Shown one piece after another: positions 1 through 64,000 of a stretch of 64,000 bases of DNA; the stretch's first letter is position 1, and every line of letters begins with the position of its first letter. The notes beneath the pieces are model-generated. The model made no database searches. It saw only the letters and a program-made list of their open reading frames with translations, and was not told the origin of the DNA. This DNA is from Candidatus Latescibacterota bacterium (GTDB taxonomy: Bacteria; Latescibacterota; UBA2968; UBA8231), in assembly GCA_965248265.1 (NCBI GenBank), contig CBDFJF010000002.1, positions 896,001-960,000 on the forward strand. Direction: 5' to 3'. Both the position numbers and the translations under genes were made by a program.

Positions 1-1833
1 GCGCTTGTCGATCGGGTTGCCGTGGCCGTCGACGAGGCGTGCGGCGTAAAAATGGGCTCCCCCGTCGACCGGGCCGTTGCCTCCGTCCTCGACGACGCCG
101 GACCAGAACACGGTGCGTCCGTTCTCATCGGTGGCCTTGAGCTCCAGCCAGACATCGTAGGCATCGACGGTACCGCCGGGGAAGAAGTGCCCGACGTTGC
201 GCGTGCGGACGACGACATCGATGCGGGTTTCGTCCCCACGATGGACTTCGATGTCCGCTACATCCAGAGGTGCCCAAACCGGTGCCAGTTCATGCCGTCG
301 CCCTCCTCCGCGCCCGACCGGCATGGCTGCTTCTTCTCCCGCGGCGAAGGTACTAGCCAGCTGCGGCGTTTTCCTGCGTCCACCCGCTTCCGATCCAGGT
401 CTACTGTCGTTGGCGCGTACCGGGCCGGCGGCGAAAATGTCGACGCTGATTTGCTCATGCTGCAAAAACTCGATGGTGCGACGCAGCTGCGTCTCGTCGA
501 GGTTGGCGCTGGGCACGGCCGTGTTGGCGGCGAGGAATGAATGATCGTGGATGAGCCCATTGATGTTGCCGGGATCGTCTGAGCTGACCGTTGGCATGTG
601 ACAATCGCCGCAATCAAGCGGCGCCGATGGATAGTAAAAGGAGCGGGCTCCCTGCCCCGATACGCCCGAGGCCTGCCAGTTGTCGTATTCATTGAAGCCA
701 CGCAACCAGCGGTAGTCATTGACCGGTTCGTCGAGGTGGACCTTGTGGCAGGGAGAACAGAACTCGGCCGTCTGCTCCCGGTGAAACGGTTTGAGGAAAA
801 CCTGGCGATGCGGTTCCGGGTCGAGACGCAGGGCGTAATCATGAATCCAGCGCAGGGCGGCATTATCGCTGACCGCCAGATCGTGCAGCGGTGGGTACTC
901 GATGTGAAAGCCGCCGTTGCCCATGGAGCCGATGACCCGGGTGATGGCGTGGCAGGAGTTGCAGCCAATACCGGTATGGGCTTCCTGCGTTTCCAAGAAA
1001 GCCTCTACGGGCTCGTCCATCATGCCGTTGAAGAGGACGGCGTGGTCGTGACAGCCAGCGCACCACTTGGAAGCCTGGACTGCACCGATGTTCTGCATGT
1101 ACTCGATGCTCTTGCGATACCATTGATTGTTGAACGACGAGAAATGGTGAGCTGAGCCCTGCCACTGCTCATAGATGTCGCTGTGGCAACGGCTGCACGA
1201 CTTTGAGGTCATGAAGAAGTCGGAGGGAATGCGGCCGCCCGTGGAGGTAGCCGCCGAGGACGGAAAAAACGGTCCATCGGCGCCTCCCATCGATTCATCC
1301 GTCATCGCGAACGGCGGTTGCGCCGGGTTGAGGATCAGGTCATCACCCGGTCCGGTGACAACCCCCGAACTGACTATTAGAAGTACGACGATAGCAGATG
1401 CAACTACACCGAGGCTACTGATGCGCAGAGCCCAGTCGGCAATCGCGTAGGATGAGCGAGCGGACACCAGGGCGGACAATGCGAACAACACCGCCAGACA
1501 GGCCAGGCCGATATGCAGATGAAGAATCCAACTCGTGGCGCGGGTATTGTGCAGTTCGACGAGGACGAGGGCGGCGACCACGGAGGCAACGAACAGTACC
1601 AGGGCGATCCTGCCCAAGGTCCTGGTGATGCCCTCGACAGCTCGAAGCCCTCGCCGCGCCAGCCAGGCGAACATGATCGCCAGGACCAGGCCTCCGAAGT
1701 GGTGTGCGAAGACACCGGTCACGTAAAAGGCGTCGGGGGATGAGACGACGCCCAGGTAAGCACTGTGGACGAGGTACAGCGCTCCTGCTATGATGAGGAG
1801 TGATCGGTACCTACCTTGCCCTTGCAGCTTCAT
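1..1833 (-). CDS. Membrane-anchored multiheme (at least 5 CxxCH) c-type cytochrome, cytochrome c554-like; 3' end lies beyond the window edge
   Basis: Not in the ORF track because there is no stop inside the window. Manual translation from ATG 1833 (ATGA overlap with the upstream stop) gives MKLQGQGRYRSLLIIAGALYLVHSAYL, N-terminal hydrophobic segments, then CSRCH, CAGCH, CNSCH, CSPCH and CGDCH, followed by HSFLAANTA and VGHFFPGGTVD, in frame to position 1. Confidence 0.85.
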   Translation of the reverse strand, partial: MKLQGQGRYRSLLIIAGALYLVHSAYLGVVSSPDAFYVTGVFAHHFGGLVLAIMFAWLARRGLRAVEGITRTLGRIALVLFVASVVAALVLVELHNTRATSWILHLHIGLACLAVLFALSALVSARSSYAIADWALRISSLGVVASAIVVLLIVSSGVVTGPGDDLILNPAQPPFAMTDESMGGADGPFFPSSAATSTGGRIPSDFFMTSKSCSRCHSDIYEQWQGSAHHFSSFNNQWYRKSIEYMQNIGAVQASKWCAGCHDHAVLFNGMMDEPVEAFLETQEAHTGIGCNSCHAITRVIGSMGNGGFHIEYPPLHDLAVSDNAALRWIHDYALRLDPEPHRQVFLKPFHREQTAEFCSPCHKVHLDEPVNDYRWLRGFNEYDNWQASGVSGQGARSFYYPSAPLDCGDCHMPTVSSDDPGNINGLIHDHSFLAANTAVPSANLDETQLRRTIEFLQHEQISVDIFAAGPVRANDSRPGSEAGGRRKTPQLASTFAAGEEAAMPVGRGGGRRHELAPVWAPLDVADIEVHRGDETRIDVVVRTRNVGHFFPGGTVDAYDVWLELKATDENGRTVFWSGVVEDGGNGPVDGGAHFYAARLVDGHGNPIDKR

Positions 1834-3233
1834 ATCCCAACGCCAGCCTGGCGGGCCAGTGCCCGCATCACCCCGGCCTGTTTCTCGGACATCTCCATCA
1901 GCCAGCTGCTCGTCCACTCCGGATCGTCAACGGCGTTGCGCCAGCGGTCCATCGACCATCTCATCGCCTCGCCGTCAAGATTGCGCATCCAGCTGGAAGG
2001 GTCGCTGAGCAGGGGCTTCAAGAAGAAACCAGGATCCAGTCCGATGCGAGCCGGCAGAATCCCTGTGAGCATGCCTCCGGCCTGCAGGGCAAAGGAGCGA
2101 TCGCGGCTCGCGGTCTGGCTCATCGTCTTCATCGACGACAACCAGACATCGACGAGATCCCTGTTGCGGGAGGCTGTGAGCATGAGGTTGGACAAACCAT
2201 GGTCCAGGTCGTACTCCTGACGCCACTGCTGTTCGTACTCGGAGAGAAAAGCGGCACTGAAGTCTTCGGCCGAAAAGGCTTCCACGATACGCACGGAGGC
2301 CATTTTCGCCGTCTCCATGGCGACGGGAATTCCCTCTCCGTTCAGCGGGTCGGCGAAACAACCTGCATCGCCGATGAGCAGTCCTCTGTCGAAATAGCTG
2401 GCGCTGGCCCCACCATAGACGCCGATGCTCCAGCCTTTAGGTGTGTCGATGGTGGCTCCGGTGAAATCACGGTCAGCCGCCATGCGCAGGAGAAAATCTC
2501 GAGCCTCTTCGAAAAATCGAGGAAGGCTGAGCCGGTATTTCTTGATGGTTTCCGACATCATGCCGACGCCGAAGTTGATGCGCCCGTCCTTGATCGGTAC
2601 TGCCCAGGCGAATCCGGGGAAGTAGTCTCGGGTGTAGTAGAGGATGGCCTCGCGCAGCGGGAAGTCGTAACCATACCCTCTCATGACCGCACTGATATGT
2701 CGATCGTCACGCGTAATGCCGGCCGATTTCGCTACTACAGATTGCGCGCCGTCGGCGCCGACGATGAAACGGCTCTTGAGGGTGCGCACTTCCCCATCTG
2801 CGGTTTGCGCGTCGATGACGACGCCGTCGGTGGCAGTCGCGAACCCCGTCACGCGGCAATCCTGCAGGCTGTCGACTCCCAGCTCCAGAGCGTGCTCGAA
2901 CAGGAGGTTGTCGAGAATGTAGCGGGGAACGGCATACGAGTGATCGACATAACCGGGCACCGCCGGCAGGTAGCCATCGGAGAGGGGCTCTCCATCGAGG
3001 AAGGTTGCACACTTGCGGATCTTGAAATAACAAGAGTTCTCGAGTGGGGCCAGGCAATCGAGGTCGTCGAGGTGCCGCAGTGCTCTCGGGCTGAGGATAT
3101 CGCCGCAGGCCTTGTCACGCGGGAATCGCTGCTTGTCGACGAGGAGCGTCTCGAGTCCGGAATCGGCCAGATAAGCAGCCAGGGAGCTGCCCGCCGGTCC
3201 GGCGCCGACGATGACAACGTCGAAGGTTTTCAT
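1830..3233 (-). CDS. Geranylgeranyl reductase family FAD-dependent oxidoreductase
   Basis: DVVIVGAGPAGS dinucleotide fold, FPRDKACGD, VGADGAQS and IGDAGCFADPLNGEGI motifs; RBS-like AGAGGA upstream of ATG. Confidence 0.85.
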   Translation of the reverse strand: MKTFDVVIVGAGPAGSSLAAYLADSGLETLLVDKQRFPRDKACGDILSPRALRHLDDLDCLAPLENSCYFKIRKCATFLDGEPLSDGYLPAVPGYVDHSYAVPRYILDNLLFEHALELGVDSLQDCRVTGFATATDGVVIDAQTADGEVRTLKSRFIVGADGAQSVVAKSAGITRDDRHISAVMRGYGYDFPLREAILYYTRDYFPGFAWAVPIKDGRINFGVGMMSETIKKYRLSLPRFFEEARDFLLRMAADRDFTGATIDTPKGWSIGVYGGASASYFDRGLLIGDAGCFADPLNGEGIPVAMETAKMASVRIVEAFSAEDFSAAFLSEYEQQWRQEYDLDHGLSNLMLTASRNRDLVDVWLSSMKTMSQTASRDRSFALQAGGMLTGILPARIGLDPGFFLKPLLSDPSSWMRNLDGEAMRWSMDRWRNAVDDPEWTSSWLMEMSEKQAGVMRALARQAGVGI

Positions 3234-3411
3234 GAATCGGTCCTCTGTTATTGACCCGGCACACCCGAGAGATGGTGTAACAATGTATTTGTTTTGAAGT
3301 TGCAGCGGAAGTGTGTATATTGCGCAACGCTTCGAAGAACACTAGAAAATCGACACCATGCGGGAGCCTTGCTGGCGTCATCGAATCCATCCACAGTTGC
3401 GAGACAGAGCC

Positions 3412-3819
3412 ATGGCAAAAAAGAAAACGAGCAGTGAGTTGGTTGACAATCTCGCTGACATATGGGTCGAGATGTTTTCAGCGAGCATCAAAGCACCGAT
3501 GAGTCTCTTGGCAACCCAGATTGAGCTCGGAACGACCCTCGTAGACACCTTGTCGACGACAACTCAGAAAGCGGTTCAGAGTTACGTGCGTTCGGTGGAG
3601 AAGCTGACTGACGCGCTGGAGGGCAAGAAATCGGCCAAGAAGGAAGTGACCAAGAAGGAAGCGACCAAGAAGGAAGCGACCAAGAAGAAGGCACCCAAGA
3701 AGAAGGCACCCAAGAAGAAGGCACCCAAGAAGAAGGCACCCAAGAAGAAGGCACCCAAGAAGAAGGCACCCAAGAAGAAGGCACCCAAGAAGAAGGCACC
3801 GAAGAAGAAGAGCAAATAG
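3412..3819 (+). CDS. Small protein with amphipathic N-terminal helices and a histone H1-like Lys-rich pentapeptide tail
   Basis: Likely start is MAKKKTSS at 3412. The C-terminus is KKEVT-KKEAT-KKEAT-(KKKAP)8-KKKSK. Confidence 0.75.
   Translation: MAKKKTSSELVDNLADIWVEMFSASIKAPMSLLATQIELGTTLVDTLSTTTQKAVQSYVRSVEKLTDALEGKKSAKKEVTKKEATKKEATKKKAPKKKAPKKKAPKKKAPKKKAPKKKAPKKKAPKKKAPKKKSK
3637..3816 (+). repeat. 15-bp tandem repeat array, 12 units, including 8 near-identical AAGAAGAAGGCACCC copies at 3682-3801
   Basis: Directly visible in the sequence; encodes the Lys-rich tail. Confidence 0.95.
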
Positions 3820-3856
3820 CACCAATGAAGAAAGCAGTTCCTAAAAGGAAGTCTCG

Positions 3857-4618
3857 ATGAGTTCAGAAGACAGGATGCGACGGGAAGATCCCGAACGAGA
3901 TGCCCCTCGGCGAAGCTGGTTCGAAGGTTTTGACCGGCAACAGCCACCCTCCAACGGCCAGAGCGAAGCTGGAGGAACTGCCAACTCAGCCGCTGGCTGG
4001 CAAAATGCGGTGGAGCAGAGCGTGCGGATGGGGTACGAGGTCATCGACGCTCAAATCAAGGAAGGGCGTCGAGTGGCTGAGCAGTTGAGCGGACAGATGT
4101 CCTCCGGGGGGGGCGCCTACGGCTCCGACAGTATACGCGGCATGACTGACGGGTTCTTTCGCAGTTTCGCCGACCTGACGACACGTTGGCTCGAGGTCAT
4201 GTCCGCGTCGACTACCGGTATGGCCGGCCCCGGCAGCAACGCCTCTGCCAACCACGGAAGCGAGCAGCCATCGCAAAATGGCGTAGCGTCGGCCTCGTCA
4301 TCGAGTTCGGTGCCCGTGGCCATCGAAGTCGATTCCAAACGACCGACAACGGTCACCCTCGACTTGAGACCCGGTTCACAAGCGCGGGCGCTTGGTAACC
4401 AGCCGCTGTCGGATCCGGATCCCGACAAGCCACCTCTGCGCGATGTTCTATTCGAGCCCCCGGGAGATGACTCGCCCCTGACAATCAAGATTCGAGTGCC
4501 AGAGTCCCATCCTGCCGGGGTCTTCTCAGCCGTCGTCTTCGAGCGCGAGGGGGGGCAGCCTCAGGGCACCCTGAGCGTCGCCATCACCGATCCGCCTCCT
4601 TCCGAGAATTCTGCATGA
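3857..4618 (+). CDS. Hypothetical protein (helical N-terminal part, beta-rich C-terminal part)
   Basis: 253-aa ORF with RBS-like AAGGAAG upstream; its stop overlaps the ATG of the next gene (ATGA). Confidence 0.7.
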   Translation: MSSEDRMRREDPERDAPRRSWFEGFDRQQPPSNGQSEAGGTANSAAGWQNAVEQSVRMGYEVIDAQIKEGRRVAEQLSGQMSSGGGAYGSDSIRGMTDGFFRSFADLTTRWLEVMSASTTGMAGPGSNASANHGSEQPSQNGVASASSSSSVPVAIEVDSKRPTTVTLDLRPGSQARALGNQPLSDPDPDKPPLRDVLFEPPGDDSPLTIKIRVPESHPAGVFSAVVFEREGGQPQGTLSVAITDPPPSENSA

Positions 4619-5649
4619 CGACGGTCGAAGCGCCCCTGGTCGCCGAAGTTCTCGAGGAGTACGGCGAGGCAACGCGGGCTGCGCTGATCGACTACCTGCC
4701 CCGCAAAGAGCCCCGGCGTCACCTGTATGACCTGCTGCCCGAATATCCACACCGGGGTGGCAAGATGCTGCGACCCAGCCTCTGCATCGCCACTGCCCGC
4801 GCGTTCGGCGCACGCCTCGACGAGGCCCTGCGTTCGGCCGTGGCCATAGAGTTGCTGCACAACGCCATCCTGATACACGACGACATCGAGGACCAGAGCG
4901 AGGAGCGGCGCGGCAAGCCCACTATGCACATGCTGAGCGGCGTGCCTCTTGCCATCAATGTCGGAGACAGCCTGGCGCTCATGAGCCTGCGACCATTGAT
5001 GGACAACCAGAATGAGCTTGGCCCCTGGCTGTCTATTCAGATTCTGGAGGAAACGGAACGGGTCGCGCGGGAATCGGCGGAAGGCCAGGCCATGGAACTG
5101 GGCTGGCGCCGGGACAACTCCATGATGGTCAGTGACGAAGACTACCTGGAGATGATCCTGAAAAAGACCTGCTGGCTGATGGCGATCTATCCCAGTCGTG
5201 TCGGGGCCCTTATCGGCACGCGCGGCAACACTGATCTGGATGCCTTCATTCGGTTCGGATTCTTCGTAGGAGCAGCCTTCCAGATTCAAGACGATCTGTT
5301 GAATCTTGTAGGGGGGGAAAGCTACGGCAAAGAGCTCGACGGTGACTTGTATGAGGGCAAACGTACGCTGATGATGATCCGCCTCTTCAACGAGATGGAT
5401 GCGGACGAGGGCGCGCGTCTTGCCGCGATCCTGGAGCCGAGCAGGAATCAGCGGACCGAAGAGGAAGTCGGCTGGATACGAGATCGCATGGAGGTTTACG
5501 GCTGCATCGAACACGCTCGCCAGGTAGGCTATGGCCTGGCAGGGGCGGCACTGCACGAGTTCGAGCTGCTATACGGAGAGTTGCCTGACTCTCGCGACAA
5601 GCGTTTCATCGAAGAGCTGGTAACCTGGATGATCGAGAGGCCGTTTTGA
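4615..5649 (+). CDS. Polyprenyl synthetase (trans-isoprenyl diphosphate synthase) family protein
   Basis: GGKMLRP, ELLHNAILIHDDIED...RRGKPT, GQAMEL, KKT and FQIQDD motifs. Confidence 0.92.
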   Translation: MTTVEAPLVAEVLEEYGEATRAALIDYLPRKEPRRHLYDLLPEYPHRGGKMLRPSLCIATARAFGARLDEALRSAVAIELLHNAILIHDDIEDQSEERRGKPTMHMLSGVPLAINVGDSLALMSLRPLMDNQNELGPWLSIQILEETERVARESAEGQAMELGWRRDNSMMVSDEDYLEMILKKTCWLMAIYPSRVGALIGTRGNTDLDAFIRFGFFVGAAFQIQDDLLNLVGGESYGKELDGDLYEGKRTLMMIRLFNEMDADEGARLAAILEPSRNQRTEEEVGWIRDRMEVYGCIEHARQVGYGLAGAALHEFELLYGELPDSRDKRFIEELVTWMIERPF

Positions 5650-8588
5650 ACGATCTGCCCGATTTCAACCTGGCCAGAGGTGCAGCGAACCTTACATCGA
5701 GCCCCCCGTACGATCTTCCCGGGGTGTCGACGCGGGTGTTTCCCGTGCCCGCCTCTATCGACCGCCTGCGCGAGCTCTGCAACAAGTACCTGAACATCGC
5801 ACCTCCCGAAATCGCAGAGTTTCGTCCTTCGGTTCCGTATGTCTTCATCTTTCTCTCCTACTACCCGGAGATGAGTCAGGAAGTGTTGGCCGGTGGCTGG
5901 GTGGCGCAGAACGAGATCACCTTTTCCATTTTTCTCGATCGCTACCAGAAAGTCGATGGAGAGTACGTTTTTCAGGACAGCGGGTCGGTGTCGCCGTTCA
6001 TCTTCGTCGATCAGGAAACTTCGCAGGCAACCGGACGTGAGGTCTACGGTTGGCCCAAGGTGCAGGGGTGGGCTACCCCAGCGAACCCATGGCCCGAGTC
6101 CCCAGATTCCAGCGAGCCATTGGTCCGGGTGACCACGAATGTATTCCCGAAGGTGTTCAGGAATACCCGGATTGAAAAGCGAGTGTTTCTGGAGATCGAC
6201 CGCGAGACTCGGGGCAATGATCTGACGCGGAGTCCACCGAACTTTCGGTCCATTCTCAATCCATTATCGACTCTCGCGGAAATGGTCTCGAACGGAATGG
6301 ACCTGTGGTCGAAGACCATGGATCTGACCGCGGCATCCTCGGCGCGCGGGTACGACCCCCGGGAACTGGCGGCTCGTCCCGGAAAGCTGACGCAGATGTT
6401 CTCGGACCGGCTCCTATTCACGATGTTCAACACCTTCAACATCAAACAGTTTCGTGACGCCAAGGACACCGAACATATCTGCTACCAGGCACTGGTTAAT
6501 TCGCGGATTGAGGTAGTCCGTTACAACACCGGCAGTATGCTTGGCAACTCGGGGTTACTCCTTGGCGACCCCAGTGGCGGTTTCAGGATTCGCATGCACC
6601 GGTTTCCCAGCCTGCCCATCGTTCGCACTCTCGGCATCGAAGTTGAGCGACGGGAAGCTGGTCCCGAGGCGGAAGTGGCCATTTTGCGGCCGGAGTTCCC
6701 ATTCTGGCTCGAAGCGGATGTTCGCTACCAGGCAGGTAGAAACATATGCTGGCGGAGACGAGTTACTAAGGACGCAGACAAGGGTTGGTTCACATGCTCG
6801 GAAGAGGGGAAGTCCGTTCCCTATCGCAACGCGGATGGCGATCAGGAGGGCGAAGATGAGGCATACAACACCACTCGAGGTCCAGCAATCGTCTCGCTGC
6901 CGGGGCCATCGTTTACCTTCCCGGACGCCACGGTCAGGGTGCTGCCACTTCTGGCAAGCGAAGACCAGCTCGGGAGGTTCTGCGCCAAGTACCTGAATGG
7001 CCGAGACGATCCCCGAAACAAACTGACCGATGACGACGATCCCAAGATCCCAAAGGGGTTGGTTGATCAAGACGACTTTCGCTTCGAGCCCTATGGGCGA
7101 TACGTCTACATGCTGATATGGGGTTACGACCAAGTGTCATCAAAAACGGGCGATATCGGTGATTTTGCCAGTCACGACGTACGATTTTCAATACCGGTGA
7201 GGGTCTACGAGAAGAAAACGGAAGAATTGCTGACCATGGGCCTGGTGACCCCCTTCGTCTATTCCAACAGCGAGATAACCACCGTGACAGCGCGAGAGCT
7301 CTACGGGCTGCCCGTCTTGCGCTCAGTCATAACATCGCCTGAAGACCGCTGGCTCGAACGGCTCGGTCCCGAGCCAACGGTTAATCAGGGTTTGATGGAA
7401 TTGAGAGCTCCCGTGCTTGCTGACCAGCAGCAGGGTCCGCAAATGGAGTTTCGCCAGTTGATCGAAGTGTTTCAGGGGGATATAGGGTATCGCGTTGAGG
7501 GGGAGAGGGCACGAGAGGCCGGAAAAGCGTGGAGCAGAGTTCTTCTGGATGAGTTGAATTCAAAAGAAAAGAAACTGGACGACGACAAAGAAAATCCGAC
7601 CGGTAAAACCCCGTCCTCCAAATTAAAGGATGCGATGGCCCTCGCCCTTGAGCTGTTGGCCAACAAGAACCCGATCAACGAGTTCTCGCTGAAGCAATTC
7701 CGAGACGCCGGGGATCCGAGCAAGGCCTGCTATCAATCTATCGTTCGAACGCCGATGGAGATCGATCAGCTCCGTGACCTGCGCGAGATCGAGACTCAGA
7801 TGCACGTGTGCATTCACGAGATAGCCAGTCAACCTATCGTCGAAGAATTGGGCCTCGAAACGAAGGTAAAAGAGGGGGAGGACGAGACGCGTATTCTCGA
7901 GCCCGTGCGGCCCTTCTGGATGCGACTCGATCTCACCGTGGCTGAAGCGGAAAACATCTGGGTGGCGCACGACAAACACAATCGTAGCGGGTTCGCAAAC
8001 AATGGCTATTTGAAGATTAGAGATAATATCGGGGTCCGCGTGGACATGCTTGAGGGGATCAGAGAACGCAAACGCAACCCCAACGCACCTGCGCCGTCTT
8101 TCAGAGGCAAGGTTGACATACGAAGCAACCGCGTGCGGATGTGGGCGTTCTGGCTTCGACTCGCCAAGCGACAAAACTTGGCAGAGTGGGTCGAGCATTG
8201 GCGACGGTCTAACCCGCGTCTTCGTATGATGACCCTCGGGAAGGCAAAGGCGGCACTCGCCAGTATCGAGCCACAGCTGGTAATCGAGTGCATTCTGAGC
8301 GAGGAATGGGCCAACTGGGGAGCCTGCCGCAAATTCATGAGAGATTTCCTCAAGGACAATAAGGTCAAGACGAAACCGTATTTCTGCGTGCGGCGTGACT
8401 CTGCTGGCCATGCCGCCGACAGGGTATTTCCCAAGGCTGTCAACGACCGCGCGTACGCGCTGTCTGTGGACGATCTGGACGGCTGGTACCCAGGCGAAGA
8501 GACCAAACCTCAGCGCAAAAACATGCCCCGAAAAGGGGGTGACGACCCCAATCAAGAGCCCAATGAGCGACGCGGGCCCGGCGGCTAA
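5646..8588 (+). CDS. Large protein with two tandem acetoacetate-decarboxylase-like domains
   Basis: Internal duplication: PFIFVD...GREVYGWPK vs PFVYSN...ARELYGLP; NIKQFRDA...CYQALV vs SLKQFRDA...CYQSIV. Start overlaps the upstream stop. Confidence 0.7.
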   Translation: MNDLPDFNLARGAANLTSSPPYDLPGVSTRVFPVPASIDRLRELCNKYLNIAPPEIAEFRPSVPYVFIFLSYYPEMSQEVLAGGWVAQNEITFSIFLDRYQKVDGEYVFQDSGSVSPFIFVDQETSQATGREVYGWPKVQGWATPANPWPESPDSSEPLVRVTTNVFPKVFRNTRIEKRVFLEIDRETRGNDLTRSPPNFRSILNPLSTLAEMVSNGMDLWSKTMDLTAASSARGYDPRELAARPGKLTQMFSDRLLFTMFNTFNIKQFRDAKDTEHICYQALVNSRIEVVRYNTGSMLGNSGLLLGDPSGGFRIRMHRFPSLPIVRTLGIEVERREAGPEAEVAILRPEFPFWLEADVRYQAGRNICWRRRVTKDADKGWFTCSEEGKSVPYRNADGDQEGEDEAYNTTRGPAIVSLPGPSFTFPDATVRVLPLLASEDQLGRFCAKYLNGRDDPRNKLTDDDDPKIPKGLVDQDDFRFEPYGRYVYMLIWGYDQVSSKTGDIGDFASHDVRFSIPVRVYEKKTEELLTMGLVTPFVYSNSEITTVTARELYGLPVLRSVITSPEDRWLERLGPEPTVNQGLMELRAPVLADQQQGPQMEFRQLIEVFQGDIGYRVEGERAREAGKAWSRVLLDELNSKEKKLDDDKENPTGKTPSSKLKDAMALALELLANKNPINEFSLKQFRDAGDPSKACYQSIVRTPMEIDQLRDLREIETQMHVCIHEIASQPIVEELGLETKVKEGEDETRILEPVRPFWMRLDLTVAEAENIWVAHDKHNRSGFANNGYLKIRDNIGVRVDMLEGIRERKRNPNAPAPSFRGKVDIRSNRVRMWAFWLRLAKRQNLAEWVEHWRRSNPRLRMMTLGKAKAALASIEPQLVIECILSEEWANWGACRKFMRDFLKDNKVKTKPYFCVRRDSAGHAADRVFPKAVNDRAYALSVDDLDGWYPGEETKPQRKNMPRKGGDDPNQEPNERRGPGG

Positions 8589-10746
8589 GGTCGCCGTCAT
8601 CGGAGGCGGCTGCGCCTCCATGGCGACCGCCTTCGAGCTGACCCGTCCCGAACACGAAGGCCGATACCACGTCACCGTCTACCAGCAGGGTTGGCGCCTG
8701 GGTGGCAAAGGCGCGTCCGGTCGTGGTCCGGCCGGCCGTATCGAGGAGCACGGGCTGCACCTCTGGCTCGGTTACTACGACAACGCCTTTCGCCTGTTGC
8801 GCGAGTGTTACGCCGAACTCGGGCGGGATTCCGACACCAGCCCGATGGCGGACTGGCGGGATGCGATCTATCCCGAGAAGCAGGTCGGGCTGGCCGATCG
8901 GTCCCCTGACGGCAGCTGGTCGAGTTGGGTGGCGAGCTTTCCGCCCATTCCCGGTGAGCCGGGGGATCCGCCTGATGGTAGCGGCATGTACTCGGTCCAG
9001 TCCTACATGCTGCGCACGTCGCAGTTGATCGTCTCACTTCTCGCTTCGATCCAAGAACGTCAGGCGGATGTCACCTCCGACGCCCCTCCGAGCATCTTCC
9101 CGGATATTGGGGAAGGCGGGTTGTCCCCTGAAGCCATCGTCGATACCATTGGACGCTTTCTTCGCTATGGCGGAGTGGCAACCCTGGCGGCCGTAAACCA
9201 GGCGGCGCAGTTGCTAGCCGATGTATGCAAATCCATCCCAGGATTACCAACCAGTCCGGCGCTGCGGTTGATCGACGCAGTCAGTTCCGGCGCCGAGGGT
9301 CTGCTCAAGAACGCGATCAACACGGACCCGGAAACCCGGCGCCTGTGGGAGATCATCGATCTGGCCCTGGCCGGTCTGCGCGGCTCCATTCGTTTTGGCC
9401 TGGCCACGGATCCGAAGGGTTTCGATGCCATCAACGACTACGAGATGCGGGAGTGGCTGCGCCTGAATGGCGCCTCCGACGCCACTCTCAACTCGGCCTT
9501 CGTGCGCGGTCTGTACGACCTGGGGTTCGCCTACGAGAATGGCGATTTGAGCCGGCCTGCGATTGCCGCCGGTGTGGGGCTGCGCGGCACGATGCGCATG
9601 CTCTTCACCTACAAGGGCTCCCTGTTCTGGAAGATGCGCGCCGGCATGGGCGATGTGGTTTTTGCGCCCTTGTATGAAGTCTTGAAACGACGCGGCGTGA
9701 GCTTCAAGTATTTTCACCGGTTGGACAGCGTACGGTTGGTTGATGCTGATCGACTGGAGCCTGATGAGAAGCCGTATGTCGATTCCCTGGAATTCGACGT
9801 CCAGGCAAACATCGATGGGGGAGGGGAGTATGAGCCGCTCTTCGACGTCGGCGGCTTGCCCTGTTGGCCTTCTGAACCGGATTACGGCCAACTCGTCGAC
9901 GGGGAGCGCATCAAGCAGGAAGAGTGGAAGTTCGAATCCCATTGGGATCGCCGTAAGGCTGGGACGCAGGTGCTGCGTGTCGGTGAGGATTTCGACTTTG
10001 TCGTGCTCGGTGTCAGCCTTGGTGCCATTCCCCATGTGTGTAAGGACATCCTGGATCGCGATGCCCGCTGGCGGGCGATGGTGCAGAAGGTCAAGACGGT
10101 GGCGACCCAGGCTTTTCAACTCTGGCTGCGCGAAGACATGCGCCAGCTGGGTTGGGAGAAGGGCCCGATCAGTCTGTCCGGCTACGTAAAACCCTTCGAC
10201 ACCTGGGCTGACATGACCCAGGTCATCGAGGCGGAGTCGTGGCGCGAGGATCCGCAGGCCATTGCCTACTTCTGCAGCACCCTGGCGACACCAGCGAATT
10301 CCCAGGATATGGCCGCGTCCGAGTGCCCGGAGCAGCTACGGGCAGCAGTGCGGGAGAACGCGATCGCGTTCCTGAAAAAAGACATTGCCGCGCTGTGGCC
10401 TCAGGCGAACCATACTCCGAAGGGGTTCCGTTGGGAGTTGCTGATGGATGCCGCAGATCCGGGGAAACTACCCGATGATGCCGACGAGAGCACCTTCGAC
10501 TCGCAGTTCTGGACCGCGAATGTCAATCCGACGGATCGCTACGTGCTTTCCGTTCCGGGCAGTCCGCGTTACCGCATCTCACCGCTCGACAATACGTATG
10601 ACAACCTCACCATCGCTGGGGATTGGACTGATTGTGGTCACAACATGGGCTGTGTGGAAGCGGCGGTGATGTCGGGTCTGCTGGCCGCGCACGCCCTGTG
10701 CAAGTCGCCGGCCCTGGAAGATATCGTCGGTTACGACCATCCCTGA
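8563..10746 (+). CDS. FAD/NAD(P)-binding oxidoreductase, phytoene desaturase/amine oxidase superfamily-like
   Basis: Likely start MSDAGPAAKVAVIGGG at 8563; RLGGKGASGR, IEEHGLHLWLGYY and C-terminal NLTIAGDWT...GCVEAAVMSG motifs. Confidence 0.8.
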   Translation: MSDAGPAAKVAVIGGGCASMATAFELTRPEHEGRYHVTVYQQGWRLGGKGASGRGPAGRIEEHGLHLWLGYYDNAFRLLRECYAELGRDSDTSPMADWRDAIYPEKQVGLADRSPDGSWSSWVASFPPIPGEPGDPPDGSGMYSVQSYMLRTSQLIVSLLASIQERQADVTSDAPPSIFPDIGEGGLSPEAIVDTIGRFLRYGGVATLAAVNQAAQLLADVCKSIPGLPTSPALRLIDAVSSGAEGLLKNAINTDPETRRLWEIIDLALAGLRGSIRFGLATDPKGFDAINDYEMREWLRLNGASDATLNSAFVRGLYDLGFAYENGDLSRPAIAAGVGLRGTMRMLFTYKGSLFWKMRAGMGDVVFAPLYEVLKRRGVSFKYFHRLDSVRLVDADRLEPDEKPYVDSLEFDVQANIDGGGEYEPLFDVGGLPCWPSEPDYGQLVDGERIKQEEWKFESHWDRRKAGTQVLRVGEDFDFVVLGVSLGAIPHVCKDILDRDARWRAMVQKVKTVATQAFQLWLREDMRQLGWEKGPISLSGYVKPFDTWADMTQVIEAESWREDPQAIAYFCSTLATPANSQDMAASECPEQLRAAVRENAIAFLKKDIAALWPQANHTPKGFRWELLMDAADPGKLPDDADESTFDSQFWTANVNPTDRYVLSVPGSPRYRISPLDNTYDNLTIAGDWTDCGHNMGCVEAAVMSGLLAAHALCKSPALEDIVGYDHP

Positions 10747-10763
10747 CCCGCTGTCCTGTCCCG

Positions 10764-11978
10764 CTACGATTCCACCTCCAGCGTCATCCCGGCTGAGCGC
10801 AGTCTGTCCATGAGCACAGATCCAAGCGCGGTAGCCGGTGTCAGGATGCCGCCCCGCGCCTCGCCCCCGGGCAGCTCGGATCGCTGAGTCGCCAACGCCA
10901 GAGCGGCTTCGCACAGAATCTTGACGGTGACGCGGTTGGCCGGATCCCCCCGATCGGCCAGGCGTGCCCAGGCGAGGCTACCGTCGTGGGCGGAGGCCAC
11001 CAGCCGGCAGCGGAAATGGCCGTCGTCCATTTCACGCTCGGAGGGCCCGGTGCCCGGTTTCGGCGAGAAGATCTCGGCCAGTTGGCGCCCTCCCGGAAAG
11101 AGCAAGGAAGCCCGACCCGCGGCCAGGCCAGACGCGGCCATGGTCGCCGACACCCAGGAAAACGGCGAGCCCGTATCGAGGTACTCCTGGTAGGTAAAAT
11201 CAGTCCCGTAGGGTTCGCGCCACTGTTCCATCAGGGCGGCGCTGCGTCTGACGACCCGGGTGTTGACGGGAGCCATCACGAAGGGTGCGACCCAGGCGCC
11301 CAGATCGCTGTCGTAGTGCGCGGCCACGGGATCCTGGCTGGTGCCGGCCGGCGGCCTTGTCCCTTGCGGATTCAGTAGGAAGGGGTCATTGAGCCGTTGC
11401 ACTTCACCGCTTTCGTAGACGTTGAGGATGGAAGCCGCCGTGCCGCCGTTGATGCCACCGGATACAACGAAAAACGCTTTGACGGCGCGGCACGTGCGGC
11501 CTTGCCGACGCAGGGCATCGACGAGAACGAGTGTGCCGATGTCGGAGGGAACCGCGTCGAAGCCGCAACACGGGACGATCCTTGTGCCGTCTGACTGCGC
11601 CCGGTCGTGGTAGCGGTCAATCATGTCGCGGACCCAGGGGGTCTCACCAGTGAGATCCAGGTAGTCGGTTCGATGTTGCACGCAGGCGGCGACGACGGGC
11701 TCGCCGATGCGGCCATACGGACTGGCGACGGCAACCACGGTCCGCGTACTGCGCACCATTTCCTCGATCGCTGGCGGCGACTGTCCGTCAGCTACAATCA
11801 CTGACACCTGGTCCGTGAGCCCGAGTGCGCCTGCCAGGTCCTCGAGTTTGCGGCGATCGCGCCCGGCAATGGCCCAACGTGTGGATGGGGCGGCGTAGTC
11901 CTTCAAGTAACGGGCGCACTGGTTGCCGATGAAACCGGTGGCGCCGTAGAGGACGAGGTCGAGCTCTCTATCTGTCAA
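10764..11978 (-). CDS. Saccharopine dehydrogenase-like oxidoreductase (trans-acting enoyl reductase family)
   Basis: DLVLYGATGFIG, AIAGRD, YLDLTGE, CCGFDAVPSDIG and GGILTPATALG motifs. Start is probably TTG near 11978 rather than 12083. Confidence 0.85.
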   Translation of the reverse strand: MTDRELDLVLYGATGFIGNQCARYLKDYAAPSTRWAIAGRDRRKLEDLAGALGLTDQVSVIVADGQSPPAIEEMVRSTRTVVAVASPYGRIGEPVVAACVQHRTDYLDLTGETPWVRDMIDRYHDRAQSDGTRIVPCCGFDAVPSDIGTLVLVDALRRQGRTCRAVKAFFVVSGGINGGTAASILNVYESGEVQRLNDPFLLNPQGTRPPAGTSQDPVAAHYDSDLGAWVAPFVMAPVNTRVVRRSAALMEQWREPYGTDFTYQEYLDTGSPFSWVSATMAASGLAAGRASLLFPGGRQLAEIFSPKPGTGPSEREMDDGHFRCRLVASAHDGSLAWARLADRGDPANRVTVKILCEAALALATQRSELPGGEARGGILTPATALGSVLMDRLRSAGMTLEVES

Positions 11979-12119
11979 ACTGCATCTATTTCCGCTGACA
12001 ACGTGGGGTCTGTGGGACAACGTTTGCTTGGGACTTATACAACATAGCAAGTATATTACGGCCTCTCGACCCAGTCGTCGCACTCCAGACGCATCACCGA
12101 TACAGGAAACAAGACCGAG

Positions 12120-14150
12120 TTGGCTCTATATCTCAAGAAACCGCGCCGATTATTGGCACTATTGCTGGCGGTGGCGTGTCTGACAACGTCTGCATCCGCA
12201 GTTGGAGCCGCACCGCCACTGATTCTGACGGATGGTCAAAGCGAGTACCCCCTCGGCATGTACCTGGACGTGCTTGAGGATGGCAAGCCATCCTGGTCGA
12301 TCGACGACGTGAGCAGCACGCCGGTATCAGAGCGTTTCACCGCCAGCGAGCAAGAGTCACCCTACTTCGGCCCGGTACCCGTAGGCTATGTGTGGGTCAA
12401 GTTCACGGTGCGCAACGATTCTGCCGATCCGACCTGGATCGTCGAGGCACTGCCAGCGGTCAACTACGAGATTGACCTCTACACCTCTCAGACTCGCAAT
12501 GACGGTTCGCGATTCTGGCAAATCGAAAAGACCGGCGGCCAGGTGCCCTTCGTGGATTGGCCGGTTAAACATCGACACTTCCCATTGCGCCTCGCCATCC
12601 AGCCGGGCGAGAGTCGAACCTTCTACATGCACATCGGCGCCAACGTCGTGTTCCTCAACATGACGTTGCGGTCAGAGGAATCGTTCGCCAAGCACGATCA
12701 TGACGAGCAGATCGTCCTCGGGCTGTTTTACGGTCTCACCGCCGTCATGGTGCTGTACAATCTTTTCCTGTTTTTTGCACTGCGCGAAACCACCTACCTC
12801 TACTACGTGCTGATGATCGGCTTCGGCGGCCTCTGGTTCGCCCAATTCAATGGCATGGCGCCGGAATATTTGTGGCCGCGAACCACGTGGGGATGGTACC
12901 GGGTGCACATTCTCGTCGCTCCGCTGTACCTGTTCTGGGGTCTGCGATTCGTCCAGACCTTTCTGTTGACGCGGACGTACGCCCCAAGAATACACAAGGT
13001 GATCTCTGTGTTGATGGGGACGAACTTGGTGTTTGCGTTGCTGGCCGTGGCCGACATGCACACCGGCATCATCCCATTTTTCGATTCAGTCTATCAATGG
13101 AGCATCTGGATCTGCGTGTTCTCGGCCGGGATCGTCACCTGGCGAAGAGGCTTTCGTCCAGCGCGCTATTTCTTGATTGCCTGGGGGGCTTACGTGGGCG
13201 GCGCGCTATCCATCCTCGCGGTCGCCGTCGGCGTGTTCCCGTTCAATTTCGTCACCTGGCACAGTTTTCAGTTCGGACAGGCGCTCGAGGCCGTGCTGTT
13301 GTCGCTGGCCCTGGCGAATCGAATCAACATTCTGCGCCATGAAAAAGAGCTCGAAGAGGCAGCTGCCCGGGAGGCGGAGTTGCGGGCGCGCGGCGCCGAG
13401 TTGGAGGCGCGGGCGATGGAAGAGGAGCTGCGCACCGCCCACAATCTGCAGATGGGCTTGATGCCCAGAGAGCAGCCTAATGTCCCCGGGATCGACGTTG
13501 CGGGACTGTGCGTGCCGGCCGAACACGTCGGTGGTGATTTCTACCAGTACTACAACTTGCCGGACGGTCGCTTTGCCGTGTCGATGGCCGATGTGACGGG
13601 TCACTCCATGGAAGCGGCCATTCCGATGGTCTTGTTCAGCGGTGTGCTCAGCAGTCAGATGACGTCCGGGGTTTCCATCGAGGAACTGTTTCCCCACCTC
13701 AATGATACAATGCACGAGACCCTCGATACGTACACCTTCGTGTGTTTCACCATGGCGGAATTCGATCCCACGACGCGTCGCTTGAGGCTTTCCAACGGAG
13801 GCTGTCCCTCTCCCTACCACTACCGTGCAGCTTCCAGAGACATGGTGGAGCTGGAGATGGGTGCTTATCCACTCGGCGTGCGCAAGCAGACCGAATACGG
13901 TGTACTGGAGACGCAGCTGGAGGTCGGTGACTATCTCGTGTTCTACTCCGATGGGATAACCGAGGCCGAAAAACGTCCTGGGAATCAATTCGGCCCGGAG
14001 CGCACGGCCAACATAATTCAAGGTGGATGTGAGGAAGGATTGTCCGCCACCGCGGTGCTGGAGCGGGTCATAGAGGAAGTCCGAGCGTTCACCGGGGCCA
14101 ATACCGAAGCGGACGACCAGACCATCGTGGTGTTGAAGGTCGAGAGCTGA
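12120..14150 (+). CDS. 7TM-DISM sensor (extracellular DISMED2 plus 7TM) fused to a SpoIIE/PP2C phosphatase
   Basis: Signal peptide; LGLFYGL...YNLFLF...YLYY and RPARYFLIAW in the 7TM part; VGGDFY, ADVTGH, YSDGITE and DDQT in the PP2C part. Confidence 0.9.
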   Translation: MALYLKKPRRLLALLLAVACLTTSASAVGAAPPLILTDGQSEYPLGMYLDVLEDGKPSWSIDDVSSTPVSERFTASEQESPYFGPVPVGYVWVKFTVRNDSADPTWIVEALPAVNYEIDLYTSQTRNDGSRFWQIEKTGGQVPFVDWPVKHRHFPLRLAIQPGESRTFYMHIGANVVFLNMTLRSEESFAKHDHDEQIVLGLFYGLTAVMVLYNLFLFFALRETTYLYYVLMIGFGGLWFAQFNGMAPEYLWPRTTWGWYRVHILVAPLYLFWGLRFVQTFLLTRTYAPRIHKVISVLMGTNLVFALLAVADMHTGIIPFFDSVYQWSIWICVFSAGIVTWRRGFRPARYFLIAWGAYVGGALSILAVAVGVFPFNFVTWHSFQFGQALEAVLLSLALANRINILRHEKELEEAAAREAELRARGAELEARAMEEELRTAHNLQMGLMPREQPNVPGIDVAGLCVPAEHVGGDFYQYYNLPDGRFAVSMADVTGHSMEAAIPMVLFSGVLSSQMTSGVSIEELFPHLNDTMHETLDTYTFVCFTMAEFDPTTRRLRLSNGGCPSPYHYRAASRDMVELEMGAYPLGVRKQTEYGVLETQLEVGDYLVFYSDGITEAEKRPGNQFGPERTANIIQGGCEEGLSATAVLERVIEEVRAFTGANTEADDQTIVVLKVES

Positions 14151-14151
14151 C

Positions 14152-17109
14152 ATGGTAGCTCGAATGATCACGGCGGATGACCTGGGGCAGTTGCCGGCGT
14201 GGGCGATCGTGGCGCTCTATGCGCGGGCATCGTTGAGGGCTTTACCGGCGGCAGCTGAGCTGATACAGGACCAGTCCTTGGCCCTGGATGCCGTCCACAT
14301 TGAAGCTGCTGCTGCTGCCACCCTGAGGGCGGCGGTGGCGGGTCAGACTGGCGCGCAGGACGAAAGGTTGCTCGGGGGACTCGCCGAGCGCTTGAATCAG
14401 TCAGAGCCGTCCGGAAGGCTCGCCGCAGGGGCAATGGCCTCGACACTTTCGACATCGGGTGTCGGTGATCTGGATGTCCTTGTAAACGAACTGTCGGAGC
14501 TTGATTACATAGCCGCGAATCTGGACGACTATCAGCTCTTGATGGATCGGTCCGGGGGCGGCCGCCCCGATGATCGCTCGCGGCCAGCTCCCAGAGAGCT
14601 ACTGGAGTATCCTCTGTGGCCCGACGACCCGCCACAGGAGGTAGTTGAGCTCAGCGATCAACTCTTCAAGAACCTGCAGCGATTCGGCCAAGCCGATGCA
14701 GGTGAGATCTATCACATGCTGTCGGGCGGCAAAACTGACTGGGGACAGGTCGAGAGATTCCTCGGCGGCCTGGTAGAAAGCACGTCCACCTCGCAGGATC
14801 AATCCACAGACCCCTCGAATACCACCACGCAGGACCAGGCAGAGACCAAGTCAGGCGGCTCGGGCGGAGGCCCACCGCAACCACCTGCCGACCCGCCGCG
14901 CCTGAGCATGATCGCCGATGAGGCGCTGCAGAGTGACGCGGATGACCGTCTCGGCTTCAGTGATTACGCCAATTCGCTGGCCGATCTGATCCACAATCCG
15001 AAGACGGGGACACCGCTGACCCTGGCCATCAACGCGCCATGGGGAGCCGGCAAGACGACGCTGGCGCGCATGGTCGAGCGCCGGCTGATAGAGCGAAAAT
15101 CCCACGTCACCTGCTGGTTCAATGCCTGGCTGCACGACGAGGCCGGGGATCTGGCCGGTGCTTTCGCCGGCGTGGTGGCGCGCGAAGCCAATCGCAACCG
15201 CCCGCGCTGGCGGCGGATCATCTCTCCCGTGCCGCTGTCGCTGCTGTCTCCGACCCAGCGGCTGACCCGCCGGTTGTTGTTTCTCGCTATCGTCATCCTG
15301 TTGGCTCTCGGGATCAGCTTGTGGGGCCCGGAGTCCGAAGCCCTCGACCAATTCTCGACCTGGGCACTGCAGCAATCCGTCGGGGCGAAGGCTCTCGTCA
15401 ACGCCAGTGCGGATTCCCTGCGCACCTACGACATAGCAATGGTGAGCGATGGTGCTGACACTACACGACTGTCCATAGCCGTCAATCAGAGTGCACCAAG
15501 CCCGGAGGACTCACCCTTCGAAGGTGGGGTCTGGTCCTGGTTTTTGAGCAGCCTGGGGATTCTGGCCGGCCTTGGTAAACTGGCCAACATGTTCAGCCCG
15601 GTGGCCCGTTCCCTCGCCGACTTTGTGCAGAACAGACAGAAGACTTCCAACGAGCAATCGCTGAATGAGGTCAGGTCGCAATTGAGAAGGCTGATCCGCC
15701 AGGCAACGCCGGACAACAACCGCTTCGTCATCTTCGTCGACGACCTCGAGCGTTGTCAGCCGCCGCGGCCCGTCGAGGTGATGGAAGTAGTCAGCCAGCT
15801 GCTGGCGCACCAGGACGTAGTCACCGTCATCGTCGCCGACATGCCGGCCGTCGCCGCCTGTGCCGAGATCAAGTACGAGGCGCTGGCACAGCGCTATCAA
15901 CCCAGCGGCGGCACTGCTCTCCGCACGGATGAGAGCAGCAGCCGGCAGGCATACGGCCGTCTCTATCTCCAGAAAATCGTCCAGCTCCAGTTCGATCTGC
16001 CATCGCAGGCATCGGGGCAGATCGAGAAGCTGATCAAGGATTACGTGGTAGAGCAGGAAGAAGACGTTGAGCAGGGGAATGCGGAAGAGCCGTCGGATGA
16101 CAAGAGCAGCGACACTCTATCGCTCATCGCTCGCGCGGGTGGAATCCTTCAGCCCGCCTCGAATGATCATTCATCAGAAGAGTCGATCGAAGACCTGATC
16201 AAAGAGGCCTGGCGGAGCAAGATCTGGCTCATCGGTGTCCTGCGGACGCTGCTGACTGTCGTCGCCGCGCCGTTCCTATGGTCGGTTCAGGCCGGGCGCA
16301 AGCTGGGATATCCGACTACCCGGCGAGGTCATCTATCGAACCGATCTGGTCTAGATCAATTCGTGTACGGCGTGAATTATCTGGGATGCTTCGGCTACAT
16401 GTATTTCGTCGTCCTCTATTGGAGCCTCTGCGCCTACAACAGCCATCTATTCAACGCGTACGGCGCGTCCGTGCCCGTCGTCCTGCTTCCAGTCGTTCTT
16501 CTGTTCAATGGTTTCTTCGCCTACGCCAAGTTCCGGGGCGACCGGGCCATGGTCGCGGTTGTGGAGGCCGAGATCGACCAGACATTTCGCCGGGCAAAAG
16601 ACGTCGACGCGGTCACGGAGGCGCTCATGGACAGCAGTTTCGCGAAGCAGATCGACCTCACTGAACTGATCCAGGAGCGCGAGCGATTCTACGTCACCAG
16701 TGATTCAGAGCTGATGGCCGAGGCCGAACGGGCGGCCCTGGAGTTCGTACCGCCTTTGCCGCGCAATGCCAAGCGATTCCTCAATCGGCTCCGTCTGGTC
16801 CTCAGCATTGCCTACCAGCGAGGTGTCTTTGTCGGTGAGCCCGTCGTTACGGCGCGGCATGTTGCCAAGTGGGCGGTGTTGCAGGAGCGCTGGCCCGAGC
16901 TGGCTCAAGCCCTGGGTACCAAACCGGAGGTCATCGACGATCTGGAAGGAAGCTTAACAGACAGGACAGCGCTGCGATCGACGATCGAGAGACTGGCGCC
17001 TTCGTACGTCGAGGATGATGACCTGGCTGTTTTTCTCAAGAAAGAGACGTTCGGCGCGCCCGTTTTGAGCCGGTTGGTGCGGTTCGAAAGGATGGCTGAA
17101 GCCGACTAG
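14152..17109 (+). CDS. KAP family P-loop NTPase with transmembrane insertions
   Basis: DDRLGF, Walker A INAPWGAGKTT, WFNAW, Walker B IFVDDLERC, YLQKIVQLQFDLP and PRNAKRFLN motifs, with intervening hydrophobic segments. Confidence 0.88.
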   Translation: MVARMITADDLGQLPAWAIVALYARASLRALPAAAELIQDQSLALDAVHIEAAAAATLRAAVAGQTGAQDERLLGGLAERLNQSEPSGRLAAGAMASTLSTSGVGDLDVLVNELSELDYIAANLDDYQLLMDRSGGGRPDDRSRPAPRELLEYPLWPDDPPQEVVELSDQLFKNLQRFGQADAGEIYHMLSGGKTDWGQVERFLGGLVESTSTSQDQSTDPSNTTTQDQAETKSGGSGGGPPQPPADPPRLSMIADEALQSDADDRLGFSDYANSLADLIHNPKTGTPLTLAINAPWGAGKTTLARMVERRLIERKSHVTCWFNAWLHDEAGDLAGAFAGVVAREANRNRPRWRRIISPVPLSLLSPTQRLTRRLLFLAIVILLALGISLWGPESEALDQFSTWALQQSVGAKALVNASADSLRTYDIAMVSDGADTTRLSIAVNQSAPSPEDSPFEGGVWSWFLSSLGILAGLGKLANMFSPVARSLADFVQNRQKTSNEQSLNEVRSQLRRLIRQATPDNNRFVIFVDDLERCQPPRPVEVMEVVSQLLAHQDVVTVIVADMPAVAACAEIKYEALAQRYQPSGGTALRTDESSSRQAYGRLYLQKIVQLQFDLPSQASGQIEKLIKDYVVEQEEDVEQGNAEEPSDDKSSDTLSLIARAGGILQPASNDHSSEESIEDLIKEAWRSKIWLIGVLRTLLTVVAAPFLWSVQAGRKLGYPTTRRGHLSNRSGLDQFVYGVNYLGCFGYMYFVVLYWSLCAYNSHLFNAYGASVPVVLLPVVLLFNGFFAYAKFRGDRAMVAVVEAEIDQTFRRAKDVDAVTEALMDSSFAKQIDLTELIQERERFYVTSDSELMAEAERAALEFVPPLPRNAKRFLNRLRLVLSIAYQRGVFVGEPVVTARHVAKWAVLQERWPELAQALGTKPEVIDDLEGSLTDRTALRSTIERLAPSYVEDDDLAVFLKKETFGAPVLSRLVRFERMAEAD

Positions 17110-17114
17110 GCACT

Positions 17115-17474
17115 TCAGAGTTTGATCAAGGCTGTCATGTAAGCTGCGTTTATGGCAAACAGGGTGGCCATGAATCCGAGTGTCCAGAAGAAATGCGAGT
17201 CAGCTTGTTTTTGCATCTCCCCGAATTGCCTCTGCATCTCTCCGAATTGGCTCTGCACATCCCCGAAGCGGCTCTGCACATCCCCAAAGCGGCCCTGCAC
17301 ATCCCCAAATTGCCCCTGCACCTCCGTAAACCGTGCCTGCATCTCCACACGGATTTCCCGGATGTCCAGGCGGATGTCCTGGAGGTCCTCGCGTAGATAG
17401 TTGATGCCCCAGTGCATGTCCTCGGGTGCCTGGTTGGGGGAAGAGTCAGGGGTTGACCGATCGCGATCTGCCAT
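17115..17474 (-). CDS. Small coiled-coil protein with C-terminal membrane anchor (long paralog)
   Basis: Heptads VQGQFGD/VQGRFGD/VQSRFGD; hydrophobic tail FFWTLGFMATLFAINAAYMTALIKL; GGAG RBS. Confidence 0.75.
   Translation of the reverse strand: MADRDRSTPDSSPNQAPEDMHWGINYLREDLQDIRLDIREIRVEMQARFTEVQGQFGDVQGRFGDVQSRFGDVQSQFGEMQRQFGEMQKQADSHFFWTLGFMATLFAINAAYMTALIKL
17214..17345 (-). repeat. Degenerate 21-bp tandem repeats encoding heptads
   Basis: Units such as cacatccccgaagcggctctg, cacatccccaaagcggccctg and cacatccccaaattgcccctg on the + strand. Confidence 0.85.
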
Positions 17475-17713
17475 GTTGTGTCTCCGGAGAAGGTAGTTGT
17501 CGATACGCAGGCAGACAAACGCAATTTCAGTACCTGCGCGACCTCCTCAGTGAGCACCTCATTGGCGTTGGGCAAGTGTAACCCTCACGACACAGGTATG
17601 TTCCTGAATGGCGCCAGAAGGCGTGGGGTTGGAGAAAAGCGAAAAGCGCCACAGCTGATGCTGCAGCGCTCAATTTGGAGGTAAAGGCCGGAGTGCCAGT
17701 AAGGACCGGCACT

Positions 17714-17989
17714 TCAGAGCTTGATCAAGGCCGTCATGTAAGCTGCGTTTATGGCAAACAGGGTCGCCATGAACCCGAGTGTCCAGAAGAAACGCGAGTC
17801 CAATTGTTTCTGCATTGCGGTAAATTTGCTCTCCACATCCCCGAAGCGGCCCTGTATCTCGACGCGGATCTCCCGAATGTCCAGACGGATATCCTGGATG
17901 TCCTCGCGCAGGTAGTTGATACCCCAGTGCATGTCCTCGGGTGTCTGGTTGGGGGAAGAGTCAGGGGTTGGCCGGTCGCGATCTGCCAT
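17714..17989 (-). CDS. Small coiled-coil protein with C-terminal membrane anchor (short paralog)
   Basis: Near-identical N- and C-termini to 17115-17474, but 28 aa (4 heptads) shorter. Confidence 0.75.
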   Translation of the reverse strand: MADRDRPTPDSSPNQTPEDMHWGINYLREDIQDIRLDIREIRVEIQGRFGDVESKFTAMQKQLDSRFFWTLGFMATLFAINAAYMTALIKL

Positions 17990-18148
17990 AGGTTAAGCTC
18001 CAATAGAAGATAATCGTGGAATCACCAGCGCACAACGCAATTCCGGTGCCACATCAAACCCTCTGACGAGGATGCCCTCACGTCCCAAATAGTGTTACCT
18101 CATGCGCCCACCAGTGTTTCCCGACAACCTCATGCGGACGGTGGCACT

Positions 18149-18484
18149 CTAGAAATCAGCGTACTCCGGCCGCGACGGCGCGAATACCTCAACCACAACC
18201 GAATCCTCCAGCGCATCGGCCGCGTGGACCTTGTCGCCCTCCATCACATACCCATCACCCGCCTCAGCGATGAACTCGTCTTCCGGGTTCTCGCCATAGA
18301 ACCTAATCTTGCCCGAGATGCACATGCCGATCTGCACCGGTCCATGGCTGTGCAGGGGTATCTGTGAGCCCTTATTCAATGTTATGTGGCAGAGCATGGC
18401 GTCGTCGTTGTAGGTCAGGGTGCGGCGGGTGATGCCGTCGAGCATTTCTACGGCATTGGCAGTGTCGATGCTTTTCTGTTTCAC
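18149..18484 (-). CDS. Cupin domain protein
   Basis: PLHSHGPVQIG...SG and GDGYVMEGDKVH cupin motifs; ends VEVFAPSRPEY. Confidence 0.85.
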   Translation of the reverse strand: MKQKSIDTANAVEMLDGITRRTLTYNDDAMLCHITLNKGSQIPLHSHGPVQIGMCISGKIRFYGENPEDEFIAEAGDGYVMEGDKVHAADALEDSVVVEVFAPSRPEYADF

Positions 18485-18526
18485 AGGTGATGAATCCTTT
18501 CAGTCAGATGGTGGGAAGTTTCGATA

Positions 18527-19297
18527 TCATTGCCGAATGAGATTGGCGCCGAATTCGCGGATGGCATTTTCGTCGGCTTTTTCCAGCGGCGTGTAGCGCG
18601 AGTGGTGGCTGTCTTTGTAGGGATCGTTGCGAGCGGCGTTGTAGCAGCAGACCATCGACCACCGCCGATCGTCGGAGAGATTCTGGTCGGAACGATGGAG
18701 GAGATTGCAATGGAAGAACAGGGCATCGCCGGGATCGAGCTCGCAGTAGACGAGATCCAGGCGCTGAGTGGCCATTTCCACGCGCTCGGGATCGGCGCCG
18801 CGCAGCTCGCCGACATCGACGTGATCGATGCGTCCCATGTGATGAGATCCGGACAGCACCTGCATGCAGCCGTTGGTGCGGGTGGCCGGGTCGACGGCGA
18901 TGGCGACACTGGCCATCAGCGGATACAGGCAGGCGCCATTGTACCAGTAGCCGTAGTCCTGATGCCAGGCAAAGGCGCCTCCTGTGCGCGGGTCCTTCAG
19001 GATCATCTTCGAGTGGTAGTGATAGACCTCACCGTCCAGGAGCTTCTCCATCGAGTCGACGAGTCTGCGGCTGCGTGAGAATAGCCCATAAATGCCATCC
19101 GCCGGTTGGTCCCACACTTTCAGTCTGATCGCGCCACCTTCGCCGTCATTGAGGCCGACGGCCTGTTCATCGAGAGCCTGGTCCTCGAGGGCTGCATCGC
19201 GCAGCAAGTCGATTTCATCGGCGCTGAACATCCGCCGGGCGATACAGAAGCCGTCGCGGTTGAAGCCCGCGAGTTGACTATCGTCAAGAATCGTCAT
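18527..19297 (-). CDS. Phytanoyl-CoA dioxygenase (PhyH) family 2-oxoglutarate/Fe(II) dioxygenase
   Basis: WHQDYGYW (HxD), NGCMQVLSGSH and PGDALFFHCNLLHRS motifs. Confidence 0.9.
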   Translation of the reverse strand: MTILDDSQLAGFNRDGFCIARRMFSADEIDLLRDAALEDQALDEQAVGLNDGEGGAIRLKVWDQPADGIYGLFSRSRRLVDSMEKLLDGEVYHYHSKMILKDPRTGGAFAWHQDYGYWYNGACLYPLMASVAIAVDPATRTNGCMQVLSGSHHMGRIDHVDVGELRGADPERVEMATQRLDLVYCELDPGDALFFHCNLLHRSDQNLSDDRRWSMVCCYNAARNDPYKDSHHSRYTPLEKADENAIREFGANLIRQ

Positions 19298-19323
19298 AGC
19301 CGTAATAACAATAGACCGCGGGA

Positions 19324-20163
19324 TTACCCACGAGCGGGTTCAGCCGCCTCGGCGCGGTATTTGGCCGACAGGGCGGCCAGATGTCCGTCATTAGCCATTA
19401 GTTGCTCAAGGTGGATCATGCGCTGCGGGCTGGCGGTGGAAACCATCTTCTCACCATAGGCGCGTTCGACCCAGAACCGGGACATTCCCCCCATATCCTG
19501 CTTGAGCATGTCGATGTGATCGTCAGAGACGCGCTCGCAGCAGTTGATTGTGAACATGCGCCGGCGCTGGCTGCCACCGAAGGCGGCGTGCTTGGTGTTG
19601 TGGCGGAAGGCGACGATGTCGCCGGGTTCGACTTCGAGGGCCACGGCCGGCACTGCTTTCCCGATCACACCCCACATTTCTTCTGAGTTCTTCACATTCT
19701 CCTCGAGGCTCTCGGAATAGTCGTCGCCCATGAGATGACTGCCAGGAATCACCCGGAGGCACCCGTTGTCTTTATCAAGCGTATCCAGGTAGAAGGCGAT
19801 CTTGACGTAGCGGATTTCCTTGTGGAAGCCGTCGGAATGCCACCGGGTGTCGCCGGCGTAGTAGTTGCCGTCCGAACCGGTGTAGTTAAAGTCATCGCCG
19901 AGCAGGCTGCTGAGGGTTCCTTCGATGCGCGGGTCATCGAGAAGGGCACACAGCCTTTCGTGCTGGTCCAGGAAGGGGAAGATGCACGAGCGGTTGACGC
20001 CGTCGTGCGGCTTGCCATTGTGGCCGCCGCCGTGCTCGGTCCATATCTGTTCGAAGGCATCGGTGATTTCGGCGATCGAATCGGTCATGAGGCCCGGCAG
20101 GGAGAGGTAACCGAAGGTTTCGAAGAAATTGAGTTGCTCTCGGGTGAGGTGGAACTGGGTCAT
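19324..20163 (-). CDS. PhyH family dioxygenase
   Basis: Start MTQFHLT at 20163; FFETFGYL, WHSD, GCLRVIPGSH and PGDIVAF...KH motifs. Confidence 0.88.
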   Translation of the reverse strand: MTQFHLTREQLNFFETFGYLSLPGLMTDSIAEITDAFEQIWTEHGGGHNGKPHDGVNRSCIFPFLDQHERLCALLDDPRIEGTLSSLLGDDFNYTGSDGNYYAGDTRWHSDGFHKEIRYVKIAFYLDTLDKDNGCLRVIPGSHLMGDDYSESLEENVKNSEEMWGVIGKAVPAVALEVEPGDIVAFRHNTKHAAFGGSQRRRMFTINCCERVSDDHIDMLKQDMGGMSRFWVERAYGEKMVSTASPQRMIHLEQLMANDGHLAALSAKYRAEAAEPARG

Positions 20164-20456
20164 GGTTCTCTCAGCGTGATTTCGCTTGGGTCGCATTCGA
20201 TCTCATCAGGACAGACAAAAATGCTGTGCGGCGGCCGGACCGGCAAGCAAGTCCAATATCTATTCATAGACGCACGCGGACGCACGCGAATGCCACGGTA
20301 GAGGCAAGGGGGACCGCAACAGACGGTCCGCCGGCCGGCCGAAGGATCTGCAAGACGTAGAGTACTTGGATTCTGCTTCCGAGAATCCTGATTCCGAATG
20401 ACTCTCGCCTCTGAGCTCTGAAGCGGACTCTACCTGCCTACCCGAAATCGCTTGGC

Positions 20457-23400
20457 CTATCGTAACAGCAAGAGCTTACGCGAGAACACCTCGTTTCCAG
20501 CCTCCAGACGATACCAGTAAACACCACTGGCCACGCTCCGACCCTCATCGTCGCGGCCATCCCACCGCACAGTGTGAACCCCTCTCCCCCGCGGACCCTG
20601 GGCCAATACGGCTACGCGCTGGCCGACCAGGTCAAACAGGGTGACCGCCACCGGGCCAGGTTCAGCTAGGGCGAACCGGATCGTCGTCATGCTGTTGAAC
20701 GGGTTGGGGAAGTTCTGCTCAAGCCCGGAGGAGGTGGGCAGACCCAGATGCTCCCGGGCCAGCACTAGCAGCTTCGCATGCGCCTCCCCACCAAAATGGT
20801 CGGCGAAGACGAAGAAATCTGCGGCGTCAACGGTACCCCCGCCGTCCAGGTCGAAAAGGGGGTTCGTGCCGCCAAACGCATCGACGAACAGGAAGAAGTC
20901 GCCGAATCCGACGATGCCGTCGGCGTCGAAATCGGCTGCTACCGTGTTGGGATCCGGCAGAATCACAGCGTCAGCGAGGTGCTGCGTGTTGTCAGAAGGA
21001 TCAGTTTCGATTTCGTCGGCGGTGAAGGTGAGCTCGAAATCCAGCTCACCACTCTGCAGGGGAGTGAAATACAGGAAAATATCCAGCAGGCTGTTCTCAT
21101 CCGAAAAGTCACCACAGTTGAACACCCCACCGAAGGCACTTTGCTCGATGCTGACACAATCGCTCAGGCTCTGCTCGTTCACGACCGTGTCTTCGAAGCG
21201 AATCGGCGTGGCCGAGGTGAAGGTGAGGCGCACGTTGGTCGCTGTGCCGCCACCTACCAGTCTCAGGCCCGCGTACACCGTCATCGAGCGGAAGTCGTTG
21301 ACCCTTGGATCGGAACTGTCGTTGCGCAGGAACGTGAGCAGATTCACCACTGGCGGCAGCGAGGCTGCGTTGAGTGGATCGGTGCCGCGGGTGAACTCGA
21401 CGAGATTGCTGACACCATCCAGATCGGCATCCTCCAGGGCGTCGGCGGAGTCGTCGGGGTCGAAACCGAAGACGAGCTCGAATCCGTCCGGCAGTCCGTC
21501 CATGTCAGTGTCCGGCATCTCCTCCGGATTCAGCATGCCGTCGTCGTTGTCATCCGACCAGCCCAGATAGTCGTCGGGGAAATCGTCCAGCTCATCCGGC
21601 ACCCCATCGGCGTCCGAGTCCAGGCTCAAAGCCGGATCTCGCAGCGGTCCGTCGCAGAAATAGGATGCTTCGGGCAGAGCACCAAGGCTGATCTGTGAAA
21701 AATGACAATTCATGGCCTCGAAGTTGTTCAAACGGCCATCGATGATGCTGGCGCCTATCATTTCATCCAGAGTCTGGCTGAAGAAACGGTTCGTCTCTCC
21801 AGGGTCTCCGCTGACCTCAAGCGTACCCAGCAGTTGTCCTTGGCATCCAAAACGGTGATTGAGCTCGGTAGCGGTGACCGCACACTCGGCATCGGAGTCG
21901 CCGGCCGTCTGGCGAAGAACAGTGGTGACATCATCTGCGAGTTCGGTCTGCAGTGAAGCCAGCCTGGGAAACGAAGTCGAGGGATCCTGAAGCTGCTCGT
22001 TGATGGCCAGTTGTGTGTCGATGAACGACTGATATTCAGTCTCCAGTTCCGCGTCGCCTTTCATCCCGTCGACTATGGTATCAAAAGCCAGCACATCCCC
22101 AGCGCGAACCGCGTCGAGTAATTGGATCAACTGAGTGCGACGGCTCTCGTAGAAGTGATTGAAGATGAGGCCGCCGTAGCGGTAAAACTTGAAGCCCTCG
22201 CTGTAGCAGGAGTTCATGGTCTGAGCGACGGTCAACCGATCGGCACCGTCGAAACCGATGCTCTCGACCAGACCTCGTCGCACCGGAATCCCATCAGCCT
22301 GCGTGCTCGCCGCCAGGAACTCGGCCAGCCCCTCGTCGACCCAGGTCAGACGACAGTCCTCATACAATTCCGTGGTCCCCCACAGTCCCTCATGGACGTA
22401 GCGGGCGAACAGGTAGTGGACGTACTCGTGGCGGAACAGTTCCTCCAGGGTGAAGGTGCTCTCCTGCGGGGTTCTCTGATAGGTATAGAACGTGGCATCC
22501 CCCTCGATGTAAATGCCGCCATTGTCGGTGTCCAGACCATATAGGAAGCCCTGGTAGCGTTCGTACTCAGTTTTGGTCCCGTAGACCTTCATGATGAGGG
22601 TTTCATTGACATCACCGGTAACCGGCGTCGTCGACTCGATGACCCGGTAGAACTGAGACTGGACCTGCTTGGCTGCGTGATAGAGCCCCTGGACCACGTT
22701 GGCTTCGAGCGAGGTTTCGACGACCATGGCGCCGTCGTCGAAGCGGAAGGTATGCGGAAATGCCAGTCCGGTGATCTCGTCGACGAGGTCATCCCTGCAG
22801 ATGCCCTGAGTCTCGCAGTCGATGTGGTCCTCGAGCCCTTCCGTCACCAGAAGGAAGGCCGCGCTCAGACGGGGATAGACCGGCAGGATCTCCGTCAGCG
22901 CAGCAACGACCTCATCCCGTAGTTCCTCCATTTCGACGAGCCGTGCCAGTTCACGGATGGCGTTCTCGACGAGATAGGCCTGGTCGGGGTAGAGATACTC
23001 AAACAACGAGGCCTGTTGCATGACCGAGACGATTTCGGGGTCCTCGCCGATTGCCTCCAGGTAGTCCTCGTCGCTGTTGACGAAGCCGCGGAAGAGGATG
23101 AAGAAGGTGTTGTTGTAGGCTGCCCGTTGGCTCGTGGACTCGGATCGCTCAGGCGTCATGTTGAGCAAGATCTGCTTGATCTCGGCCAAATGGCGATGCC
23201 TCAGCCCATCGTGGTCGGTGACCGTCAGCCACTCCGCCAGGATGTCGGCCGCGTCGTCGTTCAAATCGTAGATGCGGTCATTCGCCGCAAACGCGGCAGA
23301 GGCGGCTACGTGTGCGGTGAGGGTTTCCTCGGAAAACGCCGCTACCTCCTCCTCGAAGAATTCGTAGAAGTAGCCGACATGGGGGAAGAACCAGAGCTGA

Positions 23401-23831
23401 TGCAGGCCCAGGGTATTGGTGCCGTCGTAGTCGGGGGACAATTCTGCGATTGAATCGAAAACGGCTTGCATGTTCTCGTCGCTGAACGCCTCGACGAGGT
23501 TCACATCGAAGTCCCACAGAAAATCTGCCAGGCAGCCATCAACCGGGTGCGTCCTCAGGTAGTCGACGAGCTCCTGCGCATCCAATGCGGCCACGAAGAC
23601 GGAGGAGCACTCAGGGTCCTGGAGGACGGCCGTCGGCTTGGCGCTGGTCGACAGCCAGGAATCCCTGGGCAGGCGGTGCGAATCCATCGGTTCCACGATC
23701 CCATCGACGACGGGTCTGTCGGGGCGTAGCGGTGAGCGCTCGCCGCTCGGAGGGCGAAGGTCCTGCGCAGATAGCAGGGACATCGTTCCGGAGGAGAGAC
23801 CCAAGGCGATCGCCAGTATCGTCTTTGTCAT
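20457..23831 (-). CDS. Secreted M9 family collagenase-like metallopeptidase with Ca-binding repeats, dockerin/EF-hand-like motif and FlgD/T9SS-like C-terminal domain
   Basis: Signal peptide MTKTILAIALG; TDNGGIYIEG, LFRHEYVHYL (HExxH) and EGLAEF; DSDADGVPD/DTDMDGLPD repeats; ADFDADGIVGFGDFFLF; QNFPNPFN...WDGRD...SGVY tail. Confidence 0.85.
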   Translation of the reverse strand: MTKTILAIALGLSSGTMSLLSAQDLRPPSGERSPLRPDRPVVDGIVEPMDSHRLPRDSWLSTSAKPTAVLQDPECSSVFVAALDAQELVDYLRTHPVDGCLADFLWDFDVNLVEAFSDENMQAVFDSIAELSPDYDGTNTLGLHQLWFFPHVGYFYEFFEEEVAAFSEETLTAHVAASAAFAANDRIYDLNDDAADILAEWLTVTDHDGLRHRHLAEIKQILLNMTPERSESTSQRAAYNNTFFILFRGFVNSDEDYLEAIGEDPEIVSVMQQASLFEYLYPDQAYLVENAIRELARLVEMEELRDEVVAALTEILPVYPRLSAAFLLVTEGLEDHIDCETQGICRDDLVDEITGLAFPHTFRFDDGAMVVETSLEANVVQGLYHAAKQVQSQFYRVIESTTPVTGDVNETLIMKVYGTKTEYERYQGFLYGLDTDNGGIYIEGDATFYTYQRTPQESTFTLEELFRHEYVHYLFARYVHEGLWGTTELYEDCRLTWVDEGLAEFLAASTQADGIPVRRGLVESIGFDGADRLTVAQTMNSCYSEGFKFYRYGGLIFNHFYESRRTQLIQLLDAVRAGDVLAFDTIVDGMKGDAELETEYQSFIDTQLAINEQLQDPSTSFPRLASLQTELADDVTTVLRQTAGDSDAECAVTATELNHRFGCQGQLLGTLEVSGDPGETNRFFSQTLDEMIGASIIDGRLNNFEAMNCHFSQISLGALPEASYFCDGPLRDPALSLDSDADGVPDELDDFPDDYLGWSDDNDDGMLNPEEMPDTDMDGLPDGFELVFGFDPDDSADALEDADLDGVSNLVEFTRGTDPLNAASLPPVVNLLTFLRNDSSDPRVNDFRSMTVYAGLRLVGGGTATNVRLTFTSATPIRFEDTVVNEQSLSDCVSIEQSAFGGVFNCGDFSDENSLLDIFLYFTPLQSGELDFELTFTADEIETDPSDNTQHLADAVILPDPNTVAADFDADGIVGFGDFFLFVDAFGGTNPLFDLDGGGTVDAADFFVFADHFGGEAHAKLLVLAREHLGLPTSSGLEQNFPNPFNSMTTIRFALAEPGPVAVTLFDLVGQRVAVLAQGPRGRGVHTVRWDGRDDEGRSVASGVYWYRLEAGNEVFSRKLLLLR

Positions 23832-23995
23832 ATCAGCACCTACCTTGAACATCGGCAGATTCCACCAATATCCGGGTGATCGAGGTCACCCTTTCCAACT
23901 CCTTCTGACAGAGGGTTTTCAGCGGTTCTCCGTCTCTTTCTTGCCATACGCGAATACCTCATATATGCTGTACACAAACTCGATAGGAGATTGCC

Positions 23996-24238
23996 ATGCG
24001 TACCACCCTGATCATCCCAGACTCGATATATCATCGGGCAAAGCAGGCTGCCAGGGCACAAGGACGCACACTATCAGACATCGTCACAGAGGCCATGACA
24101 ATACACCTGGCACGCAACAAGCAGGAGGTTCAGTCAGGGACGGCGCTCTACAGAATCAAGCCAGTGTCGATGGGGGTCCAGCAAGTCGATGTCAATGATC
24201 GTGAGGCGCTTTCGCGAAGAATGGGCGAAGGGCAGTAG
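23996..24238 (+). CDS. VapB-like ribbon-helix-helix antitoxin with no adjacent toxin
   Basis: MRTTLIIPD...AK..A...GRTLSDIV N-terminus and VDVNDREAL tail; GGAGA RBS. Confidence 0.65.
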   Translation: MRTTLIIPDSIYHRAKQAARAQGRTLSDIVTEAMTIHLARNKQEVQSGTALYRIKPVSMGVQQVDVNDREALSRRMGEGQ

Positions 24239-24288
24239 TTGGTCCGCGCCGAAGAATCGGATCACGACGCCCAAATAGAGCAGGATAA

Positions 24289-25557
24289 ATGACCACATTG
24301 AACGTAACCATCAACGGCACCGGTTTCGCCGCCGAATTCACCGCCGGCGCCTATGGGTTGATCCCGCACCAGAACGGCGTCGACATCAACCTGGCCGGGG
24401 TCTGCTCCGGACGCATCGAAAACGCCAGAAAATTCGCCGAAGCTCAAAGCGTGAACGCCGTCTTTGAATCGCACGCCCAGATGATCAAGTCAATCAAGCC
24501 GGACATCGACAACATCGTCAGTGCCAACCACACCCACGGCCCCTTCGTCATCGAAGCAGCACAGGGTGGCGCCAAGCTCGTCACCCTCGAGAAGCCGCCG
24601 GTCATCTGGCCCGGGTACGCGGAAGGCAGGGAGGCCTCGGCCGAAGTCCGCAAGCGCGAGTCAATGGAGTACCTGGCCACCGTCCTCGATGCCGTGCGCG
24701 CCAACGGCACCAAGCTCCTCTACGCCGAGAACTTCATCTACGTCAGTGCCGTCTTCGGCATGGTCAACATCCTGGAACAGGCGATGAAGACGGGCAAAGG
24801 CAAGATCCTGCATCAGTCCGGAGTCTGTGCCCACCAGGGATCACACGCCCCCGTCTACGACACACCTGCCCAGTCCGGCGGCGGCGCGCTGTTCAACAAG
24901 GCCTGTCATCCACTGGGTCCGACGCTGTACCTGAAACAGATCGAGGGACTCCTGCGCGATGGCAAGCCGATACGTCCGGCAAAGGTATCCGCCCTGGCGC
25001 TGCAGATCCTCAAGCATCAGCCCGAGTCTGCGGCCGAGCATTTCCGGGTGATGGAGAACGTCGATGACTTTTCCCGTATCACCGTCCTCTTCGAGGACCA
25101 GACCGTCGCCGAGGTCTACGGCTCCGATCTGTGTATCAGCGGCATCCGCGGCGAGGTCTCCGTGACCACGGACTTTGCCCAGTACGACATGCGGGTCAAT
25201 CCGCACAGCGGGACGGAGTTGTTCATGCCGAAGGGAGAGGCATCGGGGAATCTGCTGTTCAGAGAGAAGCTACCGACAACGCAGGGAACATCATACCCGA
25301 TGCCCAGGCAGGCGCTGGCCTTTGGTCATGTTGGCGAGATCGAGGATGCAGTGGCTTGCGTGCTGGATGAGACCCGCTATCCGCAGTCCGGTCCGATGAT
25401 GGCGTGGGACTCGATGGCGGTGCTGATGGCGGCTTATGAGTCGGCGGAGAAGGAATCGGCTTTTGTGGATATCAGTGAGTATGTTGAGGAGCGGGAGTTC
25501 GACGAGACAGAGATGCCTTCACCGGATGTTGTGGAGCATGTGTTTCAGACCATGTGA
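24289..25557 (+). CDS. Gfo/Idh/MocA family oxidoreductase
   Basis: N-terminal Rossmann fold (INGTGFAA), LEKP, YAEN and SGGGAL...CHP motifs. Confidence 0.85.
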   Translation: MTTLNVTINGTGFAAEFTAGAYGLIPHQNGVDINLAGVCSGRIENARKFAEAQSVNAVFESHAQMIKSIKPDIDNIVSANHTHGPFVIEAAQGGAKLVTLEKPPVIWPGYAEGREASAEVRKRESMEYLATVLDAVRANGTKLLYAENFIYVSAVFGMVNILEQAMKTGKGKILHQSGVCAHQGSHAPVYDTPAQSGGGALFNKACHPLGPTLYLKQIEGLLRDGKPIRPAKVSALALQILKHQPESAAEHFRVMENVDDFSRITVLFEDQTVAEVYGSDLCISGIRGEVSVTTDFAQYDMRVNPHSGTELFMPKGEASGNLLFREKLPTTQGTSYPMPRQALAFGHVGEIEDAVACVLDETRYPQSGPMMAWDSMAVLMAAYESAEKESAFVDISEYVEEREFDETEMPSPDVVEHVFQTM

Positions 25558-25705
25558 ATGGCCGTTTTGTAGACCGAAGCAGGACTGCTTCACAAAACAA
25601 AGCAGTTTAAACTTCTCGCTCAACCAGCAATTCTGCGGCATGTTATTCGAATGAACGAGTAGCATGCCGCATCTGCGTACGGAGTGAAAAGGGGGAGTGC
25701 ATCTC

Positions 25706-27094
25706 ATGAAGCGCAAAGAGTACCCGATCGTTTTCGTCCACGGCTGGAACTTCAAAGAGAAAAAACGCAACAATACTACTTACTGCGGGTGGAATGATAC
25801 CGGGGACGGTATCGGGGGTATGATGGGCCGGCTGCGCAAGGAGGCCAATTCATTGCTAGGCCGTGGAGAGGCGAGGTACACGATTTCTCCACTGGTAACA
25901 GGCCAGGATGTCCAACTCAGCCCCAGGGCCAAGGACAAAAAGCGGACACTCTGGGCGATCAACTACTATGCGGGGGTGCAGACGGGCACTTACGCACTGG
26001 GCCTTCCGGGGTATGGTGCGTACGCGGCTCAGATCGTGCGTAAAATCTGCCGGATTACCAATTCTCCCAAGGTTAAGATTGTCAGTCACTCCATGGGCAC
26101 GGTGGTTTCGCGGTGGGCGATTCAGAAAGAGGGGATTGTCAGCCGGGTCGACACCTTCATAACCATGTGTGCGCCGAATAACGGGGCGAGGGCGGCCAAC
26201 AAAGGCAAGGCGTTGCTCGCCGTCCTCGACACCGTCCTCGGCCCACTACTCGACCTCAATGACGAGGACATGAAGTACCTGCAACCAAAATGGGTTAAAA
26301 GAAATCTGGGCGGCCGCTACCCGAAGGTCTGGTACCGAGGGCGCCGGGTAGGGTTGGCGGATGCTATCCCCCACTGCTTCTGTCTGATCGGCTGCGACGA
26401 CGACAGCATTCTCGGTTACGCGAGGGACGTGGTGTCGCTGAATGCTCCCGAGGGAGTGCCGTTCAATACCGGTGTGGCCAGTGACAGCATCGTGCGCCTC
26501 GACGAGGCCTACTACGATGGCGCAACGCGGATGTATGGTTATCGAGAGCACACCGACAAGATGGGACTCAACCATCGGCTCGAGGGGTTCGAGATGGTCA
26601 AGCGCTGTCTGTTCGGGGACAAGCTGGTGCGGATCACGCAGACCAAGGCCGAGATCAGTGATCCCCACGAAATGGTGTTCACCGAAGCAGAGTTTTGCTT
26701 CGAGTTCTCGGTGAGCTTACGCCGCGTGGGTAATCGAAAGTTTGGAGGGACCGTACTGCATGAAGTCAGCCGGCGCTGCGAAAACGCACCGACGATCAGG
26801 CGTAGAGTGCCATGGCGTGGATTGATTCAGATCAAGCGCGATCTACCCGTGTTCGAAGGGCCGATTATTACGCCATTGGCAAGAGCAGGACGGAGCCGGA
26901 GAGACAAATCCGTGCTGTTTGTACAGGTGCGTTGCCTGGAGCAGGATCCGGTCGGGGACGACACGGTGGGGGAGATGGAGAATAGCCGGGTGGATGTGTG
27001 GGTCAAGAATGAGGGCAATGAGACCAAGGAATTCTTCAAAGCGTTTGGGGATTGCATCGGGTGGTATTCGGTGGAGACGAGTGATATGGCGTGA
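25706..27094 (+). CDS. Alpha/beta hydrolase (lipase/esterase-like) with extra C-terminal domain
   Basis: PIVFVHGW oxyanion motif, VSHSMG nucleophile elbow, APNNG, SDSIV and a distal His. Confidence 0.8.
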   Translation: MKRKEYPIVFVHGWNFKEKKRNNTTYCGWNDTGDGIGGMMGRLRKEANSLLGRGEARYTISPLVTGQDVQLSPRAKDKKRTLWAINYYAGVQTGTYALGLPGYGAYAAQIVRKICRITNSPKVKIVSHSMGTVVSRWAIQKEGIVSRVDTFITMCAPNNGARAANKGKALLAVLDTVLGPLLDLNDEDMKYLQPKWVKRNLGGRYPKVWYRGRRVGLADAIPHCFCLIGCDDDSILGYARDVVSLNAPEGVPFNTGVASDSIVRLDEAYYDGATRMYGYREHTDKMGLNHRLEGFEMVKRCLFGDKLVRITQTKAEISDPHEMVFTEAEFCFEFSVSLRRVGNRKFGGTVLHEVSRRCENAPTIRRRVPWRGLIQIKRDLPVFEGPIITPLARAGRSRRDKSVLFVQVRCLEQDPVGDDTVGEMENSRVDVWVKNEGNETKEFFKAFGDCIGWYSVETSDMA

Positions 27095-27378
27095 TAGATG
27101 GTGGTTATGATTGGCCAACTAGGCGCTAAAAATATATACGCCGGAGTCATTTGTAATGGCGGCAGTGACATTCTCCTCTTTAACGAAATCCTGCTCCGAG
27201 CTTTGTAAATGGGGTCCCTATGCCATGGTGACGGGTATGTTCAAACCCGCCAATTGTCCAACACCTCTGCGAACGCGAGGCTACCGCAGCACTGGATCAC
27301 GCAAACATGAAATATCCTTGTCAACGCGCCGCCGTCGCTGTATCCACTCTATTCGGTCCAGTACGTGCGACTGGTGTT

Positions 27379-29893
27379 CTATGTCCTACCCACTTTCGCT
27401 ATTTCCTTCGCAAGCTGGATTGCGTGTTCCGTCGGACTACTTGGTGTCTTGCTGAACTCCAATTTGTCCGAACTTAGGAGGTCTGCCAACGTAGCCGCTG
27501 TCAATTTTTGCTCAGAATCTAGCACCTGTAAGAAATCTGCTCTCGAATCATAAAATGCTGCTAACCGCATGCTGTACCTGTACAGACTAACTAAGATCTG
27601 AACAAGAAACAGAAGCATCAACACCGAACCAACTTTCGTACTCAGAGTAGACACGATGAACGTTGTGGTATCCTGCTGCAAAGTCTCTTCAAACTCGATT
27701 TCTTTGTTCAGTACGATTCTCTGATTTTCTAAACTGAGGATCTGTCCAGGGATTCGGCTGAGTTCATCCTTCAGCGCAAACGTGTCCGGCCACGATTCCT
27801 CGTTTCCCTGCGGTTTCTCTCCTTTTCGAAACGAGTCAAGCACACTCTGATGCTCAATTTTGTCGATGTTTAGCCTGTTGACGTTTGTTTCAACGGTCCC
27901 AACCTCCTGAAATAGGTCCCTAATTCTTTCGGACGTTGCCTGCCGAACGCCTGTCTCAGCTCTTGCAAAAAGAAAAAAGCCATAGATGAGGACAGCGAAA
28001 ATCACAAAAAGAACTGTACGAGCAAGAAAGCGGACCTTGCGAGCTCTTGATCTGAGTTGTTTGATGACGAATTCGTATGTCGCATCCCCTATGCGACTGC
28101 TGTAGGAAGCACTCGGCAAAGTTATCTGCGAGATTCGTGCAAATCCTGAAATCAACACTCTCATTATGACGATTACCAAGAACAAAGCTTCGACTGAGGT
28201 AACGACTTCGGTTTTATAGAGAAATCCATCTGGAACGAAGTCCCAGCGGTAATTGCTGGCGACTGAGTGGCAAATCGCTATCAGCATCCACGCAGTAACG
28301 CCGTAAGCGCCACAATAGCAGTTTGTCAACATGTGCTCGCAAGCTATGCAGCCGATCGGTGAAGAATAGCGCTAAAGCTTGACTGGAGTCGGCGCTTATG
28401 TCGTCCATGCCGGCCGGCCGGCTCGCATTCTTAGGTTCATCCTTCGCATCTGTGGCCGCGGCCATGGGAGCTCGAAATCGCCACCTAACAGGGCCCACGA
28501 ACACGTACGCGAAATACAGGAGCAAAGCGATTGACAGAGTGGGAATCAGACGGAGCTCTAAAGAAGAGTTCACGAAACTAGAATCTGCCACCAAGTCCCC
28601 GAGCATGTAAGGGTATTCAGCGGGTTCCCAAACAACGTTGCCTAGCGCATCGTAGACTTTATCCCTCTCCATATGAAAACTTCTGCGGAGCGGCGCCCAC
28701 CCATACGGAATCGAGGACACTTCACCACGCCACTCGAAATCGTGGTAGCTGAACCATCGCGTTTGTGGTGTTCTCAGCCATTTTAAATTTCCCCAAGCGT
28801 CACCCGATAGTTCAGCATCATATGCCAGGTTGCGGTACACTTGATAGTACTCTGCATAAAGGAGACCGTCCTCCCCACGGTAGGCCGATTCTACCGCCCA
28901 CGCGGTGTCTGCGTCGATTGGAAATGCCAAATAAGGTACTCGAGTGACCGTCGGCTGCCGCCCGCCGTCGATTTCCAAAATCACAGGTACATGACCGGTT
29001 GAGATAGCGTCACCGATCAAATACAAGCCCGCGCTGGGGTCAAAGGAGTCGGAGTACGGTATGACGCCGTGTATGTCCGGAGCCGTCGCTTGCTGTGTCC
29101 AAGTGGAATCACCCAATAACCATACAGCAAGCGTGGAGTCACTTTCCTGCGCCCAGGCAACGACATTGTCTACGGCGGTGGCGACTGACGCATCCGCCGT
29201 CGGGCGTGCGAGATTGGTGAGGCGCCAGGAGTGGTCAACCTGTGTGGCGATGTAATCAGCAGTGTCGCCCAAGATAAAAAGTGCGTTTGGTCGGATTAAC
29301 TGCACACCATAAGCGGGCATGACGAAGTAACGGTTCTGACTATTGACCATCGGCAGATGCCGCCATTCCTGGTCTGGCCTCTTGTAGAAAAATGCGGCTG
29401 CGCCATCGACTTCGCCAATCGCCACTGTATTGTCTTCATTTCGCCACAGAGCGGCGATGGATTTCGCCGCAGGGATATAGTCTTCAAACCTTCCGCCGGT
29501 TTGTGTCCTGCCGCCGATGAAGCCCATGCGTTCGGTCGCGGGACCGATAACAGTTCCGAAGACGAATATGTTGCCAAGATGGTCTTCCGAAGACGTCTTT
29601 GACAAATAAAGCTCTCGCTCGAAATCTGCACTCAGTCCGACGGAGAAAAGAAGAGACGGGGTCAAGTGTATCGAACCTGATTCCCCGCGAAGCCGTCTAA
29701 AGGCCTGGCTCTGAGTGTCGTCAGACAGCGAGGCTATCTGTTGCGCAATAAATTCTGACTTGTCGCCGTCCACCCAGAATTGATATAACGGAGCAACGAA
29801 CCAGACGTAAGCAACAACAGTAATCACTATGTGCAGGAGCACCTGACCGATGTCAGGTTTCCGACGGACGAATGTCATCAATTGATGAGCCAT
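27379..29893 (-). pseudogene. Membrane protein (beta-rich extracytoplasmic domain plus C-terminal TM/coiled-coil domain) split by a probable 1-nt frameshift near 28310
   Basis: ORFs 28214-29893 and 27379-28332 overlap by 119 nt. Removing one base joins ...VDKLLLW to AYGVTAWMLIAICHS as one hydrophobic helix. The C-terminus is LVQILVSLYRYSMRLAAFYDSRAD. Confidence 0.6.
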
Positions 29894-30213
29894 CTCAAAT
29901 TCCTCGGGGTTGTAATCCGAGGTCCGCAGTGTCCAGTAAGCAGATGGGTACCAACCAACTGTCAGCAGCTCCCGGGTTCAGAATAGGCTGTACAATAAGA
30001 AATGGGCGAGCCGATGAACAGGTCGAAGACCCTCCGTGCCAGCACGCTTTACAGGTTTGCCAGCCGGCGTTAGTAGCGGAGAGCCAGTGCATTCTGACAC
30101 GTTGTCCGGATGGATTGCGGGTTAACCGATCTCGCGGACCAGAAACCAGCTTGCTGAATTCCAAGAGACATCCATTTGCTCTTTCTCCCGAAAGCATCCG
30201 CCAGCTCACACCG

Positions 30214-32409
30214 TCACGTCGAGTTGATTTCCCAACAGTTATGCATCCGCTTCCTGCGCACGAAGTCCTGCGGCAAGGTGGCAGCCGAGGTGTCCCTCGC
30301 CTGCAGGCCTGACAGACCGGATTCGTCAAACTCGAAGCGCCGGTAGTTGGTGGAGAACAGAAGCGTCCCACCCAGTGCTAGCAACCGCACCGCTTTGTGG
30401 ATCAATTCGACATGATCCCGCTGCACATCAAACTCGCGCTTCATGCGTCTCGAATTCGAAAACGTCGGCGGCTCCAGCCAAATCAAGTCAAAATCGGGGC
30501 GTTTATCACGGCCCCGCTCTTCCAGCCACTCAAAACACTCAGCTCGAATCAACTCATGATCTGCACCCGCATACCCGTTGAGTCCCAGATTACGCCGCGC
30601 CCAATCCAGGTAAGTCGTTGACATATCAACAGTAGTGGTGGACTTCGCCCCACCCGCGACAGCCCGAACTGTGGCAGCGCCAGTGTAGGCAAACAGATTG
30701 AGGAAGCGTCCACCTGCACTCCGTTGCTGTATCATGCGTCTGGTCAAACGCTGATCCAGAAACAAACCGGTATCCAAATAATCTGCGAAGTTGACCCAGA
30801 ACTGGCAGCCGTCTTCGGCGACCTGGAAGAATTTCTCCGTGGCACCCTGTTTTTCATACTGAGCCTTGCCTCTCTGTTGCCGGCGCATCTTGAAAAAGAC
30901 CTGGGACGCCGGCACCTCCAGCACCATTGCCACCGTCTCCAACCCTTCCTGACGACGACGGCTGGCCGCACCCGGGTCGACCGAGGCCGGACGCTCGTAT
31001 TCCTGCACATGCACCCAGCGCTCGTCTCCCTGGTAGATATCCACGGCGAATGCGTACTCGGGTAGGTCGGCGTCGTAGAGACGGTAACAGGTGATACCTT
31101 CACGTCGCGCCCAACGACCGGTAATGCGCAGGTTTTTGCGCAGGCGGTTGGCGAGCATTTCACTGCCGGCGCTTGAGTTCGGGGGTGCAATCGGCTGCGC
31201 CTGTTGCGTAGTCTCAACCTTCTGCACCTGAGGCGGGGCAGCAGCCGCCGAACCGATCGAAAAACACAAGAGCCGGCACTTGATCGGCCCGTTATACAGC
31301 GAATAGCTCCGGTGTGGTCGCAGGTGCAGTGCGCCTGCCAGTTTGGGATTGCCCGTGAGTACGGCGGCCTTCCAGTCACCGAAGTGAGTTTTCAGCGTTG
31401 CGCCGAGTCGGGTGTACAGGGGTTCAATCTCTTTTTGATCTCCAAGTCGTTCGCCGTAAGGCGGGTTTGCGATAAACAACCCGGAAGCATCACCAACACC
31501 GCACTTCCTCGCGTCAGCCAGTTCACCCTGAGTGACCTGCACTTTGCCTCCCAATCCCGCCCGCTCCGCATTCTGTTTGGTGATGCGCACAGCATCGGGA
31601 TCCCGGTCATAGCCGGCAATCGGTACCAAGTTTGGTAGTCCTGCTTCCCGGCGCGTCCTGGCCTCGTCCATCAAGGCTGCCCACACGGTGGCATCGAAGC
31701 CTTTCCACCCCTTGAACCCGAAGTAGGGCCGCCTCAAACCCGGAGCGATGTCGGCCGCTATCATGGCAGCTTCGATACACAGCGTCCCCGAGCCACACAT
31801 CGGATCGACCAACCCGCCCCCATTCGCCGCAATCTCGGGCCAGCCTGCCCGTGTGAGTATTGCTGCCGCCAGGTTCTCCTTGAGCGGTGCCTGGCCGCCT
31901 TCGCGGCGGTATCCCCGCCGATGCAGACTTTCGCCAGCCAGGTCGATGGCCAGGCGAGCTTCGTTGCGGTAGAGGTAGAGATTCACTCGCACGTGGGGTC
32001 GTTGCAGCTCGACGGAAGGACGGACACCAAATTCGTCGCGCATCTGGTCGACGATGGCATCCTTGACCTTGAGTGAAGCGAAGTGGGTATGATCGATTTG
32101 GGAATCGGCAGAGAAGCAGTCCACGGCAAGGGTGCCATGGGGGGACAGGTGCTGGCTCCAGTCGACGGCGAGGGTGCCGTCGTAGAGTTCTTCTGGTGTG
32201 GTTGCCGGGAAACGGCTCACAGGAAGCAGCACGCGGTTGGCGAAGCGCGACCACAGACAGATGCGGTAGGCTACCTCCATCCCACCATCGAAGGAGACCC
32301 CGGAGCGGCCGGTCTCGACGTTCCCGGCCTGCATCGACGTCAGTTCGGTGGCGAGGAGTGGTTCCATGCCTCTGGAGACGGTCGCGAACAGGGACTGGTC
32401 AGCAGGCAT
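30214..32409 (-). CDS. rlmL: Bifunctional 23S rRNA methyltransferase RlmKL
   Basis: THUMP region, SLHRRGYR, APLKENLAAA, DPMCGSGT, NPPYGERL, then YRLYDAD, DYLDTGLFLD, FLNLFAYTG and PPTFSNS. Start MPADQSLFAT at 32409. Confidence 0.93.
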   Translation of the reverse strand: MPADQSLFATVSRGMEPLLATELTSMQAGNVETGRSGVSFDGGMEVAYRICLWSRFANRVLLPVSRFPATTPEELYDGTLAVDWSQHLSPHGTLAVDCFSADSQIDHTHFASLKVKDAIVDQMRDEFGVRPSVELQRPHVRVNLYLYRNEARLAIDLAGESLHRRGYRREGGQAPLKENLAAAILTRAGWPEIAANGGGLVDPMCGSGTLCIEAAMIAADIAPGLRRPYFGFKGWKGFDATVWAALMDEARTRREAGLPNLVPIAGYDRDPDAVRITKQNAERAGLGGKVQVTQGELADARKCGVGDASGLFIANPPYGERLGDQKEIEPLYTRLGATLKTHFGDWKAAVLTGNPKLAGALHLRPHRSYSLYNGPIKCRLLCFSIGSAAAAPPQVQKVETTQQAQPIAPPNSSAGSEMLANRLRKNLRITGRWARREGITCYRLYDADLPEYAFAVDIYQGDERWVHVQEYERPASVDPGAASRRRQEGLETVAMVLEVPASQVFFKMRRQQRGKAQYEKQGATEKFFQVAEDGCQFWVNFADYLDTGLFLDQRLTRRMIQQRSAGGRFLNLFAYTGAATVRAVAGGAKSTTTVDMSTTYLDWARRNLGLNGYAGADHELIRAECFEWLEERGRDKRPDFDLIWLEPPTFSNSRRMKREFDVQRDHVELIHKAVRLLALGGTLLFSTNYRRFEFDESGLSGLQARDTSAATLPQDFVRRKRMHNCWEINST

Positions 32410-32929
32410 CAGGGTGGATTCTCCAAGGGGCTGAGCGTGGCAAGCTGCGCCAGTGAGCCCGCCAGACGCTCTTTCAGTGAACTGGGACACATCCGAGATC
32501 AGCAGTGGGCAGCCGTCGCAGGGTGTGGGTTCTGTTTTACGTAATTGAGCCAACGAGTTGGACCCCAATTACGGGCCACGAATGTACGCCAGTGAGAACA
32601 TCGGCTGCAATCTGAGCAAAGATGTCCAAACGCCTTTCGCCAGGCGGTGGGCGCACTTAGAGCCGCTGTGGTCACAACGGCCGAGCCGGTTTCCGGCGGC
32701 ATGCCCTGAAGGGTTCTGACACCCGGGCCACTTTGCGGGTAGCCGTTGTTACACCGGGGAAGATGCGTCATCAGCGCTGGCGAGTCTGACCTGCACACCC
32801 CGCTTGAGACCGACCCGACGAGGTTCTGCCGCGGGTACCGGTGCGGCAGTGGGTGCTGAGCCGCCGCTATCGCCTGGCCTGGGACAAAGAGCTGGTCGGG
32901 CAGTGCTTGCCGTCTTCCTGCGTGTCGTC

Positions 32930-33690
32930 GACGGTGAGGACGGTCCGGAATTCGTGCTGGCGCCACCACTGAGCGACGACGACGTGCAACAAATCGTCGA
33001 GACCACAGCCCAACGCGTGGTCCGCCTGCTGCCACGGCGCGGCCTGCTGGAAGAGGGCAATACCGATCCGCTCATGGAGCAGGAGCCACTGCTTGCCACG
33101 ATCAGGGCGGCTTCGATCCAGGGCCAGGTGGCCCCGGCGAGCGTGCCGGCTAACCCGTGAGCAGGCGCCTGCTCGATCCCCAGGGCATCCGCACCGGCCC
33201 CCTGTGCTTTCGCCGCGCGCGGCTTCTCCCTGCATGCAGCCACCCGCGTGACGGCCGCCGACCGCACCCGCCTGGAAAGGCTGTGCCGCTACGTCAATCG
33301 CCCCCCGCTGGCAGCGGGCCGACTGCAAATCCTGGATGACGATAGAGTGGCCTTCGACCTGAAAACAGTCTGGTCGGACGGCACCTATCGAATTGAGCTC
33401 TCGCCACAAGAGTTGATAGAGAAACTGGCCGCCCTGGTACCGCCACTGCGCCTCAACCTGTTGTGCTATCACGGCGTCCTGGCGTCCAACGCCGCCGACC
33501 GGGCACGGATCGTACCAGGCCCGAAAGAAGAGGCCTGCGAAGCGGACCCCTGTGCGCATGCGGTGCCCATCCCCGCCCAACGTCGGCACCGCCTGGCCTG
33601 GGCTGACCTCCTCCGGAGAGTTTTTCGAATAGACGTTACCGTGTGCCCGCCTGCGGTGGTCACATGAGAATAGTCGCCGCCCTTCGCCCC
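32930..33690 (+). pseudogene. Fragmented IS91-family (rolling-circle, Y2) transposase, C-terminal half
   Basis: Pieces in different frames: RVVRLLPRRGLL, GFSLHAATRV, RLERLCRYVNRPPLA, LAALVPP, YHGVLA and WADLLRRVF..DVTVCP/CGGHMRIVAA. Confidence 0.85.
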
Positions 33691-33819
33691 AGCACGGCCC
33701 GATCCCCAGCGCTGCGTCCCCATCTCCCGCTGGCAGCTGCCGTTCCGTCCGCAGGCGCTGATCCGGGCACCCTATCCGCTTGCCCATCGTTCATCGCACC
33801 ACGATACACGCAAAAGCAC

Positions 33820-33877
33820 GGCCCTCAACACCCTCGAAAAACCTCAAACGCGCTTGACGGACGCCCGATAACGCCCT
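33820..33877 (+). repeat. About 57-bp repeat, also present at 48524-48581
   Basis: ggccctcaacaccctcgaaaaacctcaaacgcgcttgac[g/t]gacgcccgataacgccct occurs at both positions with one mismatch. Confidence 0.9.
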
Positions 33878-34079
33878 GCTATGAGAAAGCCTTCTTTGTC
33901 AAATCAGGCCGACTTGTCGGCCGCGGCGGTGCGGTTTGCGCCTGATCTGCTGTGCCGGAGCTCATCTGCCATGCTGCTGCTATGAGAAAGCCTTCTTTGT
34001 CAAATCAGGCCGACTTGTCGGCCGCGGCGGTGCGGTTTGCGCCTGATCTGCTGTGCCGGAGCTCATCTGCCATGCTGCT
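33876..34079. repeat. Exact tandem duplication with 101-bp period at the IS110 right end
   Basis: atgagaaagccttctttgtcaaatcagg...catctgccatgctgct begins at both 33881 and 33982. Confidence 0.95.
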
Positions 34080-34298
34080 ATGCGCACTCTGAATGGCCGT
34101 CGTTACGGCCGGTGCAAGTTTGGGTCCATCTGGTCACAGTGCTGCAATCTTTATATCGACCTTGCATGCAGGTCAGGGCATTATGCGCAGTCACCTGGGC
34201 CAGGGCATGGAGCTCTCAGTGCAGAGAGGTCACTCGTTCACAATTGTTTGTCGCGATCGCCTTCTCCGTGTTCATGTTCCTGGTAACAGGGTCCTTGT
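33982..34298 (-). ncRNA. Putative bridge/seek RNA of the IS110 element
   Basis: Non-coding region 3' of the transposase. It contains stems GUGACUGC/GCAGCAC, GACCU/AGGUC, GCAC/GUGC and GGCCGU/ACGGCC. Segment 34145-34155 is identical to the element's left end (35438-35448). Boundaries are inferred. Confidence 0.6.
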
Positions 34299-35342
34299 TC
34301 AAGCGGCCTGTCGCGTGTCCTGTCGTAGCGGTTGATACTCGGCGCCGCTGATCCACAGAGTGTGCAGCAGCACCGCCAGCTTGCGGGCCACCGCCACGGC
34401 CGCACGCTTCTTCCCCTTCTTGCCACCCCGCTGCGCCAGCTGCAGTCCCCAATGCCGTAGATCACAATCGGGACCCAGCGGTCCCAACAGGTAGTGACCA
34501 CATTGCACCAGCAACTTGCGCAGCAGCTCATCACCCCGTTTGGAGATGCGCATCTGCGGTTGGCCATCGCCCGACTCGTGCTGGCGTGGCTTCAGGCCGA
34601 TGTAAGCACCGACCGAGCGACTGCTACGAAACCGATGCGGATCCTCCAATACCAACACGAAAGCCAACGCCGTCACCGGACCGACCCCCTTCACCTGGGT
34701 CAACCGCGCCGTGTCCGGATACCGGTCTCGGCAGTGACGCACCAGCGTCCGTTCGTACGCACGCAGGGTGCGCGTCAACGTCGCGATGGTCCGTAGCACC
34801 GGCCCCAGAGCCGGTCTTAGACTGCTGGGCACATGCATCACCGCCCGGGTATGGAAGACCTCGGCCGAGCACTTGGGAATGCGTGCCCCCATCGACTTTA
34901 CCGCACCGCGCACATGGTTGATCAGTTTCGTCCGCGTCCCCATCAGCCGATCACGTGCACGCAGAAACGCCAGGTCGACCTGGGCGTCCTCACTGCGATG
35001 CTGGACCGGGCGCAACAAGCGCGGATCGGAACGGCCCCAACGAGCCAACGATTCGGCATCGATCGCATCGTTTTTGTCTTCACCACGCCGGTGGATCGCC
35101 CGAGGATTGGCCACCAACACCGCATGGCCCAGCTCGGTCAGCAGACGACTCATCCACGGCGAGTGCGTACCGACCTCCAGCACAATGCGGGCTCGGTCCA
35201 TGCCCGTGAAACGACGCCGCAGCGCCGTCTCCGTGGTAGGCAATCGACCTTCCTCAATCACCTCTCCCGCTTCGTCCACTCCAAACACCTGAGAGTAGCG
35301 GTCGCTCACGTCCAAGCCTATCGTTACCTGTGGGAATGTCAT
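34299..35342 (-). CDS. IS110 family transposase/recombinase (DEDD RuvC-like plus Tnp20 domain)
   Basis: IGLDVS, VLEVG, KNDAIDA, GVGPVTA, YIGLKP...ESG and ISKRGD motifs; AAAGGAGG RBS before ATG 35342. Confidence 0.95.
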   Translation of the reverse strand: MTFPQVTIGLDVSDRYSQVFGVDEAGEVIEEGRLPTTETALRRRFTGMDRARIVLEVGTHSPWMSRLLTELGHAVLVANPRAIHRRGEDKNDAIDAESLARWGRSDPRLLRPVQHRSEDAQVDLAFLRARDRLMGTRTKLINHVRGAVKSMGARIPKCSAEVFHTRAVMHVPSSLRPALGPVLRTIATLTRTLRAYERTLVRHCRDRYPDTARLTQVKGVGPVTALAFVLVLEDPHRFRSSRSVGAYIGLKPRQHESGDGQPQMRISKRGDELLRKLLVQCGHYLLGPLGPDCDLRHWGLQLAQRGGKKGKKRAAVAVARKLAVLLHTLWISGAEYQPLRQDTRQAA

Positions 35343-35697
35343 TAGGCCAGCCTCCTTTGTTTGGGCCTCGAGCCCGGTAAACCCATGTTTGGAGACCAAA
35401 GTAGGTACTCCGTGCAAGGGGGGCTGGCTTTCTCATCCAATCTTTATAACAATCGCTCTCATAGAACCACTACACATTGGCGAATCGGACTCCAACGGCG
35501 AATCGGACTCCAACGAGAAGTCCAGTTTTCTGGTAGGCCCTCGTTGTCGCCGACAAACGGATCAGTATTTCTTCGTCGAATGGAATCGCGAATCGATAGA
35601 CGTTCCTGCCACGTATCTTTCATTGGACGGTAACGGTGACTTCAAACATGGCTTGCATCCGACTTACTTCACTCGCGTGCGTTGACTGGAGGTAGCA

Positions 35698-36324
35698 ATG
35701 AATACCGAAACGAAGGTTGCTTTGATCGAGAAGTCGCCGGCCCTCATCGGTTTTCTAGTTCTCGTATCCTTCTTGTTCATATACTCCGGGAACATTGACA
35801 TGTACGTGGATCGCATCACTCGCTTCGAAATTGCCGGAATCTCATTGGAATTCTCTAAGAAGCAAGTCCCTGCGGCCTTTTCGGATGAAGTCGCGAACTT
35901 TAACCCGGGAAAAGCTCTGCGCAGTCGCATCGGGTACCTGTCAGCGCCCCTAAAAAGATCCACGATGCTTGTCCTTCACGACGAACCGTCAGTGGCCAAT
36001 TGGCTGGCTAACGTGTTCCGAGGAATGGGCATGACGGTGGATGTGGGCATCTGTTCCGATGGGGCAGCACCACTTCTCAACCACCACTACGATGTAATTC
36101 TCTCTGACATGAATTGGTCAAATTGCTCTATCGGTGCAAAAGACGCTGTCGATTTCCTTGACCAAGTGGATCCCTCTGGCGCGCGCGTTGTTTTCTACAT
36201 TAGCAATCTCATGGGTAACAGAAAGCATATTCCTTTTTACGCCCATGAACTGACCAATTCCTTCGAGGGAATGCTGAATGGTGTCTTGGATGTCATTAGC
36301 CGTAGCGAGAGACTCACCAACTAA
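35698..36324 (+). CDS. Membrane-anchored protein with a degenerate response-regulator receiver-like domain
   Basis: N-terminal TM segment, then MLVLHDEP...YDVILSDM...VVFY receiver-like pattern; GGAGG RBS. Confidence 0.6.
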   Translation: MNTETKVALIEKSPALIGFLVLVSFLFIYSGNIDMYVDRITRFEIAGISLEFSKKQVPAAFSDEVANFNPGKALRSRIGYLSAPLKRSTMLVLHDEPSVANWLANVFRGMGMTVDVGICSDGAAPLLNHHYDVILSDMNWSNCSIGAKDAVDFLDQVDPSGARVVFYISNLMGNRKHIPFYAHELTNSFEGMLNGVLDVISRSERLTN

Positions 36325-36409
36325 CAAAGGGCTCGAGTGCGACAATCGCACAGACAGGGTTTGAGTTGGCAAACGTCCAATAGTCTGTCTTGATGCCAAC
36401 TACTGGCGC

Positions 36410-36685
36410 GCGTGCATTGACATTACACAGTGCCCCGACTGCGGACGGCAGACGAAGGTTATTGCGGCTCTGACGGACCCTATCGAGATTCGGTCCTACC
36501 CCGGGGCGTCGGTCTGATCGCAGCAACGCTTGATCCCAGAGGGTCGATGCGCCTGACATCCTTATGGGTCTGCAAAGGCGCCAAGAAAACCAGTCCGGTG
36601 ATGAATTTTCTGCCCGGGGCCTGCCGAACCCGACGAAACACCCATCCCCGCTCTCACAGAGTCCCGAGTTCCACTCGACACCAGG
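36410..36685 (+). mobile_element. Degenerate IS91-like 3' end remnant
   Basis: Encodes IDITQCPDCGRQTKVIAALTDP; the downstream sequence is homologous to 39460-39610. Confidence 0.7.
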
Positions 36686-36839
36686 GCCATCCTTAGTCGT
36701 CGCCATCGCCATCGGGCGCTAATACACAGCGCGCGAATCAAGTCACATCTGCTCCAGTGCGGTCCCTCAGTTTGTAGGCGCGACGGGCGTTATAGGTAAC
36801 GGTAGAATTGGCGGCATTTGCGTGATTGCCCGTCAATCT

Positions 36840-37814
36840 CTAGCCCACAGATCCGGGCACATCGAATCCGTTTGTCGCCTCTCCGCCTGGGGCCGGCGGG
36901 TCGTCCTTGAGGGCGCTCTGATTGCCCATCAGATACTGCTCGGGGATCATGCGACAACCTTGCGACATCAGGCTCTTGATCAGCTCGTTGTTGCCGGTCC
37001 CGGATTGATTGAGGAACTGCTGTATCGCGTTGCGGTACTGGGCAGTATCGCCGCCGCGCCGCCGCCAGCGCATACCGGTGAATCCTGCCAGAAGGGTTGT
37101 CAGAGTGGCTCCACCGCCCAACACGTTTCTCAACATACCGGTAGCTGATAGATCGTCGTTGGTTTGCCGCAACTCCTGCTCTAGTTTTACCTTGAGCTTT
37201 CCCTTTGCGATCACTTCATCTTCAGCGCGTTTGGTTTCCTGGGTCAGCGTCTTGTCTTTCCTGGCGAGGCTGTCCGTCAGGACGTCTTCACGCTCCAACA
37301 AATCAACTCTCTCTTGCTTTGTCGCAGCCAACTGATGTTCGAGTTGCTTGATTTTGTTTGCCTGCTCGTCCAATAGCGCCTTGTCAAAAGCGGCCGCTTT
37401 TTCCTGTTCATTGACGGCATCATTGCCGAAAAGCTGGTTGACACTACGTGCGAAGTTGCGATGGTCGAGGTGCAGCTCGTCGCGGTATTCATCGCGAAGG
37501 ACTTCAGCCTGGGCTGTGACTTGATTGACCGTTGTTCCCAACGCGACCAGTTTCTCATTTTTTTTTTCTATCTCTTTCTCGAAATTTGCAGACTTCTCGT
37601 GTATGACCGAATCTTTGGCGGCCGTCAAAGCAATTCGCTCCTGTTCCAATTTTCTGATCTTGAAAACCGATGAATCGATTACCGCCTCTTTTTCTGCCTT
37701 CTCGGCTTCCAGTATTTGTATGTCGCCGCGTTGTTCGATGTTCTTCTGCACCGAGATGGTCGTCAGTAATAGTGACACCCCCCAGGATAAAACTTCCGAA
37801 AGCGTGAAAGACAT
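36840..37814 (-). CDS. Long coiled-coil protein with N-terminal and sub-C-terminal hydrophobic segments
   Basis: E/K/Q-rich heptads between VLSWGVSLLLTTISV and VLGGGATLTTLLAGFTGM-RWRRR. Confidence 0.7.
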   Translation of the reverse strand: MSFTLSEVLSWGVSLLLTTISVQKNIEQRGDIQILEAEKAEKEAVIDSSVFKIRKLEQERIALTAAKDSVIHEKSANFEKEIEKKNEKLVALGTTVNQVTAQAEVLRDEYRDELHLDHRNFARSVNQLFGNDAVNEQEKAAAFDKALLDEQANKIKQLEHQLAATKQERVDLLEREDVLTDSLARKDKTLTQETKRAEDEVIAKGKLKVKLEQELRQTNDDLSATGMLRNVLGGGATLTTLLAGFTGMRWRRRGGDTAQYRNAIQQFLNQSGTGNNELIKSLMSQGCRMIPEQYLMGNQSALKDDPPAPGGEATNGFDVPGSVG

Positions 37815-37828
37815 GCGAGTATCTCCCG

Positions 37829-38707
37829 TTAAAATTCCCTAACATACTGGCTGCTGACCCAACCACTATTTACGTATTCCACCTTGCTCCAACCGTCTTT
37901 TCTCTCCACTACCCTCACTCGTGTGTCCCTGCGTAGTGGCCGCGCGACCAGTTCAGCACTGGGTGCGGCGCGGACCCTGAGGTTGTCGACGGTTACCTCG
38001 CCCTCTGCTCTGAATCCGTAGCTGTCGGGCTGGCCCGCCGCGGGGGATAACGGCGGGACCGTCCTCGTCCCGCCGAGGACAATTTCTTCGCCATCCGCCA
38101 TGCCCTCGGCCAACGCCTCGGTAGCACTGCGGTACTTGAGGTACTTTCTGTTGGTATAGCTGCCGACGAATAAGATCTGGCGCTTGTCCTGCCGGTCGGC
38201 AGCCGAGACGTGGATCCAACTGGGCCGGCCGAAATCCTCGCCGTACTCGTGGATGACTTGGTCGATGTCCAGATCGTGCAAGTGCAGGCAAATATAGGCG
38301 AAGAGATAGAAATTTTCGTTCACTTTGCCTCTGGGTGGTTTGCCCGTAGCTCTGAAAATTTCCGCATCAATGTCCTTGCGGATCTTGCTCGTCCCGTCGT
38401 CGAGGAGAAAGTTCGGTGACAGCTCGCAATCCGCTGCCTCCCCAAGGCAGTGCTGGGATGTGGCACTGCCGCCAACTAGCTTGTTTACCATGGGACACCG
38501 ATAGCCCGAATTGATTCTTATGGGATAGCCGATGCCGTGCCTTATAGGCTGGAGCACCTTTCTGACCAGATAGGCGACGCTGTTAAGGACCGACTCAGGC
38601 GGATCTTCTTGCTCCGCCTTCAGGCGATCGTCGCGTTCAGCAACATTAGAGCGGAGAAACTCCCCAAGGTTAAAATTCTTGCCCAAAGGCGTTGAATGGT
38701 CGACCAT
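37829..38707 (-). CDS. Peptidase M15A (D-Ala-D-Ala carboxypeptidase-like) with C-terminal SH3b domain
   Basis: NFNLGEF, LQPIR, INSGYRC..VNKLVGGSATSQHCLGEAAD, DQVIHEY and WIHVS motifs; C-terminal VTVDNLRVRAAP...GWSKV...GWVSSQYV. Confidence 0.88.
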   Translation of the reverse strand: MVDHSTPLGKNFNLGEFLRSNVAERDDRLKAEQEDPPESVLNSVAYLVRKVLQPIRHGIGYPIRINSGYRCPMVNKLVGGSATSQHCLGEAADCELSPNFLLDDGTSKIRKDIDAEIFRATGKPPRGKVNENFYLFAYICLHLHDLDIDQVIHEYGEDFGRPSWIHVSAADRQDKRQILFVGSYTNRKYLKYRSATEALAEGMADGEEIVLGGTRTVPPLSPAAGQPDSYGFRAEGEVTVDNLRVRAAPSAELVARPLRRDTRVRVVERKDGWSKVEYVNSGWVSSQYVREF

Positions 38708-39254
38708 TTTATCCCCCTGATTATTGAGCTTTCCGACAGTTGTTTAGTTGGCATATACCAGATAGGCGATACATCCCTGCGGCACATCGCGGGAAAAACG
38801 ATTTGGCGAAGTATGCGAATGGGTGTTAGGCGCTGCAAGAAGATGCTGTAGCTGAATCAAAGAGCCTGAGAAGGTCAGGTCGAACCGCCTAAGCAAAAAC
38901 CGCATCCGCCCAAGCGTGTAGCCATAGGTTCGTGAAATGCCGTATCGTCATGGTTGCGAGCTTGACAAAAACTTAAGGAGCGACGGTAGAGCTCCAACGA
39001 TATGCGAATCATGTGAAGTTTACAACTGCCCAAACGATCCTCAGTACTTATACGGAGGGTACTTTGACTTCGATGCGGTGGCATGCTGAACGGGTGAAGC
39101 GATGCTCGCAGCGAGGCGAGCATCAACTCTGGCAAGTTGTTTGGCGGTGGGATTTCGGGCAAGCACAGCGTGACTGTCGGGTTGATCACGTCGGCGGTGT
39201 ACCTCGCTCCGTCAACGCTTCGAACGCAGTCCGAGCCGATCCACCAGCCACGTT

Positions 39255-39610
39255 CCCAAAGTCTGTCGCGGTGGCAATTGCTGTCGCGTGTGTTTTCCGT
39301 TGACGTTACAGAGTGCCCCGACTGCGGCGGGCAAAAGAGAATCATCGCTGCCTGACGGACCCGGCTGGGCGTTGGCCTACCGGCTCGGCCACGACCCATC
39401 GAACAGGAAAGGACATTCCAGCAATCCGAGTTCGATACGCGGCTTGATCACACCACCGCTTGATCTCACAGGATCGATGCGCCTGAATCGATCATATGGG
39501 TCTGCAAACCGCAATCCAGCCCAGCCCTGAATCCACCCTGGCCGTGCCCGGCAAGCCCCAATATACCCATGCCGCCCTCACAAATGCCTCAAGTTTTCAT
39601 TCAACACCAA
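39255..39610 (+). mobile_element. Degenerate IS91-like 3' end remnant
   Basis: Encodes WQLLSRVFSVDVTECPDCGGQKRIIAA; shares gcttgatc...tcgatgcgcctga...tatgggtctgcaaa with 36528-36576. Confidence 0.75.
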
Positions 39611-40016
39611 GCCGCAAACGATCTTGACAATCTATGACGGGCCCTTATCGTTCTTCGTTCCACCCCGGGTATGGTTGAATAACAGCTTCTGTTGCTGAGG
39701 ATGGTAAATGGGTGCAGGAGTGTGACAATGACCTCATAGACAAAATCACGCTTCAGACCGACAGTACCTCCGATCGTCGTCTTCATCCGGCTACACCACT
39801 TGAAAACCTGTGTCCCGTACATGTCGAGTATGAGCCCCAGGCACTCGTTAAGCGGCAAGAGACAGGATGGATGGCCCGCACCTTCACACCTGGGATTGAG
39901 CCTGGTGAAAAACTGGTAGTGCAGCTTCAATGCGGTCCCCTGAAGGTCACTGATACTTCCCCAAGAGAGTGGACACCTCGAAGCGCCAAGTTAAATTTCT
40001 GGCAGGAGGTGTTCTT

Positions 40017-40304
40017 ATGTCACGCAAGTATGATCGTGAGTTTAAGCTCGAGGCCATTCGCCTGGCCGCAGAAGAAGGGGTATCGGCCCGAGGGGTCGAG
40101 CAACGATTGGGTTTAAGTGCAGGCATTATCAGTCGTTGGAAGAGAGAATTGAAGGTCCAAGGAGATGAAGCCTTCCCAGGTACCGGCCATTTAGGTGATC
40201 ACGACGAGGAGGTCCGCCGTTTGCGGCGTGAGCTGGCGCGGGTGTCCCAGGAACGAGATATCCTAAAAAAGGCGGCGGCCTTCTTCGCCAACGAGTCCAG
40301 ATGA
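40017..40304 (+). CDS. IS3 transposase OrfA (HTH)
   Basis: MSRKYDREFKLEAIRL...ERDILKKAAAFF; GGAGG RBS. Confidence 0.92.
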   Translation: MSRKYDREFKLEAIRLAAEEGVSARGVEQRLGLSAGIISRWKRELKVQGDEAFPGTGHLGDHDEEVRRLRRELARVSQERDILKKAAAFFANESR

Positions 40305-41170
40305 GGTATCGCTTCATCGAGGTGGAGAAGGCGATGTACCCGGTCACTATGTTGTGTCGCGTGCTGCGGGTGTCGCGTAGCGGTTTCTACGCCTGGCAGC
40401 AGCGCCCGATCAGTCCTCGAGCTGAGCAGACTCGGCGACTGGATGTCGAGATCAACAAGTTGTTTGAAGCCAGCAAGCGGCGCTCCGGTAGCCCAAAGAT
40501 CACCCGCGCCCTGATAGACGGAGGCTGGCAGGTGGGCGAGAATCGCGTTGCACGGCGCATGCGTGTGTTGGGTCTGCGTTCGATTGTGCGACGCCGTTTC
40601 AAGGTGACGACCAACTCGCAACATCGATTTGCGGTGGCGCCGAACCGTTTGCAGCGCGATTTCACCGCACAGCGCCCCAATCAAGTGTGGGTCAGCGACC
40701 TGACCTACCTCAGCGTCGGTCGCGGCTGGTTGTATTTGGTCGTCGTCATCGACCTGTACTCCAGGCGCGTGGTGGGTTGGGCGTTGAGCTCGGCACTGGA
40801 TCACCGCGTGGCGCTGGTCGCGCTGCAGCGGGCTGTAGCTCAACGTCGTCCGCCGAGGGGTCTGATCATCCATTCCGATCGCGGCGTTCAATACGCCTGC
40901 ACCGCGTTCACTAACTGGGTCAGCAAACACGGCTTTGTGCAGAGTATGAGCCGTAAGGGCGACTGCTGGGATAACGCCGTGGCTGAGTCCTTCTTCCATC
41001 TGCTCAAGACCGAGTTGACCTACCACGAACACTGGCTCAACTACCGGGCCGCGTATCGCAGCCTGTTCGACTACATCGAGATTTTTTACAATCGAGAAAG
41101 GAGTCATTCCACCCTGGATTACGCAACACCCGCAGCATTCGAGCAGCATTCAACCAAACTTGCTGCTTGA
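40301..41170 (+). CDS. IS3 transposase OrfB (DDE integrase core)
   Basis: WVSDLTY, IDLYSR, HSDRGVQY, DNAVAESFF and FYNRERSHSTL motifs. Confidence 0.95.
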   Translation: MRYRFIEVEKAMYPVTMLCRVLRVSRSGFYAWQQRPISPRAEQTRRLDVEINKLFEASKRRSGSPKITRALIDGGWQVGENRVARRMRVLGLRSIVRRRFKVTTNSQHRFAVAPNRLQRDFTAQRPNQVWVSDLTYLSVGRGWLYLVVVIDLYSRRVVGWALSSALDHRVALVALQRAVAQRRPPRGLIIHSDRGVQYACTAFTNWVSKHGFVQSMSRKGDCWDNAVAESFFHLLKTELTYHEHWLNYRAAYRSLFDYIEIFYNRERSHSTLDYATPAAFEQHSTKLAA

Positions 41171-41789
41171 CGGTGTCCATTTTTCCGGGGGAGTATCACT
41201 CCTATCGACCTGTGTCGATGGAACATATTCGGAGATACGTATTACCAACTCAAGGGGGATTCAAAGTCCATTGGCCGATACAACAGAGTGGACCCGAATT
41301 CCTTGATTTAACGCATGTCCGAAAGAGTGCTACCAGGCCGGTCCGAGCCCTCGAAACACGTCGTACTCTGCATACCTTGGAAATGGAATAGAGGAGCAGA
41401 TTTGCCTCGTACGCAATGGGGATACCGAACTACGCCGCCGTTGTTGGACCCGAGGAATTGCCTCGGATCAACGCTCGTCCGCAGCTTTAGATCCTAACCA
41501 AGACATCGTCCGCACTGTTCTGATGCTGTACAGTGGCCATTGTCATGACCTTTCAAGGTGCCAAGAAGTAAGCCAATTCTGGGCACCAACAAAGGCACAA
41601 GTCACACCCACAATAATGCTGTGTGCTTTGCCAGCGCCTGGGACGAAATGGACGTACGCTGGGTCGTCCACCATGGGGTTAATAATTCCTGTTGACATAG
41701 TCTCCACAAAGCTGTTAATAACACCACCACATAAGAGTTGCCCACGGACGAACCAGTCCGGTCTCGCTCTAAATGATATCGAGGGTGAT

Positions 41790-44669
41790 ATGTCGCTTAA
41801 GATTATTATGCTCATGGCTGTCAGCGGAATCGCAGTAATCGGTTCCGCTCACGCTAAGGAGGATGGTGCGTTGAACGGGCGCGTGACTGATCATACTGGC
41901 GAGCCGATTCACGGAGCTAACGTCGTCGTTCATGGCCCCTCACTGACCGCGCCGATGGGGACCTATAGCGTCGGTGATGGAGCTTTCGCAATCGGCGCGA
42001 TCCCCCCAGGCATTTACCAGGTTGAAGTCACGCATATCGGCTATCGGACGGCGCTACGACGAGAAGTGCTGATCGAAGCCGGAGGTTCTCGCGACATCGA
42101 TTTCACCCTCGTATCGACCGTCATCTATCTAGACCAGAATGTCGTCTCCGCCTCGCGAATCCAGCAGAAGGCGATCGATGCACCAGCTTCCGTGGCGGTT
42201 GTGGAGGCGCCGGAGATTCGGGACAATCCCGTCTTAACCGTTTCCGATCATGTCAAGGATCTCGCCGGTATCGACTTTGCGCAGACGGGACTGGCAACGA
42301 CCAATGTCGTCGCCAGAGGATTCAACAACGTTTTCTCGGGAACCCTGCTAATTCTAACTGACAACCGCATCGCGCGGGTGCCGTCTCTGAGGATCAACGC
42401 CAGCAACTTCATCCCAGTCACGAACGACGATATCGAAAGAATCGAAGTCGTCCTGGGACCGGGATCTGCGCTCTACGGACCAAACAGCGCCAACGGAGTC
42501 ATGCACGTGATCACACGCTCACCCTTCGTTTCCTCAGGGACCGATGTGAGCATCGGTTTCGGGGAGAGAAGTCTGCGCAAGGGTTCCATTCGGCACGCGG
42601 GTACATTAACACCCAATTTAGGTTACAAGGTATCGGCTCAGTCCTATGTTGGCACCGACTGGAAACTCACGGACCCTGTGGAGGAAGCCGCCCGTTCAAA
42701 GGAGGCAGCTAACGTCATTGATCCCGCGCAACGAAAACTGAAAGCGCGTGACTTTGGTCTTGGGCGGCAGAGCGTTGAAGCACGCGTTGACTACAGGCTG
42801 GCAAAGGAAGCGAACGCCACGCTGTCCTACGGCCACAACAAGGGAGATCACATCGAACTGACCGGGATAGGCGCCGCTCAGGTGCTCGATTGGACCTACA
42901 ATTACGTACAGGCGCGTTTCACCTACGACGATCTTTTCGCACAGTATTTCCACAACTGGAGCGACGCGGGAGATACATTTTTGCTGGCCAATGGTGATCA
43001 AATCGTTGACAAATCGAGCCTGGATGTGTTCCAGATCCGGCATTCCACTCGGCTAGGTGTTAGAGAGCGTCTGACCTACGGAGTCGACGCCTTGCTGACG
43101 AGGCCGGCTACTGATGGTACGATAAATGGGCAGAACGAAGATGACGATGGTATTAACGAGTTCGGTGTGTACGTCCAGAGCGAGACCGACCTGACAGAGC
43201 AGTTTGATCTGGTTTTGGCAATGCGGTTAGACGACCACAACCGGGTCGACGGTTCGGTGCTTTCACCACGGGCTGCGTTACTCTACAAACCCAGAGAAAG
43301 CCAGACACTGCGACTAACCTATAACCGTGCCTTCAGCACGCCTTCTACAAACAACCTTTTTCTGGACAGAGTAGCGCAGCGCGATCCTTACGGTATGGCG
43401 CAATTCGGGGTCGGTCCAATCAACGTCACCGCGCAGGGTACCTACCGTGAAGACAACGTGGGCATGACCTTCGTCCGCGACGACGAGACCGGACTGCCGA
43501 AGTTCCGGTCTCCGTTTCATGCGCTTGCCGGACTTTCGGCCGACGCTTACATCGACATGCACGATCCAAACTTCACCAACGTGATGTGGGGTGTGGGGCG
43601 CGGCGCGGTACTACAGCAGGCAGATCAATTCGTCGGTCTGCTCATGCTTCAGGGAATGGACGAGACAACCGCGCAAGGCACAATCGACCAGTTAACTCAG
43701 ATCCTACCTGCAGTTATTCCGGAGAGTCTCAACGACCTGAGGAACACCACACTCAAGCTCAACCTGGAGAAAGCCCAGGCCGGCGATCCAAACCCATTCG
43801 ACCCCGTGGCGCTTACAGACGTTGTGGATGTGAGATTGACTGAACCCACAATCACGAGGACGCTCGAGGTCGGTTACAAGGGTATCGCGAACGGAAACAT
43901 CGTTCTGTCCGTTGACATGTACCGCACGGAAACCGAGGACTTTTCAGGACTGTTGGCTGTCGAGACGCCGAATGTTTTTCTCGACCCAAGCAGCATCACG
44001 GAGAGCCTGGGACCCGTTGTCGAAGCGGCTGTTAACGACAATCCGGCCCTTGCAGACGGTCTACAGGCACTGGACGGTCTGAGCGCGCCCGGTCTCATCG
44101 GCGGTGAAGCGAACGACTCCGGAGCAGATGAATTGACATCCGCCTTCGCCCTTGGCGCAGCTCGAATCCCCTTCGGCACTGTTTCTCCGTTTCAGGCATA
44201 TGATCCGCACGCAGTGATTCTCACCTACCGAAATTTCGGGGATGTGACGGTCTACGGGATAGACCTCAGCGCCGGCTACTACCCGAACGATATTTGGAAC
44301 GTCACGGGGTCCTATTCATACGTGGATGACAATTTCTTCGCCAACCTCGGCGGAATCGCCGACGTTGCCCTGAACGCACCCAAGCACAAGTTCCGTATCG
44401 GTGGCCAGTATCGTATGCCTGCGCACAATCTGCGTCTGGGAGGGAGGATGAGACACAACGGCTCTTTTCAGATGAAGTCCGGCGTGTATGAAGGCAAGGT
44501 GCAGTCCTATTCTGTGTTCGACCTGAATGCAACCTATGATCTGCCGTACGGCGAGAACCTCTCTCTCATCCTCAACGTGGATAACGTCCTGAACAAGGAA
44601 TTTCGTGCCTTCGTGGGAGCTCCAGACGTGGGCCGGTTGGTCTACGCTGAGTTGGGGGTGTCTTTCTGA
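41790..44669 (+). CDS. TonB-dependent outer membrane receptor with N-terminal carboxypeptidase-regulatory-like domain
   Basis: Signal peptide MSLKIIMLMAVSGIAVIGSAHA; GRVTD...GANV; plug motif IERIEVVLGPGSALYG; C-terminal aromatic ending ELGVSF. Confidence 0.9.
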   Translation: MSLKIIMLMAVSGIAVIGSAHAKEDGALNGRVTDHTGEPIHGANVVVHGPSLTAPMGTYSVGDGAFAIGAIPPGIYQVEVTHIGYRTALRREVLIEAGGSRDIDFTLVSTVIYLDQNVVSASRIQQKAIDAPASVAVVEAPEIRDNPVLTVSDHVKDLAGIDFAQTGLATTNVVARGFNNVFSGTLLILTDNRIARVPSLRINASNFIPVTNDDIERIEVVLGPGSALYGPNSANGVMHVITRSPFVSSGTDVSIGFGERSLRKGSIRHAGTLTPNLGYKVSAQSYVGTDWKLTDPVEEAARSKEAANVIDPAQRKLKARDFGLGRQSVEARVDYRLAKEANATLSYGHNKGDHIELTGIGAAQVLDWTYNYVQARFTYDDLFAQYFHNWSDAGDTFLLANGDQIVDKSSLDVFQIRHSTRLGVRERLTYGVDALLTRPATDGTINGQNEDDDGINEFGVYVQSETDLTEQFDLVLAMRLDDHNRVDGSVLSPRAALLYKPRESQTLRLTYNRAFSTPSTNNLFLDRVAQRDPYGMAQFGVGPINVTAQGTYREDNVGMTFVRDDETGLPKFRSPFHALAGLSADAYIDMHDPNFTNVMWGVGRGAVLQQADQFVGLLMLQGMDETTAQGTIDQLTQILPAVIPESLNDLRNTTLKLNLEKAQAGDPNPFDPVALTDVVDVRLTEPTITRTLEVGYKGIANGNIVLSVDMYRTETEDFSGLLAVETPNVFLDPSSITESLGPVVEAAVNDNPALADGLQALDGLSAPGLIGGEANDSGADELTSAFALGAARIPFGTVSPFQAYDPHAVILTYRNFGDVTVYGIDLSAGYYPNDIWNVTGSYSYVDDNFFANLGGIADVALNAPKHKFRIGGQYRMPAHNLRLGGRMRHNGSFQMKSGVYEGKVQSYSVFDLNATYDLPYGENLSLILNVDNVLNKEFRAFVGAPDVGRLVYAELGVSF

Positions 44670-44716
44670 ACGGTATAAGGGTTCCTCGAGCCTCAATTGC
44701 ACCGGGAACGGTTGGA

Positions 44717-46681
44717 TTGGGACTGCTGGTCGTGCTGGTGATATTCGGTGAAAGCCATGCCGCTCCAGATCTCTTGGTGCTCAGCGATGATGAAGGGCGC
44801 TATCCGCTCGGTGTGGGTCTCGAGGTCCTGGACGATAGCGACGCGCCAGTTGGCATCGATCTCGTCTCGCACTCCTCTTTCGATACGCGGTTCACGGCAA
44901 GCCCTTCAAGCGATACTCGACTTGGCACCGGTCGCTCGGCCTGGGTGAGATTTGCCCTCGTCGACAGCAGCTCAGATAACCAACGTGACTGGCTGCTTGA
45001 GGTTGCACTAACCTATCACGAAACCATCGAATTGTATGTGCCAACTTCCGCTGGAGGTTGGCAGGTCTGGACCGCGGGTTGTCTGCTTCCTTTTACAGCC
45101 CGTGAGATTCCTCATCGTAACTACCTGTTCGACCTTCCGCTTCAACGTGGCACGGGCAGCGTAATCTATATGCGTTTCGCATACGAAGACAGAGGGGTGC
45201 TGGCGTTCCCGATTACAGTGTGGGACCGCGACGAGTTCGTGGACCACGACCGCTCGGCACTGATCGCCCTGGGAGCTTTTTATGGATTAATTCTAGTGAT
45301 GGCGGCATACCATTCCTTGATGTTCATCCCTCTACGTGACTCCTCATATCTGTACTATGTCGCCTTCCTGTTGGTGACCGCTTTGCTTTTTTCTTTCCAG
45401 AATGGTCTCGCTGCCGAGTACCTGTGGCCGAATTCCGCTTTCGGCTGGGGTCTTCCCGATCTCGTTCTGCTTGGACTACTGTACATTTCTGGTGCCAGGT
45501 TTGTGCAAAGCTTTCTCCTGACGGCTGATAATGCCCGCTTCTTCCACCGGCTACTGTGGGTAATGGTTTTGGCATGGGGGTTTGTCATCATCGTGGGACT
45601 CGCGGGGTATCCGGGAGCATTTCGCCCCCTAGCACGGCTGTCTATTGCCAGTCTCATCGTAATGCTACTCGCCGGCGGCATTTGCTGGCTGCGGGGATTC
45701 AGACCAGCGCGTTTCTTTCTCATCGGGTGGGCGGTCCCAGTCGCCGCAGGGTTGGTGATGAACCTTGTCGATATTCAGGTTTTCTCGGGAGGGTCTTCCA
45801 TGATTCATGTCACCCAGGCGGGAATTGCGTTTGGGGTGGTCATGTTCTCGTTGGGGTTAACGGACCGAATAACTCTTCTCCGCCTCGAGAAGGAAAGGCA
45901 TGCTTTACGGGAGCACGCGCTGGAGCATGAGTTGAACACAGCGCATGAGCTGCAGATGAGTCTGATGCCTACCGATCAGCTCCACACCGCCGGCATCGAT
46001 GTGTATGGCCGCTGTCAGCCAGCGACACACGTTGGCGGCGATCTTTTTTACTACTTCGTGGTCGAGAATTCTATTGGAGTATGCCTTGCAGACGTTACCG
46101 GTCACGCCATGGAGGCAGCTATACCTGTCGTTAAGTTCAGCGGCCTGCTCGAAGCCGAGTGCCAACGATATAACTCTCTTGAAGATACCTTCACGTCGTT
46201 GAATTCTACCCTCCATAAAACGCGAAAAGACCACAGTTTTGTTTGCTTCGAAATGGTCGAGGTGGATATTCCCTCAAGATCGTTTCGAGTGTGCAACGCA
46301 GGCTGTCCGTACGCATATCATTTCAGGGCGGCCGACAGTAAGGTGGTTGCCATTGAGCTCGACGCATACCCCCTTGGCATACGCGCAAGTACCGTCTACC
46401 CCACCACCATGTCGCAACTGAGTGCGGGCGACAGGATCATAATCTGCTCGGACGGGGTCAGCGAAACGCAAGGCGATGATGGTGAGCTGCTAGGCTACGA
46501 ACGTCTCCCAGAGCTTATTCTAAAGGCCTGCCTAAACCAGCAGCCCGCTGCTTCAGTCGTAGCCCAGATCCTGGATGAAACAGGAGAGTTTAGAGGCACG
46601 CAGGCACAGACGGACGACATTACCTGCGTTGTCTTAGGTGTGAGTGAAGGTGACTCGCTTGGCGACGGGGAAGAGCCGTGA
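44717..46681 (+). CDS. 7TM-DISM sensor fused to a SpoIIE/PP2C phosphatase (paralog of 12120-14150)
   Basis: Same architecture: LGAFYGL...YLYY, RPARFFLIGW, VGGDLF, ADVTGHAMEAAIP, SDGVSE and DDIT. Confidence 0.88.
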   Translation: MGLLVVLVIFGESHAAPDLLVLSDDEGRYPLGVGLEVLDDSDAPVGIDLVSHSSFDTRFTASPSSDTRLGTGRSAWVRFALVDSSSDNQRDWLLEVALTYHETIELYVPTSAGGWQVWTAGCLLPFTAREIPHRNYLFDLPLQRGTGSVIYMRFAYEDRGVLAFPITVWDRDEFVDHDRSALIALGAFYGLILVMAAYHSLMFIPLRDSSYLYYVAFLLVTALLFSFQNGLAAEYLWPNSAFGWGLPDLVLLGLLYISGARFVQSFLLTADNARFFHRLLWVMVLAWGFVIIVGLAGYPGAFRPLARLSIASLIVMLLAGGICWLRGFRPARFFLIGWAVPVAAGLVMNLVDIQVFSGGSSMIHVTQAGIAFGVVMFSLGLTDRITLLRLEKERHALREHALEHELNTAHELQMSLMPTDQLHTAGIDVYGRCQPATHVGGDLFYYFVVENSIGVCLADVTGHAMEAAIPVVKFSGLLEAECQRYNSLEDTFTSLNSTLHKTRKDHSFVCFEMVEVDIPSRSFRVCNAGCPYAYHFRAADSKVVAIELDAYPLGIRASTVYPTTMSQLSAGDRIIICSDGVSETQGDDGELLGYERLPELILKACLNQQPAASVVAQILDETGEFRGTQAQTDDITCVVLGVSEGDSLGDGEEP

Positions 46682-46715
46682 AGAATGTCCTCAAGGCTGA
46701 GGACATGGACCATCG

Positions 46716-47084
46716 ATGAAAAATACGGAGTGGCACGTGGCCTGTTCCAGCAGCGGCGTGCTGACACCACAGGACGGCAACGATCCGCTGCACACCTTTC
46801 CCATCGTCGGCTTTATGCAGCACGAACTGGGCGGCGGCTGTATCGCTCACTCCCATCCGGGTCCCCAGTGCTTCTACGTGACCGAGGGTGAGGCGCTCTT
46901 CCAGGTGAGTGACGAGAGTCCTTCGTTGGCGAGGGGACGCTGATTGTTGTCCCCCCGGATGTCGCTCATCAGTACAAAAACGGTTGGCCAGAGCCGCATC
47001 GCCTGCATGATCATCGAAGCATCGCTGGAAGTTTCCACCAGGCGGCTCATACATGTTGCGCCTGATCGCGCCGATCGAGATTAG
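46716..47084 (+). pseudogene. Frameshifted cupin domain gene
   Basis: Cupin motif 1 (HSHPGPQCFYVTEG) lies in ORF 46716-46943. Motif 2 (GTLIVVPPDVAHQYKN) is in another frame directly after it. The end coordinate is approximate. Confidence 0.65.
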
Positions 47085-47178
47085 CAAGCCCAAGGCAATC
47101 TTGATAGGCCAGGACTGATTGTGCATTATTGCAACGTCACGACTCTACGATCGAATAATTCATGCGGAGATGTTACCG

Positions 47179-48297
47179 ATGCCACAAAGACATAACAGCA
47201 CGGACGACGTACCGGGAAAACTGGCAAGAATAGCCCGGACGGTCCGTGAAACTCAGTTCCTGGGAGCAAACAATGCCAATGTAATACCACATCCGCACTT
47301 CACCAAGAAGTGGAGTCATCAGTTCAATCACTTTCAAGGTGTACAGCGTCATGGAAATTACTTGCTGGTTTCGGGGGGGCACAAGCATGGGTCGCATGGA
47401 GGATCGCAATTGATCCTGGTCGAGATGGGGTCTCGAGCCAACCAGGCGTGGAGTGTTCCAAACTATTTCGATCGGAATGCAGCAAACAGTTACAAACGGC
47501 CGCACCCAGACGACAGAATCATGGCAATGGCCACCATCGACCATGCGAAGTGGCACGGCGGTGGATGTCAGATGATGGGAACCAGGATGGCGATTCCCAT
47601 CTACGGTGGCGGTAGCGGTTCTGAGGTGAGATTCTATGATTTCGGCGGCTTGTTCGCGGCGCTCGGAGGGGGACCGATGACGCATTCCGATATTCGGCAG
47701 TCCATAGAGAACGCTCCCTTCAGCAAGGTCGAAACGAAGCCGAAGGTCAAAGCCGTGGCGCTATCCTGTTTGCCGAACGGCACACCTGTGGCCGTTCTAT
47801 GGGATGACAAAGATCTGTTGTTCTACCACGAGTCGACCGCCGGAGTTTGGGAGCACAAAGGAACAGTGGACGCCAGCGACATCGCGGGCTTCGACCACCT
47901 AGACCCCTTGAGTGGGGTGTGGAAACGAGACTACCAGAATATCAATCTTTTCCTGGACACAACGCAGGGCGGCAGGCCAATGTTTTACCTGCTCTGCTTC
48001 CACAATACTTCACTCCTGAACGCGGGGAAGAACCGAGCGGACGTTTTTAAGTTTGCTCCCAACCTCGATCCGACTAGGCGCGTAGTGGATGCTGATCCCG
48101 CGCAGGATTCTCAGGGCATCAAACGCGTTCTGCGACTCGAAATGTCCAAAGCAGGCAAACAGGGGAAGCAGTACAACTTTTCTGCGGCAGCCGGTGCTTA
48201 CCTGGCCAGAGGCGGGAGTCTCTTCATTTATTCCACGCCACACTGGCTACGAAAGAAGGGGGCGCGGCTCAACTTCAACGAGTACGCCCCCAACTAA
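47179..48297 (+). CDS. Hypothetical protein, beta-strand rich
   Basis: Long open frame of about 370 aa with no motif recognised; start uncertain (47170 or 47179). Confidence 0.65.
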   Translation: MPQRHNSTDDVPGKLARIARTVRETQFLGANNANVIPHPHFTKKWSHQFNHFQGVQRHGNYLLVSGGHKHGSHGGSQLILVEMGSRANQAWSVPNYFDRNAANSYKRPHPDDRIMAMATIDHAKWHGGGCQMMGTRMAIPIYGGGSGSEVRFYDFGGLFAALGGGPMTHSDIRQSIENAPFSKVETKPKVKAVALSCLPNGTPVAVLWDDKDLLFYHESTAGVWEHKGTVDASDIAGFDHLDPLSGVWKRDYQNINLFLDTTQGGRPMFYLLCFHNTSLLNAGKNRADVFKFAPNLDPTRRVVDADPAQDSQGIKRVLRLEMSKAGKQGKQYNFSAAAGAYLARGGSLFIYSTPHWLRKKGARLNFNEYAPN

Positions 48298-48480
48298 AGG
48301 AGATAGCGTTGGGACTATTTGATTTTCTGGATGATTTAGATTTTCTGGATGATTTTGATGAGGTAAGGACCAATATACAGGGCGGCGAAGCGGGAAATCT
48401 GGAGCGGCCGGGATAGCACACGCCTGGAGAGGATTGCCCCAGAGAGGCGGCTCGTAGCAGAAGCGCATAGTGAGGATAAA

Positions 48481-48580
48481 CGGCATTCTCGGGAGTCAGT
48501 CAAACGGTTTTTAGGCTTTTCGAGGCCCTCAACACCCTCGAAAAACCTCAAACGCGCTTGACTGACGCCCGATAACGCCC
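48481..48580. repeat. Long imperfect palindrome (arms of about 45 bp)
   Basis: cgggagtcagtcaaacggtttttaggcttttcgagg pairs with cctcgaaaaacctcaaacgcgcttgactgacgcccg around a short loop; the right arm recurs at 33830-33877. Confidence 0.8.
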
Positions 48581-48992
48581 TTTGTAACCACTACACATTT
48601 TGCATGTTGGTGGCCGGTTTCGAATGTGGTACCAACTCGGCAACCTAGGTCGTAAGGAGTGCGGGGTTTGTCATGCGGTTAGCTCCGATGGTGTAAGGGG
48701 GCAGCAACAACATTCTCTTCTCTGTCGCCCGGACAGGCATGGAAAATCCCTGTGTAGTCTACGACCCTACGGTATGGTCCGGATGAGCGGTTCAAGATGA
48801 TCACCCGCAACAGGGAGGCGGTCCTGGCATACATGGGCATGTTTCGCCAGACGGCATGCTCTGGCGATTGGGTGACGCGGATCCGAACATCACTGCGCTT
48901 GGAAAAATAGTGGCCGCCCTCACCGAAGCCCGCTCGATCCAGCGCTACCTGGCTCGATGAGAAAATCTTCTATGGCGATCGTACCCGTCCCA

Positions 48993-49985
48993 TCAATGGC
49001 GCAGCAGGTTGCGCGTAGAGACACTGGCTTTGACCACGAGGCTATTGGCGCGCTGAGCCGCAAAGTATGGGGTCAGTGCGCCACCGAACCCGCGTTTGAA
49101 AAGCGCAATTCCAGGCATGTTGGCCCCAACGAAGTCGAAGCTCGCACTGTCTGATTGCTCCAGGAACTTCCAGTAGAGCAGGGAGGTAGCCCCACTGTCG
49201 CGGATCGCTGGATCGGCCCCGGCCACCCAGGCGTGCATGCAATCGAAACCTTTGACGAACGTGACGATGGATGCGGGTTCGCCAGAGGCAGACTCCACCA
49301 GCTGCGTCTCGGTGAGTCCCTTCTTCTGGGCGGCTGCGGCAAAGCGCTCGACGACTTCTGGCGACACTGGCGCACGCTCAGGCTGGGCGGCATAGATCAA
49401 CTCGTATTGTCTACGCAGCAACCCCACATCCTCAACCTGTCGAAGCTGGCAACCTTCCCTCTCCGCTTTTCGTATTACGGTGCGGACCCGCCGCTCGACC
49501 CGGTTCCAGATGGCCTCGGGGTCACCCAAGTGTATGTGATAGGTATAGCGCGGCTGGACGTCCCATTTCGACCAGATGAGATCTCTCATATCGACAATGT
49601 CAGGGGCATGGGTGAGTTGGACCGAATCGTAGCGCTGGGTCAAAAACTCGGATAGGATCCTGGTCGCGGCGCTGTGTTCGGACTCGGTTCGGGCTGGGCT
49701 GTCACTGGCCACGGGGGCGTACAGAAAACCACCATGGGGACACAGGTCCGGGGTTGTGAAGAATCGGAAGGGACCGCGCTTGCGTTCGATACCAGTAACT
49801 CCGGCTACCAGATTACCTTTGTGGTAGCTGCCGAAGAGTCGCACGGGTCGGTCGATGGCCTCTTGGGCACACTCCAGCCAGGCGCTGGTAGAGAACACGG
49901 TCCCCCCGGTCGCCGTGCGGACAAACTCGTCCCACTGCCCGGTATCCGTGACCTCCACTACCTGCCGCGCCTCTTCCGCCATCAA
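48993..49985 (-). CDS. GNAT/FemAB-like acetyltransferase domain protein
   Basis: WDEFV..ATGGTVF...WL, RTVIRKAE and FDFVGAN...IALFKRGFGG motifs. Confidence 0.8.
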   Translation of the reverse strand: MMAEEARQVVEVTDTGQWDEFVRTATGGTVFSTSAWLECAQEAIDRPVRLFGSYHKGNLVAGVTGIERKRGPFRFFTTPDLCPHGGFLYAPVASDSPARTESEHSAATRILSEFLTQRYDSVQLTHAPDIVDMRDLIWSKWDVQPRYTYHIHLGDPEAIWNRVERRVRTVIRKAEREGCQLRQVEDVGLLRRQYELIYAAQPERAPVSPEVVERFAAAAQKKGLTETQLVESASGEPASIVTFVKGFDCMHAWVAGADPAIRDSGATSLLYWKFLEQSDSASFDFVGANMPGIALFKRGFGGALTPYFAAQRANSLVVKASVSTRNLLRH

Positions 49986-50043
49986 CGCCTACTCGAGTAA
50001 ACTACCTGCAAATTCATGCCGATGAACCCAATAGTGTTGTGTC

Positions 50044-50072
50044 TTGACACTGAAAAAACCGCGATCTATATT
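50044..50072 (+). promoter_or_regulatory. Sigma70-type promoter of the ilvC-leu operon
   Basis: TTGACA, 17-nt spacer, TATATT. Confidence 0.7.
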
Positions 50073-50087
50073 AGCTAGACTTACGCA

Positions 50088-50319
50088 ATGCGTAACTTGT
50101 TGGCACCGTTCGATTTGCCGCCGAAATCTGTTACTGAAATGAGCCCAGCGAATTCGACATCCTTCCGGACTTCGTCCTGCCTCAATCCCCTGGTACGCAC
50201 CGAGGGCGAGGTATTGCTGCGCGCTCGTTCCTACCTCCCGCTGGTCAGCCTCCTTCTTATTCAGTTGATCCAGTAGGCTCCGCTTTTTTTCTCACTAACA
50301 GGAAAATCGGACGGAGCCT
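50088..50319 (+). promoter_or_regulatory. Candidate leader peptide plus hairpin (branched-chain amino acid control)
   Basis: uORF ending LPLVSLLLIQLIQ; its stop overlaps the stem aggctccg (50275-50282)/cggagcct (50312-50319). Confidence 0.4.
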
Positions 50320-50396
50320 CTGAAGAAATTCAAAGGCCATCACGCCGTTATGTCTAATCACCACCTTATGTCCAATTAGCCAGGAGAATCAAGAGG

Positions 50397-51389
50397 ATGC
50401 AGATGTTTTATGACGATGACGCCAATTTGGAGCTGTTGGGCGAAAAGACCGTGGCCGTCATCGGTTACGGCAGCCAGGGCCACGCGCACTCTCTCAATCT
50501 AAAGGAGAGTGGCGTCAGTGTCGTCGTCGGTCTCCGGGAAGGCAGCGCCAGGCGGGCCGAGGCGGAGGCCGCAGGGTTGAAGGTCATGTCGGTTGCCGAG
50601 GCCTCCAAGGCCGGTGACATCATCATGATTCTGATCAACGACGAGATCCAGGGCAAGGTCTTCGAAACCGACATCAAGCCCAACCTGGAGGAGGGCAACG
50701 CCCTGGCCTTCGCCCATGGGTTCAACATCCATTTCGGGCAGGTGGTTCCCCCGGACAATGTCGACGTCTTCATGGTGGCGCCCAAGGGTCCGGGACACCT
50801 GGTGCGTCGCGTCTACGAAGAGGGCGGTGGTGTGCCGGGGTTGCTGGCGGTGGAGCAGGATGCCACGGGGCGCGCCCACGAGATCGGCCTGGCTTATGCC
50901 AAGGGGATCGGTTGTACCCGCGGTGGTGTGATCACGACGACCTTCCGTGAAGAGACCGAGACCGACTTGTTCGGTGAGCAGGTGGTGTTGTGTGGTGGTC
51001 TGACCGAATTGATCCGCGCCGGCTTTGACACTCTGGTTGAAGCGGGGTATCAGCCCGAAGTCGCCTATTTCGAATGCTTGCACGAAGTGAAACTGATAGT
51101 CGATCTGATCTACGAGGGCGGTATCGCCAACATGCGCTCGTCCATTTCCGATACGGCTGAGTTCGGGGATCTGACGCGCGGCAGGCGGCTGATCACGGAC
51201 GAGTCGCGCCAGATCATGAAGGGGATTCTCAGCGACATCCAGACTGGTCGGTTCGCCAAGGAATGGATGTCTGAGAACCAGGTCGGGCGTCCGGTCTACA
51301 ACGCGATCAAGAAGCAGGATGAAGAGCATCTCATCGAGACAGTGGGTGCCAAGCTGCGCGGTATGATGAGCTGGTTGGACAAGAAATAG
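50397..51389 (+). CDS. ilvC: Ketol-acid reductoisomerase
   Basis: [32 protein letters not shown] and [16 protein letters not shown] motifs. Confidence 0.98.
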
Positions 51390-51670
51390 CAGAACACGGC
51401 AGGCGCTGTATCGAAGACACGCGACTCAGGGCGCCAACCGGACGCTTACAGGTAACACGGAAAGGGGGTGATGAAGATGGAACCTACTCTGTCAGGGCTG
51501 GACGATACCATCGAGCCAGAGCTTAGGTGGTCCGCGAAGCGGACTGACCAGCAGGCGCATGGAATCATGGCCGGCAGGTTTCATCTCACCCCGAGTTGCA
51601 ACCTCCCCGGCCTCACCCGAATGTCGAACGCGCTAAGGCGCGCGATTTAGGCTTTTCAGGAGACCGACCG

Positions 51671-53233
51671 ATGGCCAAGGATAGCGACAAGAACAAGGTA
51701 TTCATCTTCGACACGACGTTGCGTGACGCCGAGCAGACGCCGGGCGCCACGCTGACGATTCCGGACAAGTTCAAGATCGCGGAGCAACTGGCGCGGCTGA
51801 ACGTCGACATCATCGAGGCGGGGTTTCCCATCTCTTCGAACGAGGACTTCGAGGCGGTCAAGCGCATCGCCCACGAGGTCGAGGGTCCACGCATTTGCGC
51901 ATTGGCCAGGGCAGTAGCTCTGGATATCAACCGCGGCTGCGACGCCCTCGAGGGTGGCATGAGCACCCGTCTGCACACCTTCGTCGGCACCTCGCCGAAT
52001 CATCAAGAGATGATGAACAAGACGCCGGAGCAGGTGCTGACGATGGCGGTGGAGGCGGTCGAACTGGCTGCTTCGCGCTGCGAGGACGTCGAGTTTTCAC
52101 CGATGGACGCGACGCGGACGGATCCGGCGTACCTGAACGAAGTGGTTGAGGCGACGATCGCCGCTGGTGCGACCACCATAAACATCCCCGATACGGTCGG
52201 TTATGGTGTGCCCGAGCAGTTCGGCGAGTTGATCCGCGGGATCATGGAGAATGTCTCCAACGTCGACGACGCCATCATCGCTGTGCATTGTCACGATGAT
52301 CTGGGGATGGCGGTATCGAATACGCTGTCCGCCTTGATGGATGGCGCCCGCCAGGTCGAGTGCACGGTCAATGGTCTGGGGGAACGGGCTGGCAATGCCT
52401 CGCTGGAAGAAGTGGTGATGGCGCTGGCGACTCGTGAGGACTACTACCACCTGTTCACGGATGTCGTCACGAAGGAGATCATTTCGACCAGTCGCCTGGT
52501 GACTCGCCTGATGGGGATCGCGGTGGCGCCGAACAAGGCGATCGTCGGCGCCAATGCCTTCGCCCACAGCTCGGGCATTCATCAGGATGGCGTGCTCAAG
52601 AATCGGAGAAACTTCGAGATCATGTCGCCACGCGACGTCGGCCTGGACGACACGGCGATCGTGCTGACGGCCCGGTCCGGACGTCATGCATTGAGTTTCC
52701 GCCTGCAGGAACTGGGCTACCACCTCTCGGCGGAAGAGCTCAACAAGGCCTATGAGCGCTTCCTGGAAGTGGCGGACAAGAAGAAGGAGGTCTTCGACGA
52801 GGACCTGATGGCTATCGTCGGTGACGAGATCCGCGACGCTCCAGAGCGCTACAAGCTCGAGTACCTGCACACGGTCAGCGGCTCGGGCACGGTGCCCTCG
52901 GCGACGGTTCGTATCGCGATTGAGGGGGAAGAGCCGATACAGAAATCAGCCTGGGGGGATGGCCCGGTCGATGCGACCTATGAGGCGATCAACCTAGCGA
53001 CGGGATCCAGGTCTACGGTAAACGTCGACGAGTACGCCATCCAGGCGATCACCAGCGGCAGCCAGGCGATGGGTGAGGTGACCGTGCGCATTTCAGAGGG
53101 TGACAAGAAGACGACCGGCCACGGCGCCTCGACGGATGTCATTGAGGCCAGCGCGAAGGCCTACATCGACGCATTGAACCGGATGCACACGCTCAAGGGG
53201 CGCCAACTACAGCCGAAACAGCAGGCTGTTTGA
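51671..53233 (+). CDS. leuA: 2-isopropylmalate synthase
   Basis: IFDTTLRD, EAGFP, PDTVG, HCHDDLG, GERAGN, HSSGIHQDG and C-terminal regulatory domain GPVDA...DVIEAS. Confidence 0.95.
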   Translation: MAKDSDKNKVFIFDTTLRDAEQTPGATLTIPDKFKIAEQLARLNVDIIEAGFPISSNEDFEAVKRIAHEVEGPRICALARAVALDINRGCDALEGGMSTRLHTFVGTSPNHQEMMNKTPEQVLTMAVEAVELAASRCEDVEFSPMDATRTDPAYLNEVVEATIAAGATTINIPDTVGYGVPEQFGELIRGIMENVSNVDDAIIAVHCHDDLGMAVSNTLSALMDGARQVECTVNGLGERAGNASLEEVVMALATREDYYHLFTDVVTKEIISTSRLVTRLMGIAVAPNKAIVGANAFAHSSGIHQDGVLKNRRNFEIMSPRDVGLDDTAIVLTARSGRHALSFRLQELGYHLSAEELNKAYERFLEVADKKKEVFDEDLMAIVGDEIRDAPERYKLEYLHTVSGSGTVPSATVRIAIEGEEPIQKSAWGDGPVDATYEAINLATGSRSTVNVDEYAIQAITSGSQAMGEVTVRISEGDKKTTGHGASTDVIEASAKAYIDALNRMHTLKGRQLQPKQQAV

Positions 53234-53245
53234 GAGGGCAGATAA

Positions 53246-54649
<1,404 letters not shown>

Positions 54650-54742
54650 AGAAACAGAAAGAACAATCAGACAAACAGAAAGAACCGTACGCCGGGCACG
54701 CTGGGGATCCTCCCGCGTCTGGCGCTGTAATAACAAAAGGGC

Positions 54743-55357
54743 ATGACGATGACGAACGCAGTTTCAGATTCAGCAGTAAGCGAGGTCACCGGAACCGCCG
54801 TCCCGGTTCGCGGCGACGAAATGGACACGGACCGCATCATCCCCGCGCGCTTCCTGAAAGCGGTCACCTTCGACGGACTCGAGGAGCACGTCTTCGAAGA
54901 CGACCGTTCCAGTGGTGGGCATACGTTTGACGATGAGCGCTATCAACAGGCCTCGATCCTGGTCGCCAACAAGAACTTCGGCTGTGGCTCGTCGCGAGAG
55001 CACGCCCCACAGGCGCTGACCCGCTGGGGTATCAAGGCCTTTGTGGCGGAGTCGTTCGCGGAGATCTTTTTCGGCAACTGCCTGTCACTCGGACTGCCCT
55101 GCGTCACGGTTTCGGCAGAGGATGCGCAGCGCATCATGGAGGCGGTTGAGGCAGACTCGTCGCTGGCAGTGGCTGTGGATGTCAACGGCAGGGAAGTTCG
55201 CTTCGGCAGCGAGTCGGTGCCGGCCGGCATTCCCGATGGTACCCGCGATCAGTTCGTGAAGGGCACCTGGGATGCTCTGGGGCAGTTGTTGGAGGGGCGC
55301 GAGGATATCGAGAAGACGGCAGCCTCGCTGCCGTACCTGTCAGGGTTTAAGGGCTGA
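54743..55357 (+). CDS. leuD: 3-isopropylmalate dehydratase small subunit
   Basis: DTDRIIPARFLK, NFGCGSSREHAP and SFAEIFFGN motifs. Confidence 0.97.
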   Translation: MTMTNAVSDSAVSEVTGTAVPVRGDEMDTDRIIPARFLKAVTFDGLEEHVFEDDRSSGGHTFDDERYQQASILVANKNFGCGSSREHAPQALTRWGIKAFVAESFAEIFFGNCLSLGLPCVTVSAEDAQRIMEAVEADSSLAVAVDVNGREVRFGSESVPAGIPDGTRDQFVKGTWDALGQLLEGREDIEKTAASLPYLSGFKG

Positions 55358-55392
55358 CCGAGTCAGGTCCTCAGCCAACATCTGCAGTTGCG

Positions 55393-55644
55393 ATGAATGA
55401 CACACCGGAACATATAGAGCGCCGTTTCCGCGAGCTGATGATGGCCCGTTCGCCGGTCGATCGATTAAAGATGGCCTGTGATATGTTCACGACGGCGAAG
55501 ACTCTGGCGCTAGCTGGAATTGCGCAAGAAGCAAGAGATGCGACACCAGCCGAGGTTCGTAAGTTGTTGTTTCTTAGGACGTACGGGCAGGATTTCAGCC
55601 CACAACAACGAGCAAAGATCGTGGCTCATATTGAAGCAACGTAG
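55393..55644 (+). CDS. Small hypothetical protein, antitoxin-like, inserted between leuD and leuB
   Basis: MNDTPEHIE...MMARSPVDRLKMACDMF...LFLRTYG. Confidence 0.65.
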   Translation: MNDTPEHIERRFRELMMARSPVDRLKMACDMFTTAKTLALAGIAQEARDATPAEVRKLLFLRTYGQDFSPQQRAKIVAHIEAT

Positions 55645-55716
55645 CATCTTGGAACTCAGTTCACGGCGATCGCAGCAAAGGCGTTAGCTCAACAACATTT
55701 AGAAAGGATTTCATCA

Positions 55717-56775
55717 GTGTACAAGATCGCGGTTATAGGGGGTGACGGGACCGGACCCGAGGTAGTAGACGAAGGTCTCAAGGTGTTGCAGGTGGTGAGT
55801 GAAAAAGTCGGTTTCAAGTACGAGCCCACGGAGTTCGATTTCGGTGGCGACCGTTATCTGCGCACCGACGAGGTGTTGCCTGCATCTGCCGTCGAGGATC
55901 TGCGTCAGTTCGACACCATTTATCTGGGCGCCATCGGCCATCCGGATGTGAAGCCGGGGATTCTGGAGAAGGGCATTCTCCTGCACCTGCGCTTCGAGCT
56001 GGACCAGTACATCAACCTGCGCCCGGTGAAGCTCTACCCGAATGTGCCGACGCCGCTCAAGGACAAGGGGCCCGAGCACATCGATTTCGTCGTGGTGCGC
56101 GAGAACACGGAGGGCATTTACACCGGTGCCGGCGGTTTTCTGAAGAAGGGGACCCCCGACGAGATCGCCGTGCAGGAGTCGATCAACACTCGTAAGGGCG
56201 TCGAGCGTTGTGTGCGCTACGCCTACGAGTACACCCGCAAGCGCAATCGCGAAAACACACTGACCCTGTGCGGCAAGACCAACGTGCTGACCTTCGCCTT
56301 CGATCTGTGGGAGCGAACCTTCAACGAAGTCGGCGAACAAGACTACGCCGACATCAAGCGCGACTACGCCCACGTCGATGCCATCTGCATGTGGATGGTC
56401 AAGAATCCGGAGTGGTTCGATGTCATCGTTACCGACAACATTTTCGGCGACATCATCACTGACCTGGGTGCGATGATCCAGGGCGGCATGGGGATCGCGG
56501 CCGGAGGCAACATCAATCCCGAGGGCGTGTCAATGTTCGAGCCGATTGGTGGCTCAGCGCCCAAGTACACGGGTCAGGGCGTTATCAATCCTCTGGCCGC
56601 CATAGGCGCCATGCAGCTGATGATCGCGACGCTGGGAGAAGACAAGGCGGCGGCGATTGTCGAGGACGCCATCGTCGAAACGCTCGGCAAACTGAAGGAC
56701 ATGGGCGCCGGCAAGATGGGTTACACCACGTCCGAGGTTGGCGACCTGGTGGCGCAATCTGTGGCGGACGCCTGA
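55717..56775 (+). CDS. leuB: 3-isopropylmalate dehydrogenase
   Basis: [37 protein letters not shown] and FEPIGGSAP motifs; operon context. Confidence 0.93.
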
Positions 56776-56797
56776 GATACGGCAGCAAGCGACGTGA

Positions 56798-57004
56798 ATG
56801 AGAACCCCGTCGGCCGATGAGGCTCTAAAAGGATCTTTTCAGACCGGTGAGATTCGGACCATCAGTCGCAAAGAAGACGGTACCGACGCACCGGAAAATG
56901 TCATCGAGGCGAGCTGGCTGGCACTGCTGGACAGCCTCCATTTCAAACTGATGCGGGACGCGGTTGTCGCCTCGCAGGTCAAGGGTGGTACAGGAACATA
57001 CTGA
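56798..57004 (+). pseudogene. C-terminal remnant of a citramalate synthase/LeuA-type regulatory domain
   Basis: ENVIEASWLALLDSLHFKLMRD resembles the extreme C-terminus of CimA; the catalytic domain is absent. Confidence 0.6.
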
Positions 57005-58218
57005 TGCAGGAGATCGAAAACGGCAGCATTACCTCTCCCGAGGGCATCCAGGCAGCCGGCATGCATGCTGGGGTCAAGTCGGACAGCAGCATCAAGGACC
57101 TGGCCCTGGTTTACTCGACGGCTCCGGCAACCGCGGCTGCCGTGTACACCAAAAACCTGGTGCAGGCGGCGCCCATTCACGTTGACCGCGAACATCTGCA
57201 GGACGGGTTGGCCCGGGCCGTCATCCTGAACAGCGGCAATGCCAACGCCTGCACCGGCGAGGCCGGCATGGATCATGCCCGCCGCATGTGCGCGGCCACG
57301 GCCGCGGCGCTGGGTCTGGTGAACAGCGATGTCCTCGTCTGCTCCACCGGGTTGATCGGGTCACAACTGCCAATCGAGAAGATCGAAACGGGTATACCCA
57401 TCGTGGCCGGCAGTCTGTCGGATCAAGGTGGTCCAGATGCCGCGCTCGGCATCATGACAACGGATACCTTCGCCAAACACTGCGCCGTGCAGGTCGAGCT
57501 TGAAGCAGGCCTGGTCACGGTTGGCGCTATTGCCAAGGGGGCAGCCATGATCGCACCGAACATGGCGACGATGCTGGCACTGGTGTCCATGGACGCCCGG
57601 GTGTCCAGCGCCGATCTGCAGACGCTACTCTCCGCGGCGGTGAGCCGGACCTTCAACTGTATCACCGTCGACGGCGACATGAGCACGAACGACACCGTCA
57701 TCGCCATGGCCAATGGCGCGGCTCTCGCAGACGGGGTCCAGGTTGTCGCCAACAGCGCTGACGGACGGAAGCTTGGAGATGCTATCGAAGCGGTGTGCAG
57801 CGAGATGGCAAAGGCGATCGCCCGTGACGCTGAAGGGTCGACGAAGCTGATTACTATCCAGGTAAACGGCGCCCGGGTTGAAAGTGATGCCCGGCGGGTC
57901 GGGCTTTCCGTGGCAAACTCCAACCTGGTGAAGACGGCCATGTTCGGCTGCGACCCCAACTGGGGACGGATCTTATGCGCGGTGGGCTACTCAGGGGTCG
58001 ACCTCGATCCTGATCGGGTAGAAGTGCAGCTGTGCGGGACCTCCATTTATACCGACGGCGCCGGGACCGCATTCGATGAGGCGGCCTTGAGTACTGCCAT
58101 GCAGGCGGAGGACATTCCCATAGACATCGATCTGGGTGCGGGATCGGAATCCGCGCAGATCTTCACCTGCGACCTGACCTACGACTATGTTCGGTTGAAC
58201 GCGGAATACACTACCTAG
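57004..58218 (+). CDS. argJ: Bifunctional glutamate N-acetyltransferase/amino-acid acetyltransferase
   Basis: NSGNANACTG, STGLIG, IMTTDT, KGAAMIAPNMATML, DMSTND, DPNWGR and CDLTYDYV...NAEY motifs. Confidence 0.97.
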   Translation: MQEIENGSITSPEGIQAAGMHAGVKSDSSIKDLALVYSTAPATAAAVYTKNLVQAAPIHVDREHLQDGLARAVILNSGNANACTGEAGMDHARRMCAATAAALGLVNSDVLVCSTGLIGSQLPIEKIETGIPIVAGSLSDQGGPDAALGIMTTDTFAKHCAVQVELEAGLVTVGAIAKGAAMIAPNMATMLALVSMDARVSSADLQTLLSAAVSRTFNCITVDGDMSTNDTVIAMANGAALADGVQVVANSADGRKLGDAIEAVCSEMAKAIARDAEGSTKLITIQVNGARVESDARRVGLSVANSNLVKTAMFGCDPNWGRILCAVGYSGVDLDPDRVEVQLCGTSIYTDGAGTAFDEAALSTAMQAEDIPIDIDLGAGSESAQIFTCDLTYDYVRLNAEYTT

Positions 58219-58278
58219 CTGGATCTCCAAATGCCGTGTCTCTAAACCCGTGTCTCTAAACCCCGGTTCACCGTAACC

Positions 58279-59496
58279 ATGGCCCTGTCCGAATACGTCC
58301 TGTCCGAATACGTCCAGCGCATCGAGCCGTCCCCGACGATGGCGATCGATGCCAAAGCCAAGCAGATGCAACGGGATGGCATCGATGTCATCTCTCTGGC
58401 AGCCGGGGAGCCGGACTTCGACACGCCCGACCACATCAAAGAGGCCGGCATTCAGGCCATCAGGGACGGCCACACCAAGTACACGCAGGCGGCCGGCATT
58501 CCGGAACTCAAAAAGGCGATCCTGCAGCGACTGGTCACTGACGACGGGCTGGAATACACCCAGGACCAGGTGATCGTCAACTGCGGTGGCAAGCATACCC
58601 TCTACCTGGCGGGAGCGACTCTGGTCAGTCCCGGGGATGAAGTCATCGTGCCGGCGCCGTATTGGGTCTCCTCTTCCGAACAGCCGAAACTGGTCGGTGG
58701 CAACACCGTCATCGTTCAGACCAGTGAGGCGGACGGGCTGAAGCTGACGGCCAAAGGCTTTCGCGAGGCTATCACGGCGAAAACGAAGATGGTCGTCTTG
58801 AATACTCCATCAAACCCAAGCGGCGTGGTTTATACGAGACAGGAACTGGAGGCCGTGGCCGAGGTGGCCGTCGAGCATGGCATCCACATCCTCAGCGACG
58901 AGATCTATGACAAGCTGATCTACGACGGCGTCGAGCATGTGTCGGTCGCCAGTCTCAGCGAGCAGGTTAAGGAGCTCACGATCGTCGTCAAAGGGGTATC
59001 CAAGAGCTACGCCATGACGGGTTGGCGCGTCGGCTACGCAGCCGGTCCAACCGAGGTCATCGCCGGCATGATCAAGGCGCAGATGCAGATTCTGTCGCAC
59101 ACCAGCTCGATTTCTCAGCGAGCTGCGGTCACGGCCCTGACCGGTTCGCAGGAGTGCGTGGAAGAGATGCGGCAGGAATATGATCGTAGACGCAAGCGTA
59201 TGGTCGAAGGGTTCAATCAGATTGAAGGGCTGAAGTGCCCGATGCCGCAGGGAGCATTTTACGCCTATCCCGATATTTCCGCGTATTTTGGCCGTTCGCG
59301 GCCGGGGGGCGGAGAGCGAATTGAAGATGGCACAGGGCTATGCGATTATCTGTTGGACGAGGCCCGGGTGGCCTGCGTGCCGGGGGTCAGTTTCGGCACC
59401 CAGGAACACATGCGGGTCTCTTACGCCACGTCGATGGAGATCATCGAGGGGGCGATTGATCGTATAGGGACGGCGCTGGACAAGCTTGAAGCGTAA
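58279..59496 (+). CDS. aspC: Class I PLP-dependent aminotransferase (aspartate aminotransferase-like)
   Basis: GEPDFDTP, NTPSNPSG, SDEIYD, SKSYAMTGWRVGY and RVSYAT motifs. Confidence 0.9.
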   Translation: MALSEYVLSEYVQRIEPSPTMAIDAKAKQMQRDGIDVISLAAGEPDFDTPDHIKEAGIQAIRDGHTKYTQAAGIPELKKAILQRLVTDDGLEYTQDQVIVNCGGKHTLYLAGATLVSPGDEVIVPAPYWVSSSEQPKLVGGNTVIVQTSEADGLKLTAKGFREAITAKTKMVVLNTPSNPSGVVYTRQELEAVAEVAVEHGIHILSDEIYDKLIYDGVEHVSVASLSEQVKELTIVVKGVSKSYAMTGWRVGYAAGPTEVIAGMIKAQMQILSHTSSISQRAAVTALTGSQECVEEMRQEYDRRRKRMVEGFNQIEGLKCPMPQGAFYAYPDISAYFGRSRPGGGERIEDGTGLCDYLLDEARVACVPGVSFGTQEHMRVSYATSMEIIEGAIDRIGTALDKLEA

Positions 59497-59700
59497 GTCG
59501 GTGCGTGCCTGGCCGTTTCTAGGCGCAGGGCGTCGAGCCTTATTTCGGACAATCAGTGGCAGCGATTACTGCGAGGCGATGAAGGGTGCATGGCCTGCAG
59601 GCATCTTTCCCGGTACAATGCTCGTCGCGCAGTGACCAGGCAGGGAGAAATCAGGTTTCTGTGACGAAGCAACCGAGTACACTTGGTGTCTATATAGTCA

Positions 59701-60711
59701 ATGACCGAATCCAGCAATAACAACAAGGCCGGCAATAGCAGTACTGCCAACAACAAGCGCGGCTTCTACCTGGATTTCGAGCGCCCGATCGTGGAGCTCG
59801 AGAAGCGCATTTACGAGATGCAGTCGCAGGCGCGCGAGGATGGTCTCGATGTCAGTCGCGAGCTGCAGAGTCTCGACGCCAAGGTCGAAAAGCTGCGCCA
59901 GGAGATCTACACCAAGCTGACGCGCTGGCAGCGGGTGCAGATCTCACGGCATCCGCATCGGCCCTACGCCCTCGACTACATTGAGCGCATGCTGACCGAT
60001 TTCACCGAGTTGCACGGGGACAGGCACTACGGTGACGATCGTGCCATCGTCGGTGGACCGGCACGGCTGGACGGTGAACCGGTCATCGTCGTCGGTATTC
60101 AGAACGGGCGGGATGTGAAGGAGCGCCAGCTGCGCAACTTCGGCATGCCCCACCCGGAAGGTTATCGCAAGGCTCTGCGGTTGATGCAGATGGCGGAGAA
60201 GTTCAGGCGGCCGATCCTGACGCTCGTCGACACATCCGGAGCCTACCCCGGGATCGAGGCGGAGGAGCGGGGGCAGGCAGAGGCCATCGCCCGCAACATG
60301 TACGAGATGTCGCACATGACGGTGCCGATCGTCGTCGCCATCATCGGCCAGGCTTTCAGCGGCGGGGCTATCGGTATCACGGTCGGGGATCGCATCCTGA
60401 TGCTGGAGCACGCCTGCTATTCCGTCATCGTGCCCGAGAGTTGTTCCACCATTCTGTTCCGCACCCGCGACCGCAAGGAGGAAGCTGCCGAGGCACTAAA
60501 ACTATCGGCCGCGGATCTCGAGGAATACGGTATCATCGACCGCATCGTGCCCGAGCCTTTCGGCGGAGCCCACCGCGACTACGATGAAGCGGCTGCCAAT
60601 CTGAAGCGCCACGTCCTCGAGGCCATGGAGGAGTTGCGCAACATTCCGGCTCCCGAACTGGTCGACAAGCGGGTGGAGAAGTTTTCTTCGATGGGAGTGT
60701 GGCAGGAGTAG
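59701..60711 (+). CDS. accA: Acetyl-CoA carboxylase carboxyltransferase alpha subunit
   Basis: [32 protein letters not shown] and [13 protein letters not shown] motifs. Confidence 0.97.
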
Positions 60712-60738
60712 AGCGTTCGTTGAGTCGGTGAATGAGAA

Positions 60739-60780
60739 AAAGGCCCTCCCTTGATGAATCAGGGAGGGCCTTTCCGTTTT
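60739..60780. terminator. Intrinsic, probably bidirectional, terminator between convergent genes
   Basis: aaaggccctccct / agggagggccttt stem with A-rich and T-rich flanks. Confidence 0.8.
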
Positions 60781-60805
60781 TCCGGCCCGACGGCCGCTTT
60801 TCACC

Positions 60806-61651
60806 TCAACCGCGGCGAACGCGGTCGAACAGTCGTTCCAGCCTGTCGAAGGCCAGCTTGATCATATCGTCGTCCCAGTCGCCGTCGATGTTGACGCTGA
60901 GTACGGACTTGAGCGTATCCAGGTAGGCGCGTTGTGCTTCCGACAATGTGCGCGAGGGGGGAGCACCGCGCTCCGTGCGCTCGATACGGTCACCACCGCG
61001 TTCGGGGCGGTCAACGCTGCGCTCGGAGCGGCTGGATTCGGCCTCCCGCGCCTGCCGTGCCGGCCTGGCCGCGCGCTGCTGTGTCGGCCGGCGCTCTGCT
61101 GCCGGCTCGGCCTGCTCTACCTCTTCCTCCGATTCCACTGCTGCCGCTGGGGCCGCGCCGTTGAGGTCAGACTCGCTCAGCAGGTACTTGAAGAACATCT
61201 TCATCTTGTTGGCTGAGTCATTGCCCATGCCGGTCTCGCGACGGAAGAAGGTGACGACCTCGCGGTCTACCATGCTGCCGCTGGAGCGGTACTGGGTGAG
61301 TAACTCAGGGTACAGGTCCTGCAGAATCTCAGTGATGGTTCCCTGGCGCGATGATTCGTTGACCAGGTTGGTGAGCCTGTCGGTCGGTTTCTGGTCGCGG
61401 TCGATCAGCTTCATGGCCTCGATGCCCCGAAGAAAACGGTAAATCATCGAGGGCGTGCGGATGATCGCACGGATGTAGTCGCGATCGATTTCGTCAGGGA
61501 TCTTGGTCTGCAACCGCGAGAGGAACTTCTCGAACTGCGCCTTGGTGATGTAGGGGAACCAGGTCTTCTCTTCCTTGCCTTCCCCGTCGCCCTCGGCTCC
61601 GTCTTCTGTTACTTCCTCTGCCACTTCATCCTGAACTTCGGTGTCCTCCAT
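60806..61651 (-). CDS. Hypothetical protein, DUF5343-like N-terminal domain with low-complexity linker
   Basis: PYIT...FL...P..IDRDY...LID....PT pattern; GGGAG RBS. Confidence 0.6.
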   Translation of the reverse strand: MEDTEVQDEVAEEVTEDGAEGDGEGKEEKTWFPYITKAQFEKFLSRLQTKIPDEIDRDYIRAIIRTPSMIYRFLRGIEAMKLIDRDQKPTDRLTNLVNESSRQGTITEILQDLYPELLTQYRSSGSMVDREVVTFFRRETGMGNDSANKMKMFFKYLLSESDLNGAAPAAAVESEEEVEQAEPAAERRPTQQRAARPARQAREAESSRSERSVDRPERGGDRIERTERGAPPSRTLSEAQRAYLDTLKSVLSVNIDGDWDDDMIKLAFDRLERLFDRVRRG

Positions 61652-61766
61652 GGATCAACTCCCATTACGGTTACGGCAGCGACACGGCGGGAATGATTCG
61701 TGTGCCGAATCCAGAATCCTGTCGACGCGCGCATTGCGCGTGACGGGATGCCCACTCATGCGGGGT

Positions 61767-62114
61767 TCACGGATGTTCCGCTGTGACGACTGTGCCGATT
61801 CCACCGCGCACGTTGAAGTCGCCGATGACCGTCATGCGCCGGGGCGCACAGGCCGTCACCAGATCGTCCAGAATCTCGTTCGTCACATCTTCGTAGAAGA
61901 TGCCGCGCTGCCTAAATGACTGTAAATACAGTTTCAGTGCTTTGAGCTCTATGCATGTCTTGTCGGCGACGTAGCGAATCCGGATGGTGCCGAAATCTGG
62001 TTGCCCCGTCTTGGGACACACCGCAGTAAACTCCGGACACTCGATCTCTATGGTGTAGTCGCGTTCCGGCTTCGGATTCGGAAAGGTCTCTAAGTGCTTG
62101 GGTTCTGCCGACAT
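61767..62114 (-). CDS. queF: NADPH-dependent preQ0 reductase
   Basis: [30 protein letters not shown] and FNVRGGI motifs. Confidence 0.95.
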
Positions 62115-62256
62115 ACTCTCCGACAAATTGTCTGATCGAACACCTTGATCACCGCGAAAAAACTACACAGCAGAAAGTAGACGATTTCGCCTATCGAGCA
62201 AGAAAGACGGGCCTTTTCAGACAGAAAAAAGTGCCATTTTGTGCAGTAATCCCGAC

Positions 62257-62931
62257 TCATGAGCTCAGGAGTGGGTCAGGGATCCCGGCCTTATCGAAAC
62301 CGATCCGGCGAGCATGGCAGCTGTGGCAGGTCCCACACGGGTGATTTTCTGCAATGTAGCATGACCAGGTGAGGTGGAATGGGGCGCCCAGCTCGACGCC
62401 GCGAGCGACGATGCCGGCCTTGTCCATCGCCAGTAGCGGGGTCAGGACCTCGAGACGGGTATCCGGCCGGGTCCCCAACGACACCAGGGCATTGAAGGAC
62501 TCGAAGAACCCGCTCTGGCAGTCCGGGTAGGGGGCTCCGACCTCATGGGCGCCGAGGTAGACGGAAATCGCCCCTATGACCTCGGCCCAGCTGACGGCGA
62601 TGGCCAGCAGATTGGCGTTGCGGAAGGGGACGTAGGTGGAGGGCACGGCCGCTTGGTCGGCCGGGTAGTCGCCGCGCTCAACCTCAAGAGCCGGATCGGT
62701 CAGGCTGGAACCGCCGATGTCGCGCAGGTAGGCCACATCGACGACGCGACGCTCGTCGACGCCGTAATGGTCGGCTATCTGGGTGAAGGCCAGGTGCTCG
62801 CGGGCCTGGGTCCGCTGTCCGTAGGCCACATGGAGGAAGCAGAGCCGGTGTTTCTGGGCGGCAATGCCGGCGGTGACACAGCTGTCGAGACCACCGCTGA
62901 CCAGGACGACGGCATGGGGGAGGTCGCTCAT
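62257..62931 (-). CDS. queC: 7-cyano-7-deazaguanine synthase
   Basis: VLVSGGLDS, YGQR, TYVPFRN, YPDC and TWSCY...CGTCHSC motifs. Confidence 0.95.
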   Translation of the reverse strand: MSDLPHAVVLVSGGLDSCVTAGIAAQKHRLCFLHVAYGQRTQAREHLAFTQIADHYGVDERRVVDVAYLRDIGGSSLTDPALEVERGDYPADQAAVPSTYVPFRNANLLAIAVSWAEVIGAISVYLGAHEVGAPYPDCQSGFFESFNALVSLGTRPDTRLEVLTPLLAMDKAGIVARGVELGAPFHLTWSCYIAENHPCGTCHSCHARRIGFDKAGIPDPLLSS

Positions 62932-62966
62932 GGTGGCCAATGTACGAAATGCTACCGCCGCGGACA

Positions 62967-62994
62967 TTGACAGTTGACCGGGAGTGCTTATGAT
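62967..62994 (+). promoter_or_regulatory. Sigma70-type promoter for ispH
   Basis: TTGACA, 16-nt spacer, TATGAT. Confidence 0.55.
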
Positions 62995-63058
62995 AACCGT
63001 CAGTAGTTTATGAACTTATAGAAGGGAAACGGATCGCTGGAAAGGAAGCGGATCGCTG

Positions 63059-64000
63059 ATGGCGTTCTCCCAGTTCGATCAAGTCCCCAATCACTACGCG
63101 GGGCCGATCATACAGCGCATCAAGGAATTTCGCCTCGAGACGGGCAAGAGGTTGCTCAACCCGACGCGGCTGGCCATTGGCGATCTGGAGGTTCTGGTTC
63201 CGCGCCACTTCGGGTTCTGCTTCGGCGTCGAGCGAGCCATTCACATGGCTTTCTCCACGCTGGAACGCCATCCCGATCGCCGCATCAGCCTGGTCAGTGA
63301 GATCATCCACAACCCCCTGGTCAACGAGGAGTTGGAGGAACGAGGTGTCGAGTTCCTCTACGACAGGAACGGGGAGCGCCAGATCGCCGAAGACGAAATC
63401 ACCGGCGACGACATTGTCTTGATTCCGGCTTTCGGGACCACGCTGGAAATCGAAGACTCCCTGCAGCGCAGCGGTCTGGACACTGCTTCCGAAGAGTTTC
63501 GCGAACTCTACGACACCACCTGCCCCTTCGTGTCAAAGGTGTGGGACCGGGGAGAGGAGCTGGGACGCGAAGGCTACACCATCGTCATCCATGGCAAGTT
63601 CAAGCACGAGGAGACGCAAGCGACCCATTCTCATACCAAAGAGCATACCAAGACCCTGGTCGTCCTGGACAAGGATGAGGCATCACAGGTGCACGACTTC
63701 ATCGTCGGCGATATGTCAGGGGCAGATTTCGAAGCCCGTTTCGCGGACAAGTGGTCGGAGGGGTTCGACCCCTCCCGCGACCTGGAGCGGGTGGCCGTGG
63801 TCAATCAGACGACCATGCTGGCCGAGGAAACCAAAGAGGTTGGCGGCGTGCTGCGGGCGGCGATGGTGAAGAAATACGGCGAGGACGACCTGGAGCATCA
63901 TTTCGCCGACACCAGCGATACCCTGTGTTACGCCACGAACTGGAATCAATCGGCCAGCAAGGCCTTGCTCGAAGCGCGCCCTGATCTTGGTATCATCGTC
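63059..64000 (+). CDS. ispH: 4-hydroxy-3-methylbut-2-enyl diphosphate reductase (runs off the window end)
   Basis: Not in the ORF track. Manual translation from ATG 63059 gives FGFCFGVERA, EIIHNPLVN, IPAFG, DTTCPFV, HGKFKHEET, NQTTM and DTLCYAT. Confidence 0.95.
   Translation, partial: MAFSQFDQVPNHYAGPIIQRIKEFRLETGKRLLNPTRLAIGDLEVLVPRHFGFCFGVERAIHMAFSTLERHPDRRISLVSEIIHNPLVNEELEERGVEFLYDRNGERQIAEDEITGDDIVLIPAFGTTLEIEDSLQRSGLDTASEEFRELYDTTCPFVSKVWDRGEELGREGYTIVIHGKFKHEETQATHSHTKEHTKTLVVLDKDEASQVHDFIVGDMSGADFEARFADKWSEGFDPSRDLERVAVVNQTTMLAEETKEVGGVLRAAMVKKYGEDDLEHHFADTSDTLCYATNWNQSASKALLEARPDLGIIV

Follow-up and report, generated by a model that had tools for sequence, protein, structure and literature searches.

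The insertion sequences ISEc11, ISPa11 and ISKpn4/ISPst6, described with their seekRNAs by Siddiquee et al. in 2024 (PMC11187229), are the closest described systems to the locus considered here. In the available part of that report, the hallmarks of the IS1111 group are a DEDD transposase of 330-350 aa with a GL-P----SG motif, subterminal inverted repeats of 11-13 bp, terminal extensions of 7 (or 6) bp on the left and 3 bp on the right, and a long non-coding region downstream of the transposase gene. Within the RNA, the segment complementary to the top strand lies 5' of the one complementary to the bottom strand, the two overlapping in the target, and a promoter is created at the circle junction. 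For 93% of IS1111 elements a bridge RNA has been reported in the right end, the donor-binding nucleotides often being located in a multiloop (PMC11208160, available text). IS621, of the IS110 group, is described in the accessible portions of Durrant et al. 2024 (PMC11208160) and Hiraizumi et al. 2024 and 2026 as using one RNA with separate target and donor guides, which reads each DNA on both strands around a 2-nt core, makes extra handshake-like contacts beside the core, and pairs discontiguously with the left end (the right donor half). In IS621 the RNA comes from the left end, upstream of the gene; it has a simple internal loop for the donor, and CT serves as the core.

The 64-kb stretch of DNA analysed here (the window) holds a single intact IS1111-group (IS110-family) insertion sequence on the minus strand, and we are confident that it sits in an IS91-like terminal repeat and carries a bridge RNA, or long seekRNA, in its 3' non-coding region. 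The features listed above for ISEc11, ISPa11 and ISKpn4/ISPst6 recur, and a junction promoter also fits; with a target arm of ~87 nt and a P0-closed fold of ~160 nt, the predicted RNA would come near the published seekRNAs in size (short forms 82-96 nt, long form 154 nt, in the available text). What sets the window element apart from these is an IS91-like/MITE target, a duplicated right end, and the fact that it is known from sequence alone; the named elements are set beside it by description only, and the 47-60% protein identity of our comparisons refers to the related loci used here. The likeness to IS621 extends to the single RNA with separate guides, the two-strand reading around a 2-nt core, the handshake-like bases and the discontiguous left-end pairing. 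Unlike IS621, the element has its RNA in the right end, its donor nucleotides in a multiloop and AG as its core, and the similarity of the transposases is weak and limited to the C-terminal domain (8wt6, E 5.6e-08).

The family, its RNA architecture and its mechanism have been in print since 2024, and the locus adds one member; as RNA-guided IS110/IS1111 recombination, the right-end RNA and multiloop donor nucleotides all date from that year, it brings little new biology. Its interest is that of a clean natural example, in which four guide segments, the core, both ends and an empty target can be read directly, within a 74-locus subfamily whose one scaffold and 49 different target guides offer a comparative set for IS1111-type recombinase engineering.

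The element, its ends and its target

The anatomy and boundaries of the element are observed directly (Table 1). Its transposase has the two domains that define the IS110 family in Pfam, an N-terminal DEDD/RuvC-like domain (DEDD_Tnp_IS110, PF01548, 1.5e-17) and a C-terminal Transposase_20 domain (PF02371, 5.6e-21), and matches the NCBIfam model NF033542, 'IS110 family RNA-guided transposase', with 215.4 bits against a cutoff of 140. Both its length and the motif GLKPRQHESG, in the context ...YIGLKPRQHESGDG..., fit the IS1111 group (GL-P----S(T)G), and S257 and G258 are invariant in our alignment A1. The open reading frame is full-length and keeps all residues that are invariant in the 29-sequence alignment. 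As in other IS1111 elements, the longer non-coding region lies downstream of the gene: 320 nt on the 3' side (421 nt with the duplicate) vs 99 nt on the 5' side.

Table 1. Positions of the element, its putative guide segments and its surroundings in the window
Feature	Position	Strand	Remarks
Element span	35441..33878	-	One AG core at either junction
Transposase gene	34299..35342	-	347 aa; ATG after AAGGAGG; from the ORF list
Left target half, GTTATAA	35444..35450	-	Of the interrupted IS91-like terminal repeat; joined-flank alignment to paralogs
Core AG, left copy	35442..35443	-	Related loci; single AG in uninterrupted paralogs
Left terminal extension, ATTGG	35437..35441	-	With AG, the 7-bp left extension of the IS1111 convention (PMC11187229, available text)
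Left subterminal inverted repeat, ATGAGAAAGCC	35426..35436	-	Perfect 11-bp reverse complement of right-end GGCTTTCTCAT
Predicted bridge/seekRNA scaffold	34055..34220	-	Closing helix P0, target arm P1-P4, donor hairpin P5-P6; covariance model R1
Loop 1 5' strand, GCAUAAUGCCCU	34175..34186	-	Putative right-target guide; would pair with AGGGCGTTAT (33877..33868), one G:U
Loop 1 3' strand, GAUAUAAAGAUUG	34145..34157	-	Putative left-target guide UAUAA, core AG, and AUUG as in the first left-end bases (handshake-like)
Donor guide, 5' side, GGACCCAAACU	34117..34127	-	Predicted discontiguous pairing with left-end TTGG..T + core; covariation of its classes and the left extension in related loci
Donor guide, 3' side, CAUAGCAG	34075..34082	-	Equals the last 6 right-end bases + AG core
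Tandem unit 1, inner right end	33979..34079	-	TTGACA 34003..33998; inverted repeat 33992..33982; AGC 33981..33979
Tandem unit 2, outer right end, adjoining target	33878..33978	-	TTGACA 33902..33897; inverted repeat 33891..33881; AGC 33880..33878
Core AG, right copy	33876..33877	-	Uninterrupted paralogs and related loci
Right target half (GGCGTTATCG...) and inner part of IS91-like terminal repeat	33800..33875	-	Repeated at at least 15 other genome sites
Y2 (IS91-family) transposase, C-terminal fragment	33248..33667	+	Reads toward the targeted end; PF04986 Y2_Tnp 1.5e-15, profile 100-179 of 183

Uninterrupted paralogous copies of the target in the same genome, together with covariation in related loci, identify AG, not TA, as the core dinucleotide. 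At least 15 other sites without an insert read ...TAGTG(G/A)(T/G)(T/G)ATAA-AG-GGC(G/A)TTATCG, the repeat running from 33877 downward, and when the flanks of the element are joined with a single AG they align without a gap over the junction to six uninterrupted paralogs (best 63/65), as expected of site-specific insertion with no target duplication beyond the shared core. Because there is just one insertion of this element, specificity rests on the related loci, of which 65 could be scored for the right flank, 58 for the left flank and 66 for the right end; AG stands directly before the left end in 57 of the 58. The ends fixed in this way have extensions of 7 bp (AG+ATTGG) on the left and 3 bp (AGC) on the right, and the inverted repeats agree at all 11 positions, ATGAGAAAGCC at 35436..35426 facing GGCTTTCTCAT at 33891..33881 and again, as a second copy, at 33992..33982; related loci carry the homologous repeat ATGAGAAGG. 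The left flank also contains a 17-nt insert, owing to which the paralog alignment extends no further than 6-9 nt to the left of the junction. The insert has CTCTCATAG on the opposite strand and was considered as the remnant of a right end in inverted orientation, yet no consistent model came of this.

The target is a terminal repeat that belongs to an IS91-like (Y2 transposase) element and a MITE family; one arm of the MITE is found at 48536-48593 of the window. Elements of the IS110/IS1111 type that target a conserved sequence of another transposable element are known, namely IS4321/IS5075 and ISEc21, the latter inserting into a conserved stretch of IS3-family transposase genes (PMC11187229, as far as the available text goes). 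Unlike these, the present element targets the end repeat common to a Y2-transposase (IS91-like) family and the MITE-like elements derived from it, which would add this repeat to the list of mobile-element sequences used in this way; among the papers listed by a literature search, none was on an IS91-like/MITE end repeat as an IS1111-type target.

RNA scaffold and guide segments

Downstream of the transposase gene, a helix GGUG-A-CUGC/GCAG-CACU encloses two loop strands of 10-12 nt and a hairpin GACCU/AGGUC; a second hairpin, UGCAC-C-GGCCGU/ACGGCC-GUGCG, follows and leads into CAUAGCAG (34082..34075). The minimum free energy fold of the single sequence recovers both units, at an energy that is in itself unexceptional (-103.4 kcal/mol, z -1.47, with 11/100 shuffles folding as well). 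It is comparison that speaks for a structured RNA: in a 27-sequence alignment 83.2% of the cells are paired vs 73.6% in shuffled alignments, slid controls reach 30-47%, and 17 pairs have changes on both sides, a number that 0/500 shuffles attained. The covariance model built on this scaffold finds 74 matches in 85 sources, 47 of them outside the seed, and the window element scores 115.7 bits (E 5.7e-35), in the upper half of the 74. The long-range helix P0 is more stable within loci (mean -16.2 kcal/mol) than between them (-11.3 kcal/mol), with 21/70 loci under the cross-locus 5th percentile. In the MAFFT alignment just 52.5% of the cells of helix P1 (CUGG/CCAG) are paired, and this helix was excluded from the model. 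The window element preserves every helix and each of the four guide segments. A scan of 33500-35800 against Rfam 15 gave two chance matches only, far below gathering scores; as these matches named no bridge/seekRNA family, the result does not count against membership.

Loop 1, the internal loop, is on the evidence of its covariation the predicted target-binding loop. The reverse complement of its 5' strand shares at least 7 consecutive bases with the locus's own right flank in 49/65 loci vs 0.68% of 3960 cross-locus pairs, and its 3' strand (also listed as GAUAUAAAGAUU, 34157..34146) shares at least 6 consecutive bases with the locus's own left junction in 47/58 loci vs 1.8% of 3232 such pairs. 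Some loci fall short of these thresholds, 16/65 on the right and 11/58 on the left, and one (L056) fits neither side. A stricter measure, in which an anchored 9-nt right guide must reach 8/9, is attained by 24/65 loci vs 1.4% of cross-locus pairs; since the length of many guides is ~7 nt, it performs less well than the common-substring measure. Related loci fall into 49 distinct right-target guide groups. In 40/45 loci the dinucleotide after the core matches the start of the left end. The loop strands thus vary with both target strands around the core, and the window element itself offers 10 right pairs (one G:U) and 7 left pairs, core included, while G34174 pairs with C33878, the last base of the right end.

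The two segments that flank the second hairpin appear, by the same kind of comparison, to bind the element's own ends, each co-varying with one of them. In 64/66 loci the 7 aligned bases after GUGCG equal the right end + AG; the right-end classes are ATGGAAG (47), ATAGAAG (13) and one each of ATGGAGG, ATGAAAG, ATGGTAG and ATAGCAG, the last being that of the window, and five minority classes co-vary with the donor guide. Locus L047 has one donor-guide mismatch. The segment before UGCAC tracks the left extension, in the combinations ATGGG/CCCCA, ATGAG/(C,U)CUCA, ATAAA/AUAUUA and ATTGG/CCCAAA; in the window this left-end guide contains A:A and C:A mismatches.

Proposed cycle and alternative readings

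From these parts a cycle can be sketched in which we infer that the RNA is made, that it binds the transposase and that the element is active. The 3' non-coding region would encode a bridge RNA or long seekRNA of ~160 nt, in which the long-range helix P0 closes a multiloop and the internal loop of the arm P1-P4 reads the target. On the right half of the target, AG-GGC[G/A]TTAT, the 5' strand of loop 1 would pair with the top strand; the 3' strand repeats the left target half and core (UAUAA-AG), and so would pair with the bottom strand, continuing into AUUG, the first left-end bases, as a possible handshake-like contact. The single-stranded segments flanking P5-P6 would recognise the ends of the element itself: GGACCCAAACU would pair with the left end, and CAUAGCAG corresponds to the right end + core. 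By analogy with studied relatives, the transposase-RNA complex may then join right end, AG and left end into a circle with the predicted junction ...ctcatagc-AG-attggatgag..., i.e. ...CTCATAGC-AG-ATTGGATGAG..., expected in reads as ...GGCTTTCTCATAGC-AG-ATTGGATGAGAAAGCC..., and the circle would recombine at AG with ...TTATAA-AG-GGCRTTAT... The same junction would bring a conserved TTGACA next to the left end. In 62/68 loci, window included, the right end is preceded at a distance of 18-20 nt by a TTGACA-like hexamer, and a sigma-70 pattern scan found no promoter in the integrated element; the hexamer fits the junction promoter known for IS1111 elements with seekRNA (PMC11187229, available text).

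Whether this copy still moves is a separate matter. It could be a well-built element that is no longer mobile, either a recent arrival that has never moved here or one disabled by the duplication of its right end or by guide mismatches, its guide RNA readable and unused; we hold this to be a real possibility, if not the one we favour. The full element is single-copy in its genome, accompanied only by two short remnants of relatives (L002 and L003), and the 16-nt target has six uninterrupted genome sites with at most one mismatch, which gives no sign of recent activity. No close copy turned up in 75 genomes of the same family (DNA search) or in 167 other genomes of the phylum (protein search), and a contig scan of genomes gave one locus, 57% identical. 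Logan contigs from four runs of one sample, perhaps the one from which the assembly was made, contained no joints, no circle junction and no emptied site; as rare variants are lost from contigs, this absence weighs little either way, and the loose contig ends at 33877, 35414 and 35445 correspond to a paralogous repeat copy and the L003 remnant. Against immobility stand the intact reading frame with its invariant residues, the intact helices and guides with their upper-half score, and the completeness of both right ends. Closer proteins, 70-93% identical, also exist, and those at 89-93% occur in other samples, which means that the lineage is alive.

An earlier note on this DNA had placed the element at 33982-35448 around a TA core, with loop 1 as the donor-binding loop and the CAUAGCAGCA segment as target guide, a model that we now find highly improbable. 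It drew on real features: the 11-nt identity of 34145-34155 with the left-end stretch 35438-35448 is exact and beyond chance, TATAAAGATTG occurring at these two minus-strand sites only in the 64 kb (expected 0.00, 100 shuffles), and 'tagcag' follows both copies of ...ctttctca. However, the target repeat and core account for 7 of the 11 identical bases (TATAAAG), as paralogs and joined flanks reveal; the loop 1 strands of related loci follow variable, locus-specific flanks, while the equivalents of CAUAGCAG follow the right end in 64/66 loci. The junction ...gattgt-TA-gcagggcg fits no paralog, which removes the basis of the 12-nt match to a circle junction and replaces the predicted ...ctcaTAtaaagattgg... 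with the AG junction given above. As for the boundaries, 33982 lies within the tandem repeat and misses the inner right end by 3 nt, and the true ends are 33878 and 35441; the flank 'tagcagggcg', to which the second loop had been matched, is at 33881..33872, 101 nt past the end then assumed. The 10/11 complementarity of 34174-34184 to 33868-33878 is present as described, and the alternative of a scaffold coincidence gives way to our reading of it as the true right-target guide; one further site for this match, with one mismatch, occurs at 56575 within a coding-looking stretch and was taken as chance. Much else in that note was sound: an intact IS110-family element of the IS1111 type; the stem, internal loop, hairpin and second hairpin unit on the transposase strand; and a 3' non-coding region with separate, readable target and donor segments on a scaffold conserved in related loci. 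The folding and the comparison of loops among homologues that it proposed have been carried out, and the loops vary with their own ends and flanks.

Just as improbable is a reading of the conserved 3' region as DNA or a protein-binding end sequence, with the flank matches as carried-over target, for although an inner target-like sequence could in principle be captured DNA, the helices co-vary as RNA would, of the two guide strands one complements the target and one has the same sense as the target, with an overlap at the core, which is the published RNA-DNA geometry and not that of a copied duplex, and relatives in the same family need RNA and co-purify with it by experiment (PMC11187229, both points from the available text).

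The duplicated right end

The right end is duplicated in tandem, a feature absent from the earlier note: 33876..34079 holds 2.0 copies of a 101-nt period with 100% match (Tandem Repeats Finder). The junction of the duplication lies within the AG core and coincides exactly with the boundary of the right end, and the other breakpoint is in the donor-guide DNA (CAUAGCAG). Could the enzyme itself have produced it? As the donor guide must copy the right end, each such element has a decoy of its own end ~100 nt inside, and we tentatively raise the idea, which we think rather unlikely, that the duplication is a relic of an abnormal reaction carried out by the recombinase of the element itself and not a replication slip. 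Were this so, it would record the enzyme, or recombination between the 8-bp guide/end repeat, acting on the decoy, and guide-encoding DNA would be an inherent hotspot for end rearrangement in RNA-guided elements. Half-match or off-target recombination, an idea put forward elsewhere (10.64898/2026.08.31.748434, in its available part), is unproven as the cause because the internal breakpoint (GCGCAT-AG-CAGCATGG) has no complementarity to any of the four guides; recombination at the exact 8-bp repeat CATAGCAG would give a unit of 98 nt, not 101, barring an additional slip of a CAG triplet. Though a minor curiosity, the duplication has some bearing on the ways in which these enzymes go wrong. It is also seen in the reads, where, in four runs of one sample, a junction-specific 58-nt unitig stands at single-copy depth and the repeat unitig at ~2x depth.

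Element ends and the repeat that hosts the insertion

The sequence rightward of 33877 is a repeat with at least 15 further sites in the genome, the end repeat of an IS91-like element, and its uninterrupted copies, placed side by side, read ...TAGTG(G/A)(T/G)(T/G)ATAA-AG-GGC(G/A)TTATCG.... When the left flank (...GTTATAA-AG, to 35442) was fused to the right flank from 33875 (GGCGTTATCG), six copies matched without gaps over the junction, the best at 63/65 positions, which defines the insert as 35441..33878 with a single AG. The earlier note had placed the element at 33982..35448 around a TA core, yet the junction this implies (...gattgt-TA-gcagggcg) fits no paralogue, and a right end at 33982 would fall inside a 101-nt tandem duplication.

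Features of the element and its host repeat (window coordinates)
Feature	Position	Strand	Remarks
Left end	from 35441	minus	ATTGG-ATGAGAAAGCC
Transposase ORF, 347 aa	35342..34299	minus	within 35450..33860; AAGGAGG then ATG
Loop 1 5' strand, GCAUAAUGCCCU	34186..34175	minus	pairs with AG-GGCGTTAT (33877..33868), one G:U
Loop 1 3' strand, GAUAUAAAGAUUG	34157..34145	minus	UAUAA (left target) + AG + AUUG (left-end start)
Donor guide GGACCCAAACU	34127..34117	minus	reads left end
Donor guide CAUAGCAG	34082..34075	minus	CATAGC (last right-end bases) + AG
Tandem unit 1	34079..33979	minus	TTGACA + inverted repeat + AGC
Tandem unit 2	33978..33878	minus	TTGACA + inverted repeat + AGC
Right end	to 33878	minus	GGCTTTCTCAT-AGC
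Y2 (IS91-family) transposase ORF, C-terminal part	33248..33667	plus	PF04986 at 1.5e-15; reads toward targeted end

The ends carry a perfect 11-bp subterminal inverted repeat, with terminal extensions of 7 bp on the left (counting the AG, as in the IS1111 literature) and 3 bp on the right. The transposase contains both domains of the IS110-family pair (PF01548, 1.5e-17; PF02371, 5.6e-21), passes the NCBIfam model NF033542 'IS110 family RNA-guided transposase' (215 bits, cutoff 140) and shows distant similarity to the IS621 transposase structure 8wt6 (E 5.6e-08); its relatives in the protein database number thousands, the closest being 93, 92, 89 and 81% identical. The hallmarks of IS1111 listed in PMC11187229, namely repeats of 11-13 bp, 7 + 3 bp extensions, a long non-coding region 3' of the gene and a transposase 330-350 aa long with a GL-P----SG motif, are all present here. 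As far as sequence allows them to be read, the element has all the defining features of the IS1111 group.

The adjoining Y2 transposase is a C-terminal fragment only (profile positions 100-179 of 183), and the region 32500-33250 is crowded with overlapping high-GC ORFs, the one tested having no Pfam match; the IS91-like copy hosting the insertion looks truncated or decayed. Four of 16 end-repeat copies, that of the window among them, lie 213-348 nt beyond a Y2 transposase gene, and the remainder include solo copies. Two inverted 58-nt copies, 78% complementary, make up a 126-bp MITE-like element (48468-48593), one arm of which offers a near-perfect target that is unoccupied, TTACAA-AG-GGCGTTATCG. 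Allowing one mismatch at most, the 16-nt target is found at six uninterrupted sites. Homing to a conserved sequence of another mobile element has precedents: IS4321/IS5075 reportedly insert in the inverted repeats of Tn21; ISEc21 inserts in IS3-family genes, according to PMC11187229. Among the titles covered by our literature search, none dealt with IS91-like ends as an insertion target.

Within the left flank (35451-35467, minus), 17 extra bases, ctatgagagcgattgtt, stand between TAGTGGTT and the ATAAAG of the end repeat; on the opposite strand they carry CTCTCATAG, similar to an IS1111-type right end. A 24-mer from this flank, TAGTGGTTCTATGAGAGCGATTGT, is found once more in the genome (G000:C2:2197528-2197551, locus L005), followed by unrelated sequence beginning TGTCAA. 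Just outside the flank, at 35479-35515, an 18-nt unit (GGCGAATCGGACTCCAAC) forms 2.1 perfect repeats.

A candidate guide RNA with a conserved scaffold

3' of the stop codon, two loop strands and a small hairpin sit inside a helix, GGUG-A-CUGC/GCAG-CACU, and a second hairpin follows (UGCAC.GGCCGU/ACGGCC.GUGCG). Both units, as the earlier note had drawn them, were recovered by a single-sequence fold, the energy of the region by itself being unremarkable (z -1.47). Comparison was made with one genomic relative locus (57% identity) and the best 80 of 588 confirmed metagenomic loci (47-60% identity). The element is the only full copy in its own genome, in which tblastn found no further IS110-family genes, and no copies were found by DNA search of 75 same-family genomes or protein search of 167 other genomes of the phylum. 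The same genome also holds short pieces of two related elements: a 5' remnant 82% identical to window 35427..35288 (L002, G000:C2:2224672-2224809) and, in a non-IS91 context, a left-end remnant, AG-ATTGGGTGAGAAAGCCAGCCCCCCTTGC, at 93% identity (L003, G000:C2:2441077-2441119).

A common scaffold runs through the 3' non-coding regions of the related loci, GG(Y)GACUGCG - variable strand - hairpin - variable strand ending AG-AU(U/G) - GCAGC(R)CC, continued by GGAYCYCAnnn-UGCAC - hairpin - GUGCG-(R)AUGGAAG ... TTGACA ... GGCCTTCTCAT-GGA-AG, right after which similarity ends. We tested a hand-drawn structure on 27 aligned sequences against 500 shuffles and slid-partner controls: 83.2% of cells were paired versus 73.6% when shuffled, 17 pairs showed changes on both sides, none of the 500 shuffles reached the observed values, and sliding the partners brought pairing down to 30-47%. 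Helix P1 was weak (52.5% paired). The covariance model built from this alignment gave 74 matches in 85 sources, 47 of them outside the seed, and scored the window at 115.7 bits (34055-34220, minus strand). There is also support for a long-range helix joining sequence 5' of the target arm with sequence 3' of the last guide (mean energy -16.2 kcal/mol within a locus versus -11.3 between loci; 21/70 loci under the cross-locus 5th percentile). This helix places the donor-reading nucleotides in a multiloop, as Durrant et al. describe for many IS1111 orthologues (PMC11208160).

Set against the ends and flanks, the four variable segments reverse the loops of the earlier note: loop 1, taken there as the donor loop, reads the target, and its 'target' segment belongs to the donor guides. 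The matches it had noticed do hold. There are exactly two copies of the 11-mer TATAAAGATTG in the 64-kb window, in loop 1 and at the left end as described, where chance would give none, and 34174-34184 does complement 33868-33878 at 10/11 positions; this stretch, which the note thought might be a coincidence, is the right-target guide. A variant of its target, AG-GGCATTAT, lies at three other genomic sites and would be expected to pair perfectly with GCAUAAUGCCCU. Segments complementary to the top strand lie 5' of those complementary to the bottom strand and overlap in the target, an order identical to that given for IS1111-family seekRNAs in PMC11187229. This candidate RNA shares its architecture with published IS1111 bridge/seek RNAs. 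The guide-RNA finding is real and holds up in its general idea; its core, ends and loop assignment were wrong. The kind of system is already known, and the element is a further member.

Guides that follow their own ends and flanks

From the covariance-model alignment, the four segments of each locus were taken and set against its own ends and flanks, and the loop bases do vary together with these among related loci. The reverse complement of the loop 1 5' strand matches the DNA after the right end plus AG: at least 7 consecutive bases are common with the locus's own right flank in 49/65 loci, versus 0.68% of 3960 cross-locus pairs (16/65 fall below this threshold). On a stricter, anchored 9-nt measure, only 24/65 loci reach at least 8/9, versus 1.4% of cross-locus pairs. 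The 3' strand repeats the sequence that leads up to the left end, followed by AG and the opening bases of the left end; in 47/58 loci it has at least 6 bases in common with the left junction of the same locus, versus 1.8% of 3232 cross-locus pairs (11/58 fall below). AG directly precedes the left end in 57/58 loci, and the two post-core bases equal the left-end start in 40/45, 36 of those being the invariant AT. Right-target guides fall into 49 distinct groups across the 74 loci, and the signal is not that of a single lineage.

The donor guides behave likewise. The segment after GUGCG equals the right end plus AG over 7 bases in 64/66 loci (L056 and L047 differ), in co-varying classes: ATGGAAG (47), ATAGAAG (13), and ATGGAGG, ATGAAAG, ATGGTAG and ATAGCAG, the last that of the window, once each. 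The segment before UGCAC follows the left extension (ATGGG/CCCCA, ATGAG/(C/U)CUCA, ATAAA/AUAUUA and, in the window, ATTGG/CCCAAA); its pairing with the left end is discontiguous, as PMC11208160 describes for the IS621 right-donor guide.

The metagenomic locus L056 has an intact scaffold (127 bits), target guides that match neither flank and a right-end extension unlike its donor guide, and the guides of its near relative L031 fit both sides. Possible explanations for L056 are insertion off target, decay of the copy or a contig that is chimeric. One shared-target group comprises 16 loci from different metagenomes (L009-L011, L013, L015, L017, L019, L020, L022, L023, L027, L032, L043, L044, L046 and L080) at one target, ...TTCTC(C/G)GA-AG-TTCGC..., all with an additional hairpin in the linker between target arm and donor guide. 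Their left extension is ATGAG in 9 of 11 scorable loci and ATGGG in L013 and L023. They are a sub-lineage homing to one widespread repeat.

A duplicated right end and a possible junction promoter

Absent from the earlier note is a perfect tandem duplication at 33876..34079 (period 101 nt, 2.0 copies). Both units hold TTGACA, inverted repeat and AGC, giving the element two complete right ends. In Logan unitigs of four runs from one sample, possibly the assembly's own, the repeat is covered about twice as deeply as the element body, and a junction-specific 58-nt unitig, reaching 28 and 30 nt either side and so slightly below the bridging rule of 31, stands at single-copy depth; these data support the duplication as real. 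The other related loci, among 68 with a recognisable right end (window counted), have no such duplicate.

At the duplication junction (...CTCATAGC|AGCAGCATGG...) the only bases common to both parental sequences are AG, so that the crossover maps to the core, at the boundary of the right end, and connects it with an AG inside the donor-guide DNA. Because this breakpoint is exactly at the element boundary, involvement of the recombinase is suggested; the internal breakpoint matches none of the four guides. The duplication may instead have come from a plain 2-nt microhomology slip, or from recombination between the copies of the 8-bp guide/end repeat CATAGCAG with a subsequent CAG slip.

The contigs of the four Logan runs showed neither a circle nor an empty site, and a pattern scan of the integrated element found no sigma-70-like promoter. 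The family forms a promoter at the circle junction, according to PMC11187229. In 62/68 loci a TTGACA-like hexamer stops 18-20 nt short of the right end (19 nt in the window), a position that fits what would be part of such a junction promoter.
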